From Dipteris shenzhenensis (taxonomy: Eukaryota), in assembly GCA_047967505.1 (NCBI GenBank), contig CM106538.1: 64,000 nucleotides of DNA; one strand, written 5' to 3'. Numbering within the stretch: position 1 is the first letter of the stretch; each line of letters opens with the position of its first letter. This document shows, in pieces, positions 1 through 64,000 of the stretch. Below the pieces are notes generated by a model. The model was not told where the DNA came from. It ran no database searches and was given only the letters and a program-made list of their open reading frames with translations. Both the position numbers and the translations under genes were made by a program.

Positions 1-3000
1 ACGAGTCCAAAAATATTGATACCAAAGACCAAGGGTGTAGCAGTCAAGGGATAAATGAAGATGACATGGATGCATGCCTCCCTTCTCCTCCACCCCCACT
101 GCCTAGACCACCCCCAAATGACCCTCCCCCCAACTATTACTATGACTATGTGAGTGTTTCATTTTCCTAGTCTCCCCATGAGAATTCAATCTTGTGTTTG
201 ATGTTCATAAAATCAATTTCACTAAGCAGAGCCATGTGCAAGCCATGCTCGAGTACAAAGACAAAATCGATTTTTACCATAAGATTGAAAGGTGTTCAAA
301 AAAGGAACTTTATGCATGTGTGTTTGAGCACAAGACCAAATTGATTTTTTAAGTGTGTAAAGCAAGAATCACGATTTCATATGTGGAGCTTAAGATAATC
401 CACAGTATACCTTTTTTGAGCGACTTTGATTTTACATACTGAAAAATGCAATTTTAGCATAGGAAGAGGTGTCTACTGCCCCAAATCGTGTTTTTCAACT
501 GTTGTTGAAATTCATTACTCACACAAATCTTGGCCAATAGAAACACTAGTGGAATTGATTGTTGCATGTAAAAAATGGAGTACCTCTTGCATCTTCGTCC
601 ATCGTATTTTGTATTAGTGTTGACTCGTGAAGGCTATGCTTCTTGTAAGTCTCTCCTTTACAAATCTCGCCTTCTCGCATGAGCCTTCTTCTGCCGCTTC
701 TCACAAGAGACTTCTCACTTCTGCTTCTAGAGCCTTATAGAGTGCCGCTTCTGCAAGAGACTACTTGCAAGGGCAAGACACTACTCACAAGAGCCTTATA
801 GAGTGCCACATCTCGCAGGAGCCTTATAGAGTGACGCTTTTGTCGCCACCAATCGTCTCTCAGATTTGGTGCATGGTGCGAGACTACAAGGCCAAGTAGT
901 GAATCATGACAATCCCAAACGAGGCGCACACCTGAAGATAGTAGATGAATCTTTACAAATGGCTATTGGACCCACCACGCTGTTAAAAGCGAGTTTCCAA
1001 ATAAAGCTATACAACCAAAAATAGCAAGCTTCCATATAAAGAGACATGTGGGTCCATTTTGGCTCAAAGTCATAGGGAGATGCGAGGCAGCAATTCGTCA
1101 TCACATAAGGTAGATGCGAGGTAGCGATTGTTGTCAACAAGTTCATGCAAAGACCAAAGACATTATCCTACTCGCAATTACCTCCCAGGTTGGTTCAGTT
1201 TTCTGCTTTAAATCTCCTTATGGTAACTCAAGCGTGCACAAAATCGTGAGAGCCGTGTTTATGTTGAAAAAAGTGATTTCAAATGTGTGGGCTTGGGCAG
1301 AATGGCCATATCGCATTTTTCAGCATGTTTAAGCATCTCTTGGAAAAATCAATTTCCCATGCTATATAGAGATTTGCATCACCTTGATAGCAAATGTAAA
1401 TTTCATGCTACAAAAATCAATTTATTGTGTGGAGGTAGAGGTAACATGCCATATCGCCTTTTTGAGAATCTATGAATGGCAATCATGAATATTTCGTTGA
1501 AAAAGGCGATTTCACATCTCTAGATTTGGGCAACATGCTAGATAGGTTTTTCGAGCGTGTTTCAATCAAAATTAAAAGAGCGGGTTTTTCAAATTGATAT
1601 CTTCCTCGGAAAAATGTGATTTTATGTAGGGAGGTGTTGGGTAACAAGGGAAATTGCTTTTATGAGTGAAATTGCTTTTATGAGCAAAATAAACTCAAAG
1701 TCCGCTCGAGAAAGCAATTTGTTGCTTCTTAGCAAACCAATCCACAGCAAATCGCTTTTTTGAGCATGATTTAAACATTATCTAGGCTCTATGTCAAGAT
1801 TCAATCACAAATGCACAATTTGATGCTTCCTAGCAAGCTATCTCAAACAAACTCTCTTTGTGGAGCATCTTGTATAGAAATTTCTAAATAACAAAAAATG
1901 TGCAGCATCTTTTGATGATTTGAAATCTCAATCTGTTAGAAAACACAATTTCATAATGTCGCACGGTATTGTTTCATATCATATCACTTTTTTAAGCTAT
2001 TGGAACAATTTGAACATTTTTGATAAGGTTTTGCTCAATAGAAAAAGAGAGACTTTGCTATGGACTTGCTAAATAGCAGTTGAAACACTTAATTGCACGA
2101 GTGTGGGAACATACATACTTGTTGCTTGCTACTCCATAAAATGTGGCCCAATATTATTCATGAAGTGCTGTGGAAAGGTAGCACTATGCCAAATATGTGG
2201 ATCTTGGAGTTGTAAAATAAGACCTCTACCAATTATAAAAACATTGTAGTCGATGGGCCCCAAGAGAGCGAGATAACGGCTATCCTAGCCATTACTAGCT
2301 TGCACATGTAAGCGTCTAGTAAGGGTCCACTTTCAACCTACCCTATATTGGATTCTAGTGGCCATTTACAACAAAGACAGAATGGCTAGCATGATTTTCC
2401 TTTATTATCATCAACTCGTGCATTACTATCAACCCAAGATAAGGGTTAGACTGTCTCTCTTTTTCCTAAGGTAGATAATGATCCTCAAGTCAGTGCAAGG
2501 AAAATATCCCCCCAATAGACGATCAATACCCTCCAGATTGGTTTCCTTGTTTGTTTCTTTGTTTGTTATCACTGTTTGAAAAAAAAAGCTCAAAGAAGCC
2601 ATTTCAAGTCTTTCAAGAAGTCGAATAGAGCTGTTCAACATAATTGTTTAAGTGTATGATACCATTACAAAAACATCATGTTTTGTGTTTGAAAAAGAGA
2701 TTTCATCCTCCACAACAGGTCGTGACATACCAAATTGCTTTTTTGAGCATGATTTGAAGACATTGTAGGTTAGAACTAAAGCTCTGCTCAAAAAAGCGAT
2801 TTCATGCTTCCTATCAAGTCCTCTCACACAAAATCGCTTTTTTGAGCATATTTCATAGACATGGCTACTCATTACTCAAAACTATTTCCAAAAAGTGAAT
2901 TCATCCTTGATGGCTAGAGTATGACACTTGAAATCTCTTTTTCAAACATTTTTTACCTGTGAAGCGATTTTAGTATGTTGGTATTGTTTAGAATATATTG

Positions 3001-3380
3001 TTTAAAAAAGCTTTCTTTAGCATATTTTCCATTAGTTAAAGCATCTTCTCTGGTGTTTGCATGTTCAATAACACATGACTAATTTGTTTGCTTAGCATGT
3101 AAAGTTATATAAGAAAGTGGTTTCATTGGTATGTTGGTGTACTATAATGTAATTCTAAATCTCTTTGTTGAGCACGTTTTGCATATGTCCTATAGTGGTT
3201 TGCAATCTTACAACCTCTCTTGATGCTTAAAGGATTGTGTTTTATGTTTTTTTAGTTAAGAAGATTGGATATGGCAAGGACCAAATCCACAGCAAGAAAA
3301 CATGGAAAAGGTCCCGACATTGCAATAGTTGCTCCCAAAGTAGAAGCATCTCAAAGGGGTCATCACCAAAGAAAGGGTAA
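1..3380 (+). pseudogene. Decayed spliced accessory gene(s) of a MULE-like DNA transposon; product unknown
   Basis: Exon-like blocks with in-frame stops: 1-148 (Pro-rich, ends at a GTGAGT donor), ~620-1188 (ends at GTTGGT), ~2090-2400 and 3256-3378. They are separated by AT-rich introns carrying a repeated AATCGCTTTTTTGAGC-like motif and converge on the transposase remnant. Confidence 0.4.
3271..3378 (+). pseudogene. Exon starting with a histone H3 N-tail-like peptide (MARTKSTARKHGKGP), no histone fold
   Basis: ATG at 3271 follows a TTTTTAG acceptor at 3255. MARTKSTARK matches H3 MARTKQTARK at 9 of 10 positions, and similarity ends there. Confidence 0.6.
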
Positions 3381-3451
3381 ATCAGTGCATATACTCAAGC
3401 AAGTTGTTGAGTGCCAAGCCTCCAAGAAAATGGTGCAATATCCAAACATGT

Positions 3452-3812
3452 GGCATATAGCATATAGCATACGATATATAAACATATAAACATATAGCAT
3501 AAAAACATATAAATATATTCAATATATAAGTATTGAACATGTAACATATAGCATATAAACTTATGTCATATAAACATGTAAACATGTACTCATAAACATA
3601 TGAACAAGAAAACATATAACCATATAGACATATAGCACATAAACTTATGGCATATAAACATATAAACATGTGCACACTTGAACGTATAAACAAATAAACA
3701 TATAAACATATAGCATATAAAATTATGGCATATAAACATATAAACATATAAACATATAACATGCAAACATAAAAGCAACGACATAAACATATAGAACAAT
3801 GACATATACATA
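3452..3812. repeat. AT-rich minisatellite of CATATAAA/CATATAG units
   Basis: Directly visible run of 7-8 bp units; explains the spurious Y/M/I/C-rich ORFs on the minus strand. Confidence 0.85.
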
Positions 3813-4556
3813 AGGTATCTGGAACTTAAGCATGGCAACAATAGTGTTTTTCATTTCAACACCATACAATATGCTCAAACTTTCCCATTCAAGTATTAGT
3901 GCAGTGGTCACCCATAGACATCTCGTTCAGGTATTCTTGCATACTCTTCTTATTGCGTCTCGACTTTCCAATGGCCACAAGGGATGGATAAGACGTGGTT
4001 GCCCCTGTAGGAGTTGAGCTCTTACACTAGCACCTGTGTTTCTCTATGAAAGGTCTTGCCCTCGGGATCGAGTTCCTAAAACCATCATCGATGGCTTGGA
4101 GTGTGGTGATAGGGTGAAGAGTTTGGTCCTCCATCCTTGCCTTTAACACCTGTAGGTCTATATTAGCTTGCATCATCATAGCTATACCCTGAGATAGAAG
4201 GAACTCATTTCCCCCTACAGCATGGCCAACCATAACCCTAAGTTAGCCCACCCACCTTTACTGTACAAGTCAAGCACATCACACTGTGTCGCAATTGTAC
4301 TTGCTATGTTTTCCACCATGGACATGTAACCCCTAAGTTCATGATGACAAAGTCTCTCCACTGTTGCGATTGTGCCAAGATTAGTGGTATCTGAAATGAT
4401 CCCACCCTCTTGCACTACATGAGAGGCACCCTCTTGGAGTCCCACATTTTCTTTTTCACCTAAAACATTTGGGTGACCTATGGCAAACAGGTTACAGCCC
4501 ATGCAATCAACATAATCACTAATTTGTTTTTGTTGTAAGCACAAAACAACAGTACT

Positions 4557-5225
4557 TCACAAACCTTGGTTTTCAAATTCCATGAAATTCCCATCATGCA
4601 AGCGTAGGGCCTGTACTACCACCGTCTCCAAGGGAAAGCCGTAAAGGATCAGTACCTTAGCCTGGTGCTTGCAGAAATTACCTTTGCAAGACCAGTCATA
4701 GTCACAATAAGCCCACTCGCAATCAACATTGTACACGGTGTAAATTTCCCTGGCTCTTGATATGCTTTGAATCGTAGCTATGAGGTGCTCTCCTTTGAGG
4801 AATGTGACGTACTCATCAGGGATTTCATTCACTCAATGGACGGCATTATCGATGATGCCCTCAATGTTACAATTCCTCTTAAAGCCCTTGTTCTTCACCA
4901 TGTCAACATACCAATAATAGGGCAGACACTTGCAGAGAATCTTGTCCAACAACCAGTCCATATGTCAACCAATAGAGCTCTTCTGCCCCGCAAGAAACCT
5001 TCACTTTAACATACTATAATATGACTCTATTACACCGTTCGTGTCCGGCTAGCATGGGGCAAGTGCCTAGTTGCCCGTACCCACATGTCTACATCAAAAA
5101 CAACAAATCAATCTCAATCTCAATAATCAAGTACATCCACAATAACCTAAGGTTAGGCACCCATGAAAATCTCAAGCTGACCTATGTCAATTCAAGCTAC
5201 CTCTTTCCATTGTTTGCCCATAGAT
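4557..5225 (-). pseudogene. MULE (Mutator-like) transposase C-terminus with SWIM zinc finger, degenerate
   Basis: Translation across frameshifts gives DMWVRATRHLPHAS..TNGVIESYYSMLK (MULE TN..ES motif) and YTVYNVDCEWAYCDYDWSCKGNFCKHQAKV (SWIM CxC..CxH with one Cys lost). A GT-AG intron lies at ~5091-5181. Confidence 0.75.
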
Positions 5226-6932
5226 AAGCCTCATTTCATCTCTCTCTTTTCCATTTTCCAAGCATGGCTGACATTCCTGTGTTTTGTGGATGGGTTGAAG
5301 AAAATCCAATTAAGTATCTTGTGGCCTTCAAGTGCCGTTGTGTTTCTCTCAACTTTCTTACTGAAGACAGATGGTTGTTGGTTCTTCTCACATTTCTAGA
5401 GGGTTTGGCTCAAGTGTGGTATGAGAAGCAAGCCAAAGACATTCGCCAAAGCTAGCCAAGGTTGACAGCAACGATGATTGAGAATTTTGGCAAAGAAGAG
5501 GAGCCGGAGAATGTGTACCTGCAGGTGGCAAACTTGAAGTAGGCAGAAGGTGAGATGGCGCGTCGATATGTGGATCGAGCGGCCGTGCTCCTAGACCATT
5601 TAATTGCCACACATGAGGACAATGCCGGATTTTGAGCTAGAATGACTCAGCATGTTTTGGGCTACCTTGTAGTAGGAGCAAGTGACAAATTCCGCCTCAA
5701 GGTTAAATGGGAGAATCCAGAAACTATGGTGCTAGCAAATGAGATTGCTCAAAAGTTTGATAAAGTTCAGTCTGATCCCACTTCAAAGAAGACGATTGTC
5801 CCTCCGCAACCCCCTCAATTCTTGCAACAACAACCTAGGGGGTCTAACTCAGGGGCATACCCCCACCCCTCATCAGTAATGTATCCACCACCTCCACCTC
5901 AAATGTATGGTCCTCCCTTAGATGCTTACCCTCAACAAGGTGTATATTCTCACCCTCCACCTCGAAGATTTCCCCAGCCTCACCCACGAGCCCCCCTCCT
6001 TTCTACTCCCTCAACCCCTCGAGCTAAAGAGGCCCCTCCTGCAAAAGAACCTGTAGTTAATGACCTAGCCAAGGACTTGAATGATCTTCGGCTTGAGATG
6101 GTGGGCATCAGAAATCAAGCCAACCGCCCTCCAAGAGATTGAGCTAATGTTGTATGCTACGAGTGCCACTAGAAAGGTCATTATCGCACGGAATGTCCCA
6201 ATGAATTCCAAGGGTGAATCTTCTAAGTGAATCTAGCACTGAGGATTCTGATGTAGAGATCCTTGACCTTGGGAAAAGAAGTCGTACCGCCTAGGACCCC
6301 TCTCGAAACTGTGGACCAAGCCGCCCTAGGAAGAAGGTGTCCTTCTCAGAGCCTTCAGATGCTGAGATGGCAAACCCACCAGTAGAGAAGACTAAAAGAT
6401 CTCGCACGAGTAAGTGGTCGCCCTCGGATTTTCCCATCAGCTCAGGGCAAGAAGACTATTCGGTCGTTCATGACCTTGCTCATCGTTCTTTGAGCATCAC
6501 GCTCCCTCAACTAATAGCATTAAGCCCTAAGGTGAGACGTGAGCTGTAGCAAGGGCACTCAACAAGGAGGAATAAGAAAGAGGGAAAGGTAAGAGAGGTA
6601 TCTTCTATCTTTGAAGAAATTGATCGGCACACACATACAGTCGATGTCATCTTAGATAATTGCCGTGTCAAAAATGTGCGTGTTGATGGGAGAGCTGCAT
6701 ATAATATCATGGTGCCCCGAATCATGAAGAAATTGAATTTGAAATGTACAAGGCGTTCCTCCACTCGAATCAAGGTAGCAGATGGTCAACGACTCACCAC
6801 CTTGGGAGTCATTGAGGATTTGCCCATCACCGTCAATGGGTTGACCACCACCGTCAATTTCTATGTAGTGGACATTGAAGGTTACCCAGCCATACTCGGG
6901 AGACCATGGTTAAGAAAGAGTGATGCAGTCAG

Positions 6933-9900
6933 TGAGAGTGCTCTCAACGGAAGCAAGAACGGAAGAGGGAGAGAGAGAAACAGAGAGCCACACAAGTTTT
7001 GGTGGGTGCAGAATACCCTAATCTTCTTTTTCATTCATTTATATATGTGTTTGAGTATTGTACATAACCGAGGTAAAGGCACAGTGACCTTTAACCCCCA
7101 TAACCTCCCACTTAAAGGACAATGTGCCTTTAAGGGAGAACAACCAATGAGCATACTATCCAATGCCCATCAATACACGACAATACTCAAACCACTGACT
7201 AGGTAGACTCTTCGTCAGCATATCTACAGGGTTATCATCTGTATGAACCTTGACAAGCTCTATGCGCTTGTCCTCAAGTACCTCCCTGATGAAATGGTAC
7301 CTAGCCTCAATGTGTTTGGTCTTTGCATGAAAGACCGGATTCTGTGCTAGCTAAATAGCACTCATGGAATCACTATGCAATGTTGGTACACCTGTATGAA
7401 TCCCCAAATCTCCCACTAGCCGATCAAGCCATATAGCCTCCTTGCAACCCTCTGTAGCTGCAACATACTCAGCCTCTGTGGTAGACAAAGCAACACACTT
7501 CTGTGCATGAGACATCCACGACACTGCAGCACCTGCAAAGGTGAACACATAACTAGAAGTGGATCTCCTACTATCCACATGCCCTCTGCATAGTCTAAAT
7601 CTATGTACCCAAGTACACGCATGTCTCCTCTACCAAAGCAGATGCACATCTCCTTGGTACCCTTCATGTACCTCATGATGCACTTAACTACCTCCCAATG
7701 CCTCTTTCTTGGATTAGCCATATACCGGCTAACAACTCCCACTGCAAATGCAATGTCTAGTCTAGTGGCTATCATAGCATACATAAGACTCCCAACTGCT
7801 GATGCATAAGGAACCTTGGCCATCATGGCCCTTTCCTCATCTGATTTGGGACTATCTCTATGACTCAGTTTCACATATGGAGGCAATGGAGTACTCACTA
7901 CCTTCCCCCCCTCCATATTGAAACGCTGCAATACTTTTGTAACATACTCTTTTTGTGAAAGCCAAAGGAGTTTCCTACTCCGATCACGCGTGATGCGCAT
8001 ACCAAGAATATGATCTGCAAGTCCCAAATCCTTCATATCAAAGGCCTCATGCAACTTGGCCTTTAATGCATCTAGCTCATAAGTATTCTTGCTAGCCAAT
8101 AGCATATCATCCACATATAGTGCCAAGATTATCAAGCTATTATCCTTAGCCCTTTTAGTGTAGAGGCAGTGATCAATTTCACTCCTTCTAAAACCCTGGG
8201 ACCGAATGAAAGCATCAAACTTCTAATACCATTCTGTAGGCGCTTGCTTAAGACCATAGAGACTCTTCTTTAGCTTGCAAACTAAATGCTCTTGGCCCTT
8301 TTCTTCAAAGCCTTCCGGCTGCACCATGTAAATTTCCTCATGCAAATCCCCATGCAAGAAAGTTGTCTTGACATCCATCTACATAAGCTCCATATCCTCT
8401 GATGCCACTAGTCCAAGCATGCATCTGAGTGTGGTCATCTTCACAACGAGAGAGAATATCTCATTAAGGTCCACACCCTTCTCTTGCTTGAACCCTTTAG
8501 CGACCAAACGGGCCTTGTACCTAGGCACATCATCACCTGCAACCTTCATTTTGTAGACCATTTACATGGCAAGGCTTTCTTTCCATGTGGCAAAGAAACC
8601 AAGTCCCAAGTCTTATTCTTCATAAGAGAACTCATCTCTGATTGCATAGAATACTCCCACTTGCGTTGATCCTTGTGCATCATAGCCTCTCTGTAGCAAG
8701 AAGGCTCCCCACAATCAGTAAGCATCACATAGTCTACCCCTGGAACAAACCTATCAAGCGGTCTAGACACTCTAGATGATCTTCTCAAGGGCATTTCAGC
8801 TTGCTGTCCCACCTGCATATCAGTCACATTTGGCTCATCATTTCCACCAATAGATGATCCATTATCTACCCTTGATTGTATACCTGTGGGAGTACTTGGT
8901 GGTACCATTTCTTGCACATTTGGTGCATGGACAGCTTGCTGTGTATCAACATATGCAGGTGGATTCACATCTTGAAAAGTGATTCTCCTCATTTCCACAT
9001 CCCTCATGGGTGCCTTATGCATCTTCTTCTCATTGAAGACTACATCATGGCTATGTATGATCTTCTTTACTTCTGGATCCCAGAGACAATAGCCCATCTC
9101 TCCACTTTTACCATAACCCAGAAAGATGCATTTCCTAGACTTAGGATCTAGCTTCTTTCCAAGCTCTTTTGGCACATGTGCATATGCGTCACACCCAAAT
9201 ATATGCAAATGAGAGTAAGAGGGCTTCTTTCCACTCCATGCCTCTTTAGGAATACCACCATCCAAACTCTTACTAGGTGATCTATTGATCACATGCACTG
9301 CAGTCTTCATTGGAGACTTGCATTGGAAAGCATGCATTGCAATCTTTCTTGAATGGTACGGTTCATCTTTTCTGCAACTAGATTTTGCTCTGGAGTACGA
9401 GGGGATGTGAGCTCCCTCTTAATCCCACATGTATCACAGAAATGCTGAAAGTCATGAGAGATATACTCTCCACCATTGTCAGTCCATAAGCATTTAAGTG
9501 TTCTACCTTACTGATTCTCAACCAAGGCTAGCCATTTCTGAAATACCTGGAACACATCACTCTTTGGAGCTATAGCATAAGCCCACACTTTCCTAGTTGC
9601 ATCATCAATGAATGTCACATAGTATTCAGCCCCACCTAATGACCGTGTAGGCATGGGACCACATACGCCTAAATGCACCAATTTTTCAAACTCTTTCTTT
9701 CCCCTTCTTTTACGGGCTGATTTAGTCTGCTTCCCATAGAGATAGTGCTCACAAAATTCAAAATCAGAGAAACTCAAATGCGATACATAACCGAAATGGC
9801 ATAAGAGTTTCATTCCATTCTAGCTCATGTGCCCCAACCTGCAATGCCACAAAGAAGTGCTTGGCTGCTCGGTTATTGCAACAGCATGATCAAATACCCC

Positions 9901-11285
9901 TGATACATGTAAGGGATACAAAGTCCCACACTTGGCACCCCTGGCCAAAAGCATAGAGCCCTTCTGAATTTTCCAACTCTTAAAGCCAAAAGTGGTGTGA
10001 AAACCAGCATCATCTAGCTGACCCACTCAAATAAGACTCTTGGTCAACTTAGGCACATGTCTCACATGTTTCAAAATAAATGCAGACCCATTTGCAAAAG
10101 AAAACTTTATGTCACCTACTCCCACTATGTCACATGCATAGTCATTTCCAAGATGCACACAACCTGTCTTTCCACTATCATAAGTGGAGAACCATTCCCT
10201 ATGGGGAGTAACATGGAATGAAGCACCAGAATCCAAAATCCAATCCTAGGAATATGCATCATCTGAAGTGGTAAGCAACTCTGCAGATAAACTAGACATG
10301 AAGAGAACGTCATTGTCACTATCATGTGTGACTGCATCGATCTCCTCGATCTTCACTTTTCCTTTGTCCTCCCTTGGACTCTCTTCCTTTTGATTTACAC
10401 CCCAATTTGCATTCTTTTTCTTATCCTTTTTCTCTCTTTTCAGCTTGTAGCAATCCTTTTTCATATGGCCCTTCTTGCCACAGTGGTAACACTCAATGTT
10501 CTCTGCCCTAGATTTGCTACGAGACTTCCCTCTTTCTTGGGACTTCCCCCTGAACTGTGATCTGCCCCTTAGCACATTTAAGGCTGCATCCTACTTGTTG
10601 CTGTCCATAGACTTCCGTCTAACCTCCTCGGCCAACAAGCTACCCACAACATCAATACTCCACCAAGTGCAGAGTTATTGACAGCTGTACAGAATGTATC
10701 CCATGAGGATGGCAATGAACATAAGAGAAATATTGCCTTAGTCTCCGCATCAAAATTCATCTTCTGAGCCTAAAGCTGGCTGAAAATAATATTGAATTCA
10801 TTCAAGTGAGAAGCAATGGAGACCCTTCGTTCATCTCCAGCTCAAACAACCTCTTCATGAGGTAAAATTTATTAGAGGCAGTTTCCTTTTCATAAGTGGC
10901 ACACAGTTTCTTCCACAAATCTTCCGTAGTCTGCTCATTTACTACTGTGAAATAAACTAACTTTGCAAGATGAAGTCTAATAGTATATTTTGCTAATGCA
11001 TCCAACTCATTCCAATCATCCTCATACATATTTGCAGGCTTAGCTTCAATCCCTGCCAAGGGTTTAATCTGCTTCTTTTGAATAAGCACATCCCTTATTT
11101 GTTCTTTCCACAAAGAAAAGTTTGTCCCATCAAACTTTTTAATGCTAAAAAACTCCTTTTCAAACATGGAAGAGGATGCCATGATGCAGATGAAGCAAAA
11201 ATCTCAAATGCTAGTGCCTACAAGAGAGAATCACACCAAATACCAGGTGCACCCAAATGTGTATGCCACAATAGAGTGAAATATC
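6933..11285 (-). mobile_element. Copia LTR retrotransposon nested in Gypsy copy 1; 5' LTR missing; ORFs disrupted
   Basis: gag from 11182 (KFDGTNFSLWK), zinc knuckle CYHCGKKGHMKKDC, protease DSGAS, integrase, RT (YKARLVAKGF, LYVDDML) and RNase H ending ~7156. PPT at 7103-7113 and a ~170-bp 3' LTR at 6933-7102 ending in CA. Confidence 0.93.
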
Positions 11286-12816
11286 GCTGGAAAGTCCTTC
11301 ATTATAATCTCTAGCAATGGTCTTGCAAAGCAGGTTCTTCAATTGCCAAATCCCATGGGCCGGTTGGCCAAATGGTTGGCAGTTCTATAAAGAATATGAT
11401 TTTTCTTTCAAAATTGTAAAAGGGGGTTGTTCCAACTTGAAGAATGCTTTGATTGATTTAGAGAAGTGCCTCGATGTAACCCTTGTAGCAGCCATATAAG
11501 TGGGGGATCCATGGTATGGTGGTATCTACAGGTTTCTAACTGCTTTCTCCTTTCCTCCAGAAAGTACTAGCTATGAGAGAAAGAAGATCCACAGAGATAG
11601 TAGGTGCTACACCCTCTTTGATGGGGTGTTCTACCGTCAAGGCATGGATGGGATACTAAGACGGGCCATTGATGCAGATGAAGTACCTAAGGTATTGAAG
11701 CATTATCATGATGGATTTTGTGGAGGCCACTATGCCAGTGGACTATATAGCTAAGAAGATTTTAGATGCTGGATACTATTGGTCAATCTTGTTCAAGGAT
11801 GTCACTTTGTATTGCAAAACCTGTGAACCATACCAATTCTTTGGTAGGAAGGATTTGCATCCTGGGCAACATCACCCAGTGATTTCCATCCATCCGTTTC
11901 AGAAGTGGGAAATAGATTTTGTCGGGCCCTTGCCCATAACTGGCCGCAAAAAGAAGTATCTTTTGGTAGCCACTCAGTATGTCACTAAGTGGGCTGAAGC
12001 TATCGCCCTCCCCACTGCAAATGGTAAGGGAATTTCAAATTTCGTATTTGAACGTATCTGCACAAGGTTTGGGACACCCATGGAAATAGTCTCAGACCAT
12101 GGGAGTCCATTCTTAAATGAAGCAATGGAGTTACTCATGGATCGCATGGGTATTGATCATCGCACTTCTAGCATCTATTATCCAGCATCCATGGGTCAAA
12201 CGGAGCGGACCAATGGCCTCCTTTGTAAAACCATGGGAAAAATGGCCACAGGGAATAGGAGCCAGTGGGATCAGAAGGTCATAGAAGCCATATGGACTTA
12301 CAACATCACTCATAAAACATCTACAGGTCACACTCCTTTTGAGTTGGTATATGGTACTGAGGCCGTTTTACCACTAGAGATAGAGATTCCAACTTTGAGA
12401 TTGGCACAAGAACAGAGGATGACAAAAGATGAACATGTAGAGGCCCGATCGGTGCAACTTGAGAAGCTAGATGAAACCCGACGCCTTGCCCTACATCAAA
12501 CAGAGATTCAAAAGAATCAACAAAAGGCCCGCTTGGATGCTAAGATTTGCAAGGGATGGGAAAGACACTTTGCTGAGGAGGATGTTGTGCTATGATTTGA
12601 TAACATATTGGACCACCAAATGGATAAGAAGTTTCTGCCACTGTGGATCGGTCCATACAAAATCATCAAGGAACATAGCAATGGGTATGTACAAGTTCAG
12701 GAGCTGCATGAGCCATATGGCAGGAAGGTGATCAACAAGCGTTATCTCAAGCCCTTCTTTGTGCGTGATGGACCCAGGCATGGAAATGCTATGCATTCCC
12801 TGCTTGGGAGGAAAAC

Positions 12817-13732
12817 TGTTATGGATAAATTTGTCTAAGGAAAAAGGCATTAATATGTGTGTGTTTGTATGTGTGGCAATAGTATAATACAATATGGTGT
12901 GCATAGGGCCCAGGGTTGAGGTGGCAGGGAATGACCATGTGCCACCCTTCCACATAAGAGGACCCATAAGGTGTGATCCATGGTAGTAATATTATAAAAT
13001 GTAAGGTGGCAATTCCATGTGCCACCCCTCCACCTAGGCTGCATTTAGTCATATATGGCTCAAAATCCATGGGAGAAGTAATATAAAATAGGTGGAGATG
13101 GATATTATATTGGGTTATTCCCTCCATATAGGATAGGCCCATGTGGGGAAGGTATAGATAGTCCAAGGATGCAAGTTAAATAATGGGAAAAGTAGGATGA
13201 GGTGGCAAGATTCCTTGTGCCACAACCCTCCACTTGTCCTCCTAGATGTTTGAACGTATTATAAAATTGGGAAGAGACCAAGGGAGCATCATAGACTTGG
13301 GATATGGGAGTTGATATATGTGGAAAAATGTGGCCAAGCGTTATCGCACACAATTGAGAGTGCGTAACCGCCTAGCCCACATGAAAGACTCTTCCACACA
13401 CACCGGGCTATTCCTTGATGAGACACGCTCATTCTTGTAAAGCCACCTAGCTAGTACTTTGATTTCTCCCTTCCCTTCCTTTCAAAATAAAGCATGGTCC
13501 TCTTCCCTTGATGTCTCCATCTTTACATTCCTCCTCCGATCATGTACACACTTCTCTTCCCCCTCTCCCTTTCCCCTTATGTCATAGTCTTCCTCTTCAT
13601 TCCCTCCCCTTCTTATTTCTTTTTTCCTCCCATGATAACGTTTCACCCTCATGTTCTCCTTTCCTCTATGGCCCTCGAGCGTCGCCATGCTTAGCCTCTA
13701 GCCTTTGATCGTGATTTCTTTTCCAGCTAATA
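12817..13732 (+). repeat. 3' LTR of Gypsy copy 1
   Basis: Starts TGTTATGG right after the PPT and aligns in reverse complement with 57740-58719. It lacks a block of about 55-60 bp, containing CTATAAAA, that copy 2 retains. Confidence 0.9.
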
Positions 13733-14029
13733 CCACACTAAACAACAAGATTAGCAACCATGGCATAAAGTGGAAATGCATCTTCAATCAATGAAGTTAG
13801 TGTTTTTCTTAATTTACACGTACTCATACACCCATAATGATCACTTTCGAGAACATAAATGAAGAGCCAACATAGTGGTATTGAAATGAATGCCAATCGA
13901 AAGGAAGCATTTTATTTACATTAAACATTGGGATTAGGTCAAGCCTTGCATGGAACAATACAACAAATAAGGATGTCATTGATCCATGAAGAAAATATTT
14001 TTTTGGATAGCACTCAGAGTACACAATAT

Positions 14030-14455
14030 TCACTCATCCTCAAAGGTGTCCTCATCGTAAATGGAGATCTTGGCCACGTCGGGCGGCAGACCCCTCCTCT
14101 TCCCTGCACGCTCCACCTTCCCCCTGCCCGCTTCCCATCTCTCCATCCTCTCAACAACCCTTGCCTGCATCCATTCATCCTTATCTAAGCCATTCCAATC
14201 AACTAGACCCTCCCATGCCACTCTAGCTGACACCATGGCCCTAGCTCGCGCTACATTATGGGCATTGTCATACCTCTTGCCTGTGTCCATTGAGCGCTTG
14301 ATGGAGCGATCCTGATGACGAACGATCAACAACGTGCCCTTCAAGAAGTTCACCCTTAGGTATAGGACCCCTCGGTAGTGGTGGCATGGGCTCCAAACAA
14401 TGATCCCTCTTCCTATGTGTATTGAATGGCCGCCTACCGCATACCTCTTTGCCAT
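14030..14455 (-). CDS. Open 141-aa ORF with a possible divergent AP2-like motif; probably TE-borne
   Basis: Uninterrupted ORF. HYRGV...KG...VR...KR...G.RYDNAHNVARAR loosely follows the AP2 pattern YRGV...G.FDTAEEAARAY. Confidence 0.3.
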   Translation of the reverse strand: MAKRYAVGGHSIHIGRGIIVWSPCHHYRGVLYLRVNFLKGTLLIVRHQDRSIKRSMDTGKRYDNAHNVARARAMVSARVAWEGLVDWNGLDKDEWMQARVVERMERWEAGRGKVERAGKRRGLPPDVAKISIYDEDTFEDE

Positions 14456-15339
14456 TTAAACAACACCCCCTCATAATACACGTGCACCAATTATTGGATG
14501 TTACGTCATCGTGACGCACCTTGAATTCCTTTGTTTTAAGAAAGGCCTATACAAGCATACAAAGGACTGAATTAGTCCACAGCAACACGTCAAAATCTAT
14601 TGCTGCCAACACACAAGTAATATCAAGTCTCTACCTTTGGAGCATATTGCCGTGGGTGTTTTGCTTGCGCTACCTTGCAAGCACTTTGCCGTGGGCATTT
14701 TCTTTGTGCAAGAAACACGGAGAGTGGCTCATCGTCTCCTATGGCCTATTCTATAGGTCGCTTGGCCTTTGCTTGCGCTTTCTTAGGCACATGGGAGATT
14801 GAAATTGATTTTGTTATGGGGGAAGAGGCCATGACAACAAAGCAAGTATACACTCCATGAAGGAGCTCACATAGGTATAGGCACATAATAATAGAAATTA
14901 CACCTTGAATATTAATCAAATTATAACACACTCTCTAACAAAACCACCTCAATTATATCTATATACACACAAAGAATATATATGTATACAATGCATATGC
15001 GGCATATAAAAGCATATATCTATGTAAGCATATTAAAATGATGTATCTATATATATAAAGATTTATATACACAAATTTATAGACATAGATCTAAGATATA
15101 TAAATATCTATATACGCATAGGCATATTATTTAAGTGGATATGTATTTAAACATCCGTGTGTGTGTGTATGTTAATATAATCATTTGTACGTTAAGGGAA
15201 CAATATTTGCTACTTAGCCAAATGCTAATGACTTGTGACGGAAAGGCTTAGGGTATTATACATTGATCCCTACGTAGAGTGTATGGAACAAGGCTCAGGT
15301 GAGGTGCTGCAAATAGCCCATTTCTGTCAACAGTAATCC

Positions 15340-16157
15340 CACTATTGACGAGTGTAATCCCGCAAACTGCCGGTTGTGATCCCTGTTTCCGACAGTGGAT
15401 CATAGTGCAGAGTAGGCTCAACAAAAGACTTTGACGGATACACGTCACGCGGGACGTACACGTCTTGCATTTTGAGCACGCGAGAGCCTGCCGCTTCCTG
15501 TATGCTAGTATCGTAATTCGTCTTTGAGGCTTACAGTGGGAAGAAGACATCAAGCAGCATCATGTTTACAGAGAATGGTCGGTCCGCTAACTGATTTTGA
15601 AGCCAGGGATCTGCTCCAACTTGTTTAGCATGAGGGACAATCTTCGGGCGGCAAGGGCATCTTCTCCATCCGTTATCCAAGCTCCTGGGAACTCAGTCAA
15701 AAATTTTTCGGGCTGCTCCGCAGGATGTAGAGTGCAAGGTCACGGCGGAGAACATCGTGTACGTTACAACATAGACCTGGAAGCCTTTGTAGAAGTTTAG
15801 CTACATAATCGTCCTCCAGCTCTAACAACGAACAGCCTATGAGCTTCTCCCTATACCCGTATGCAACTAACGGATCCACAGATCCTCTTCTTGTTCCTTA
15901 CTCAGCCCAAGAAATCGTTCTTGAGCCCTTGTTTTCACCTGCCTTCCGCCTCCCTTTGTTTCCAGCAGATGTGTATGAGCCCTCGTTTCCGCCTGCCTTG
16001 CGCCTCCCTTCGTTTCCAGCAGATGTCCTCCAGCCGCTGCGCTTCCCTGCTACCGCTCTGCACAAGCTCTCAAGCTCATTCCGGAGCAGCCCGCTAACAA
16101 GGCTGGAGTGTGGCTAACAAGGCTGTAGGCGTGGAGCGCGTCCCGACTCCAAAGCAT
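15340..16157 (-). pseudogene. Possible mTERF-like pseudogene
   Basis: ATG at 16157. A 20-bp duplication frameshifts the N-terminus and a 54-bp duplication follows. Three repeat-like segments: LLQRLPGLCCNVHDVLRR, FLTEFPGAWITDGEDALAAR, LADRPFSVNMMLLDVFFP. CpG-rich. Confidence 0.35.
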
Positions 16158-16405
16158 CCTGCTAACTAGCAGCCCACTACAACGGCGAGCTATGAAACGG
16201 GAAGGGCGTCGCGTCCACTGCGGGGAGGATAGAGGAGACACAATGTACGATGCCAAATGATTGCAAGACCGGTTACCTCGAGAGGGAGGGTGTTTGTGAA
16301 TTGCGATGCCTCGTATGAACCGCCTCGTGCAGGTAGCTCCTCAGCTTCTATTTGACAACAACTCTGACGCAGCCAGAGTCGTCTGACAGCCAGCTGGGTT
16401 CATGG

Positions 16406-17275
16406 TCATGCATGCCATGAGGGGCATCGCATGCCATGAACTTGCCTGGGGGCTCCACGCTCGACGATGGCGTGCATGTAGGGCCCCGCGTGCCGTCGTG
16501 TGCAAAGGACAAATGAGAGCACCCTATATCTATCCTTAGGCTCTGGTCTCACACACGAGCTGGGAGTAATTTTTTGTAGTGCTTCTTGCAACAGCACCAC
16601 AATACTGATTATAGCCGCAATTGCTTTGATGGGACTTATGGAGAGCTTCTGTAGGGCAAGGCGTTCTATGACACCCACCAAGTAACCGCTTGCTTGAAAT
16701 GCAGCTATGACAGCTGCGAATTCGCTCTTGGTTTTTAAGAAATTTAGCTCGGTAACATGGGGCATGCACCCTAGCTTCTCCAGAGCATTCAACTGGGCAA
16801 CATAGCCTTACGGCCTCCACGTTCAAGGACAACCTGCCGTTGGTGTTGGCTATCCCCTCCCTCCGGCGTTGCTCGTCTTCAAAAAAACTCCACTTAGCAG
16901 ACGACCACTGAAGCGATTCTCTAATCATTTCTTCAGAGATCTATACCACTTTACCATTTCTGTGTTGATTAACACGTTCTAGCATACCTTCTGGCATGTC
17001 CACCCATACTGTACAAGCCATTAAAATCTTGAACTTTTCTTGTTTGTCCTTCGACTGTTTGATGACGCCTGAGAAGCTCCGAGTGGATATTACATTTGCC
17101 AAAATTCGTATTAGTCGATAGAAAGGAAAGCAGAGTCCACTATTAAGGACTCGTCCCACAAGTCGCGAGAAGATAGGGAAAGCCGGGCTGAATCCTCGAA
17201 ATGGACCAACATGAGTTTGCTTGCCATTTCGACCCTAGCAGTTGGATAAGCATAACAGAGAGTGTGATGTTACAC
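16406..17275 (-). pseudogene. Degenerate helical-protein coding remnant, possibly also mTERF-like
   Basis: Chained ORFs 16941-17159, 16536-16928 and 16406-16792 with segments ISEEMIRESLQW and RLSLNVEAVR..LNALEKLG. CpG-rich compared with the flanks. Confidence 0.25.
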
Positions 17276-18115
17276 ATAAATCCTTGTATCAGTCTTCTGC
17301 ATTTCCTCGTTTGCAAGGAACATATTCCCATGTTCATTTGCATAATGACTATGACTAGAATGTCTACCATGATGATTTCCTCTTCCTTGAAAATTCCCTC
17401 GATTGCTATTGGATTGACCACCTTGGTCGTACTACTTCTTGTGGCAATCTCTTTCATAGTGTCCAAACTTATGACAGTAGTTGCACTGGATGTTTGACAC
17501 GGTGGATGCATTCCCTCATCCTTGGAATCTTCCTCGATTGGAATGATTTCCTCTTTAGTGATCCTAATGTTGCTGAGGATGATGCTAATACTAATTCTGA
17601 CTCCTCTTTAGTGATCCTAATGTTGCTGATGATGACCACTTCATTGGAATGATCTGCCTCTGCCTCTGCCTCTGCTTCTATCTATTGTGAATGCTTGATC
17701 ATTGGAATGAGCTTTGCGTGTGTGAATGGCCTGAGTCTTGAGCTCTTCACCAAGTATAATTGACTGAAGTTCTTCTAGTTTTGGAATTTTCCGTTGGATG
17801 GTAATACTCTAGACTAGATTCTTGTATCCCTCTCCTAGTCCATTCAAGATGACTTGAACCATTTCTGCTGGACTCATAGTCTCTCCTACTGCTACAAGTT
17901 GATTGTTGTAATATTTAATCCTGAGTACGCAAGCATGACCGGTTTCATTGCTATTGCGAAAACTCTAGTTTATCTGGTTTCTCAATGTGAGAATCTTGGA
18001 AGTGTTCTTGGACTCGTAGAGAGCTGCGAACATATCCCATGCTTCTTTTGATGTCTTTACAGTGTTCAGTTGTCCTAGCATGACATCTTGCACATTCTGC
18101 TTGATTAGATGCCTT
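17276..18115 (-). mobile_element. Copia gag fragment (UBN2-like region plus CCHC knuckle)
   Basis: VKTSKEAWDMFAALYESKNTSKILTLR, RGRGRGR, CNYCHKFGHYERDC; breaks off just before the expected protease motif. Confidence 0.8.
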
Positions 18116-21100
18116 ACACTCTTACTGGGCTTTGCCTGATGATGTGCGTGATGAGGTTCCCTTTTCTCAGTATGTGAGTCTTAAGCGTGAGAATGCCCAA
18201 TATTTTGGTGGGTACAATAAGAACTATGCAGCCAAGGACGTGAAAGATAAAAAGGGGACACTCAAAAAACTACCCCAATACTTTGGTCTTGAAGACTCTT
18301 GGTGTGCTCCTATACGTGAGTTAGAAGACTCACTAAATTGGATGCATACACTAGCTGCATAGATTCACCAAATGCTTCAATTTATGCACCTTGACAATGA
18401 CAAACCTATCGCCATTACACCTTTTTACACCATAAGAGTGGTACTACCTAATCAAGTTGAACCTACAATTGATAATGTTATCGATCCTACCAAGATAGAT
18501 ATGTCTCCATCTCAACTTTGGGTAGAGCTAACATCAGCAGGTGCAACATGTTGAATACAGTAGGCCATGGCAAATTGGCTTTAGAACAAATTGCCAAGGC
18601 TGGGAATCCATAAGATACCATGTCATCTAGTGAAATCCATACAAAATGAAAAGGTAAAATCCCCATGGCCCCTTTCCAATCATTAAAACATAAATGAATG
18701 TATACTTCAAGTCATTTGCCCCAAGAGCATAATAAAATTTATAAATCTTAAGCCCCTCCTCATTATGATATACAAAAGGACCACCTATTGGAGCATTTTT
18801 ATTGGTCTTTGGTACGTTCTGCATTGAAGGTGCCATGTGATTACTACTTGCATACCCACACATTGACGAGGATGCACTCATAGTTGATGTGTCTCTAGGG
18901 CCAAGGATGGGAAATCGTGTCTCAGGCCGGGTTCAAGGTGCCATCTAGTTACTAACCTATGCACTATTTGACTCTCCTCCCCATATTTTCCCGTGTGGCC
19001 TTACTCGTTCATCAGACTCCAGAGCGCCATGTCCATGCTTGGTATCAGCTATACATGTTGTTGGTGCTTGCTTGAGGGAGGTGTTGCGGTGTATAAGGGG
19101 CCAACCCCTTCCCTTCCTCCTTTCTCCTCCCTTGCTCTTATTTCACACTAGATTTGGTGCCATGTGCATGGCTACGAGGGATTCTTGTGTGGGCAGTCTT
19201 TGAACAGACAGCTTATTTCTTGGCATGCAAGGTGCAAGGGGCCACCACCGTCTCTTCTCCTCCTACCTCATCGCTTTCTTTTCTTCCTTTGTTCTGCCTC
19301 GTCCTTGTAGCCTCTTTGCAGTCTTGTTTTCCTCCCCTCACATCATGTTCAGTGTCCCTTCGAGCAAGTGTCAGGTACCTTTTACCTCAAGCTAGTGCAT
19401 CTACTCCTAATTCCTTTGGTGGATCTAGTAGTCTCTTCCATCACCCCTATAGTTAATCTCTCCTATTTGCTAATGACTAGTCTATAGAGTCATGTATTTC
19501 CATGATTTTTTCGCTTATGCAAGAAAGCAACTTGCTTATTCATTAATGTGATCATCCTTACTATCATTGCTGGAATGATTTGGTGTGGGAATTTTGTGGC
19601 TTTGGAAAACTATTCGAATCAGTCACAACACGATTTCACCATCTCATTCAAGAGATAAAGTAGTAATCGCTAATAGTTAGGGGATTTATCTCGAACATTC
19701 AAGGGATTCTTTGTTTTCGGCTTCCTCATGAGACTATATTGATCAAACAATGGCTTTCATTGAAGTCGATCAACCTTAGCCCTTCTAAATGTTTAAGCTA
19801 ATCTGCTAAGATGTTTTGTGAGTAAATTCCCTATTAAGTAGCATTTTTAGTAATCGTATTGGAAGTTTTTTAGCTCACACTTCTACCAACGATAGAGTTA
19901 CAACATAGAATATGGATGAATTGTGCTCCAGACATTCGGAATGAATATGAAAACTATGATTTAAGTCTTAGATAAGCGCATTTACTAGTTTTTTGTTGCT
20001 TGATGGTGATCCATTATGTGAGTTTGGGTGTATGAATGCATGTTTCTATGAGTTTGGGTGTATGAATGCATGTTGCTATGAGTGCAAAACCTCATTATTA
20101 AACACAACTCTGTCTCAACATAGGTTAGTAAGGGGAAAAGAACAATCTGTTCTAGAGTTTGACAAAATCAAAGGAACATTTTGGAAGTGCAAAATTTCAT
20201 CATGCTCTATTGAAGACGTGCTCTAAGTTTTTGGGCCTTGAGAAGTGAAACAAGAATGCCATCAATCATAAATTGATTTTGGTGAGTCAGGAGGCTTCAA
20301 CCATTATGGCATACGCTAGGTGTAGCCTCGATCTATAATTTGACATAATCATTTATACATCTCTCTATATATAGAAGAAGTTTACATAAGCTAGTGACAT
20401 GGCAAGAGGATGGAGTTTCGAGGAGAGATAGGAGGTTTGGAGAGAGGAAACAGAGAGATTGGGAGCTCAATGGAGGTTTGGAGAGAAACAGAGATGCGGT
20501 GATGCCCATGCAAAGCAAAGGTACAATAGTAGTGCGAGTAAACTAGGCTACCTAAAGGGAAAGCTAAAATAAAGGAAAAAATCTACAATAAGTTGATTTC
20601 GGTGCTTTTCTTGTTTTCTATTTTTGGGCACAAGTTAAGATGGGAGTCATCAAGGAGATGTTGAATTTATGGCCAATATGGAGAAATCAGGGACTGAGAC
20701 TTGGATAACGACTAGCAATCACCATGTACTCATCAACAAAAGAGCAGTGGTGATTTTACCAACATTCAACGATGATTATGGCTATTGATATTCATGTAAT
20801 ATGCCAGTATCTTATCCATTCACGAGACTTATTCTCGGTGCTTATATTCTCAATGTTTATATTCTTGGCACCCAGGGAAGGGCTTGTTCTCTCGGATTAT
20901 AATTCTTTTGGGAAGGAATTGCACTGCCTCCCCACCCACACTATGTGTATAATAATTATATATTATACATTATCATATAAATATTTTCAATTGCTCGTCC
21001 ATTTAAAATTTCTTGTTTTCAATGTGAATTCTTACAACATTCCTCTCTTTCATGCATGTCTCGATGCGATGGAGGAAGGGAAGCCAAGCTTTATGCCAGA

Positions 21101-21674
21101 TTGAAGGATAACAACACCTTTATTCATATGGTTATAGTCCATGTACAGTATTGTATAAAGTGCAACAAGGATCAATTGTTGTTATGAGCTCTTGTAAGCG
21201 TCATCTTATTCATGTCTATGTTGGGCATAAACTTTCAAAATATGGACACTGCGAAATCAAAAATAAATGACCACCCCTGACATTTGTAGGGAGGATTGGG
21301 TCTGAGGCAATGAGAAAGCCGAGCCATCGAAAGCGAGCCAAGTACAAAGCCAAGCCATCGAAAGTGAGCCAAGTTATACAAGCACATAGATGTAAGTTCT
21401 GAAGTCTTTTCATTATTCTCACATTCTTGCTATTAATTGTACTTCCTGCCAAATTTATTAACTTCTTTGATTGTATAGTAGGATGAATGACTTAATAAAT
21501 TACATTATTGACTTCATTGTGCCATATCATGAACTTCAATGACATAACAAATTATTTGAGTAGCAAATACTACCATGAAGGAAAGCATTTGCATACAAGC
21601 AATAAAAGTTTGAATATTTCTAAACCTTTCTTACCTATTGCGATAAAAGCAAACAATCGAAGAAAGAAAACAAA

Positions 21675-24405
21675 CCATAAAATCCTCTCCATTCTCCATG
21701 AGATATCGATAAGGCACTCAGTCCCTCACGACTACATGCCATGAAACCTCCAAGCCCTGAACATGAATGTATCTCTCTAGACTATGTAATGCAAGGTCCT
21801 TCAAACAAAGATTGTGCCAACATGTTAGAAATACCCCTGAAATATCAAGCTTAAGCAAAATCTCATTCAATTGAGAGAGTGTGTTTAAAGTTCTTTTACC
21901 TACTACAAGAGGACATAAGAGAACCAACCATCCATCATCGCCGAGTGTAGAAGCTATTACACTAATACCATATCTAACATGGTCCTTTGTAACCTTATTC
22001 CATGTAGTAATCCCAACATGTCCCTCCATCAACAAACCCATAGGGAAGTCTAGCAGTATAAAGTCTGTAGCCCATTTTACTTTCCTACCCATCCTAGCAT
22101 AATCCTCCCCTTGCTAGCAAGTAAACTCTAAGAAAGAACTCATGTACCTTTGTGCAGAAATCATTCTTGCAAGAAAACTCCAAGAAAGAACTCATGTACC
22201 TTTGTGCAGAAATCATTCTTCTTGGTAGTAGAAAAATTTAATCCCATAGTAATGTAATCCCCTACCAGTGAACCAAACATAAAAATGTCTTCATGACCAT
22301 CCAAAGGTGATGGGGGGTGATATGAAAATGTGATGAAAATTTTCACCATTTTTGTTTAGATTTCTACCTGGAAGAGAAACCTCAATGACTGGTTCCTCAT
22401 CCCTAGTTTCATGAGGTGGAGTATCCACATCCTCTACTTCTATAAAATAGAGATTCCAATACTTTAGAATTGTAACTTCCATACATTTTTTCTACCAAGT
22501 AGGCTACAGACGATCTGAAAAGTCAATCTACCATGGGTAGTGACTAAGCTCCCACTGGTACAATCCATGCATGGTACTAGGGGACATGCAAGTGCTAGGG
22601 TTCTCTATCTCAAGCCATCCTTTGCATTGAGTAGGCATCTCAGTCAACCTGTTCTTCTTCAAAAGGTGCTTCAAGTACCTTCAATGTAGCAGAAGTTTAT
22701 TAATTACCAAATGGACAATATTTAGTTCTCTCTCAAAGAAAATACTTATAGATCATGCATAAGTATTTGAACACAACTCTTTGCATAGCCTGATTGATCT
22801 CTCTATAGCCCTCCTTGATGCATGTCTGTCTCCTCTCTTTGAACCTTTGATAAGGGTTTTGCTGTCACATGTCTTCAAAGAGGAGAATGTATGCTTCCTT
22901 CCCTCTAGCTTTAGGTATTGTTGGAGTTTATAATACGTAGGCAATACAAATGGATGGGTCATGACACTAAGGGCACACAAATCCTCAAGTGCCATGGTAG
23001 ATTGTTTCTCTATCTTCTCAAGGAAGATCTCCTTGGCAAGACACCTAAGATCATAAGAAATTGAGAGCCTTCTTTGGTGGCCCTTCCCGACAAAACATTA
23101 GGGGAGAAATGGGGTCTCAAAAGGGCTTTCATTACACAACAAGGCAAGAAATTGATTATAAAGAAACACCTTACCCTCTAAAGTTGTTGTCTCCTAAGGG
23201 CATGAAATACATATCCCTCATACTATTGTTTTCTTTAAGAAGAGACAATATCATTAGCTTCACAAATCTACAATGGATTCATGACCCTCATACCTCATAT
23301 TGAAGAACTTTGTCTTCCACACATCTCCCAGTTTGGGATCTAGACAATGAAGCACCCACAAAAAATTGAATGTAAGAAAATTTACAAAGTACAAGACTTA
23401 CCAAAAAATTAAAATTGCAAGTTCACATACCATTCCCATCCTGTCATAAAACTTCTTATGAATTCTCCCTCTTTCCTTGTGTTTTGCTTCTCCTCTGTTT
23501 TCCTGTAGTATTGTTTTTGCCACAATATCCAATGCTTGCTTCAACTTAAAGGTGTACTCCACCTTCAGCAAAAAAACAAAGCGTGAAGAATTTGCATGAA
23601 GATTAAGAAAAGTAATCATGATGTTTTGAATCAAATGAATTTTAAGTACGTAAAAAACAAGATGAGACAAAATCCGTTCTAATAAAGGAAACCATTTTTT
23701 CATCTCCTATGCAATGATGCATCCCTTGATCTGGACTTTTCAATCATTTGTTGTTGCTCCTTTGTCAAACTTTCATGAAGAATGTTAAATCCCACTTGCA
23801 AATGTTATTTGTATTGATAAGGGTATCCCGAATGCTTGGCTTACTTATTGCATGTTCATTCAATCTAAAATTCAAGAAGGAAGGAAAATATTTCACAAAT
23901 TCACTATCCACCTCCTTTCATACTTGTGACCATGTATTCACAACTGCACTTGTAACAGGACTCCCCTATCCATCACACTTGCACAAGGACACAATGAATG
24001 CCCCCTTCTCAGGCAAGTAACCCTCATACTTAAAAGCACTCTTTAGTGCAGATATGGTGCTTCTCAAACCCCTGGCCTGAGCATAAGGAATCAACCTACA
24101 AAGGGGGACCCTAGGACATTCATTAGATGCCCGTTGCACTTCTCAATCACACCTCCACCACTTACTATCTCCATGTCCATCTCAGCAAATTCATCCTCAT
24201 CTTCTTTTGCTTCAACTGAATGCCCAACTTTTGTGACTGAATGTTCCTCAAACACTTCTTTCTCCTCATTTACAAGGATATTAGGAGGTTGAAAACTTGA
24301 GCCTACAACAACTTGCTTCCCCCTTTCCTCACCATGAGGATGAACATCTAGATCCTTAGGATTAGGTCCTAGATTTAGAACCCTTTTTCTTGAACCCTTT
24401 GGCAT
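21675..24405 (-). pseudogene. Multi-exon gene: ParB/Srx-like N-terminal domain plus C-terminal N6A/N4C methyltransferase-like domain; degenerate
   Basis: ATG at 24405 after a TGTAG acceptor. VPLCRLIPYAQARGLRSTISALKSAFKYEGYLPEKGAFIVSL..DG..TWS..KEVDSEF at 23897-24109. Several GT-AG introns, including an in-frame 63-nt one at 21837-21899. DFILLDFPMG...TWN...LGDDGWLVLLCP resembles the D-PPY motif IV region of amino-MTases. Confidence 0.55.
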
Positions 24406-24932
24406 GTCTGCTACAACATGTGTGGAAAAAATGAACACAAATTTATAAGCAATGATTAATCATAGCATACTTAAACTAATGCAAGAACAAAAAAGGAAAG
24501 GAAATTACCATGAACCAAACATGAGTTGGGGGTAATGTAGAGGCCAAAAGCATGTACTTTTCATTCTTTTGGTCACAACACTACCCTCTCAATGAAGCTT
24601 CATATCAAGAAGTTTGCAACCTAGCCATTGCAACCTAGCCAACATGAATATAAGGCGTATAGGCATGCATAAACGTGTGAGTTGAGTGCAATGCATGAAC
24701 TTTCAGGAAGCTTTATGTCATACACTCCTTAGATGTTTTTGGCCTTAACATTGCCCTCTTAATGAAGCTTTTGGATTGCATATGCTTGCAGTTTCTTATG
24801 CATTCAATGCCATAAACATTTGCAAAGTACTCCAATGCCTTAAACAATTGCTTTTGGCATGCTCATGCTTTACATGTTTTTAAAGCCTGTAATGCCCGGA
24901 AGATAAACATAGTACCATACTAAGGATACCTT

Positions 24933-25024
24933 TTCATAGGCCAAAAGCATGCCTTCGCATGCTTTTGGGCTGCGTGTTAACACGTGGCCCAAAAGCATGC
25001 AAAGGCATGCTTTTTGCCTATGAA
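24933..25024. repeat. 92-bp near-perfect spacerless palindrome centred on GTTAAC
   Basis: TTCATAGGCCAAAAGCATGCCTTCGCATGCTTTTGGGCTGCGTGTT|AACACGTGGCCCAAAAGCATGCAAAGGCATGCTTTTTGCCTATGAA. Confidence 0.9.
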
Positions 25025-26022
25025 GTCATGCAAATTGAATTCCCAATCATGAACCAAAGATGCCCATTTTATTGCCCAAAAGCATGCTTTTAGTCCACGT
25101 GCTAACACACAATCCAAAGCATGCTTTTGGCCAATTATTAGACTTCCCAACATGCCTAGAAGACTGAGACATTGTAGCATACAAAGAAGACAATTTTACT
25201 GCCTTAGAAATTAAAGCAATGCAACAAGATTCATTCTCAGGCTCACTGGACATGTACTTTTCAAATGATTCATTAGATATACTATATTCAAATGATGAAG
25301 TATAGTAACATAGTAGACTCGGCTATTTGGGAATGTTATGAGTAAACAAAAGCATACTAAAGACCAACTATGAAACTGTGAGATGGTGAATCCTAGAGCA
25401 AAAATGTAAATAAGAAGGGGCTATGAGGTTAGTGCTCATGAAATGTAGAGCATTTGAAGCTCAATTGCAATGACATCACAACTGATAGCATGGATGTTTT
25501 TATCGAAACTATACTTATATATTAATATAAAATCATGGCGAAAGTTTATCGAGCTAGTTTTTCTAGTTTTATAATATTGATCGAACACAGTACAATTTTT
25601 TATAATTCTTTTGAATTTTGAAGAAAAAATTGTAAATCCTAGCAAAACTTGAAATTATGTCTCATAAAAGTTTCAAATCTTGGCGAATGTTTCACATCTT
25701 TATTTTTAATAGGGCATACAAAATTTCAACACCAATATAAAAGTTTTGCATGTTGCAGGAAAAAATCATCCAATCATGACTGATAGAAACAAAAGCAAAG
25801 CACATCTATAATTTAGAGGCATAAAATTCAGCAAATCTAAGAAGAGGCCTTTGCTATGACAATTGCATCTGATGAGATCATCTTGTGTGGCAACCACTAC
25901 TCAATGCTAAAATAGAGCCCCATTTGCATATTTCATCTGTGCTTTCCCATGGGCCACTTCTCAGAGTCGCCAGCACTTTGAGTGCATTTGGATCGCATGT
26001 TAACACGCGGTCCAAATGTTGT

Positions 26023-26143
26023 TTCTGCTGATTCTTCGTCTCTCTAGCAATGCCACCAAAAGAATGCACATTGAGTGCATTTGGACCGCGTGTTAGGTGG
26101 ATCCTTTTGGTGGCATTGCTAGAGAGAAGAAGAATCAGCAGAA
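26023..26143. repeat. Inverted repeat with 40-bp arms (1 mismatch) and a 41-nt loop
   Basis: 26023-26062 is the reverse complement of 26104-26143. Confidence 0.9.
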
Positions 26144-26253
26144 GCAGCATAGCCAAAAGATGAAAAAGAAGAAGAAGGAGCAGAAGACGAAGAAGAAGCA
26201 GCAACAGCGTTAGCAGTTAGCTGCCACCTCCTATTTGATTTCTTTACACTCTC

Positions 26254-26490
26254 ATGGAAGGTTCTGTGGAAGTCACTTATCCTCCTCCTGCATCAATCTT
26301 TGGCATAGTACCCAGTACCTCTTCCACAGCAGCATTGGCTTCCCCCATACTTGAGTTTCTCTTCTTTCACAAAGCTATTTGAGTGGAACTAGAGTGCCTC
26401 TACCAAGATGGTTTGGTTATGGAGAAAGGGGCCAAGAAGGAATTTCAAGCACATCAGAAGCGCTACAATTTCTTCCAAGTTGTATTCAAG
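26254..26490 (+). pseudogene. BTS: Captured 5' fragment of a BRUTUS/BTS-like hemerythrin E3 ligase gene
   Basis: SPILEFLFFHKAI*VELECLY...KRYNFFQVVFK matches the start of the first BTS hemerythrin domain (SPILIFLFFHKA..SEL...RYRFLRSIYK). The stop at 26380 is consistent with CGA>TGA. Confidence 0.75.
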
Positions 26491-28486
26491 TCTATCAATG
26501 GTAGAGATTTCCCTTAACATAGAACTCTTTCAGAATCCACTCTCCCCTTTGTGACTCATGTTATCACGTGTCATGTGAGTGTCTAGGTTCATTGTGCATT
26601 CATGGATGAATCTCTTCTTGTGGAGCTTCAGCTACAACAAGAAGAATAGTTTCTATTGTCCAATGACATGTGCAGACATGCCTCAAACTGTGAGACGATT
26701 CAACTCGTTGAGAACATTTGTTCGGCTCTCAAATTTTTCACTTGCTACACCTTATTTCATGCTTTTTTAGTTCTTCTCAAACCCCAGAGCCAAAAACCAA
26801 ATGAATTGGCATCGGCTTTACTTCATTCTTGGCTGTGGAACTCTTTTGTGGATTCGGTCATATGGTTTTCAATCTTTTGAAAATTGTCAAATTTAGTTTT
26901 GTGAATGAATCTAGATGTGTTGAAATCCTCCAACTCAATAGCATGTGATCATGCTAGAGGAGGAGAATTGCTTGGGCGACCAAGGCAACGCTTAGAGTCG
27001 TAAGAATATTATGGAACTTTGGAATTAGAAAAAGAAATGGGACTTTGGAAGAGAACTCTGTTGGGTGAGTAATTAGAAGAAGAAATGGGGCTTTGGAAGA
27101 GAACTCCATGTAACGAATTGCCAGAATAGCATTTTCGGCAAGCCTTTTATTTTATGACTTGTCCTATTGAAGGATATAAAGATGTTCTTTCTATTCAACC
27201 CATGAAAGCCACTCTAGCTAACTGAGCTTATACAAAATATGCTAGGTGCCATTCTATTGATCTTAAGGATGGGAAGCAACCCTTAACTTGTGAAGAGAAA
27301 GGAAAGCATGAATTCTTTTGGGCAAAGAAAAGAACATCTGACAACCACGAAGTAGAATAACACTAAAAGCTTGCAGCTTGGTTATTGCGTCCCCTGCTCA
27401 GTTGCCCTTTGTCTTGCTATTTCTCCTCTTTCATTGCTTCACCAACTTTGACACTACTCAACCTCCTCTTCTCCCCTAGCTACTTCCTCTCCTACCACAC
27501 TCTCATGCTCTTCGCCTTTAAGAGCTTCATCTATCCTCCCATCCTTGACGAGGGGGGCTTCAAAGCAATTCCAAACAAAGCATCCATTGTAAGTGCATTA
27601 AAAAGCTATCCAAATGCACTCATAGTGCATGCTTTTGTGGGCATTGCTGGCCTCTAAGAAATGCCAGGTTCAGTCCTTCATGACCGATATGGAAGGTAGC
27701 ATTTGCAAAATGGAAGTCGTACGTGATCAATAAAGTACCTGGGATCTCGACTTGTAGATGTTGCAAACTGATAAGGTGACCGTGAAAGGACGAGCTTAAC
27801 CGTGAGAGGACACTCAAAGACAAGTCTTCCGTGAGAGGAGCTTGAAGATGAGGCATCCATGAGGAGAAAAGCTCAAAGAAGAGGGCCATGAAGAGGAGGA
27901 GAGGAGGAGTCCATGAGGGAGAAGATCACATCATTGGCAAGAGGGCAGCAGTGAGGAGAAGAGGACAACAGTGAGGAGAGGGAAGCCTTGAGGAGAAGGC
28001 AACCATGAGGAGGAGTGGAGTGGAGTGGAATCAAGATGAGAAGGAGTGGAGTGGAGTGGCTTGGATGAACAATATTCCAAGAACTCTTCCTTCCATCAAT
28101 CAGCAATAGTTAGCATGCCATTTCCGAACATGATGATTGGCATGGCTAATTGATGGTATAACAATCAAGTAGATTGAGTGCACGGAGCCATCCCTTCAAG
28201 GCTTGGATTTTAATGTTGATATTATATCCATGCCTTGAAGTTCTATCATTTGTCAGTCATATGAGCTATTCATGTTAATATATATACATGGACTTATATA
28301 TGCTATAATATAGATGATTTTTATAAATGGGCTTACATATGGTATGATATATGGTCTAATGCATATGATCTAATATACATGTTAAATATTATGCACTCTT
28401 ATTCCTTCTTATTCACATGGACCTTTAGACAGTCATATAAACATGGACTTATGTTTTCATGTATAGATACATGTATTTATATGTGG

Positions 28487-28802
28487 TGTTATTGCATAAC
28501 CATGCGGGTTAGCAGCAGTGACTATGAGGGGTGTGCGAGGGTAGGTTAGCCATACAACGATTGGCACTTAAGTCCTCCAAGCGGTTGAGTCTTCAATGGT
28601 CTCTAACAAACAATCGGTTCTTGTACACATGCTATTACTAGCATTCCATCCCTGTTCTTTACACAAGTGTTGAGAGAGCTCTTGCTCCAAGAATACAGAG
28701 TTGTGATCTTCTATTCGCATTCTCTATATTCTATGCACAAATGTTGCACATGTTGTTTTATCTCTATTCCCCGTAGCGTCTGTGCGGAGTTATGACGCTA
28801 CA
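28487..28802. mobile_element. Solo LTR (316 bp)
   Basis: TG...CA termini flanked by a 5-bp direct repeat TGTGG (28482-28486 and 28803-28807). Confidence 0.7.
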
Positions 28803-29028
28803 TGTGGTATGGTATATACTCGTGGACTTATATCTTGACTCATAAAAATTGATCTAAGATATAATATGATCAAATATTTATGGACTCCTATTTATATGGA
28901 CTTATAGATGCTCTTATAAATATATAGATGGACTTATATGCACACAAGGACTTATGTATGTATATAGATACATCGATTTATATATGGTCTAGTCTATATT
29001 CATATATATAGATGGACTAAGATATATG

Positions 29029-31264
29029 CGTTGGGGAGGTGATCCTTGTAGGAGTGGTGTCATGTCTAAGGTTTAGAAACAGGCTTGTGATTAGTTGATG
29101 GGAGTAGTAGACACTTGGTCATTGGACCATGCATGAGGTGAATGAGGAAGTGGTGACACTTGGTGTAAAGAAGAGAAGCAACTAGACATTGCATCTCTGG
29201 CATTGCATGGTGGTGAACTCATGCGACTACATAGAGTTGCCTCTTGGGATAATGAACGTCTCTTTGTCCAGGCTATGAGCCTACGTAGTGTCACAACTTC
29301 GTGCTATAAGTATGTCTTCTAGGGTCCTTAGATGTGTCTTCTATTTTGTCAGTCGTAAGCCAACAAACTCAGTAGATTTGAGGCGCATATAATCTTGATA
29401 ATAAAAAGATCTCTTGTGTGTTATTTTTTATTCTCTCTTGATCATAATTTTGTGTTTGTAATTTAGGCTATTCTTATAGTGTATGTGAAGAGTGGATCTC
29501 ACTCTAAAATCCAATAGTTGGTATTAGAGCATGGTCGTGAGGATCCAGAAGAGAATTCATGAGCAAAGATAAAAAACTCGGTATAGGTGGTCTTGAGATT
29601 GATGGTCGTGTGCTGGTGTGGAAGTCAAAGAAGGCAAGGAGTAAAATTCATCATCGTTACAAATTTTCTCTAGTAGTACTAGCTACTGTATGCTCACAGT
29701 TGATTGAATCGGCTGGTGCATGCTAGAGAAGTGATATGGCATCATTGAAAAAGACAGAAACATCTGTCGTCAAGTTAACCGGGAGGAATTTTTCGAGCTC
29801 GCAGCTTTCAGCCAAGCTAGGGTACATGCATAAGGGCTTGTGGGAGGTTGTGTCTGGGACAGAGAAGGAACCGACTACAAGTGAAGATGAGAAGACAGTT
29901 TGGAGGAAGAACAACAACAAGGCGATTGGTATGATGGGACGACAAGCCTTGGGGGAAGAATATTTTCATCATCTAGAGATGACAAAGAGAGCAACAACAA
30001 AGTAGACGATTCTGGAGGCTTTGTTTGGGACCAAGATGCGACATTCCAAAGCTAATGTCAAGCAGCAACTATACGACCTGCATATGGGTGATAATGAGGA
30101 TCTAGCAACTTTTCTAAATCGCATGCAGACACTTTAAAGCAACTTCGAGAAATCGGTGCCAAAGTCAAGGACGATGATCAGAAGGCAATATTGTTAAAAA
30201 GTCTTCCTTCCAGGTTTAGTGAGATGGCGCTAATTTTGAGGATGGATGACGAAGTAGATTTTGTTGATTGTGTGGGACTTCTAAAGAGTGAAGAGAAATG
30301 TGAGGAAGATCTTTATGGTGGCGACACAACATTTATCATGAAGGATAGAAGAAATACGGGGAGAGACACTCGTGCATGTTATTATTGTGGCAAGTCTAGC
30401 CATATTGAGAGGTTTTGTATGAAGAAACAAAAAGATGAGGAAGCTAGAAAAGAAAACCATAAAGCTTGCACAGCCAAAGAGACAGTGATAGAGAAGATAG
30501 CCGGACTTGTCAGTGATGACATGCCTGACTAGGATTGGGCATTTCGATGATGGAATAGTTTGGCTACGATGCTAATCGGTAGGCTTTAATGCCAGTAAGA
30601 TTTAATGCAATGGAGCTACGATGCTGAAGAGTATTTTGTGTGGTGTGAATTTTTTTTGAAGTTCTGAGTGTTCGATTGTAATGGCAACAAGTCTGGTAGG
30701 AATGAGCCAAAGTTTTTTTGTTGTGTTTCACTGTTGACTCCCTATTCAGATCAAGGGAGGATGTTGGGGAGGTGATCCTTGTAGGAGTGGTGTCATGTCT
30801 AAGGTTTAGAGATAGTCTTGTGATTGGTTGATAGGAGTAGTAGACACTCAGTCATTGGACCATGCATGAGGTGAAACATGATTGGAGGAATGAGGACGTG
30901 GTGACACTTGGCATAAAGAAGAGAAGCAACTAGACGTTGCATCTCTGGCATTGCATGGTGGTAAACTCATGCAACTACATAGAGTCACCTCTTGGGATAA
31001 TGAATGTCTCTTTGTCCAAGCTATGAGCCTATGTAGTGTCGCAGCTTCGTGCTGTAAGTACGTCTTCTAGGGTCCTTAGATGTGTCTTTTATTTTGTCAA
31101 TTGTAAGCCAACAAACTCAATAGAGTTGAGGTGCATACAATCTTGATAATAAAGAGATCTCTTGTGTGTTATCTTTGATTCTCTCTTGATCGTAATTCTA
31201 TGTTTGTAATTAAGGCAATTCTTATAGTGTATGTGAAGAATGGATCTCACTCTAAAATCCAACA
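29029..31264 (+). mobile_element. Non-autonomous gag-only Copia-type LTR element (TR-GAG-like)
   Basis: LTRs at 29029-29516 and 30762-31264; TSD ATATG on both sides; PBS TGGTATTAGAGC (tRNA-Met type); PPT AAGGGAGGA. The internal region holds only gag (29736-30532, CYYCGKSSHIERFC). Confidence 0.92.
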
Positions 31265-32672
31265 ATATGGTCAAATATTTATGGATTGTTCTTTATATGG
31301 ACTTATAGATATTCTCATAAATATTTACATGGACTTATATATGGATATTTGCATAGATATATTATTGTGTATATAGACATATGGATGTACATATGGTCTA
31401 GTCTATATCCATATATACATGGATAGAAATGGTCTAATGTATATTCATATATATACATGGCTTGAAGTATCTTATCATGTTCAAGCATCTCCCCTTGGGT
31501 CTCATGAAGGAAAAAAGGTATACATCCCATATCCCATGCTAGAGGGGAGATTGGTTGAGTGGAGGTGTTCCTCATTAATCATGGATTTAGTGACTGATAG
31601 AGAGAGTGGAGGAGTTACCGACTCACACCATCAAATGTGTGATGGCAAATGAGTGCTATTTGTCATCTTCCATTAAATGCTAGGATTTGTGATCGTAGAA
31701 AGGTGGCGAGGTGGTGATCGAAATTGAGTAAGGAGTTCAAAGATAGAATTGAGAAAGCAAGGGCAGCAAATGCAAAGATTGTGAAAGAGGATATCATTAC
31801 CCCACATGAGGTTCATGTTTCGATTAAATACGAACTCCTAGGTCAATTTCAAGGGGCTTAAGTTATTCAGACACAATTGCAGAGTTCCCATGCTACACAT
31901 GCCCTGAGTTTAGTGAACATGATGTAAATAGAACAACTTATATTCTATTGAAACATATATACTATGCCTTCATTGTCATGCTAGGAATGAGTGCTACAGT
32001 CCATCAAATTATACATCAGGCTGCTCTCACAAGGTGGAGTTGTTGATGTACAATCTAAAAACATGGCTAAAAGACAAGTGTTTTTGGATAGAGCTTGAGA
32101 GATTTTATTGTCCAAATAGTATAAGTGAGAGTTTTCATGTGTAAGCACTAAATAATGATTTTGGTATTTGACTGCTCAAATGCTGTCATCTAATTTTGTA
32201 TATGAATAAGTAGCATGTTTCATGAAAATTTTTATGTGGGTTGGCAATTTGGCCTCTTCATTGGCTTATAGTAATTAAATTATTTAAGACTACTTTAATA
32301 CTTTGTGTTCTCTATTTCAAATTGTAATTGATTGACTTGGGTTTTCTGTGGCTCGTTTTTATTGCTCGGCTCACTTCCCACGGCTCGCTTTTTGGTAATC
32401 CTCATCAGGTCCTAACGGACCCTATGTCGCATCTCATGTCCATATTTTTACTCATATATCACATTTTTTCTTTTAAAAATTTGTAAAATGCTAGGATTCA
32501 AGTTCAATTTTGGGTAAATAGTTACGTGATCCACATCTCTCTCTACTGCAAATCTAGTTACAACTAAACATCCTTAATTAATTTTATTAGCCAAAAATTA
32601 AAGGCAACCTATGATCGTGATTCCCAACATTGAGATTAAGTGGAGTAGGTCTCTAAACGGGGCATGCTACTA

Positions 32673-33085
32673 GGGCCTTATCACATGGATGGGGCTAGCA
32701 TGGGTTTAGGATGGGAATCTTTTTGTCATCATTACACCCATCCTAGACCAAATGGTCTAGCATGGATCATTACACCCATCCTAGACCAAATGGTCTAGCA
32801 TGGATTTAGAATGGGAGTAGCCACTTTTTCTTCCATCCTGGACCGTGGCCCGTAGACCTTAGCAACCAGAATGGGTTCCCCTTTTTTAGGGATTCCAAAA
32901 CATGGGAGGATGACAAGTGTCCTTGTCCCCACGTGGTCCCCACCTCCTAAACACATGAAATGATGCCATGTGTCCTCTTCTACCTAAACCCATGCTAGGG
33001 TGGGAATAAGATAGAAATATGCATGGGACCACTTGGGACCACCTTTTCCCATTCCCATCCTATTTCTTAGCATGTGCTAATCCCC
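32673..33085. mobile_element. PIF/Harbinger (Tourist-like) MITE
   Basis: 15-bp imperfect TIRs GGGCCTTATCACATG and CATGTGCTAATCCCC, a 3-bp TSD CTA, and an internal ~38-bp tandem duplication. Confidence 0.7.
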
Positions 33086-34205
33086 CTAGTTACAACACTA
33101 GAGAAGGACACTCCTCTCATCTTTCTACAACAATATGAGGGCACTAATCGATCGCAAAGCAAACATGAATGCCCACATCAAGCAGAAGATTGGTATCGTA
33201 ATGTTTCTCCTGATGGGTGCGAATGCACGAAAGTCGAAGAATCGTGGAGCTCGTGTGAGGGCACGGAATCTTGGATCCAGTAGGAACGTCTGCCAGAAAC
33301 TTGGATTTGATAATTGGCCACGATGTGCGAGAGAATCACGGGGACTCACGAGGATTAAAGTTCTTGATCGGTAAGAGAATGCAATTGTATTATCAGGAGT
33401 CAGGTACTCCTTGGATTCGGGATATTGAAATGTCCGCGATGAACACAAGCAAGCGACCAAGGAGCTTGGAGGCATTGCAGAAGAACAGGAGACGGTGGAA
33501 ATTTTCACTTGTCTCCATGCATTTAATAGGAGTCGTCGAGAAAAGAGGGTCTTTTAAATCGTCTCTCCATTTGAGCTAGCACAAGTGTTCCAATGCACTC
33601 CCCCAATCTGTTCATATATCCACTTCCAAGCAATGGGGTAAAGGGCTCAAAGCTTTGAGGTCCTCCATATTTTGCATTAAATCGCATTCGTATTTCAGTT
33701 ATTTGCTCAGCGTTATCAATCATAGACCTGCTGGAAGGGAGCGTTTTCATTCAGAATTCAGGTCCAAAGTGGATGCTTTGAAGGTCCGCGGTTCCTGACA
33801 GTATCGTACCCAAATGGAGCGATATCATGCAGGCACAGCAGCGAGGTGCAGTGCCTCAACCCACCTCTACCTGTGGTTCTGCTGTAAGGCTTCCTTAATC
33901 AAAAGGGCACAAAATTTCGGCCCACAGAAGCCCAAAAGATCTCCCACCAGATTGCCCGTAGACTGTATCAGAAAATACGCCTCTTGGGCGAGCAGTACTC
34001 CAGGTCGTATAGGAAAACACGCTTATTGGTCGATAAGGTCCTTCATACAGAACGTGTCTCGACTTTTGCATTGCAGTTTTTTTATACATTGACCCTGTTT
34101 GTCTTCATGCTTGGGACGCTTTGCTTGATTGTGTTGCCTTTGCTGTACGTCTCTCTGCTGGGTCATGGGACCTTGCAAGCTGTAAATTAGCTCTCCACTT
34201 TGGTG

Positions 34206-37200
34206 ATGGCCCCGCAGCTTAGGCTGCCCCTCTGCCGCCAGTCCTTTGGTGCATGCTGGCTACATGGTGTCCACAAGCGGTTGGATCAGGTAAATGAGGT
34301 CGAGGAAAGATATCTCCGTGGAGTGGAACATTCACATAAGCCTCCTGTGTTCAAGATAAACAATTTGATCCATATGTATGTAAAACGTGGGAGCATGGTG
34401 GATGCTCGCCATGTGTTCGACAACATGGTAATACGAGATGTCGTATCATGGAACATTATGATTCTGGCATATGCTAAGCAGGACAACGGGACAGAGGCTT
34501 TGGCTTTGTATGCACGTATGTGCCAGGAAGGTGTCCAATTGAGTGACCGAACATTTGTTGGGGCATTAAAGGCTTGCAGTAGCCTGGCAGCACTGGATGG
34601 GGTGAAACAAGTTGATGAGCTCTCTGCAAGAACACGATTCCTGGAGAAAGGTAGAGCCATCCACTCCCGCATAGCAAAGAGTGGCTTTGAAGCAGATGTC
34701 TTTGTGGGAAACACTTTGGTGGATATGTACACAAAATGTGGCAGCTTGGAGGATGCACTGCGTGTCTTTCAGGAATTACCTCATCGTGATGTGGTTTCCT
34801 GGAATGCCATGATCCTGGGGTATGCCAAGCAGCAAGAGGGTCTATGTGCTTTGGAGTTATATGCACAGATGCATCAGAAAGGTGTCACACCAGATGATCG
34901 AACCTTTGTCGGCACGTTGAAGGCCTGCAGTAGCCTGGCTACCCTGGAAGAGGTGAAACAAGTTGATGCGAAATATAAGAAAATGGGTTGCCTGGAGAAA
35001 AGTAGAGCCGTCCACTCCCAGGTTGTTAAGAATGGATTTGAGTCACATGGATTCGTTGGAAACATTTTGGTGGATGTATACACAAAATGTGGGAGCATGG
35101 AGGATGCAAAGCGTGTCTTTGTTGAACTGCCTTTTCGTGATGTGGTTTCCTGGAGTGCCATGATCCAGGGTTATACCAAGCAAGAAGAAGGTGCACAGGC
35201 GTTGGAATGGTATGCACAGATGTATCATGAAGGAGTCCAACCAAATGAACGAACCTTTGTCAGTGCATTGAAGGCTTGTATCAGCCTGACAACCCTGCAG
35301 GAGGGGAATCAAGTTGTGAGGAAAGAATGCTTGGAGAAAGGTAAAGCCATCCACTCCCGAGTAGTAAAGTTTGGCTTGGAGTCAGATGTAGTCATGAAAA
35401 ACACTTTTGTGGATATGTACACAAAGTGTGGGAGCATGGAGGATGCACTCTGTCTCTTTGAAGAATTGTCCCATCCTGATGTGTTTACATGGACTACCAT
35501 GATCCTGGGGTATGCCAAGCAGGAACAGGGTGCATTGGCTTTAGATTTGTATTCACAGATCTTTGAGGGAGGTGTCACACCGGATAGTCGAACCTTTGTT
35601 GGTGTATTAAAGGCTTGCAGTAGCTTTGCAGCACTAGAAGATGGGAAACAAGGTGATGGGACACTAGAGAAAACAGGATACCTGAAGCAAGGTAGAGCGA
35701 TCCACTCTGAAGTAGCAAAATGTGGCTTTGAGTCAGATGTATATGTGGCAACCACCTTGGTGGATATGTATGCAAAATGTGGGAGCATGGAAGATGCACG
35801 GTGTGTATTTGATGAAGTGCCTCATTATAATGTGGTCGCCTGGAATGCCATAATCTTGGGGTATGCTAACCAGGAAGAGGGTGCCCTGGCTTTGGAGTCA
35901 TATACACAGATGCAGCAGGAAGGTTTGTTGTCGCATTGAAGGCTTGCAGTAGCCTGGCAGTACTGGAAGATGTGAAGCTAGTTAAAGGGAAATTTGAAAT
36001 AACAGGATGTTTGGAGAAAGGTAGAGCCATTCACTTTCAAATAGTAAAGAGTGGCTTGGAGTTAGATATATATGTGGGAAACACTTTGCTGGATATGTAT
36101 GTGAAATGTGGTAGTTTTGAGGATGCACGGTGCATTTTTGAAGAGTTGTCTTTTCGAAATGTTGTTGCGTGGACTACCATGATTATGGGTTATGCCAAGC
36201 AGGAAGAGGGTGCAATGGCATTGGATTTGTATGCACGGATGCACCAGGAAGGTGTCCGACCAAACGATCGAACCTTTGTTGGTGCTTTGAAGGCTTGCAG
36301 TACCCTCACAGCACTGGAGGAAAAGAAACAAATTCAGTGGATGTCTGTGAGAGCTGGATGTTTGGAGAAAGGTAGGGCCATCCACTCCCAAGTAGTAGGG
36401 AGTAATTTTGGTTCGGATGTGTTCTTGGCAACTGCCTTGGTGGAGATGTATGCAAAATGTAGGAGTCTGGAGGATGCACGGTGTGTCTTTGATGAATTGT
36501 GTCATCGTGATGTCGTTTCCTGGAATGCCATGATCTTGGGTTATGCTGAGCACGAAGACAGTGAGGAGGCCCTTAGGCTTTATGCACAAATGCAAGAGCA
36601 TGCTATTTCACCAGACAGCTTTACCTTTGTTGCTGTCCTGAAAGCTTGTGGCAATACAGCAGCCTGTGAAACTGCAAAAGAACTTCATTCTCATTTAAAC
36701 AGGGTTAGTATTGCATCTAATTCAATTGTGGCCACCAGTCTCATTGACATTTATGCTAAATTGGGGAGCATGTGTGATGCCCAATTGTTGTTTGATGCAT
36801 TACCCATGAGGAATGCTGTGCCTTGGAATGCATTGATAGCAGGATATGCCCGCCAGGGGGAGAGTGAACTCGTGTTTCATTTTGTTGAGAGAATGAGGCA
36901 GGAAAACATACTGCCAGATGGGGTTACCTTTCTTAGTATTCTTACTGTATGCAGTCATGTTGGTCTGGTGGATAAGGGTTTGACATACTTTCACACTATG
37001 AGCACACAGTACGGCATTAACTTAACTGTTGAGCACTATAATTGCATGGTTGATTTCCTTGGCCGTGCAGGTCAGGTTGAAGAGGCAGTGGAGATGGTGG
37101 AGGAGATGCCTTTCCAACCTAACGTGATTGTATGGTTAACCATATTGGGTGCTTGTCAAAAGTGGAAGAATGTAGAGGTTGGAAAGCATGCCTTTGAAAG

Positions 37201-37327
37201 TGTGATTATATTAGATGAAACACTTCCTACAGCATATGTCATAATGGCAAATATTTATGCAGACGCTCACATGCACAAGGACTATGATAACATCATTCAG
37301 GTAATGAGGAAGAATGCTCAAGAATAG
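34206..37327 (+). pseudogene. PLS-class pentatricopeptide repeat protein, E subgroup (organellar RNA-editing factor), frameshifted at ~35924; no DYW domain
   Basis: Repeated P-L-S triplets (DVVSWN.MI.GY / RTFVGALKAC / NTLVDMY.KCGS.EDA) in ORFs 34200-35939 and 35936-37327, ending P2-L2-S2-E1-E2 (HYNCMVDFLGRAG, WLTILGAC, AYVIMANIYA). The true start or an upstream exon is uncertain. Confidence 0.93.
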
Positions 37328-37479
37328 GGGAAACCATGAAGATCTGGTGTAGTGTCTATAGCGAAATAATGCATCAATAACTTGACCATCTCTTTGTGCT
37401 TATCCACTTGATCGTCTCTTTTGAGCTTTCCTTCTAGCAGGATAAGCACAATTAGATTTGCGGCAGGCAGTCTTTCCAT

Positions 37480-40400
37480 CGTGGAGCAAGTAACTACTAA
37501 CTTGAAATTGAAGCTGAATCCTACTATTTTATCAATTGCTTAAGGAACCTTGCAGCTTGAAGAAGCCAATCCATTGCCACCTCAACCAAGAAGGAGACAA
37601 CCTGTTCCACCACCTGTCATCATGGCAAACCCAAATCCATTGGTGAAACCCGCAAAGTTTGAAGGGAAGAAAGGACAAGACCCGACAATCATGTAGGGTA
37701 GTTCGAGACCCGATGGATTGCGAGCGGTTTGCATGGACTAGCAGATGCAACAAAGGAGCAGCAGTTTGCAACCACAATGGAAGGGAGAGCAATGAGTTGG
37801 TTCATGTAGTATGGAATCAAGCCAGCAGCTAGGTACACAGATAATAAGTACATACATGTTGCTACTGATTATTGTACTAAGTGGGTTGAAGCAGTGGCTT
37901 TGAAAGTGTTGCAAATTTCTTGTATCATAATATCATGATAAGGTTTGGGATACCAATTGAAATAGTATCTGATAGGGGTACTCATTCTATCAATAAGGTC
38001 ATTGCAAAGATAAGCAAGACTCACATGATGTTGAATAAGAAGTCTACAGCATACTATCACTAGGAAATGGATAGACTGAAAGCTCTAATAAAATTATTAT
38101 GAAGATTTTCAGAAGGACAGTTGAGGATAATTCTAAGGAGTGGGGTCAGAAGTGAGATTCAGTTCTTTGGGCTTTTAGAATAGCTTTCAAGGTAACCACT
38201 AGTATGACTCCTTTCAGATTGATGTATGACATAGAGGCAGTTGTTACCAATGGAGTTTATTGTGGGGAGCTTGAAAATTGCTGTGGAACATAAATTCTCT
38301 ATTGAAGAATCCATAAATGTTATAATTCAATGATTGTTGAAGTTGGATGAGGATCGGATTATCTGTTCAAGTATTTTTGATATCACTCAGAGAAGAAGAC
38401 AAGCTTGGATTAATAGGAATATAAAATTCAAACCGTTCAAAAGAGGCGATTTGGTGCTGATGTATAATTACAAGCTTGGATCTCATCCAAGAAAATTGAT
38501 ATTGAGATATGATGGACCTTATAGAATTGTGGAAGTGCTCAGGCAGGGAACATTTCTAGTGAGTGATTTGCATGGTAATACTTCCCCTAAGTGAGTCAAT
38601 GGTTTTAGGCTTAAACCATATTTTGGCAATTATCCGACTCAACCAAGGCAGAAGGTGGTTGGAGACAAAGTATGTGAAAACACAAGCAGAGGTGCAATAA
38701 TGATTTGCATCTGTCAAGTGAAAAATAGAGGAATGATGAAGATCAAACTATAGTAAGATGTGACGTAAATGGTGCAGTTCTGGTAAGCTTCTGATGTCCG
38801 ATTGCAATTCGACTTACTTATTTGTCACTATGGAGGAATCTCAATTTTACTCTATTAATTTATATGGTTGATGTAGCAGTGTTATTGGAAAATTTTAAAA
38901 ATGACTGCAGGCTATACGCTTGTTGGTGCAGTCCGACTAGGATCTGACTTGGTGGAAGTCTAACTTTGTTTTGACCTGTTTGAGTTCTGACTAACTTGCG
39001 ATAAGCATGTTAGTGCAGTCTGACTAGGGTTTGTGACTTTGTGGAAGTCCAACTCTGTTCCGACCTGTTTGAGTTCTGACTGACTTCCGATAAGCAGATG
39101 GTCCAACTTTGGTCTATGATCTGACTTTTTTCTGACCTACAACTGGTCATCGCCGACTGGCGTTCGACTTGGATCCGACTTTGAAGGTAGTCCGACTTGT
39201 TTTCGACCAAGTTGCCAGGAATCATAGTCAGAGCAATAGCATGTTGCGAATCGTACAGCTACAAGGAGAGGTGATGTGTGGCATGAGCGAAGGAGGTGGA
39301 GATACGGTAAACTTATCCAAAGATATGATTCTCGTGAATTAAGGAGCCGACGGTGTGACACACTCATGATCACTGACGATAGGGGGATGCCAATATAGCA
39401 CAACAGGGCATGCATGCTGAAACTCGTGTGTGGACAATCTTCAAGTTCACTCAACTTGTTTGTGTTCAAGAGCTCGTAGTCACCAGTCATTCTGTGAGCT
39501 TTGCTAGCTTTATAAGCAGTAGCTTGATTCCCTTTTCGCATGCAAATTTCACTCACAACGATCTCAAATTGATGAGCGAAGTTGTTGAGGAAGAAGAGAG
39601 TATGGGGAAGAAATGAGCGCACCGGCCAACGTGAAAGAGTCTGTGAATTAAAGAGGTTGTCGAACCAAAGCCAGAGGTTACACCAATAGCTAAAGAGGAG
39701 GACAATTCTATTGAGGAGACTACTTCTCCGCCAACGAAGAAGCCATACGAACAAAGCTCATTCAAGAATTTTCGGATCTTGCTAGATTTGAAGCGACATG
39801 CGAAGTGGTTGCAGAAGGTCCACTTAATGGATTGTGCCAGTCTTGTCTTGAAACCTGGAAAGCACAACCTGAAGCGATCACACAATTGAAAAATTTCAAA
39901 GAACAGGAGGGATTTTGGCTCTAGGTATGTTGGTAAACTCGCGCATTATCTCTCATGTGTTTAATGTACCATTGCTTGAGGAAGAAATGTCTTATGACAA
40001 GGATGTAGAATCAGAATGCTCCATGAATTTGGGCAGCCAACAAGACAACAAAGAACTATTTTCTTATGTACAATGTTCAAGACTCTGTTAGGAGGCAGCA
40101 GCTGGAGTGGTACTTGGAGAGAGTTCAACTTTTTATCAAGACCAATACCATGTCGAGAGACAGCTACTCTATGTTGAGAGCGGGTGAGAATCAGTACAAG
40201 ATTTCGTAGGCAGACATAATTTACAAGTTGATGGGTGAAGTGGGTAAGAAACACTTGATCGGTACAAATAATCATTCAAAAGTCGGTCCATTTATCACAA
40301 CTCTGTTTGAGTTTAGCAAGAGCTCTTCCGTGATTCTAAAGGAGATGTAGAAACCAGATGTAAATTCCGAGCCCAGATGTAAATTCCGAGCCCAGATGTA

Positions 40401-42248
40401 GAAACCAAAACAAAGGGGAAACAAGATGTGAATATGCAAGATGTATCCAAAGATTGGGATACATGGAAAGCAGTGCAAGAATTGAAAGACCCAAATATAC
40501 TACTGAAGAAGCTCATAGGTTGATATTTGGGAAAAGTTTGGCACAGAGTTTAAGGGATTTACCAATTGGGGGTAGTGAGCTCTTAAAAAATATGTAGGAG
40601 ACACATAAGGAGAGGAAAATTAAACTTAATGTCAAGAAGATGGTTGCAACGAATCTCAAAGAGCAGTTTGACAGTAGTTTAACTTTGTTGTCTGAACCAG
40701 TATTGCAACAGAGCAAGGCACAAATGTCAGCTCCTAAAGCAGGTTTGTTGGGGAAGGTATCCCTGAAAGAGGTTGAATATGCTATGGGTATACTGAAGTC
40801 TTTTCATGACCAGCGAAGTGGAATGCAAGCAAACAATTCAGCATAGATTCAAGCATTGCAAAATGACAAGCAGGAGTTAAAGAAGAAGATTGATGCAAGC
40901 CAGCAGGAGGGAAAGCAAGTCATAGAATTGAAGCAATAGATAGTGAGACAACAAAATGAATTTGAGCAGCACAAATCTCAGAAAGAAGAAGAGATCCAAT
41001 AGCTAATTAATCAGTTGGTAATTCAAGAAGAATGCTTGCCAATAGTACACAAATTGCTCAATGAAATGAAGGATGCATTCTATACTCAGTTACAAGAACT
41101 TGCCAAGGATTATGTGCAGTTGCTGCAGGTTGACACAGTAATTGCCAAAGAGAGACTTAAGGCACTGGAGGGTATGGAGATTCAACTGAAAGCCATGACA
41201 AATGAAGTTAATGGTATCTTTATGATAGGGGTAGAACTAGAGGAACTTAAGATTCAACTGATAGAGACATCACAAGCTTTGTGGACCAGCCTGAAGGGTA
41301 GACTGATGGTGGTAGCTCAGTGACCATATGAGGCATTTGCCTTAAGTACCTACACAGTGGAGGTGGTTATGGCAAAAAATGCAAAGCTTAAAGCTCAGTT
41401 GAAGGAGGCTAAAGGAGAACACTCAAGCAAAGTCGAAGATGCTGCAGGTTTTGCAACTAACCAAAAATTTCAGATTTTTTCTACTGATGTGCAGGGTAGT
41501 AGTCGAAGGGAAGGTGAAGACATTGAGTTCGATGATGCAGATGCAGCTGCTATATATATTGCTAATAATGGAAGAACCTAATGAAGACATGGTGGAAAAT
41601 GAAGATAAGAAACAGCCTGAAGGTCAATATTTCAACATAGGGTAGCATAACACAATTTGTGGACCTGAGAAGACACTTGAAGACAAAGAAGGGGAATAAT
41701 CTGAGAAGAGTGCTACCGGTCAACTTGTTGGAGTGAGAGTTGGTGAAGACTTTGAGTTAACCACTGGAAGGGAGAGAATAGGAATTGATCTAAACTATTA
41801 CAAAGAATAGTGTATGTAAAGGGTTCGTGTCTTACGGCTTTTTGACAAATAAAAAATCCTAACCATCGGAAGTGCCAAGTGTTAGGGGTTAGCTAGGCAC
41901 CAATAACTAAGTCTAGTCCTAAGAAGTAGTCTTATCTTTCGGTTGTCATAGCGAGCGTGCAAAAACAATTGTTAAGTTACTTGCATGTAGCTTCTTGGTA
42001 CTCGTGTTAAGAGTCTCTGCAATCTGATGAGAATCTGACATTGGTTGGATTGCAATCATACTTTGTTATCCAGTTCTATGTTGATCTTCTGCTATGATAT
42101 GATGATGATGAATGCAAGTACTTTTTTATCTGTATTTGCTATTTCCAATGCGAAGTTGAATGATTATCCATTCCAACTTGTTTTTTATCTAATTTTAACT
42201 CTGTGTTTGAGTATCCGATGGGAAGTGTTTGTGTGATGCATAGTTCAC
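37480..42248 (+). mobile_element. Degenerate Gypsy element: gag start, internal deletion, integrase remnant, and an extra downstream coiled-coil ORF
   Basis: MANPNPLVKPAKFEGKKGQDP at 37622 is joined to [15 protein letters not shown] (~37860), then TPFRLMY and YDGPYRIVEV. A GTCCGACT-rich spacer spans 38770-39210 and a stop-interrupted E/K/Q-rich frame spans 39570-41810. The LTR is uncertain. Confidence 0.65.
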
Positions 42249-43072
42249 AAGTGCTCAAGGCATAACCACGTCGAACAAAAAGCAAAAATTCAAAATTTAA
42301 AAAAAATAACAATTTTAATTCTTAAATAAAATAAAATTTTAAATTTTTTAAAAATTTTGAGAATTTCAAACTTTAAATTCTTAAAGGAAATTATTTACAA
42401 ATTTAAAAAAACTGTGAGAAATTTAAATTTAAATTCTTATATATTTGAATTGAAAAGATATTCTCAAAATTTGTTATTTCATGTACTTCTAGACATTTGT
42501 CATTTCTATTATCTTCTCTTAGATCTTCTCGTACAACACTCTAGGGTGATCTTCTCTTGTACATTCTCACACACAAAGTCTTATTTTCTTTCTAGATATG
42601 ATTTCTATCCTTTTCTTTTCTTCCATTCCATCGTTTGATTCCTTCTATTATGTTCTTTCTCTCCATTATGTTTTCCCTCCTCTTTCCTTCTCTTCATTCC
42701 ATCGCACACCACTTGTTTTTCTTCTAGGTATGATTTTCATCTTTCTCTCCATTCCATTGCCTCTTGTCTCCCTCCTCTCTCTCCATTCCATCACCTCTTG
42801 TCTCCCTCATTTCTCTCCCCCCTATTTTGTCTTCTTCGACAATTCTTCTCTCCCTCCTTCCTCTCCATTATCTAAAGGAATGACTCTCCTCTCTCTCCCT
42901 GCTTTGTCTTCTTTCTTGAATAATTATTCTCTCCCTCCTCTCTCTCCCTTGTCTTTAGGAATGACTCTCCTCTCTCTCCCTTCTTTGTCTTCTTGCAACT
43001 TCTATTCTCTCCCTTCTCTCTCCTCTCTAAAATGACTCCTCTTCTATCCCTTCTCTTACTCTTCTAAAACGG

Positions 43073-43075
43073 AGT

Positions 43076-43137
<62 letters not shown>

Positions 43138-43140
43138 GCA
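43073..43140. repeat. (CT)n(CA)n microsatellite
   Basis: Directly visible. Confidence 0.95.
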
Positions 43141-44169
43141 TGCACACATGTGCACACACTTTCTAACACACAATAATTTAGTTCCCCTCCTCCCTTATGC
43201 ACTTCCTAATAATTTAGTTTCCCCCCTCACTTATGCACTACCTAATAATTTATTAAGTATTTTTTCTTTATTTACCCCCCCCCCCCCTCTTTTACTTTTT
43301 TTATGTTTGTTTTTATACAAGGTTCTATATATGGCTAATCCAGTTGTGGCATTATCCTCCCTGGGCCTACTTAAAGATCCCCTTTTTTTCCCCCCTTAAT
43401 ACTTATTTATGCTTCTTTGGAAGTTAATTAGTGTAATTCATTAATTTAACGCTCTAGAGAAAGCTCTTGCTTTGCGTTGATGTACGGCTACAAGCTCCCT
43501 TGCTCACATATTGCATACAACTTTAGCTTGGAAGGGAGCTCACATATTGCATACAACTTTAGCTTGGAGTAGTGCATTTTTTTTAAATTGGGTGCCATGC
43601 ACACTTTGGAGATAATGGAGTTACTCCTTCTGACATTAAAGCACTGTGATATATCGTCGCTAGATCCCAATGACTAAGCACATACTACAATTGATGCTAG
43701 CTACTACTAATGGGATTACATTACAGTTTTACAAGACTTACACACATAATAAATAATTGAAGAACTTCCTTCCTATTTTTTTCTTCTTCTTCTTCAGAGC
43801 CCTTTTCCCCCCCTCCTTATCCTCAACCCTTGTTTTCCATACACATTAGTATACTTTATTATTTTCCTTTTTTCTTTAGAAAAATTAGTTTTAATATCAA
43901 CCCCTCTTTTTCCCTTCCCCCACTACCTTGTCTTTGCACTTTTCTATCTCCTACTTATTTTGGTTATTAACTTTTTTAGTGTATTTATTTTCTCTCTTTT
44001 TTCCCCTTAACTAACTAAACCCAACCCCCTATTCTAACGAAACCCAACCCTCTTTTTTCTATTCAAGTAAACTCCCTCTTTTTTTCTTTAAATCATCATT
44101 CTTTATTGCATCGATTCCTTTTCTCTCTCTAGCCAAAACTGATCTCTCCCTAACCTACAAAAGTACTCA

Positions 44170-45410
44170 TAATTTGTCCCCCTCACTGCCCATGCATGAA
44201 TGGACTCTAGATTCTTGGTGGAGCGTTTCACCATGGTGGGCCTATTTCTTCCTTTTTAACCCTTCAAATTTTGCCTCACACTCCACCTCTTTAGTGTTGG
44301 TGCTACCCGCTTTCTTCCTGCTTTTCCTTGCCTCACGACTCCCACCTCATGACTTCTTACCTCATGTTTACTGCCCTTTGTAGCTACATGAAGACCATGT
44401 CCCATAGGTCAACTACTTTGGCAACCCCTCAAGTTGACTACTTCCTCCTTTTTGAAATTGGTGTGTCACCAACCTCTAGTACCTCCTCTTTTTCGACTCG
44501 CCTTTTAAATTAGCTAGTGTTCTTAAGACAATGTTTGGCGCTATAACCGAATCTTTCTTTTGCCTTCATGGAAGCTAGCAAGTTCTTGCTACTTATGGAT
44601 CTACTTCTCCTTCTTACAGTCAATGATTGTATCAACTTTCCACTCTGGTTGTCCGTCTTGTGGCCTTCGAGACTGTTCGTTGCCTCCCAAACCATTTGTA
44701 CATATCAATTCCTTCCTCAGGTGCTTCGCATGGTCCCTTCATTTAGGACTTACACTTCTTCACCAACCTGGTACCTATTGTTCTACACTTAGTTTATCCT
44801 TGTTTGTTGCTTCACCTTGGCTCTGATAATTCCTTCATGGTGGCTTCCCTAACCCCCTTGATGTCTTCATCACTACCTTATTGGCTCACGACTCTCCTTT
44901 ATTCCTCAGCAACTCCCTCTTCTTAGCTCTTCTTCTCGTGCTTATTCTCGGACTCCTTTTGGTATGCCTCACCTTCATGACTACCCAGGCTTCCTCTATC
45001 GCACAGGTACTCTGGCAGGTGGCTTCACTTACCTCCCTCTTTATCGTTTGGACCTCGCGTAGCTTAACTTCCTCGCCTTCCTTTCATCCGTGTTGCTTTC
45101 CCAATTTTAAGAAGTTCATGCCTTGCTTTGTTTTGTGGTCATTTTCCTAAACACTAATTTTTCTCTCTACATCTCCAAAGTGTGTTCTCTGCCTTCATCA
45201 TCTTTTTACACCTCCCTAGTCCCTACGTGATTACAACACTAGTCAAGACGGTTTTTTATGCTACTTTTGCTTGGCGGGTAGTATCTTCATGGAGTCGACA
45301 CTCTGCATGGAGTCTTCTTCCTACCTCTGGTGCGTTTTTTGGGTTTTGCATGCATTGGTCATGTTGCTAGAAACGCTCTTGATTAATCAACCTTAAGGTT
45401 GATTACCTTT
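44170..45410 (+). mobile_element. Highly decayed L1-like LINE 3' fragment
   Basis: Zinc-finger-like CPSCG and LWQVASLTSLFIVWTSRS (compare L1 W.IW..RN); pyrimidine-rich; no intact RT. Confidence 0.35.
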
Positions 45411-47122
45411 TATTGCTTATTTATTTATTATACCTTGATGAGTCTTTTATAGTTACTCACGGTTCTTTTTTAGTTAGTCACTTATTTTTCTCAACCACGT
45501 TTTTCCCCTTTCTAATTTTTTTCCCCTCTTGTGGGTGTAACTTTTCCTTTTGTCCTACGTATTCCCTTTTTTATTAACTTTTGATTTACATACATACATA
45601 TATATACAGACACACACATACACACACACACACACACACATATATATATTATAAAAGCTTTTTTTACAAATTTTTCACTTTGATTATTCATGTATTTTCT
45701 TTTTTCTATTACTTATTGTTCCATTTTTAAGTCCCCTTATGACTGGCCCCCTTATTCCCCTAAAACTATATAGCCCTCTATAAAATTCTATTATCCCTAC
45801 TTGTGTTTATAATTGACCCAACTTTAGTTCAATGCTTATATATATATGTTTAGTTATTTATATACATAGTTATCAACATTTAGTGGTCTCTTGCTCTTTT
45901 ATTGTGAGAATTTATTTTCCCTTATAAATTTACTATTTGTGTATAAAATGTCTCTTTATGAATAAATTTATTCATTTTCTAGATTAATTAGTTCACTATG
46001 TTATCTTCCCTTGCATTCAAATATAGCTAGATTTGTTGCATTCATGTTTTGCATGTAATTCGAGCATTTTTTTATACACACTCACACCCATAATTCACAT
46101 ATATATACCCTCTTTTTTATGTAATTTATTTCCTTTGATGAGTGATAATAAATATTCCATTTTATTTATTATTATTTTTGCATTATGGGTGCGGACTACC
46201 CCCCTATTTACAAATATTTTTCTTTCATTTATAAGGGTGTGGAGTACCCCCCTTTTGTATTTCTTTTTTAAAAAGAATCTAATTATCTCTTGTATGGATG
46301 TGGGATCCTCCCTTGATAATTTTAATTTTTTATGCCCTTTCTTGTTTAATCATTGTAGAATCTTGATAGGTGTCTTGTTCTTTGGTATAAGCGATAACAA
46401 GCTGGGGTTTATAGGCATTACCCTAAAAAACTATGATGTTCTAACACATTGTTTTGTCTTGATGGTGGTAGGTAAGTGGACCTTGACCTCTGAGTTGGTC
46501 GCGGGCAACATGACTACCCCCCACTATATCTCACCTCGCACCTCACCTCCTTCCACTCTCATTGCACTACCCGTGGTAGCACTTGTGGGTAGCCAACTTG
46601 TCCCTCACCTACCCCCCCTCTCACACCTCACCGCCATTGTCCCCTCTCAATGCATAGCCTCCCGTGGCAATGGCCATGGGCATCCCCCCTCCCTTCTTGC
46701 ATGTCACCTCCCTCACTGCTCTATTATGGTAGCGGGCCACGGGTAGCCAGATTGTCCCCAACACAGCACCTCATCTCTCTTGCACCTCATGTCCCTCTCC
46801 TCTCATTGTGCTAGCGACAATAGCTACGACCATCCATCCCCTCCCCCATTGCACCTCACCTCCCTCCCCTCTCATCTGCTACTACAGGCAGCCCACCCCC
46901 CCATTGCACCTCACTTTCCTCACCTCCCTCCCCTCTCAATCACTATCATGGTAGCAACCACAGGTAGCCCCCTTCCCACCCCACTACAATGTCGCTTATA
47001 TAGTCCCCCCCCCCCCCCCCCGCCCTCCCCAACCCACCCTAGGAGTTGTCACTTCCCTACCTCTCCCTACTTCTCTCTTTACCTTTCTCTCTCTACCCTC
47101 ATCTCTTTACCTTCCTCTCTCT

Positions 47123-47172
<50 letters not shown>

Positions 47173-47247
47173 CCCTTCCTCACTCTCCCCTCACTACTTG
47201 AAAGTGAGGGGAAATTGGAAGTAAAATAAAAAAATTTATTTTGACAA

Positions 47248-50200
47248 AGTTAGATATCAATGCTCCACTCTCGTGTAACTACACGGGAACCATTTAACTC
47301 TACTTGTAAGCCCCTTATATGAGGAGAAGGCATTTGAGTAGCTCGGTTATCTGGTAGGTCCTGGTTTGGACACCAAATGGGGGCCATGTATGGCCTGATG
47401 GCTATACAGCTTCAGATAGAGTTGGCACACTACCAACTAGGCTACATGCAAGTGCGGGAAGGTATCCCATGACTAACCGCACTAAGGGTAGATGGAGCAT
47501 TTTTTGGGGCAGCCCACTCTCGGGTTGTAGGGCTCGTTTGGAGCCTCAAATGATTCTAGATGGCCGAGCTCTGGGCCGAACGGAAACCGTACATTAGTTG
47601 CTCTATTTTGCGCCACGGTTCTATCGTGTGGTCGGTGTCCTATTTCAGGACTGAGACCGTTTGAATTGGACTGGGTCAGTCACCCAATTGGGTCTAACCG
47701 ACTACGATTGGTGGCTTTATAAGAGCAAGCCCGTGAAGCCCATTTTATCACTGGCTACAGCAATCCTGATTCCTTAGCATCCAGCCTCTATCCTCTACTA
47801 TTTCCAGATCGCCATCGAAGCTTCTCTCACAGGAGCGCACGGCTGTGGAAGGTAGCGCCATCTTTTGTATCAGTTTTACTGTAATCAAATTTTTGATTCT
47901 CCATACCATCTGCTTTTCTCTCTTGCATACGAGATCCTGTTATTTGTTGAGCACAGACATTGCATTGTTTTCTTACATGGTATCAGAGCTTGGGCTCTAG
48001 CAAGAAGATTTGGTAGTGTGTTTCTGTTTGCGAGCAGATTGTGAGAGATGCCCAGCCTGCAAGACTGCGAATCCCATCGTTCGACGAAAGTGAAAAGTTG
48101 GACGGCACTGACTATCCACTCTGGAAGTTCAAGATGAAGACCATCTTAAGTGCATACGAGTTTTGGGATACTGCTACTGCGGTGGACGTGAAGCCGATTG
48201 TGAGACCGGCGGATCCAAGCCAATGCAGGACAACAGATAGTGCCAACTGCGGATAAGATTCTCGCATGGACAAGAAGAAATGCAGATGCACTGTGTTCTA
48301 TTGTCTGCAGTGTAAGTGACTCTGTCATGGTGTTAATTCAACATGTCACCACAACGGAGGAGGCATGGACGGTCTTGAAAAATTAGTACGAGACCACGAA
48401 TCAGACACAGATTCAAAATTTGGAGACTCAACTCACGAACGAGAAATTGTCTGAGTCTAAAGTGGTAGAGAAGCTCATCACCAGGGTGAAGAATCTGCGC
48501 GATTAGATGATTGCGATTGGCATCACCATCACTAGCGAGAATTTAGCATGAAGGTGCATACGGATTCTCCCACCAAAGTACGATGATCTTATTACGGCGT
48601 TGAATACGCAGAACAGAAATCTACCCCTCAACTTTGAGGATTTCAGTGCAATGCTTCTAGAAGAGGAGATGCGTCAAAAGACAAGGACTTGAGAAGATTC
48701 GGCTTTCTCAGCGATCAAAGAAAGGTAAGGGTAAGGACTCTAGTAACCCATCTTCTTCTGATGATAAAAAGAGAAAGAAGAAGATCAAGTGCTTCTATTG
48801 CAACAAGGTAGGGCACAAGCAGAATGAGTGCCGAAAGAAGATTGCAGATGAGAAGAACGGAGTAAAGAAAGAGTCCCAGCAACAGCGCGCAGGCAGTACC
48901 AGTAGAGCTGTTTATAACAATTGAGGAGATTTGCATGGAGCCAGTTCATGTACATACTTGCAGATGAACCTTGGATTATTAACAGTGGTGCATCGTGCCA
49001 CATGACCAGTCGGAAGGATTGGTATACCTCTCTACATCCGGTAGGGAATGACATCCTGGTAGCAGTCGGCAATGATGCAAAATGTCCAGCAAAAGGAAAA
49101 GGTACGATTGCTCTCAAGTCAGATGGAGCTGTAAAACAGTTGTCCAATGTTCTTTATGTGCCAGATATCAAGAGGAACTTGTTGTCTATTTCTGTGATCA
49201 CAGATCGGAACCTCAAAGTTCAATTCGATAAGAATGGTGCACAAATTTTGGATCTTCAAGGGAAGGTCATTGGTAAAGGTACACGGTGCAACATCTATGA
49301 ACTCTCAGCTTTAAGTGCTCGAGCCGATGTGAAGAACACTAAGCTGTGGCATGAGAGGTTTGGTCATCTAAACCTTAGTTCTTTAAAGGAGATGCATAAA
49401 AGTGGAATGATTGCAGACCTACCAGAAATTACAGATCTGGCCGATATATGTGAAGCTTGCATGATGGGCAAGCAGCATCGGCAGTCCTTTCCTAAAGAGG
49501 CCGGCAAGGCAAAGGCTCCTGTAGAGATCGTTCACATGGACCTCTGCGGAAAGATGGAGATGGAAGCTTTGGGTGGTTCCTACTACTTCATGACGCTAAT
49601 CGACGACTACAGTAGAAGGATATGGATATACTTCCTGAAGACTAAAGATGAGGCTTTTAGTAAGTTCAAAGAATAGCATGTAATGGTTGAGAAAGAAACG
49701 GGGAGGAAGGTGAAGAAGTTGAGATCAGACAGAGGTGGAGAGTTCACATCAAGTGAATTCGAAAGTTACTACAAAAGTCACGAGATTAAGAGGCAGAAAC
49801 CCCCACCACATACATCACAGCAAAATGGAGTAGCAGAGCGCAAGATGCGTGTCATCTGCAAAATGGGTAGGAGTATGATGAAAGGGAAAGATTTGCCAAA
49901 GACTTTCTAGGCTGAAGCATGTAACACGACAGTTTACATTCTGAATCATAGTTACACGAAGGCTGTGAACGGGATGACTCCACTGCAGGCCTTTTCTAGT
50001 AAGAAACCTTTAGTTACACATTTCAGAGTTTTTGGATGTGATTGTTTTGTGCATGTCCCTGATGCTAACAGCGCCAAATGGGAACCGAAAAGCCAGAAGT
50101 GTATTTTCTTGGGCTATAGTGAAGAGGCGAAGGGTTACTATCTCTATAATCCCGTTACCACAAAGGTAATAGTAAGTCGCGATGTGGTCTTCTCAGAATA

Positions 50201-52803
50201 GCTGCATCAAATGGAGGAGCATGCTTCCTTCCCAAACAACCATGACCAAGATATCCATCCAGTACAACCACCAACAACAGACCGAACTCCCCCAATGGTG
50301 CTTGGGAGGATTCAAGATAAAGAAGAGGAAGAAGAGCCTGGTGAACCACAATGGCAACGGCCATTCTTGAAGTGGGTAAAGTAGCTTTTGGATGGCAGAG
50401 AACCTCCAGCCATTGAGGAGGAACCATCTGAACACCATCGGGGTCCAACAGATTAGAGGAGTAAAGAAGGGCACATGAACACTTGGTCAACTATGCTTTG
50501 ATGACAGAGGTGATCCATGCTGATGAACCCAAGTGTCTTGAACAGGCACAGGGTGATGATAGGTGGATGGAGGCTATGTAGTTAGAGTATGGCTCCATAA
50601 TGAAGAACAGCACTTGGGACCTTGTGGATCGACCACCAAAACGCAAGGTAATCGGCACCAAGTGGGTGTACAAGACCAAGTACAAGTCCGACGGCACATT
50701 GGATAAGTACAAGGCTCGGCTCATGGCAAAAGGATTCGCACAGGTACATGGTTTTGATTATCAGGATACTTTTGCTCCCACAGCTCGACTAACCACAATT
50801 GGCAATGTTTTGGCTTTAGCAACCCAAGGAAGTTGGCCAATGTTTCAGATGGATGTAAAATCCACCTTTCTGAATGGAGATCTCAAGGAGGAGGTATATG
50901 TGGAACAACCACCAGGTTTTGCGATCCCCGGTTCAGAAGGTAAAGTCTACAAACTGAAGAAGGCACTTTACGGGCTGAAACAGGCCCACGAGCATGGTAC
51001 CAGCGAATTGATGCCTACTTTCTGCAAATTGGGTTCAAGAGGAACCCATCTGATGCAAATTTATATATCTTTAGAGAAGGAGGCAGGTGTATGATCGTGG
51101 TCATTTATGTGGATGACCTTGTCATAACAGGGAACCATGAAGAGAAGATCTTGTAGACAAAGCATTTGCTAGGAAGAGAGTTTGAAATGACAGACCTCGG
51201 ACTGATGCATTTCTGTTTGGGGATTGAAGTTTGGCAAGAGCCAAAATAGATCTTCATCTCACAGCTGAAGTATGCTGGAGAGATACTGAAGGCATTTGGC
51301 ATGGCTGAGTGTAAGACAGTTGGCACCCCTATGGAGGTTGACGTGAAGCTCTCAAATGAGGATTCATCACCACTGGTGGACAAAGCAAAGTACAGAAGGC
51401 TTGAGGGCAGCTTGATTTACTTGTGCAACACGCAGTCGGACATCAGTTTTGCGACTGGTGTACTAAGCAGGTTTTCCAAAAAGCCCCAGGAGAACCATTG
51501 GAGGGCAGGGATGCAGGTGCATAAATACATTAAAGGCACACTTGATTATGGCATCACCTATACCAAGGGCAACATCTTGACCAGATTCTGTGACTCGGAT
51601 TGGTGGGTAGGAGATGTGGATAGCATGAGATCAGTGACAGGTTACTATTTCTCACTTGGATTTGGAGCTGTGTCATGGGTCAGCAAGAAGCTACCCACAG
51701 TTGCTCTTTCTTCTATTGAGGCTGAGTACAAATCAGCATGTTTTGCTTCTTGTGAGGTAGTGTGGTTGAGGAGGATTTTAAGGGACATGGGTGCATTGCA
51801 GAACAAGCCTACGCAGTTATCATGTGACAATCAAAGTTGCATGGCAATTGCAAAGAACTGTGTGTTCCACGCTCGCACAAAATACATTGAGATTCAATAT
51901 CACTTTGTACATGAGCTCATCATGGATGGAGAGGTCGACTTGGTGTACTATCCGACTACAGAGAATGCTATGGACATCTTCATGAAGGCTCTTGGAAGAG
52001 ACTTGTTGGAGAGGAATCTTCATCGACTTGGCATTGGGCCGAAAAAGTAAGTTCACTTGCAGGTGGACATTGAGGGGGGGTGTTAGATATCAATGCTCCA
52101 CTCTCATGTAACTACGCAGGAACCAGCTAACTCTACTTGTAAGCCCCCCATATGAGGAGAAGGCATTTAAGTAGCTCGATTATCCGATAGGTCTTGGTTT
52201 GGACACCAGATGGGTGCCATGTGTGGCCTGATGGCTGGACCGCTTCAAATAGAGTTGGCACACTGCCAACTAGGCTACATGCAATGTGGGAAGGTATCCC
52301 ATGACTTACTGCACTAAGGATAGACGGAGCATTTCCCGGGGCAGAGCCCACTCTCGAGTTGCAGGCTCGTTTGGAGCCCCAGATGATCCCAAATGGCTCT
52401 AGGCTGAACAAAGACCGTAGGTTAGTTGCTCTATTTTGTGCCATGTTCTATCGTGTGGTCGATGGCCTACCGACCCCTAGTCGGTATTTTTGGGTGGACT
52501 AGGTCGGTCACCCAATTGGGTCTAACCGACTATGACTAGTGGCTATATAAGAGCAAGCTCGTGAAGCCCATTTCATCACTGGCTACAGCAACCCCGATTC
52601 CTTAGCATCCAGCCTCCGTCCTCTACTGTTTCCAGATCACCATCGAAGCTTCTCTCATAGGAGTGCATGGCTGGGAGGCAGCGCCATCTATTGTATCGGT
52701 TTTATAGTAATCAAATTTTTGATTCTCCATACTATCTGCTTTTCTCTCTTGCATACGAGATCCTATTATCTCTTGAGCACAGACGTTGTATTGTTTTCTT
52801 ACA
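47248..52803 (+). mobile_element. Full-length Copia LTR retrotransposon with disrupted gag-pol
   Basis: LTRs at 47248-47977 and 52081-52803; PBS TGGTATCAGAGC at 47978; PPT GAGGGGGGG. Contains gag (KLDGTDYPLWK), PR (INSGASCHM), INT (HERFGH, RSDRGGEF), RT (YKARLMAKGF, YVDD) and RNase H ending at 52050. Confidence 0.95.
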
Positions 52804-52811
52804 AGAATTAC

Positions 52812-52960
52812 CTAGAAAAAGTTCTGAGATTGGAAAGATTGAAAAGTAAGATTGATTGATCTTCCTTGCTCTTCCTCTTGCTCTTGATTGTTGAAATGAT
52901 AATAAATGAGAGGAGGAAGGTATATATAAGCAAAGCTAGGGTTTAGATTTTAGGGCCCCT
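52812..52960 (-). promoter_or_regulatory. Putative Pol II promoter and non-coding first exon
   Basis: On the minus strand: GGGCCC, telo-box AAACCCTAG (52936-52944), TATATATA (52921-52928), a leader of about 80 nt, then an AG|GTAATT donor at 52811. Confidence 0.45.
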
Positions 52961-53586
52961 CCTTCCCACTCCCCCATTGGTTCTCCTCTTCTTCATCCTA
53001 CTGCTTCCCCCCCCCTTCGCTCCCCCCCTCATCCCACTCCCTCCTCCATTCTTACTTCCACTTACCCATTCGCCCTCCTACTCGCCTCTGCCATGCTCCT
53101 CTCTCCTCCCACACTTCTCTTACCCCCTCCCACACTCCTCTTCCATCCTCCATTCCCCCTTCCCATGCGCCTCTCTCGTTTCCCCTTGCCCCTTCCCCAT
53201 TCCCACCCCCACTCCCCCTCCCACTCCCCCATTCCCCCTCCCATGGTCCTCCCTCCTCCCCAACTCCCCACTCGCCTCTCCCACTCTCCTCTCTTCTCCA
53301 CCTATTGCACTCCAACTCCCTCATTACCCTCCCCCTCACACTTCCCCTCCCTTCTCCACCTTCCTTCCCCTCCCACTTTCCTATCTCCCTCTCCTCATTC
53401 CTCTACCCACTTCCCCATCCATGTGCCTCCTCCTCACACACACACACGCACACACACACATGAAATTTAATACGTGCATGCATACATATGTATGTATTTA
53501 TGTATTAAATTATATATAATATAATATATCGCATACATACATATGTGTGTGCATGTGTGCATGTGCATGTGCATGTGTGCGTGCAT

Positions 53587-53624
<38 letters not shown>

Positions 53625-53799
53625 CCTCCTCTTACACACCTTACTCAATGGATATGTTGCACTACGTTTTTGTTTCCAATTGGTATTATACTTTGTATAT
53701 TACTCTAGCTTACTCAATTTAAGGCTTGTGCAAAGTATCATACCCATTGAATATCATTTGCATGGTTGGGGATGCTTTTTTCCTTGGTTTTTACCACAC

Positions 53800-54115
53800 A
53801 GAGGTCGAAGGCGAGAGCGGAGGTGGAGGTCAAAAGCGAGGGAGAGGGGCGGCGACAGAGGCGAGGGCGGAGGGCGGAGGGGGGGCAAGGGACGAGGGCG
53901 AGGGCAGAAAGCAGAGGGGCAGAGGGGCGAGGGGCGAGGGCAGAGGACGGAGGGGTGAGGGGCGAGGGGTGAGGCGGAGGGGCAGAGGGGCGAGGGGCGA
54001 AGGGGCGGAGGGGCGAGGGGCGGGGGCAGAGGGCTAAGGGCGGGGGGCAGAGGGGGGCGAGGGGCGGGGGTGGAGGGCTGAGGGGCGGGGTGTGGTGGCG
54101 AGCGGTGAGGGTCAA
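53800..54115 (+). repeat. G-rich (GAGGGGC/A)n degenerate heptamer repeat
   Basis: Directly visible; joined to the broken 3' end of Gypsy copy 2. Confidence 0.85.
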
Positions 54116-57100
54116 GGGGTTTCCTACCATATGGCTCATGCAGCTCCTGAACTTGTACAGACCCATTGCTACGTTCCTTGATGACTTTGTATGGACCGGG
54201 GCTCGACAAAATCTATTCCCCACTTCTGAAACGAATGGATGGACATCACTGGGTGATGTTGCCCAGGATGCAAATCCTTCCTACCAAAGAATTGGCATGG
54301 TTCACAAGTTTTGCAATACAAAGTGACATCCTTGAACAAGGTCGGCCAATAGTATCCAGCATGTAAAATCTTCTTGGTTGTATAGTCACTAGCATAGTGG
54401 CCTCCACAAAATCCATCATGATAATGCTTCAATACCTTAGGTACTTCATCTGCATCAATGGCCCGTCTTAGTATCCCATCCATGCCTTGATGGTACAACA
54501 CCCCATCAAAGAGGGTGTAGCGCCTACTATCTTTGCGGATCTTCTTTCTCTCATAGCTAGTACTTTCTGGAGGAAAGGAGAAAGTAGTTAGAAACCTATA
54601 GATACCGCCATACCATGGACACTTCTATGGCTGCTACAAGGGTTACATTGAGGCACTCCTCTAAATCAATCAAAGCATTCTTCAAGTTGGAACAACCCCT
54701 TTTTACAATTTTGAAAGAAAAATCTTATTCTTGTAGAACTGCCAACCATTTGGCCAACCGGCCCATGGGATTTGGTGATTGAAGAACCTACTTTGCAAGA
54801 CCATTGCTTGAGATTATAATGAAGGACTTTCCAGCCACATAATGCTTAAATTTCTCAATGCAGAAAACCAAAGACAAGGCATGCTTGTCAGCCTTTGAGT
54901 AGTGTCATTCGGTGTCGAGCAATTGTCGAGAAGCAAATCAAACGGGATACATGAACCGATCCTCCCCTTGTTGGAGAAGAATACCTGCCAAAGTGTGCTC
55001 ACCAAACCTAGGATTAATATAGAAAGTCTTTGACCAATCTGGATTGTGTAGAATGGGTTTTGAAGCCAGAGCATTCTTGATTTGTGCAAACCCATGATCA
55101 CAATCCTCATCCCAAGAGAAATCAACCCCATCTTTTAATAGCATAGTCATGGGTCGTGTCAAAGCAGCATATTGATCAATGAAGCAGCAATAGTATCCTG
55201 CTAGATTAACAAATGAGTATACCTGACATTTGGTTGTTGGCGGGGAGAGCTTGAGGATGGCTTCTACCTTCTCAGGGTCAAGCTTGACACCCTCGGATGA
55301 GACAATATGTCCCAGTAACCTCCCTTGAGTGGCTCCAATGGTGCATTTCTCTCGGTTGAGACTGCCATTCGCATCATTAACCCTTTGGAAGGCCAACCTA
55401 ACCTTCATGAAGTGCTCCTTACGTGATGAGAATATACAAGAATCATCTAAAAACACCTCCAAGAAATCCCCCATATAAGAAGCAAACACCATCTGCATAA
55501 ATCTTTGAAAGGTCGCAAGAGCATTGGTGAGGCTAAATGGCATTACTTTGAATGCAAATGTCCCCCAGGGTGTGGCAAATGTGGTTTTAAGCACATCTTC
55601 TTCAGCAATTCTAATTTGATAAAACCCAGAGTAACCATCACAGAAAGTGTACATCTCATGACCACTTACCTTCTCAAGAATGAGGTCTTGAAAGGGAAGA
55701 GGATGATGGTCCCTCTTAGTGGCTGCATTGAGTTTCTTATAGTCGGCTGCCACTTGTTATTTTCCTTTGGGGTGACTACCACTGGTGAAACCCATTTAGT
55801 ATTGTGAAGTAGAATAATAAACCTAGCTTCTACAAGCTTTTGCAACTCCGAGCACAAAGCATCGGCCTATAGGGGCCCTAATCTCCGATACTTCTAAGCC
55901 ACAGGCTTCGTATCAGGCTTCAGCTCTATCTTGTCTCTATGGTAGTCACATGGTGAAGGTGTTGGTAGCTAGTTGCAAAGAGGTCAAGGAAATCTTTGAA
56001 CATTTCTAGGAACTCCTCTTTCTCACTTGGAGTGAGGTCTGGGGAAAGCATAGATTCAAGCTGTTGAGGATGAGCTATTACCTTTTCTGCATGTGGCGGG
56101 GTCGGAGACACCCCCATCATGTAAACCTCCTCCTCTGAGAACTCCTCCCCCTTGTCTGATTCTTCCATTGATTCAGATACTGAGGATGAGAGAGTATCAC
56201 TGTCTTGCTCCTCTTCTTCTTCTAGTTCCATGGCACCTAGTTGCACTAGGATCTTCTCCTTAGAAGCACCAAAAGACATGTGTCCTATCTTCCAATAGCT
56301 GACTGCATCACTCTTTCTCAACCATGGTCTCTCGAGTATGGCTGGGTAACTCCTACCTGTATCTTCAATGTCCACTACATAGAAATCGACGGTGGTGCTC
56401 AACCCATTGACAGTGATGGGCAAATCCTCAATGACTCCTAGGGTGGTGAGTCATCGACCATCTGCTACCTTGATTCAAGTGGAGGAACGCCTTGTACATT
56501 TCAAATTCAATTTCTTCATGATTCGGGGCACCATGATATTGCATGCAGCTCCCCCATCAACACACACATTTTTGACACGGCAATTATCTATGATGACATC
56601 GACTGTCTGTGGGTGCCGATCAATTTCTTTAGAGATAGAAGATACCTCTCTTACCTTTCCCTTTTTCTTGTTCCTCCTTGTTAAGAGCCCTTGCTATAGC
56701 TCACGTCTCACCTTAGGGCTTAATGCTATTAGTTAAGGGAGCGTGATGCTCAAAGAACGATGAGCAAGGTCCTGAATGATTGAATAGTCTTCTTGCCCCG
56801 AGCCGATGGGAAAATCTGAGGGTGACCACTTACTCCTATGAGTTCTTTTAGTCTTCTCTATTGGTGGGTCTGCCATCTCAGCATCTGAGGGCTCTGAGAA
56901 GGACACCTTCTTCCTGGGGCAGCCTGGTCCATGGTTTGGAGAGGGGTCCGAGGTGGTACGACTTCTTTTCCCAAGGTCAAGTATCTCTACATCAGAATCC
57001 TCAGTGCTAGATTCACTTAGAAGATTCACCCTTGGAATATTGGGACATTCCATGTGATAATGACCTTTCTGGTGGCACTCGTAGCATATAACATTAGCTT

Positions 57101-58719
57101 GGTCTCTTGGAGGGCGGTTGGCTTGATTTCTGATGCCCACCACCTCAAGCCAAAGATCATTCAGGGCCTTGGCTAGGTCATTAACTCCGGGTTCTTTTGC
57201 AGGAGAGGCCTCTTTAGCTGGAGGGGCCGAGGGAGTAGAAAGGAGGGGGGCTCGTGGGCAAGGCTGGGAAAATCTTTGAGGCAGAGGGTGAAGAGAAAGA
57301 GAAGAAGAAGAAGAGAAGAGAGGGGGGCATGGAATCTGTAACAGCTTTGCAGAAACCCAAAAAAACAATCCGTGACCAGAAGATGCAGGAGCCCAGAAAA
57401 ATGTCGAGATCTATCCGCGATGCATGCGGGTGTACACAGTGGATGGACAAATGCGCACGCGAGAGCACAGATGTAGTTCTGCAACTGCGATCGGCGGTAC
57501 GAGCAAAAGATTCGCAGCTAGAATACACGTGGGAATCGTAAGCAAAAAGTAGGCCGCCGACTGGAAGCGCAGAAGCAGGGTGGTTTTGCAGCCATAGAGA
57601 CAGGGAAGGCATGCAGTTTGGAGGTGCAAAAGAAGAGAACTACACATGGAAGAGGCCGCAGTGCCACACCCAGTCATAGGAGTAACAGATTTTATACCAC
57701 TGGCTGTGGAGATTTCGATGTTAGTAGCCACACCATTTTTATTAGCCAGAAAAGAAATCAGGACCAAATGCTAGGGGCTAAGCATGGCGATGCTTGAGGG
57801 CCATAGAGGAAAGGAGAATGTGAGGGTGAAACATTATCATGGGAGGGGAAAAGGAATTAGAAGGGGAGGGAATAAAGAGGGAGACTATGACACAAGGGGA
57901 AAGGGAGAGGGGGAAGAGAAGCACGTACATGATGGGAGGAGGAATGTAAAGATGGAGACATCAAGGGAAGAGGACCATGCTTTATTTTGAAAGGAATGGA
58001 AGGGAGAAATCAAAGTACTAGCTAGGTGGCTTTACAAGAATGAGCATGTCTCATCAAGGAATAGCCCCGTCCTTTTATAGCCAAGAGAGAGGGTCTCTCC
58101 CAATAAATGCATCCTCCCACATGCATGGTGTGTGTGGAAGAGTCTCCCATGTGGGCTAGGCGGTTATGCACTCTCAATTATGTGCGATAACACTTGGCCA
58201 CATTTTTCCACATATATCAACTTCCATATCCCAAGTCTATGATACTCCCTTGATCTCTTCCCAATTTTATAATACGTTCAAACATCTAGAAGGACAAGTG
58301 GAGGGTTGGTACAAGGAATCTTGCCACCTCATCCTACTTTCCCCATTATTTAACTTGCATCCTTGGACTATCTATACCTCCCCCACATGGGCCTATCCTA
58401 TATGGAGGGAATAACCCAATATAATATCCATCTCCACCTATTTTATATTACTTCTCCCATGGACTTTGAGCCATATCTCACTAAATGTAGCCTAGGTGGA
58501 GGGGTGGCACATGGAGGAGCCATGCCACCTTATATTTTATAATATTACTACCATGGATCACACCTTATGGGTCCTCTTACGTGGAAGGGTGGCACATGGT
58601 CATGCCCTGCCACCTCAACCCTCGGCCCTATGCACACCATATTTTATTATACTATTGCCACACATACAAACACACACACATATTAATGCCTTTTTCCTTA
58701 GACAAATTTATCCATAACA
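54116..58719 (-). mobile_element. Gypsy LTR retrotransposon, copy 2 (same family as 5230-13732): 5' LTR, partial gag, PR, RT-RH, mostly deleted INT, no 3' LTR
   Basis: LTR at 57740-58719 followed by a TGGTG.. PBS-like site. RT 54938-55857 (DGYSGFYQI, FLDDSCIF). The integrase jumps from GIDFV to GPYK at ~54199, a loss of about 0.7 kb relative to copy 1. Confidence 0.92.
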
Positions 58720-58751
<32 letters not shown>

Positions 58752-61700
58752 ATACCCATTTTGAGTAGTAAACAGATTTCACACACACAAACACTATTTC
58801 TTTACACACACACACACACATGTATACTTTTCCAACTATCAATTATTATTTTATGTATCCCCCGTGCAATCACTTATTCACTCCTTACTCCACATGTGAC
58901 TTAAACTTCACTGGTGGCTTAAATTTTTTTAATTATCTAATAATCCATATTCTTGTCTATATTCCTAGGTAAAGCGATAACAAGTTCGAGAAAACAGGGA
59001 TTATCTGTCTACCCAAATGTAACTATGATGTTCTAACTCCTAGTTTGTTTGGATGGTGGCAAGTAAGTGGACCCTGACCTCGGAACCTGGAATGGCTGAG
59101 GATTTGACATCTTTTTTCAATATTATGTTTTTCAAACTCAATATTATTAAAAATTCTTAATTTTGATCGAATTCTTTGCAAACTCTAGTTGTTGCGTTTT
59201 TCAATTTAGATGTCTCAAACCTTTTTTCCTTATATGTTTTCCTTTTCTTACTTTTTATCCAATTGATGGAATTAATTGTATGGCTCAATTATTGATGGGA
59301 ATTTTTAATCTAAACATACACTTTGATTTCCCAATTAGCCTTTGGTCGCGGACAACTAATTCACATCTAGTGGGATAAGTCTTTAGCATGGATAACCCTA
59401 GTCATTTTGTGATCCCCCTTATTTTTTACTTTTTATATCTATCTTATAGACGTGGTTTACGCATTTACTAGTGGCATCATTTTTTTCATTTTGACACTTA
59501 TCATACTGATCCACTTTTATTCACTTGCTAGCAGTAAGTGGGGAATGAGTTCCACATGGTGGGCTCAATTCCCACCATGTGGTCTTACCCTCTAGGTTGG
59601 GGATGGTGGGCCACACGCACACACACACACATGCCCATTTTGATTAATAAACATATCTCATGCACAAAGACACTTATTTCTTTACACACACACCTGTATA
59701 CTTTTCTAACTATGAATTATTCTTTTATGTACTTCCTATGAAATCAATCATTCGCTCCTTACTCCACTTGTGACTTAAACTTCACTTGTGGCTTTTTTAA
59801 TTAATTATCTAAGAGCCCATATGGTTGTCTTTATTCCTAGGTGAAGCGATAACATGCCGGGGAAAATGGGCATTGCCTATCTACCTAAACGTAACTTTGA
59901 TGTTCTAACACCTAGTTTGTTTGCATCATGGCAGATAAGTGGACCTTGACCTTGAAACCTAGATTGCCTGAGGGTTGAACATCTTTTTTCAATATTATGT
60001 TTGTCAAACTCAATATTATTAAAATTTCTTAAATTTGATCAAAATCTTTGCAAACTCTAGTTGTTGCATTTTTCAACTTAGATGTCTTAGACATTTTTTC
60101 CTTATATGTTTTTCTTTTTTGACTTTTTATCCAATTGATGGAATTAATTGTATGGTTCAATTATTGATGGGAATTTTGAATCTCAACACACACTTTGATT
60201 TTCCAACTAGACTTTGGTTGGGGCTAGTGCCATACAGCTAACTAACATCCATTGGATAATTCTTTAGCATGGATAATCCTTAGGCATTTTGTGATCCCCC
60301 TTATTTTTAACTATTTATATATATTTTGCAGAAGTGGTTTAGGCATTTACTAGTGGTATCATTTTTTCATTTTGATACTCATCATACAGATCCACTTTGA
60401 TTCACTTGTTATCAATAGGTGGCAATCCCCACCATGTGGTTTTACCCTCTGGGTTGGGGGTTGGGCCACACACACATACCCATTTTGATTTAGTAAACAT
60501 GTCTCACACACAGAGACACTTATTTCTTTACACACACACACATGTATAAGTTTCTATCTATGAATTATTATTTTATGTACTGTGAAATCACTCATTTGCT
60601 CCTTACTCCACTTGTGACTTAAACTTCACTTGTGGCTTCTTTTTTAAAAATATTAATTATCTAAGAGTCCATATGGTTGTCTATATTCCTAGGTAAAGTG
60701 ATAACAAGCTGAGAAAACGGGCATTACCTGTCTACTCAAATGTAACTATGATGTTCTAAGACCTAGTTTGTTTGGATGGTGGCAGGTAAGTGGACCCAAA
60801 CCTTAGAACGTGGACTGCCTAAGGATTCATCGTCTTTTTTCAATATTATGTTTGTCTAACTCAATATTATTAAAATTTCTCAATTTTAATTGAAAGTTTT
60901 GCAAACTCTAGTTGTTGCATTTTTCAACTTAGATGTCTCAAACATTTTTTCCTTATATGTTTTCTTTTTTTAACCTTTTATCGAATTGATGAAATTAATT
61001 GTATGGCTCAATTATTTGTGGAATTTTTTAATCTAAACACACACTTTAATTTCCCAACTAGACTTTGGTCGAGCTAGTGCCATACATTTAATTCACATCC
61101 ATTGGATAAATCTTTAGCATGGATAAATCCCTAGTCATTTTGTGATCCACCTTAGTTTTTACCATTTATATCTATTTTTCAAAAGTGGTTTACACATTTA
61201 CTAGTGGCATCATTTTTTCATTTTGACACTTATCATACAGATCTACTTTTATTCACTTGCTATCAGTAGTTGGGGAGTGATTTCCACATGGTGGGCTTAC
61301 TCCCCACCATGTGATCTTATCCTCGGGGTTGGGGGTGGGCCACACATACACACAAACACACATACCCATTTTGATTAGTAAGCATATCTCACACACACAG
61401 GCATGTATTTCTTCACACACACACACACCCCTACACACACACACACATGTATCTTTTTCTAACTATGACTTATTCTTTTATGTACCCCCCGTGAAATCAC
61501 TCATTTGCTCCTTACTCCACTTGTGACATAAACTTCACTTGTGGCTTTAATCATCTAAGAATCCATATTGTTGTCTACATTCCTAGGTAAAGTGATAAAC
61601 AAGCCAAGGAAAACAGGCATTACATGTCCACCCAAATGTAACTATGATGTTCTAACACCTAGTTTGTTTGGATGATGGCAAGTAAGTGGACTTCGACCTC

Positions 61701-62023
61701 GAAACCTGGACTGCCTAAGGATTGGACGTCTTTTTTCAATATTATGTTTGTCAAACTCAATATTATTCAAAATTTCTAATTTTTATCGTCAAGAGTTTTG
61801 CAAACTCTAGTTCTTGCATTTTTCAACTTAGATGTCTCAAACATTTTTTCCTTGTTTAACTTTTTATCCAATTGATGGAATTAATTGTATGGCTCAATAA
61901 TTGATGGGAATTTTTTAATCTAAGCACACACTTTGATTTCCCAACTAGCCTTTGGTTGTGGGCTAGTGCCATACAATTAATTCACATCCATTAGATATTT
62001 CTTTAGCATGGATAATCCCTAGT
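58720..62023. repeat. Tandem array of about 3.8 diverged units of ~850-895 bp
   Basis: The marker CCTAGGT recurs at 58964, 59836, 60688 and 61582; whole units align by eye; (CA)n lies at unit junctions. Confidence 0.93.
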
Positions 62024-62030
62024 TACTTTA

Positions 62031-62290
62031 AATGGTGCATATCATGTTGGAATCATTGATTGGGGTATGGCACAAGACATTGAAAAAGAGCCTAGAAAGG
62101 CTTTCAAAAAATTGAAGCACTTGCCAAGCAAGAATTTAGAGGATTGGCATTGATGGCGGATCTAGGAATGCGAGCATGAACATGCTTGAAAACATTGGTT
62201 TGCACTGGAACTGCAAAATTTTTCAAGAAGAGGTAGATATAGTTCAAGACACTTTTGCCCTTGGTTGGATTATTAGTGAAATGATCCACT
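62031..62290 (+). pseudogene. Protein kinase-like fragment (subdomains VII-IX), frameshifted
   Basis: HVGIIDWGMA (DFG-equivalent), HWFALEL (APE-equivalent) and QDTFALGWIISEM (D.WS.G-equivalent) occur in the correct order. Confidence 0.6.
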
Positions 62291-62294
62291 TCTT

Positions 62295-64000
62295 TCATTA
62301 CCATCCTCATGGGATACTTTTCGTACTGCTATCAGGAACTCTACACCTGGTAGAGCATTGAACTTTGATGATGTGGTTGGTAGCTTGTTGGCTGAGGAGA
62401 TTAGACAGAAGTCAATGGAAGGCAACAAGCAGGATGCAACCTTAAATGTGCAAAGGGGCAGATCACAGTCGAGGGGGAAGTTTCAAGAAAGAGGAAAGTC
62501 CCATAGCAAGTCTAGGGCACAGAAGATTAAGTGTCACCATTGTGGCAAGAAGGGCCACATGAAAAAGGATTGCTACAAGCTTAAAAGAGAGCAAAAGGAT
62601 AAGAAAAAGAATGCAAATTGGGGTGCAAATCAAAAGGAAGAGAGTCCAAGGGAGGACAAAGGAAAAGTGAAGATCGAGGAGATCAATGCAGTCACACATG
62701 ATAGTGACAATGACATTCTCTTCATGTCTAGTTTATCTACAAAGTTGCTTACCACTTCAGATGATGCATATTCCCAAGATTGGATTTTGGATTTTGGTGC
62801 TTCATTCCATGTTACTCCCCATAGGGAATGGTTCTCCACTTATGATAGTGGAAAGACAGGTTGTGTGCATCTTGGAAATGACTATCCATGTGACAATGGG
62901 AGTAGGTGACATAAAGCTTTCTTTTGCAAATGGGTTTGCATTTATTTTGAAAAATGTGAGACATGTGCCTAAGCTGACCAAGAGTCTCATTTCAACGTGT
63001 CAGCTAGATGAATCTAGTTTTCAGACCATCTTTGGTTCTGAGAGTTGGAAAATTGAGAAGGGCTCTATGCTTTTGGCCAAGGGTGCCAAGTGTGGGACTT
63101 TGTATCCCTTACATGTATCAGGGGTGTTTGATCATGTTGTTGCAATAACCGAGCAGCCAAGCACTTCTTTATGGCATTGCCAATTGGGCCATATGAGCCA
63201 AAATGGGATAAAGAGTTTGAAAAGCTTGATTTTGTGCATTCAAACATATGTGGTCCCATGGCTACATGGTCATTAAGCGGCACTAAATACTATGTGACAT
63301 TCAGTGATGATGCAACTAGGAAAGTGTGGGCTTATGCTACAACTCATAAGATTGATGTGTTTCAGGTATTTCAAAAATGGCTGGCCTTGGTTAAGAATCA
63401 GTCAGGTAGAATGCTTAAATGCCTATGGACTGACAATGGTGGAGAGTATCTCTCTCATGACTTTCAACATTTCTGTGATACACATGGGATTAAGAGGGAG
63501 CTCACATCCTCTCATACTCCAGAGCAAAATCCAGTTGCAAAAAAGATGAACCGTACCATTCAAGAAAGGTTGCAATGTATGCTTTCCAATGCAAGTCTTT
63601 CTGGTGGTTTTTGGGCTGAGGCAATGAAGACTGTAGTGCATGTGATCAATAGATCACCTAGTAAGAGTTTGGATGGTGGTATTCCTAAAAAGGCAAGGAG
63701 TGGCAAGAAGCCCTCTTACTCTCATTTGTGTATATTTGGGTGTGAGGCATATGCACATGTGCCAAAAGAGCTTTGAAAGAAGCTAGATCCTAAGTCTAGG
63801 AAATGCATTTTTTGGGTTATGGTGAAAGTGGAGGGATGGGCTATCGTCTCTGGGATCCAGAAGCAAAGAAGATCATACGCAGCCATGATGTAGCCTTCAA
63901 TGAGAAGAAGATGCATAAGGCACCCATGAGGGATATGGAAATGAGGAGAATCACTTTCCATGACGTCAATCCACCTGCATATGTTGCTAGACAGCAAGCC
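62295..64000 (+). mobile_element. Copia fragment (gag C-terminus, PR, INT), same family as 6933-11285; runs off the window
   Basis: Close protein match (LPSSWDTF, CHHCGKKGHMKKDC, TDNGGEY, INRSPSKSLDGG); 5'-truncated. Confidence 0.92.

Follow-up and report, generated by a model that had tools for sequence, protein, structure and literature searches.

Enzymatic writing of 6mA or 4mC in land plants is disputed. The eukaryotic writers known to us are MT-A70 enzymes, the N4CMT of bdelloid rotifers and the Dam-type domains of protist retrotransposons, and N4CMT is fused to a chromodomain rather than to a ParB-like domain. Fusions of ParB with N6/N4 methyltransferases are reported to be enriched in phages (PMC12704722), and the bdelloid enzyme is described as a horizontally acquired bacterial N4-cytosine DNA methyltransferase (PMC8885841; structure 8s9n). 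In fungi, DUF3723 (PF12520) is described as a conserved cargo gene of the Starship giant transposons (PMC9156397). The text of a 2016 survey of eukaryotic adenine methyltransferases sets out six group-1 clades, none of them from ferns, and the ParB-linked eukaryotic cases described there are chlorophyte and chytrid Dam-type enzymes (PMC4738411).

Here we analyse 64,000 nucleotides of Dipteris shenzhenensis (contig CM106538.1), called the window throughout, where a first-pass annotation had proposed a transposon-borne, spliced gene joining a ParB/Srx-like domain to an amino-methyltransferase-like domain. We consider it likely that the locus is a dead copy of a fern ParB-like/methyltransferase family that descends from a phage or bacterial fusion and whose intact members would methylate DNA. 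What the analysis shows is homology, the methyltransferase fold, the order of its motifs, a family with many copies and the decay of the window copy. A full-text search of the literature returned no description of the family, and we know of no report of this kind of enzyme in land plants, although plant or fern members might appear in the supplementary tables of PMC4738411 and PMC12704722.

A decayed gene on the minus strand

Positions 24405–21637 of the window (minus strand) carry an intron-bearing gene remnant, whose homology to unannotated Adiantum proteins extends over about 690 residues. Its exon blocks run collinear with fern proteins from 24118 to 21637 and span residues 102–794 of the Adiantum gene model P0003 in tblastn. 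The multi-exon gene that had been proposed is thus present, with both of its quoted peptides: the stop-to-stop ORF at 23966–24142 reads ..VPLCRLIPYAQARGLRSTISALKSAFKYEGYLPEKGAFIVSL.., and the ORF at 21718–22113 reads ..DFILLDFPMG..WN..LGDDGWLVLLCP.. (both minus strand). The claim that it is an intron-bearing eukaryotic gene is borne out by the tblastn exon blocks, and homology locates at least one clean GT..AG intron.

The 5′ part of exon 1 (24091–24405, minus strand) begins with an ATG at 24405, which opens a frame of 105 codons encoding a basic KGSRKR stretch and then an acidic region, a composition like that of the N-termini of the members P0037, P0033 and P0050. This frame runs into a stop, being shifted relative to the next part of the exon by a frameshift at 24142–24091. 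That next part (23891–24142, minus strand) encodes the first half of the ParB-like domain, VPLCRLIP..R..LKSAF..EGY..G.FIVSL ... EVDSEF, with 48% identity to residues 102–232 of P0003 in tblastn. It is followed by a deletion junction at approximately 23866–23897 (minus strand), a 32-nt GT..AG remnant where relatives have about 50–60 residues including KMFYVWEGNHR. The (D/E)GNHR-bearing segment is gone between about 23897 and 23866 by comparison with P0021, P0019, P0037 and others, as the first-pass annotation had supposed, and P0003 lacks the same segment.

Exon remnants at 23263–23865 (minus strand; tblastn with P0003, P0007 and P0021) run from the end of the ParB-like domain into a helical middle, with the peptides RLNEHAISKPSIRD.., KKWFPLLER.., KVEYTFKLK..DRMGM and LDPKLGDVW... 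Those at 22516–23260 (minus strand; tblastn homology) continue the helical middle and include a conserved C/Y-P-W-W-x-D block. The exon just before the methyltransferase core lies at 22182–22355 (minus strand), again by tblastn homology, and reads ..GDYITMG..KNDFCTKVHEFF; a 52-bp tandem duplication, 94% identical, at 22114–22217 (minus strand) falls inside the exon encoding ..KNDFCTKVHEFF.. and shifts the reading frame. The methyltransferase exon (21904–22101, minus strand) holds the motif IV-like D-F-P-M-G and a W-N..H..D-D-G-W-L-V block, with 54% identity to P0001 and 52% to P0002. Alignment to P0003 and P0007 puts a canonical 105-nt GT..AG intron at 21799–21903 (minus strand), between this exon and the last retained exon at 21637–21798 (minus strand), which reads ..LERYIHVQGLEV... 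Homology ends at 21637, so that the window lacks about 150 C-terminal residues, among them the SAM-binding motif.

In-frame stops occur at four conserved codons, 23968–23966, 23920–23918, 22530–22528 and 21720–21718; the third breaks the C/Y-P-W-W-x-D block, and the fourth replaces an Arg or Lys of the relatives. The window copy is a decayed, 3′-truncated pseudogene of a multicopy fern gene family, and a working protein from it is impossible. The locus matters only as a pointer to the family.

A multicopy family of fern proteins

When a 131-residue piece of the window was searched against 1.84 billion representatives, 35 proteins matched at E ≤ 1e-3 and 11 at E ≤ 1e-10. Chance ORFs are ruled out by these statistics, and a retrocopy by the retained introns. 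The named members are ‘hypothetical protein’ entries of Adiantum capillus-veneris or A. nelumboides in 9 of 10, 11 of 11 and 7 of 8 cases in three look-up sets. They fall into at least seven subfamilies, with 22–50% identity between subfamilies and 80–96% within them. An Atlas search with the same 131-residue piece gave scores of 0.80–0.86 only, below the bar. Nothing relevant was returned by a PDB sequence search with the window piece; in a PDB search with alignment A1 the profile was reduced to 280 positions and gave one irrelevant match, and in Pfam seven window ORFs were without PF01555.

Intact members are nuclear-type proteins of about 950–1000 residues that begin with a basic and acidic N-terminus. 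Next come a probable ParB/Srx-superfamily domain, a helical middle of about 350 residues, and a C-terminal, circularly permuted, PF01555-like SAM-dependent amino-methyltransferase. No member scanned has a Pfam match at E ≤ 0.01 on the ParB-like or the methyltransferase part; PF01555 in particular is absent at E ≤ 0.01 from 16 members and at E ≤ 1 from 10 further members. Judged by the Pfam threshold, the family thus belongs to neither PF01555 nor ParB_N.

The methyltransferase domain

At the level of the family, the fold is that of a beta-class N6A/N4C DNA methyltransferase, which bears out the amino-methyltransferase-like domain of the first-pass annotation. The AlphaFold model of P0037 is confident at residues 610–740 and 820–880, while residues 739–816, the would-be target-recognition element, are poorly modelled (pLDDT <50). 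In Foldseek against the PDB, this model gave 41 matches at E ≤ 1e-3, and those listed to rank 42 (E ≤ 1.3e-3) are N6A/N4C DNA methyltransferases, the named ones being M1.HpyAVI (2e-6), CcrM, M.BceJIV, M.MboIIA, N4CMT, M.PvuII and M.RsrI. In the BFVD viral library the matches are N4/N6 methylases and one phage ‘ParB/Sulfiredoxin’ protein with a long alignment. The motif order is permuted, motif IV preceding motif I, as in the circular permutation IV–VIII, target-recognition region, X, I–III.

Sequence comparison points the same way. Against 50,697 phage records, tblastn with P0037 found 27 records, all 27 matching residues 780–939, and 25 of these matches fall under annotated methyltransferase genes. 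All nine phage proteins fetched carry PF01555, and two of the nine are ParB_N+PF01555 fusions. Aligning fern and phage alignments with hhalign gave a probability of 94–95% (E about 3e-8 to 9e-8), a score that comes mostly from the motif X–I–III stretch and carries a selection bias, since the phage sequences were picked through weak matches there. With the domain only, hhalign aligned motifs IV and I each with its phage counterpart, and the N-terminal half of the methyltransferase by itself reached a probability of 3%. The PHROG family phrog_3008, ‘DNA methyltransferase’, matched at E 7.5e-4, NCBIfam gave weak methyltransferase motif-I matches only, and motif I of the family aligns to SAM methyltransferases in the PDB at E 0.09–3.5.

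The first-pass annotation had also suggested a catalytically dead protein, since DFPM replaces DPPY. The window copy does have D-F-P-M-G at motif IV, and the family motif is D-[LFV]-P-[TFM..]-G; the first Pro of (D/N/S)-P-P-(Y/F/W) is lost in all members, and Thr occupies the fourth position in 16 of 34 and Phe in 14 of 34. From this it could be argued that intact members are inactive SAM- or DNA-binding readers or scaffolds, lacking the first Pro and often the aromatic residue, and partners with a degenerate motif IV, such as METTL14, are described in the related MT-A70 clade (PMC4738411). However, 33 of 34 members retain the Asp and all 34 the second Pro, and two of the nine phage proteins, from Aeromonas phage LPM4 (D-L-P-F-G) and Citrobacter phage phiNP (D-I-P-Y-G), have comparable motifs; both pass the PF01555 threshold, and are adenine methyltransferases by annotation only. 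Conservation extends to motif I and the acidic motif II/III region: all 13 members long enough to include the SAM-binding motif have it, as L-E-x-G-x-G-T-x-P ... D-N-D, with small departures in single copies. G-x-G-T-x-P occurs in most of the 13, its first Gly and Pro being invariant. These data weaken the argument for a dead enzyme, and we regard inactive intact members as rather unlikely; on the reading we favour they would be catalytically competent.

A further question is whether the substrate could be RNA or protein, with an N-terminal domain that binds NTP and has nothing to do with DNA, like that of sulfiredoxin or SerK. The ParB-CTPase fold is described as an ATP-binding module in non-DNA enzymes as well (PMC12704722), and some eukaryotic permuted amino-methyltransferase clades are predicted in the 2016 survey to act on RNA (PMC4738411). 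Against this, the best eleven structural matches are all DNA methyltransferases, with the RNA-acting MT-A70 enzymes scoring lower, and the closest sequence matches are phage DNA methyltransferases. A substrate other than DNA therefore seems improbable, and we infer that intact members act on DNA.

The ParB-like domain

The N-terminal domain probably belongs to the ParB/Srx superfamily, so that the original proposal of a ParB/Srx-like domain is plausible, with profile evidence against it. A ParB fold is favoured by language-model and weak structural hints, both AlphaFold models being poor in this part. The Atlas feature score to a ParB_N cluster is 0.90, and residues 99–275 of the Atlas's P0037 model, which is itself poor (pTM 0.32), reach a structural TM of 0.49–0.56 to ParB_N and DndB clusters. 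The phage ‘ParB/Sulfiredoxin’ protein among the BFVD matches points the same way. Our first AlphaFold model has a pLDDT of 24–69 over the ParB-like part, and the second (P0051, from a 16-row alignment) a mean pLDDT of 40.2 and a pTM of 0.26.

ParB proteins and DndB-like proteins carry conserved motifs of the G-x-x-R type, GERR and DGQHR respectively. A motif of this type of the ParB/Srx superfamily is present in the fern family and deleted in the window copy. A block of the DGNHR kind, anticipated in intact copies, does occur: all 37 sequences of alignment A5 have an unvarying EGNHR, and the 10 long fern members have EGNHR, EGNNR, EGNHH or DGNRR. On the other side, Pfam ParB_N has no match in the members scanned or in the deeper alignment A5 (37 sequences), a PDB profile search with A5 gave 0 matches, and hhalign against two phage ParB_N domains gave a probability of 0.07–0.2% with a thin template of two sequences.

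A metagenome scan with a distant ParB-like relative found 33 loci, 32 of which have the ParB-like part only; 29 of these 32 are also found by tblastn with the fern proteins, and the other three solely with the scan query. The remaining locus, L042, is a true member of the full family. Downstream of the 32 ParB-like-only loci no methyltransferase homology was detected, and 23 ORFs downstream of the metagenome loci matched no Pfam family. A ParB-like domain lacking the methyltransferase recurs in environmental assemblies. On the bolder model given below, it may be related to the DUF3723 cargo gene of Starships in fungi, in which case ParB-like modules would recur as accessories of DNA elements in eukaryotes.

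Copy number, mobility and upstream palindromes

The gene had been placed inside an element with inverted ends, as transposon cargo. We found no terminal inverted repeats around it: no inverted repeat has one arm on either side of the gene, no inverted pair spans it within 10–33 kb of the window, and the best inverted repeat is AT-rich, 30 bp long and 87% identical (E 0.015). No transposase or recombinase was detected in 118 ORFs of at least 55 residues from 12.9–21.7 kb and 24.4–34 kb, where the only finding was copia gag fragments, and PPR genes and LTR-retrotransposon genes make up the larger ORFs of the window. The inverted ends are not confirmed, and what speaks for cargo status is multiplicity at the level of the family.

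That multiplicity is considerable. Adiantum has many scattered members of the family, near-identical within subfamilies: the A. capillus-veneris members lie on six different chromosome-scale contigs, and P0040–P0044, 81–96% identical, on five different A. nelumboides contigs. Introns are kept in the copies, and therefore the family multiplied at the DNA level. Four of these five copies (P0041–P0044) have a common LEA-like N-terminal extension, many gene models are truncated or fragmentary, and P0023 is a model fused with a retrotransposon gag, the sole Pfam match at E ≤ 0.01 among the members scanned.

All of this would suit a cargo or accessory gene of a DNA transposon, the LEA-like extension suggesting a larger duplicated unit and the retained introns copying at the DNA level, and the surroundings of the locus are rich in transposable elements. 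Upstream of the gene there is also a cluster of the 12-mer CCAAAAGCATGC (24544–25130), with eight copies in both orientations within 590 bp; the window has 10 copies where 0.55 are expected. The cluster lies 140–725 bp upstream of the ATG at 24405, and includes palindromes at 24941–24968, 24989–25016, 25076–25093 and 25113–25130. Such 12-mers in both orientations are a pattern known from the subterminal regions of CACTA, hAT and Mutator elements. The palindromes could then be subterminal or protein-binding repeats, and the locus a broken, partly deleted insertion. Set against this are the absence of flanking inverted repeats and of a transposase domain in the 118 ORFs, the absence of a second copy of the gene from the window by self-comparison, and the position of the 12-mer repeats on one side of the gene only. 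We give cargo status somewhat less than an even chance, and any transposon link is putative.

The lack of transposon hallmarks in the window would instead fit ordinary host genes, a domesticated, horizontally acquired methyltransferase spread by segmental duplication, with this locus a dead duplicate and no mobile element involved. Deep subfamilies with conserved motifs suggest long-term selection on the protein, and the basic N-terminus and conserved long middle look like those of a host-adapted nuclear protein. Recent near-identical dispersed copies, fragments and chimeric models are, however, more typical of repeats, and named members in one fern genus only would be unusual for a housekeeping gene, although annotated fern proteomes are few in the database. 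We think this explanation possible but doubtful.

The two halves of the protein and the palindromes could be joined in a bolder model. Ferns would have a mobile or selfishly amplifying DNA element bearing a ParB-type loader fused to a phage-derived N6-adenine/N4-cytosine methyltransferase; this protein would dock on the parS-like palindromic CCAAAAGCATGC..GCATGCTTTTGG sites upstream of the gene and write a non-5mC mark on the element's DNA, thereby evading or redirecting silencing by host cytosine methylation. This is a long shot.

Proposed origin and comparison with known systems

The most likely origin of the family would be a phage or bacterial ParB-N6/N4 methyltransferase fusion that entered a fern lineage, and it is such a horizontal origin that we infer here. 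Introns and a long linker would have been added there, and copying at the DNA level would have followed. The most likely activity predicted for intact members is that the N-terminal domain, presumed to have a ParB fold, binds or loads on DNA, and that the C-terminal domain then methylates the DNA at N6-adenine or N4-cytosine. The window leads to a many-copy vascular-plant family in which a probable ParB-type domain is joined to a domain whose fold and SAM-binding motif are those of beta-class DNA amino-methyltransferases from phages and bacteria. The family offers a concrete candidate enzyme for testing in ferns, and adds a case in which eukaryotic repeats have taken up prokaryotic genes for DNA modification.

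DUF3723 resembles the N-terminal part by features alone: DUF3723 clusters make up 16 of the 30 nearest clusters to the ParB-like part of P0037 (language-model feature score 0.95), and Pfam PF12520 gives no match at E ≤ 1 among members and alignment A5. We know of no methyltransferase domain in DUF3723 proteins. For the methyltransferase, the solved beta-class enzymes M.MboIIA, CcrM, M.BceJIV, M1.HpyAVI, M.RsrI and M.PvuII share only 9–16% identity with the fern proteins, whose motif IV is non-canonical. N4CMT differs in its low copy number and demonstrated activity, whereas the activity of the fern family is predicted from sequence and models. The Dam-type adenine methyltransferases described in retrotransposons (bioRxiv 10.64898/2026.05.21.726589) also place a prokaryote-type DNA amino-methyltransferase in a multicopy eukaryotic entity. 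As set out in that preprint, they lie inside retrotransposon polyproteins of unicellular eukaryotes, with no ParB and no plant or fern case among those described, whereas the fern family is beta-class, has introns and has no linked transposition machinery.

Another close likeness is to the ParB_N + N6_N4_Mtase (PF02195 + PF01555) fusions of phages and prophages, for example NatCom Heliusvirales L005 and L009, which have their parts in the same order as the fern family and, over the motif X–I–III stretch that yields the hhalign probability given above, 27% identity to it. The fern proteins are about twice as long, with the helical insert of about 350 residues between the domains and another of about 50 residues inside the ParB-like domain. 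Unlike the phage fusions, they come from nuclear genes that have introns and exist in many copies; they also have D-x-P-x-G in place of DPPY, and fall below both Pfam thresholds.

A decayed member of a fern gene family

Judged from its sequence, the minus-strand locus at 24405–21637 is a genuine gene remnant with introns, lying in plant nuclear DNA that holds many copia- and gypsy-type retrotransposon fragments. The peptide pieces quoted in the first-pass annotation are present there as minus-strand ORFs, and tblastn with the proteins of relatives returned collinear blocks from 24118 to 21637, corresponding to residues 102–794 of the relative P0003 and separated by short stretches without a match. 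Pfam matched no family on the ORF pieces of the remnant, and the family proteins had no match in the 64-kb window outside 24118–21637. Searched against 1.84 billion representatives, the 131-aa piece with DFILLDFPMG matched 35 proteins at E ≤ 1e-3, 11 of them at E ≤ 1e-10. All named relatives are fern proteins, from Adiantum capillus-veneris or A. nelumboides, and are labelled 'hypothetical protein'; the remaining relatives come from Logan, ENA and JGI assemblies.

The copy in the window is unable to encode a working protein. In-frame stops stand on the minus strand at 23968–23966 (a codon conserved in relatives), 23920–23918 (Trp in relatives), 22530–22528 (Trp of C-P-W-W in relatives) and 21720–21718 (Arg or Lys in relatives). 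On the same strand, exon 1 is frameshifted between 24142 and 24091, a tandem duplication of 52 bp at 22114–22217 breaks an exon, and the segment K-M-F-Y-V-W-E-G-N-H-R of relatives is missing at ~23897–23866, as had been proposed for a DG.HR-type segment. Because homology to the family ends at 21637, the exons for motif X-I-III are missing, and tblastn with family proteins found none in the 21.6 kb downstream. At three of the four stops the change relative to the residues in relatives is G-to-A or C-to-T, a pattern that would fit deamination decay of a methylated repeat.

Architecture of the family protein

The fullest members are P0037 (958 aa), P0041 (1008 aa), P0042 and P0055, and the family protein alignment (A1) with a motif census divides the protein into four parts. 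An N-terminus that is basic, then acidic, is followed by I-P-L-C-R..V-R..L..L-K..F..E-G-Y..K-G.F, ~50 residues and K-M-F-Y-V-W-E-G-N-H-R-T-A-S-W; the third part is a ~350-residue helical middle with W-Y-P-L-T and C-P-W-W-V-D-M-K-K-G. The C-terminal domain has D-[LFV]-P-[TF]-G, then P.W-[ND]..L-T-E-D-H...D.G-W-L-L and, ~170 residues on, S-W-R-G..E-[KR]-S-P...L-E-x-G-x-G-T-x-P...T-G-R.C-L..D-N-D. This order, with the catalytic-type motif ahead of the glycine-rich SAM loop, is that of beta-class amino-methyltransferases.

A short WGS-type contig of 3701 bp in the metagenome collection (L042) encodes a true family member, 52–65% identical to P0041 residues 64–846; its blocks show only short gaps between them, so some copies have few or very short introns. 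The four A. nelumboides copies P0041–P0044, nearly identical to one another and located on different contigs, carry the same LEA_4-like Ala/Lys-rich N-terminal extension (below the Pfam threshold, at E 3e-4 to 4e-3), which is either a captured gene fragment travelling with them or an artefact that recurs in annotation.

The C-terminal domain resembles beta-class DNA methyltransferases

The amino-methyltransferase-like domain named in the first-pass annotation was upheld by Foldseek, by hhalign to phage PF01555 proteins, by PHROG 3008 and by motif order: the C-terminal domain has the fold of a beta-class DNA methyltransferase and is predicted to work like one. The AlphaFold model of P0037, built from a 38-row alignment, is poor overall (mean pLDDT 55), with confident stretches at residues 260–460, 610–740 and 820–880. 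Foldseek against the PDB gave 41 matches at E ≤ 1e-3, and the listed matches to rank 42 (E ≤ 1.3e-3) are N6-adenine or N4-cytosine DNA methyltransferases; they include M1.HpyAVI (2e-6), CcrM, M.BceJIV, Mbo45V Mod, TTHA0409 and M.MboIIA, as well as bdelloid N4CMT, M.PvuII and M.RsrI. A viral structure library returned phage and pandoravirus N4/N6 methylases for the model, along with a 'ParB/Sulfiredoxin' protein from a phage.

The sequence evidence agrees with the fold, but less strongly. P0037 matched 27 of 50,697 phage records by tblastn (E 0.06 to 10; several are GenBank/RefSeq duplicates), all 27 at residues 780–939 and 25 within the C-terminal ends of annotated methyltransferase genes. Nine phage proteins fetched for comparison all passed the Pfam threshold for PF01555, and two of them are ParB_N + PF01555 fusions. 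Aligned to these nine by hhalign, the fern alignment reached a probability of 94.4% (E 8.7e-8) over motif X-I-III, the same stretch through which the phage set had been selected, and 95.2% when the whole domain was aligned, motif IV then pairing with motif IV; the N-terminal half of the domain by itself was not significant (3%). PHROG 3008, 'DNA methyltransferase', matched at E 7.5e-4, and a PDB sequence-profile search gave only three matches, all SAM methyltransferases at motif I (E 0.09–3.5). None of the scanned family members reached a Pfam threshold, and we therefore speak of fold and mode of action; by Pfam's own threshold, the fern domain is not a PF01555 member.

It had also been suggested that the protein is a catalytically dead reader, since DFPM replaces DPPY. 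The family speaks against this: the motif IV Asp is kept in 33 of 34 members and the second Pro in all 34, with Thr (16), Phe (14) or other residues (4) at the fourth position, and the SAM-binding loop is kept in 13/13 members that reach it. Two of the nine phage proteins lack the first Pro, with D-L-P-F-G in Aeromonas phage LPM4 and D-I-P-Y-G in Citrobacter phage phiNP; its loss therefore occurs in annotated (predicted) adenine methyltransferases. That intact members are inactive, chiefly those of Thr-type subfamilies, is possible but not the best reading.

The N-terminal domain is probably ParB/Srx-like

For the proposed ParB/Srx-like domain the searches divided, and on sequence and model grounds we consider the assignment probable. 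A protein-language-model search with P0037 residues 98–275 gave a score of 0.90 to a 'ParB N-terminal domain' cluster, a type that makes up 5 of the 30 nearest, the structure model in the Atlas protein cluster resource gave TM 0.49–0.56 to bacterial clusters with ParB_N or DndB, and E-G-N-H-R, which we take to resemble the GxxR/DGQHR signature of the ParB/Srx superfamily, is invariant in all 37 sequences of the wider alignment. Yet Pfam gave no match apart from DUF6824 at E 0.04–0.13, the PDB profile search with the ParB-like alignment gave zero, and hhalign to the two phage ParB_N domains was not significant; this part is poorly modelled in both AlphaFold models, and folds there are unreliable. 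By language-model features, DUF3723 clusters were closest (0.95; 16 of the 30 nearest).

Fungal Starship transposons carry DUF3723 as a conserved cargo gene, and cnidarian and mollusc protein clusters also lay near residues 98–275; a full-text literature search found no paper mentioning both DUF3723 and ParB.

The ParB-like domain, its 50-residue insert included, was found as predicted proteins of 150–250 aa in many environmental assemblies. One clade (proteins P0068–P0096; loci L010–L041) is 31–36% identical to the fern domain, with invariant PLCR..VR..W..W..MF.VWEGNHR..W, and each member ends in ..NAMNDINW. Since in 32 of the 33 metagenome loci nothing homologous to the middle or methyltransferase parts of the fern protein comes after it, the domain exists in other architectures as well; downstream of L010–L041, whose contigs reach 4.2 kb at most, no Pfam family was found.

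Mobile element or host gene family

The gene had been placed inside a transposon with inverted ends. In the window, no inverted repeat brackets it, 118 flanking ORFs include no transposase domain, and there is no second copy of the gene. What stands of the proposal is the repeat-like behaviour that the family's sequences favour: at least seven subfamilies, near-identical copies (81–96%) on five A. nelumboides contigs, A. capillus-veneris members on six chromosome-scale contigs, many fragments, a model fused to gag, and the LEA-like extension shared by four of the five copies P0040–P0044. We regard carriage by a mobile element as a candidate with somewhat less than an even chance; expansion of a host gene family is plausible too, with a slightly lower probability.

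On one side of the gene only, eight CCAAAAGCATGC motifs in both orientations cluster at 24544–25130 (10 matches in the window against 0.55 expected). They form four palindromes 140–725 bp upstream of the ATG (24941–24968, 24989–25016, 25076–25093 and 25113–25130), in which CCAAAAGCATGC and the complementary sequence surround a GCATGC core; an exact 12+4+12 palindrome and a near-perfect one of 18 bp are among them. The cluster could represent subterminal transposon repeats, promoter elements or candidate binding sites of the encoded protein. Related inverted repeats of CCAAATGCACTCA type occur at 25973–26150 and 27598–27648.

Elsewhere in the window, direct repeats at 28863–29439 and 30763–31340, 87–94% identical in pieces and set within ATATGGACTTATA-like minisatellite arrays, flank copia-type gag fragments (29727–30529); this may be what is left of a small LTR element. 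Two adjoining long plus-strand ORFs (582 and 485 aa; 34191–37327) are rich in PPR repeats, with an E motif closing the second; a frameshift has probably split a single PPR-E organellar RNA-editing-type gene here, or else the two are adjacent genes.

Comparison with known systems

The window locus is itself a dead copy, and the interest lies at the level of the fern family, of which full-text literature searches (main texts) found no description. Fusions of ParB to N6/N4 methyltransferases are described as common in phages (PMC12704722). Eukaryotes have acquired prokaryotic amino-methyltransferases several times; a survey of eukaryotic adenine methyltransferases names six group-1 clades, none of ferns or land plants, and the eukaryotic cases that it links to ParB are Dam-type enzymes from chlorophytes and chytrids (PMC4738411). 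In the literature covered, the nearest functional precedents for the fern family are N4CMT of bdelloids and the Dam domains that protist retrotransposons carry.
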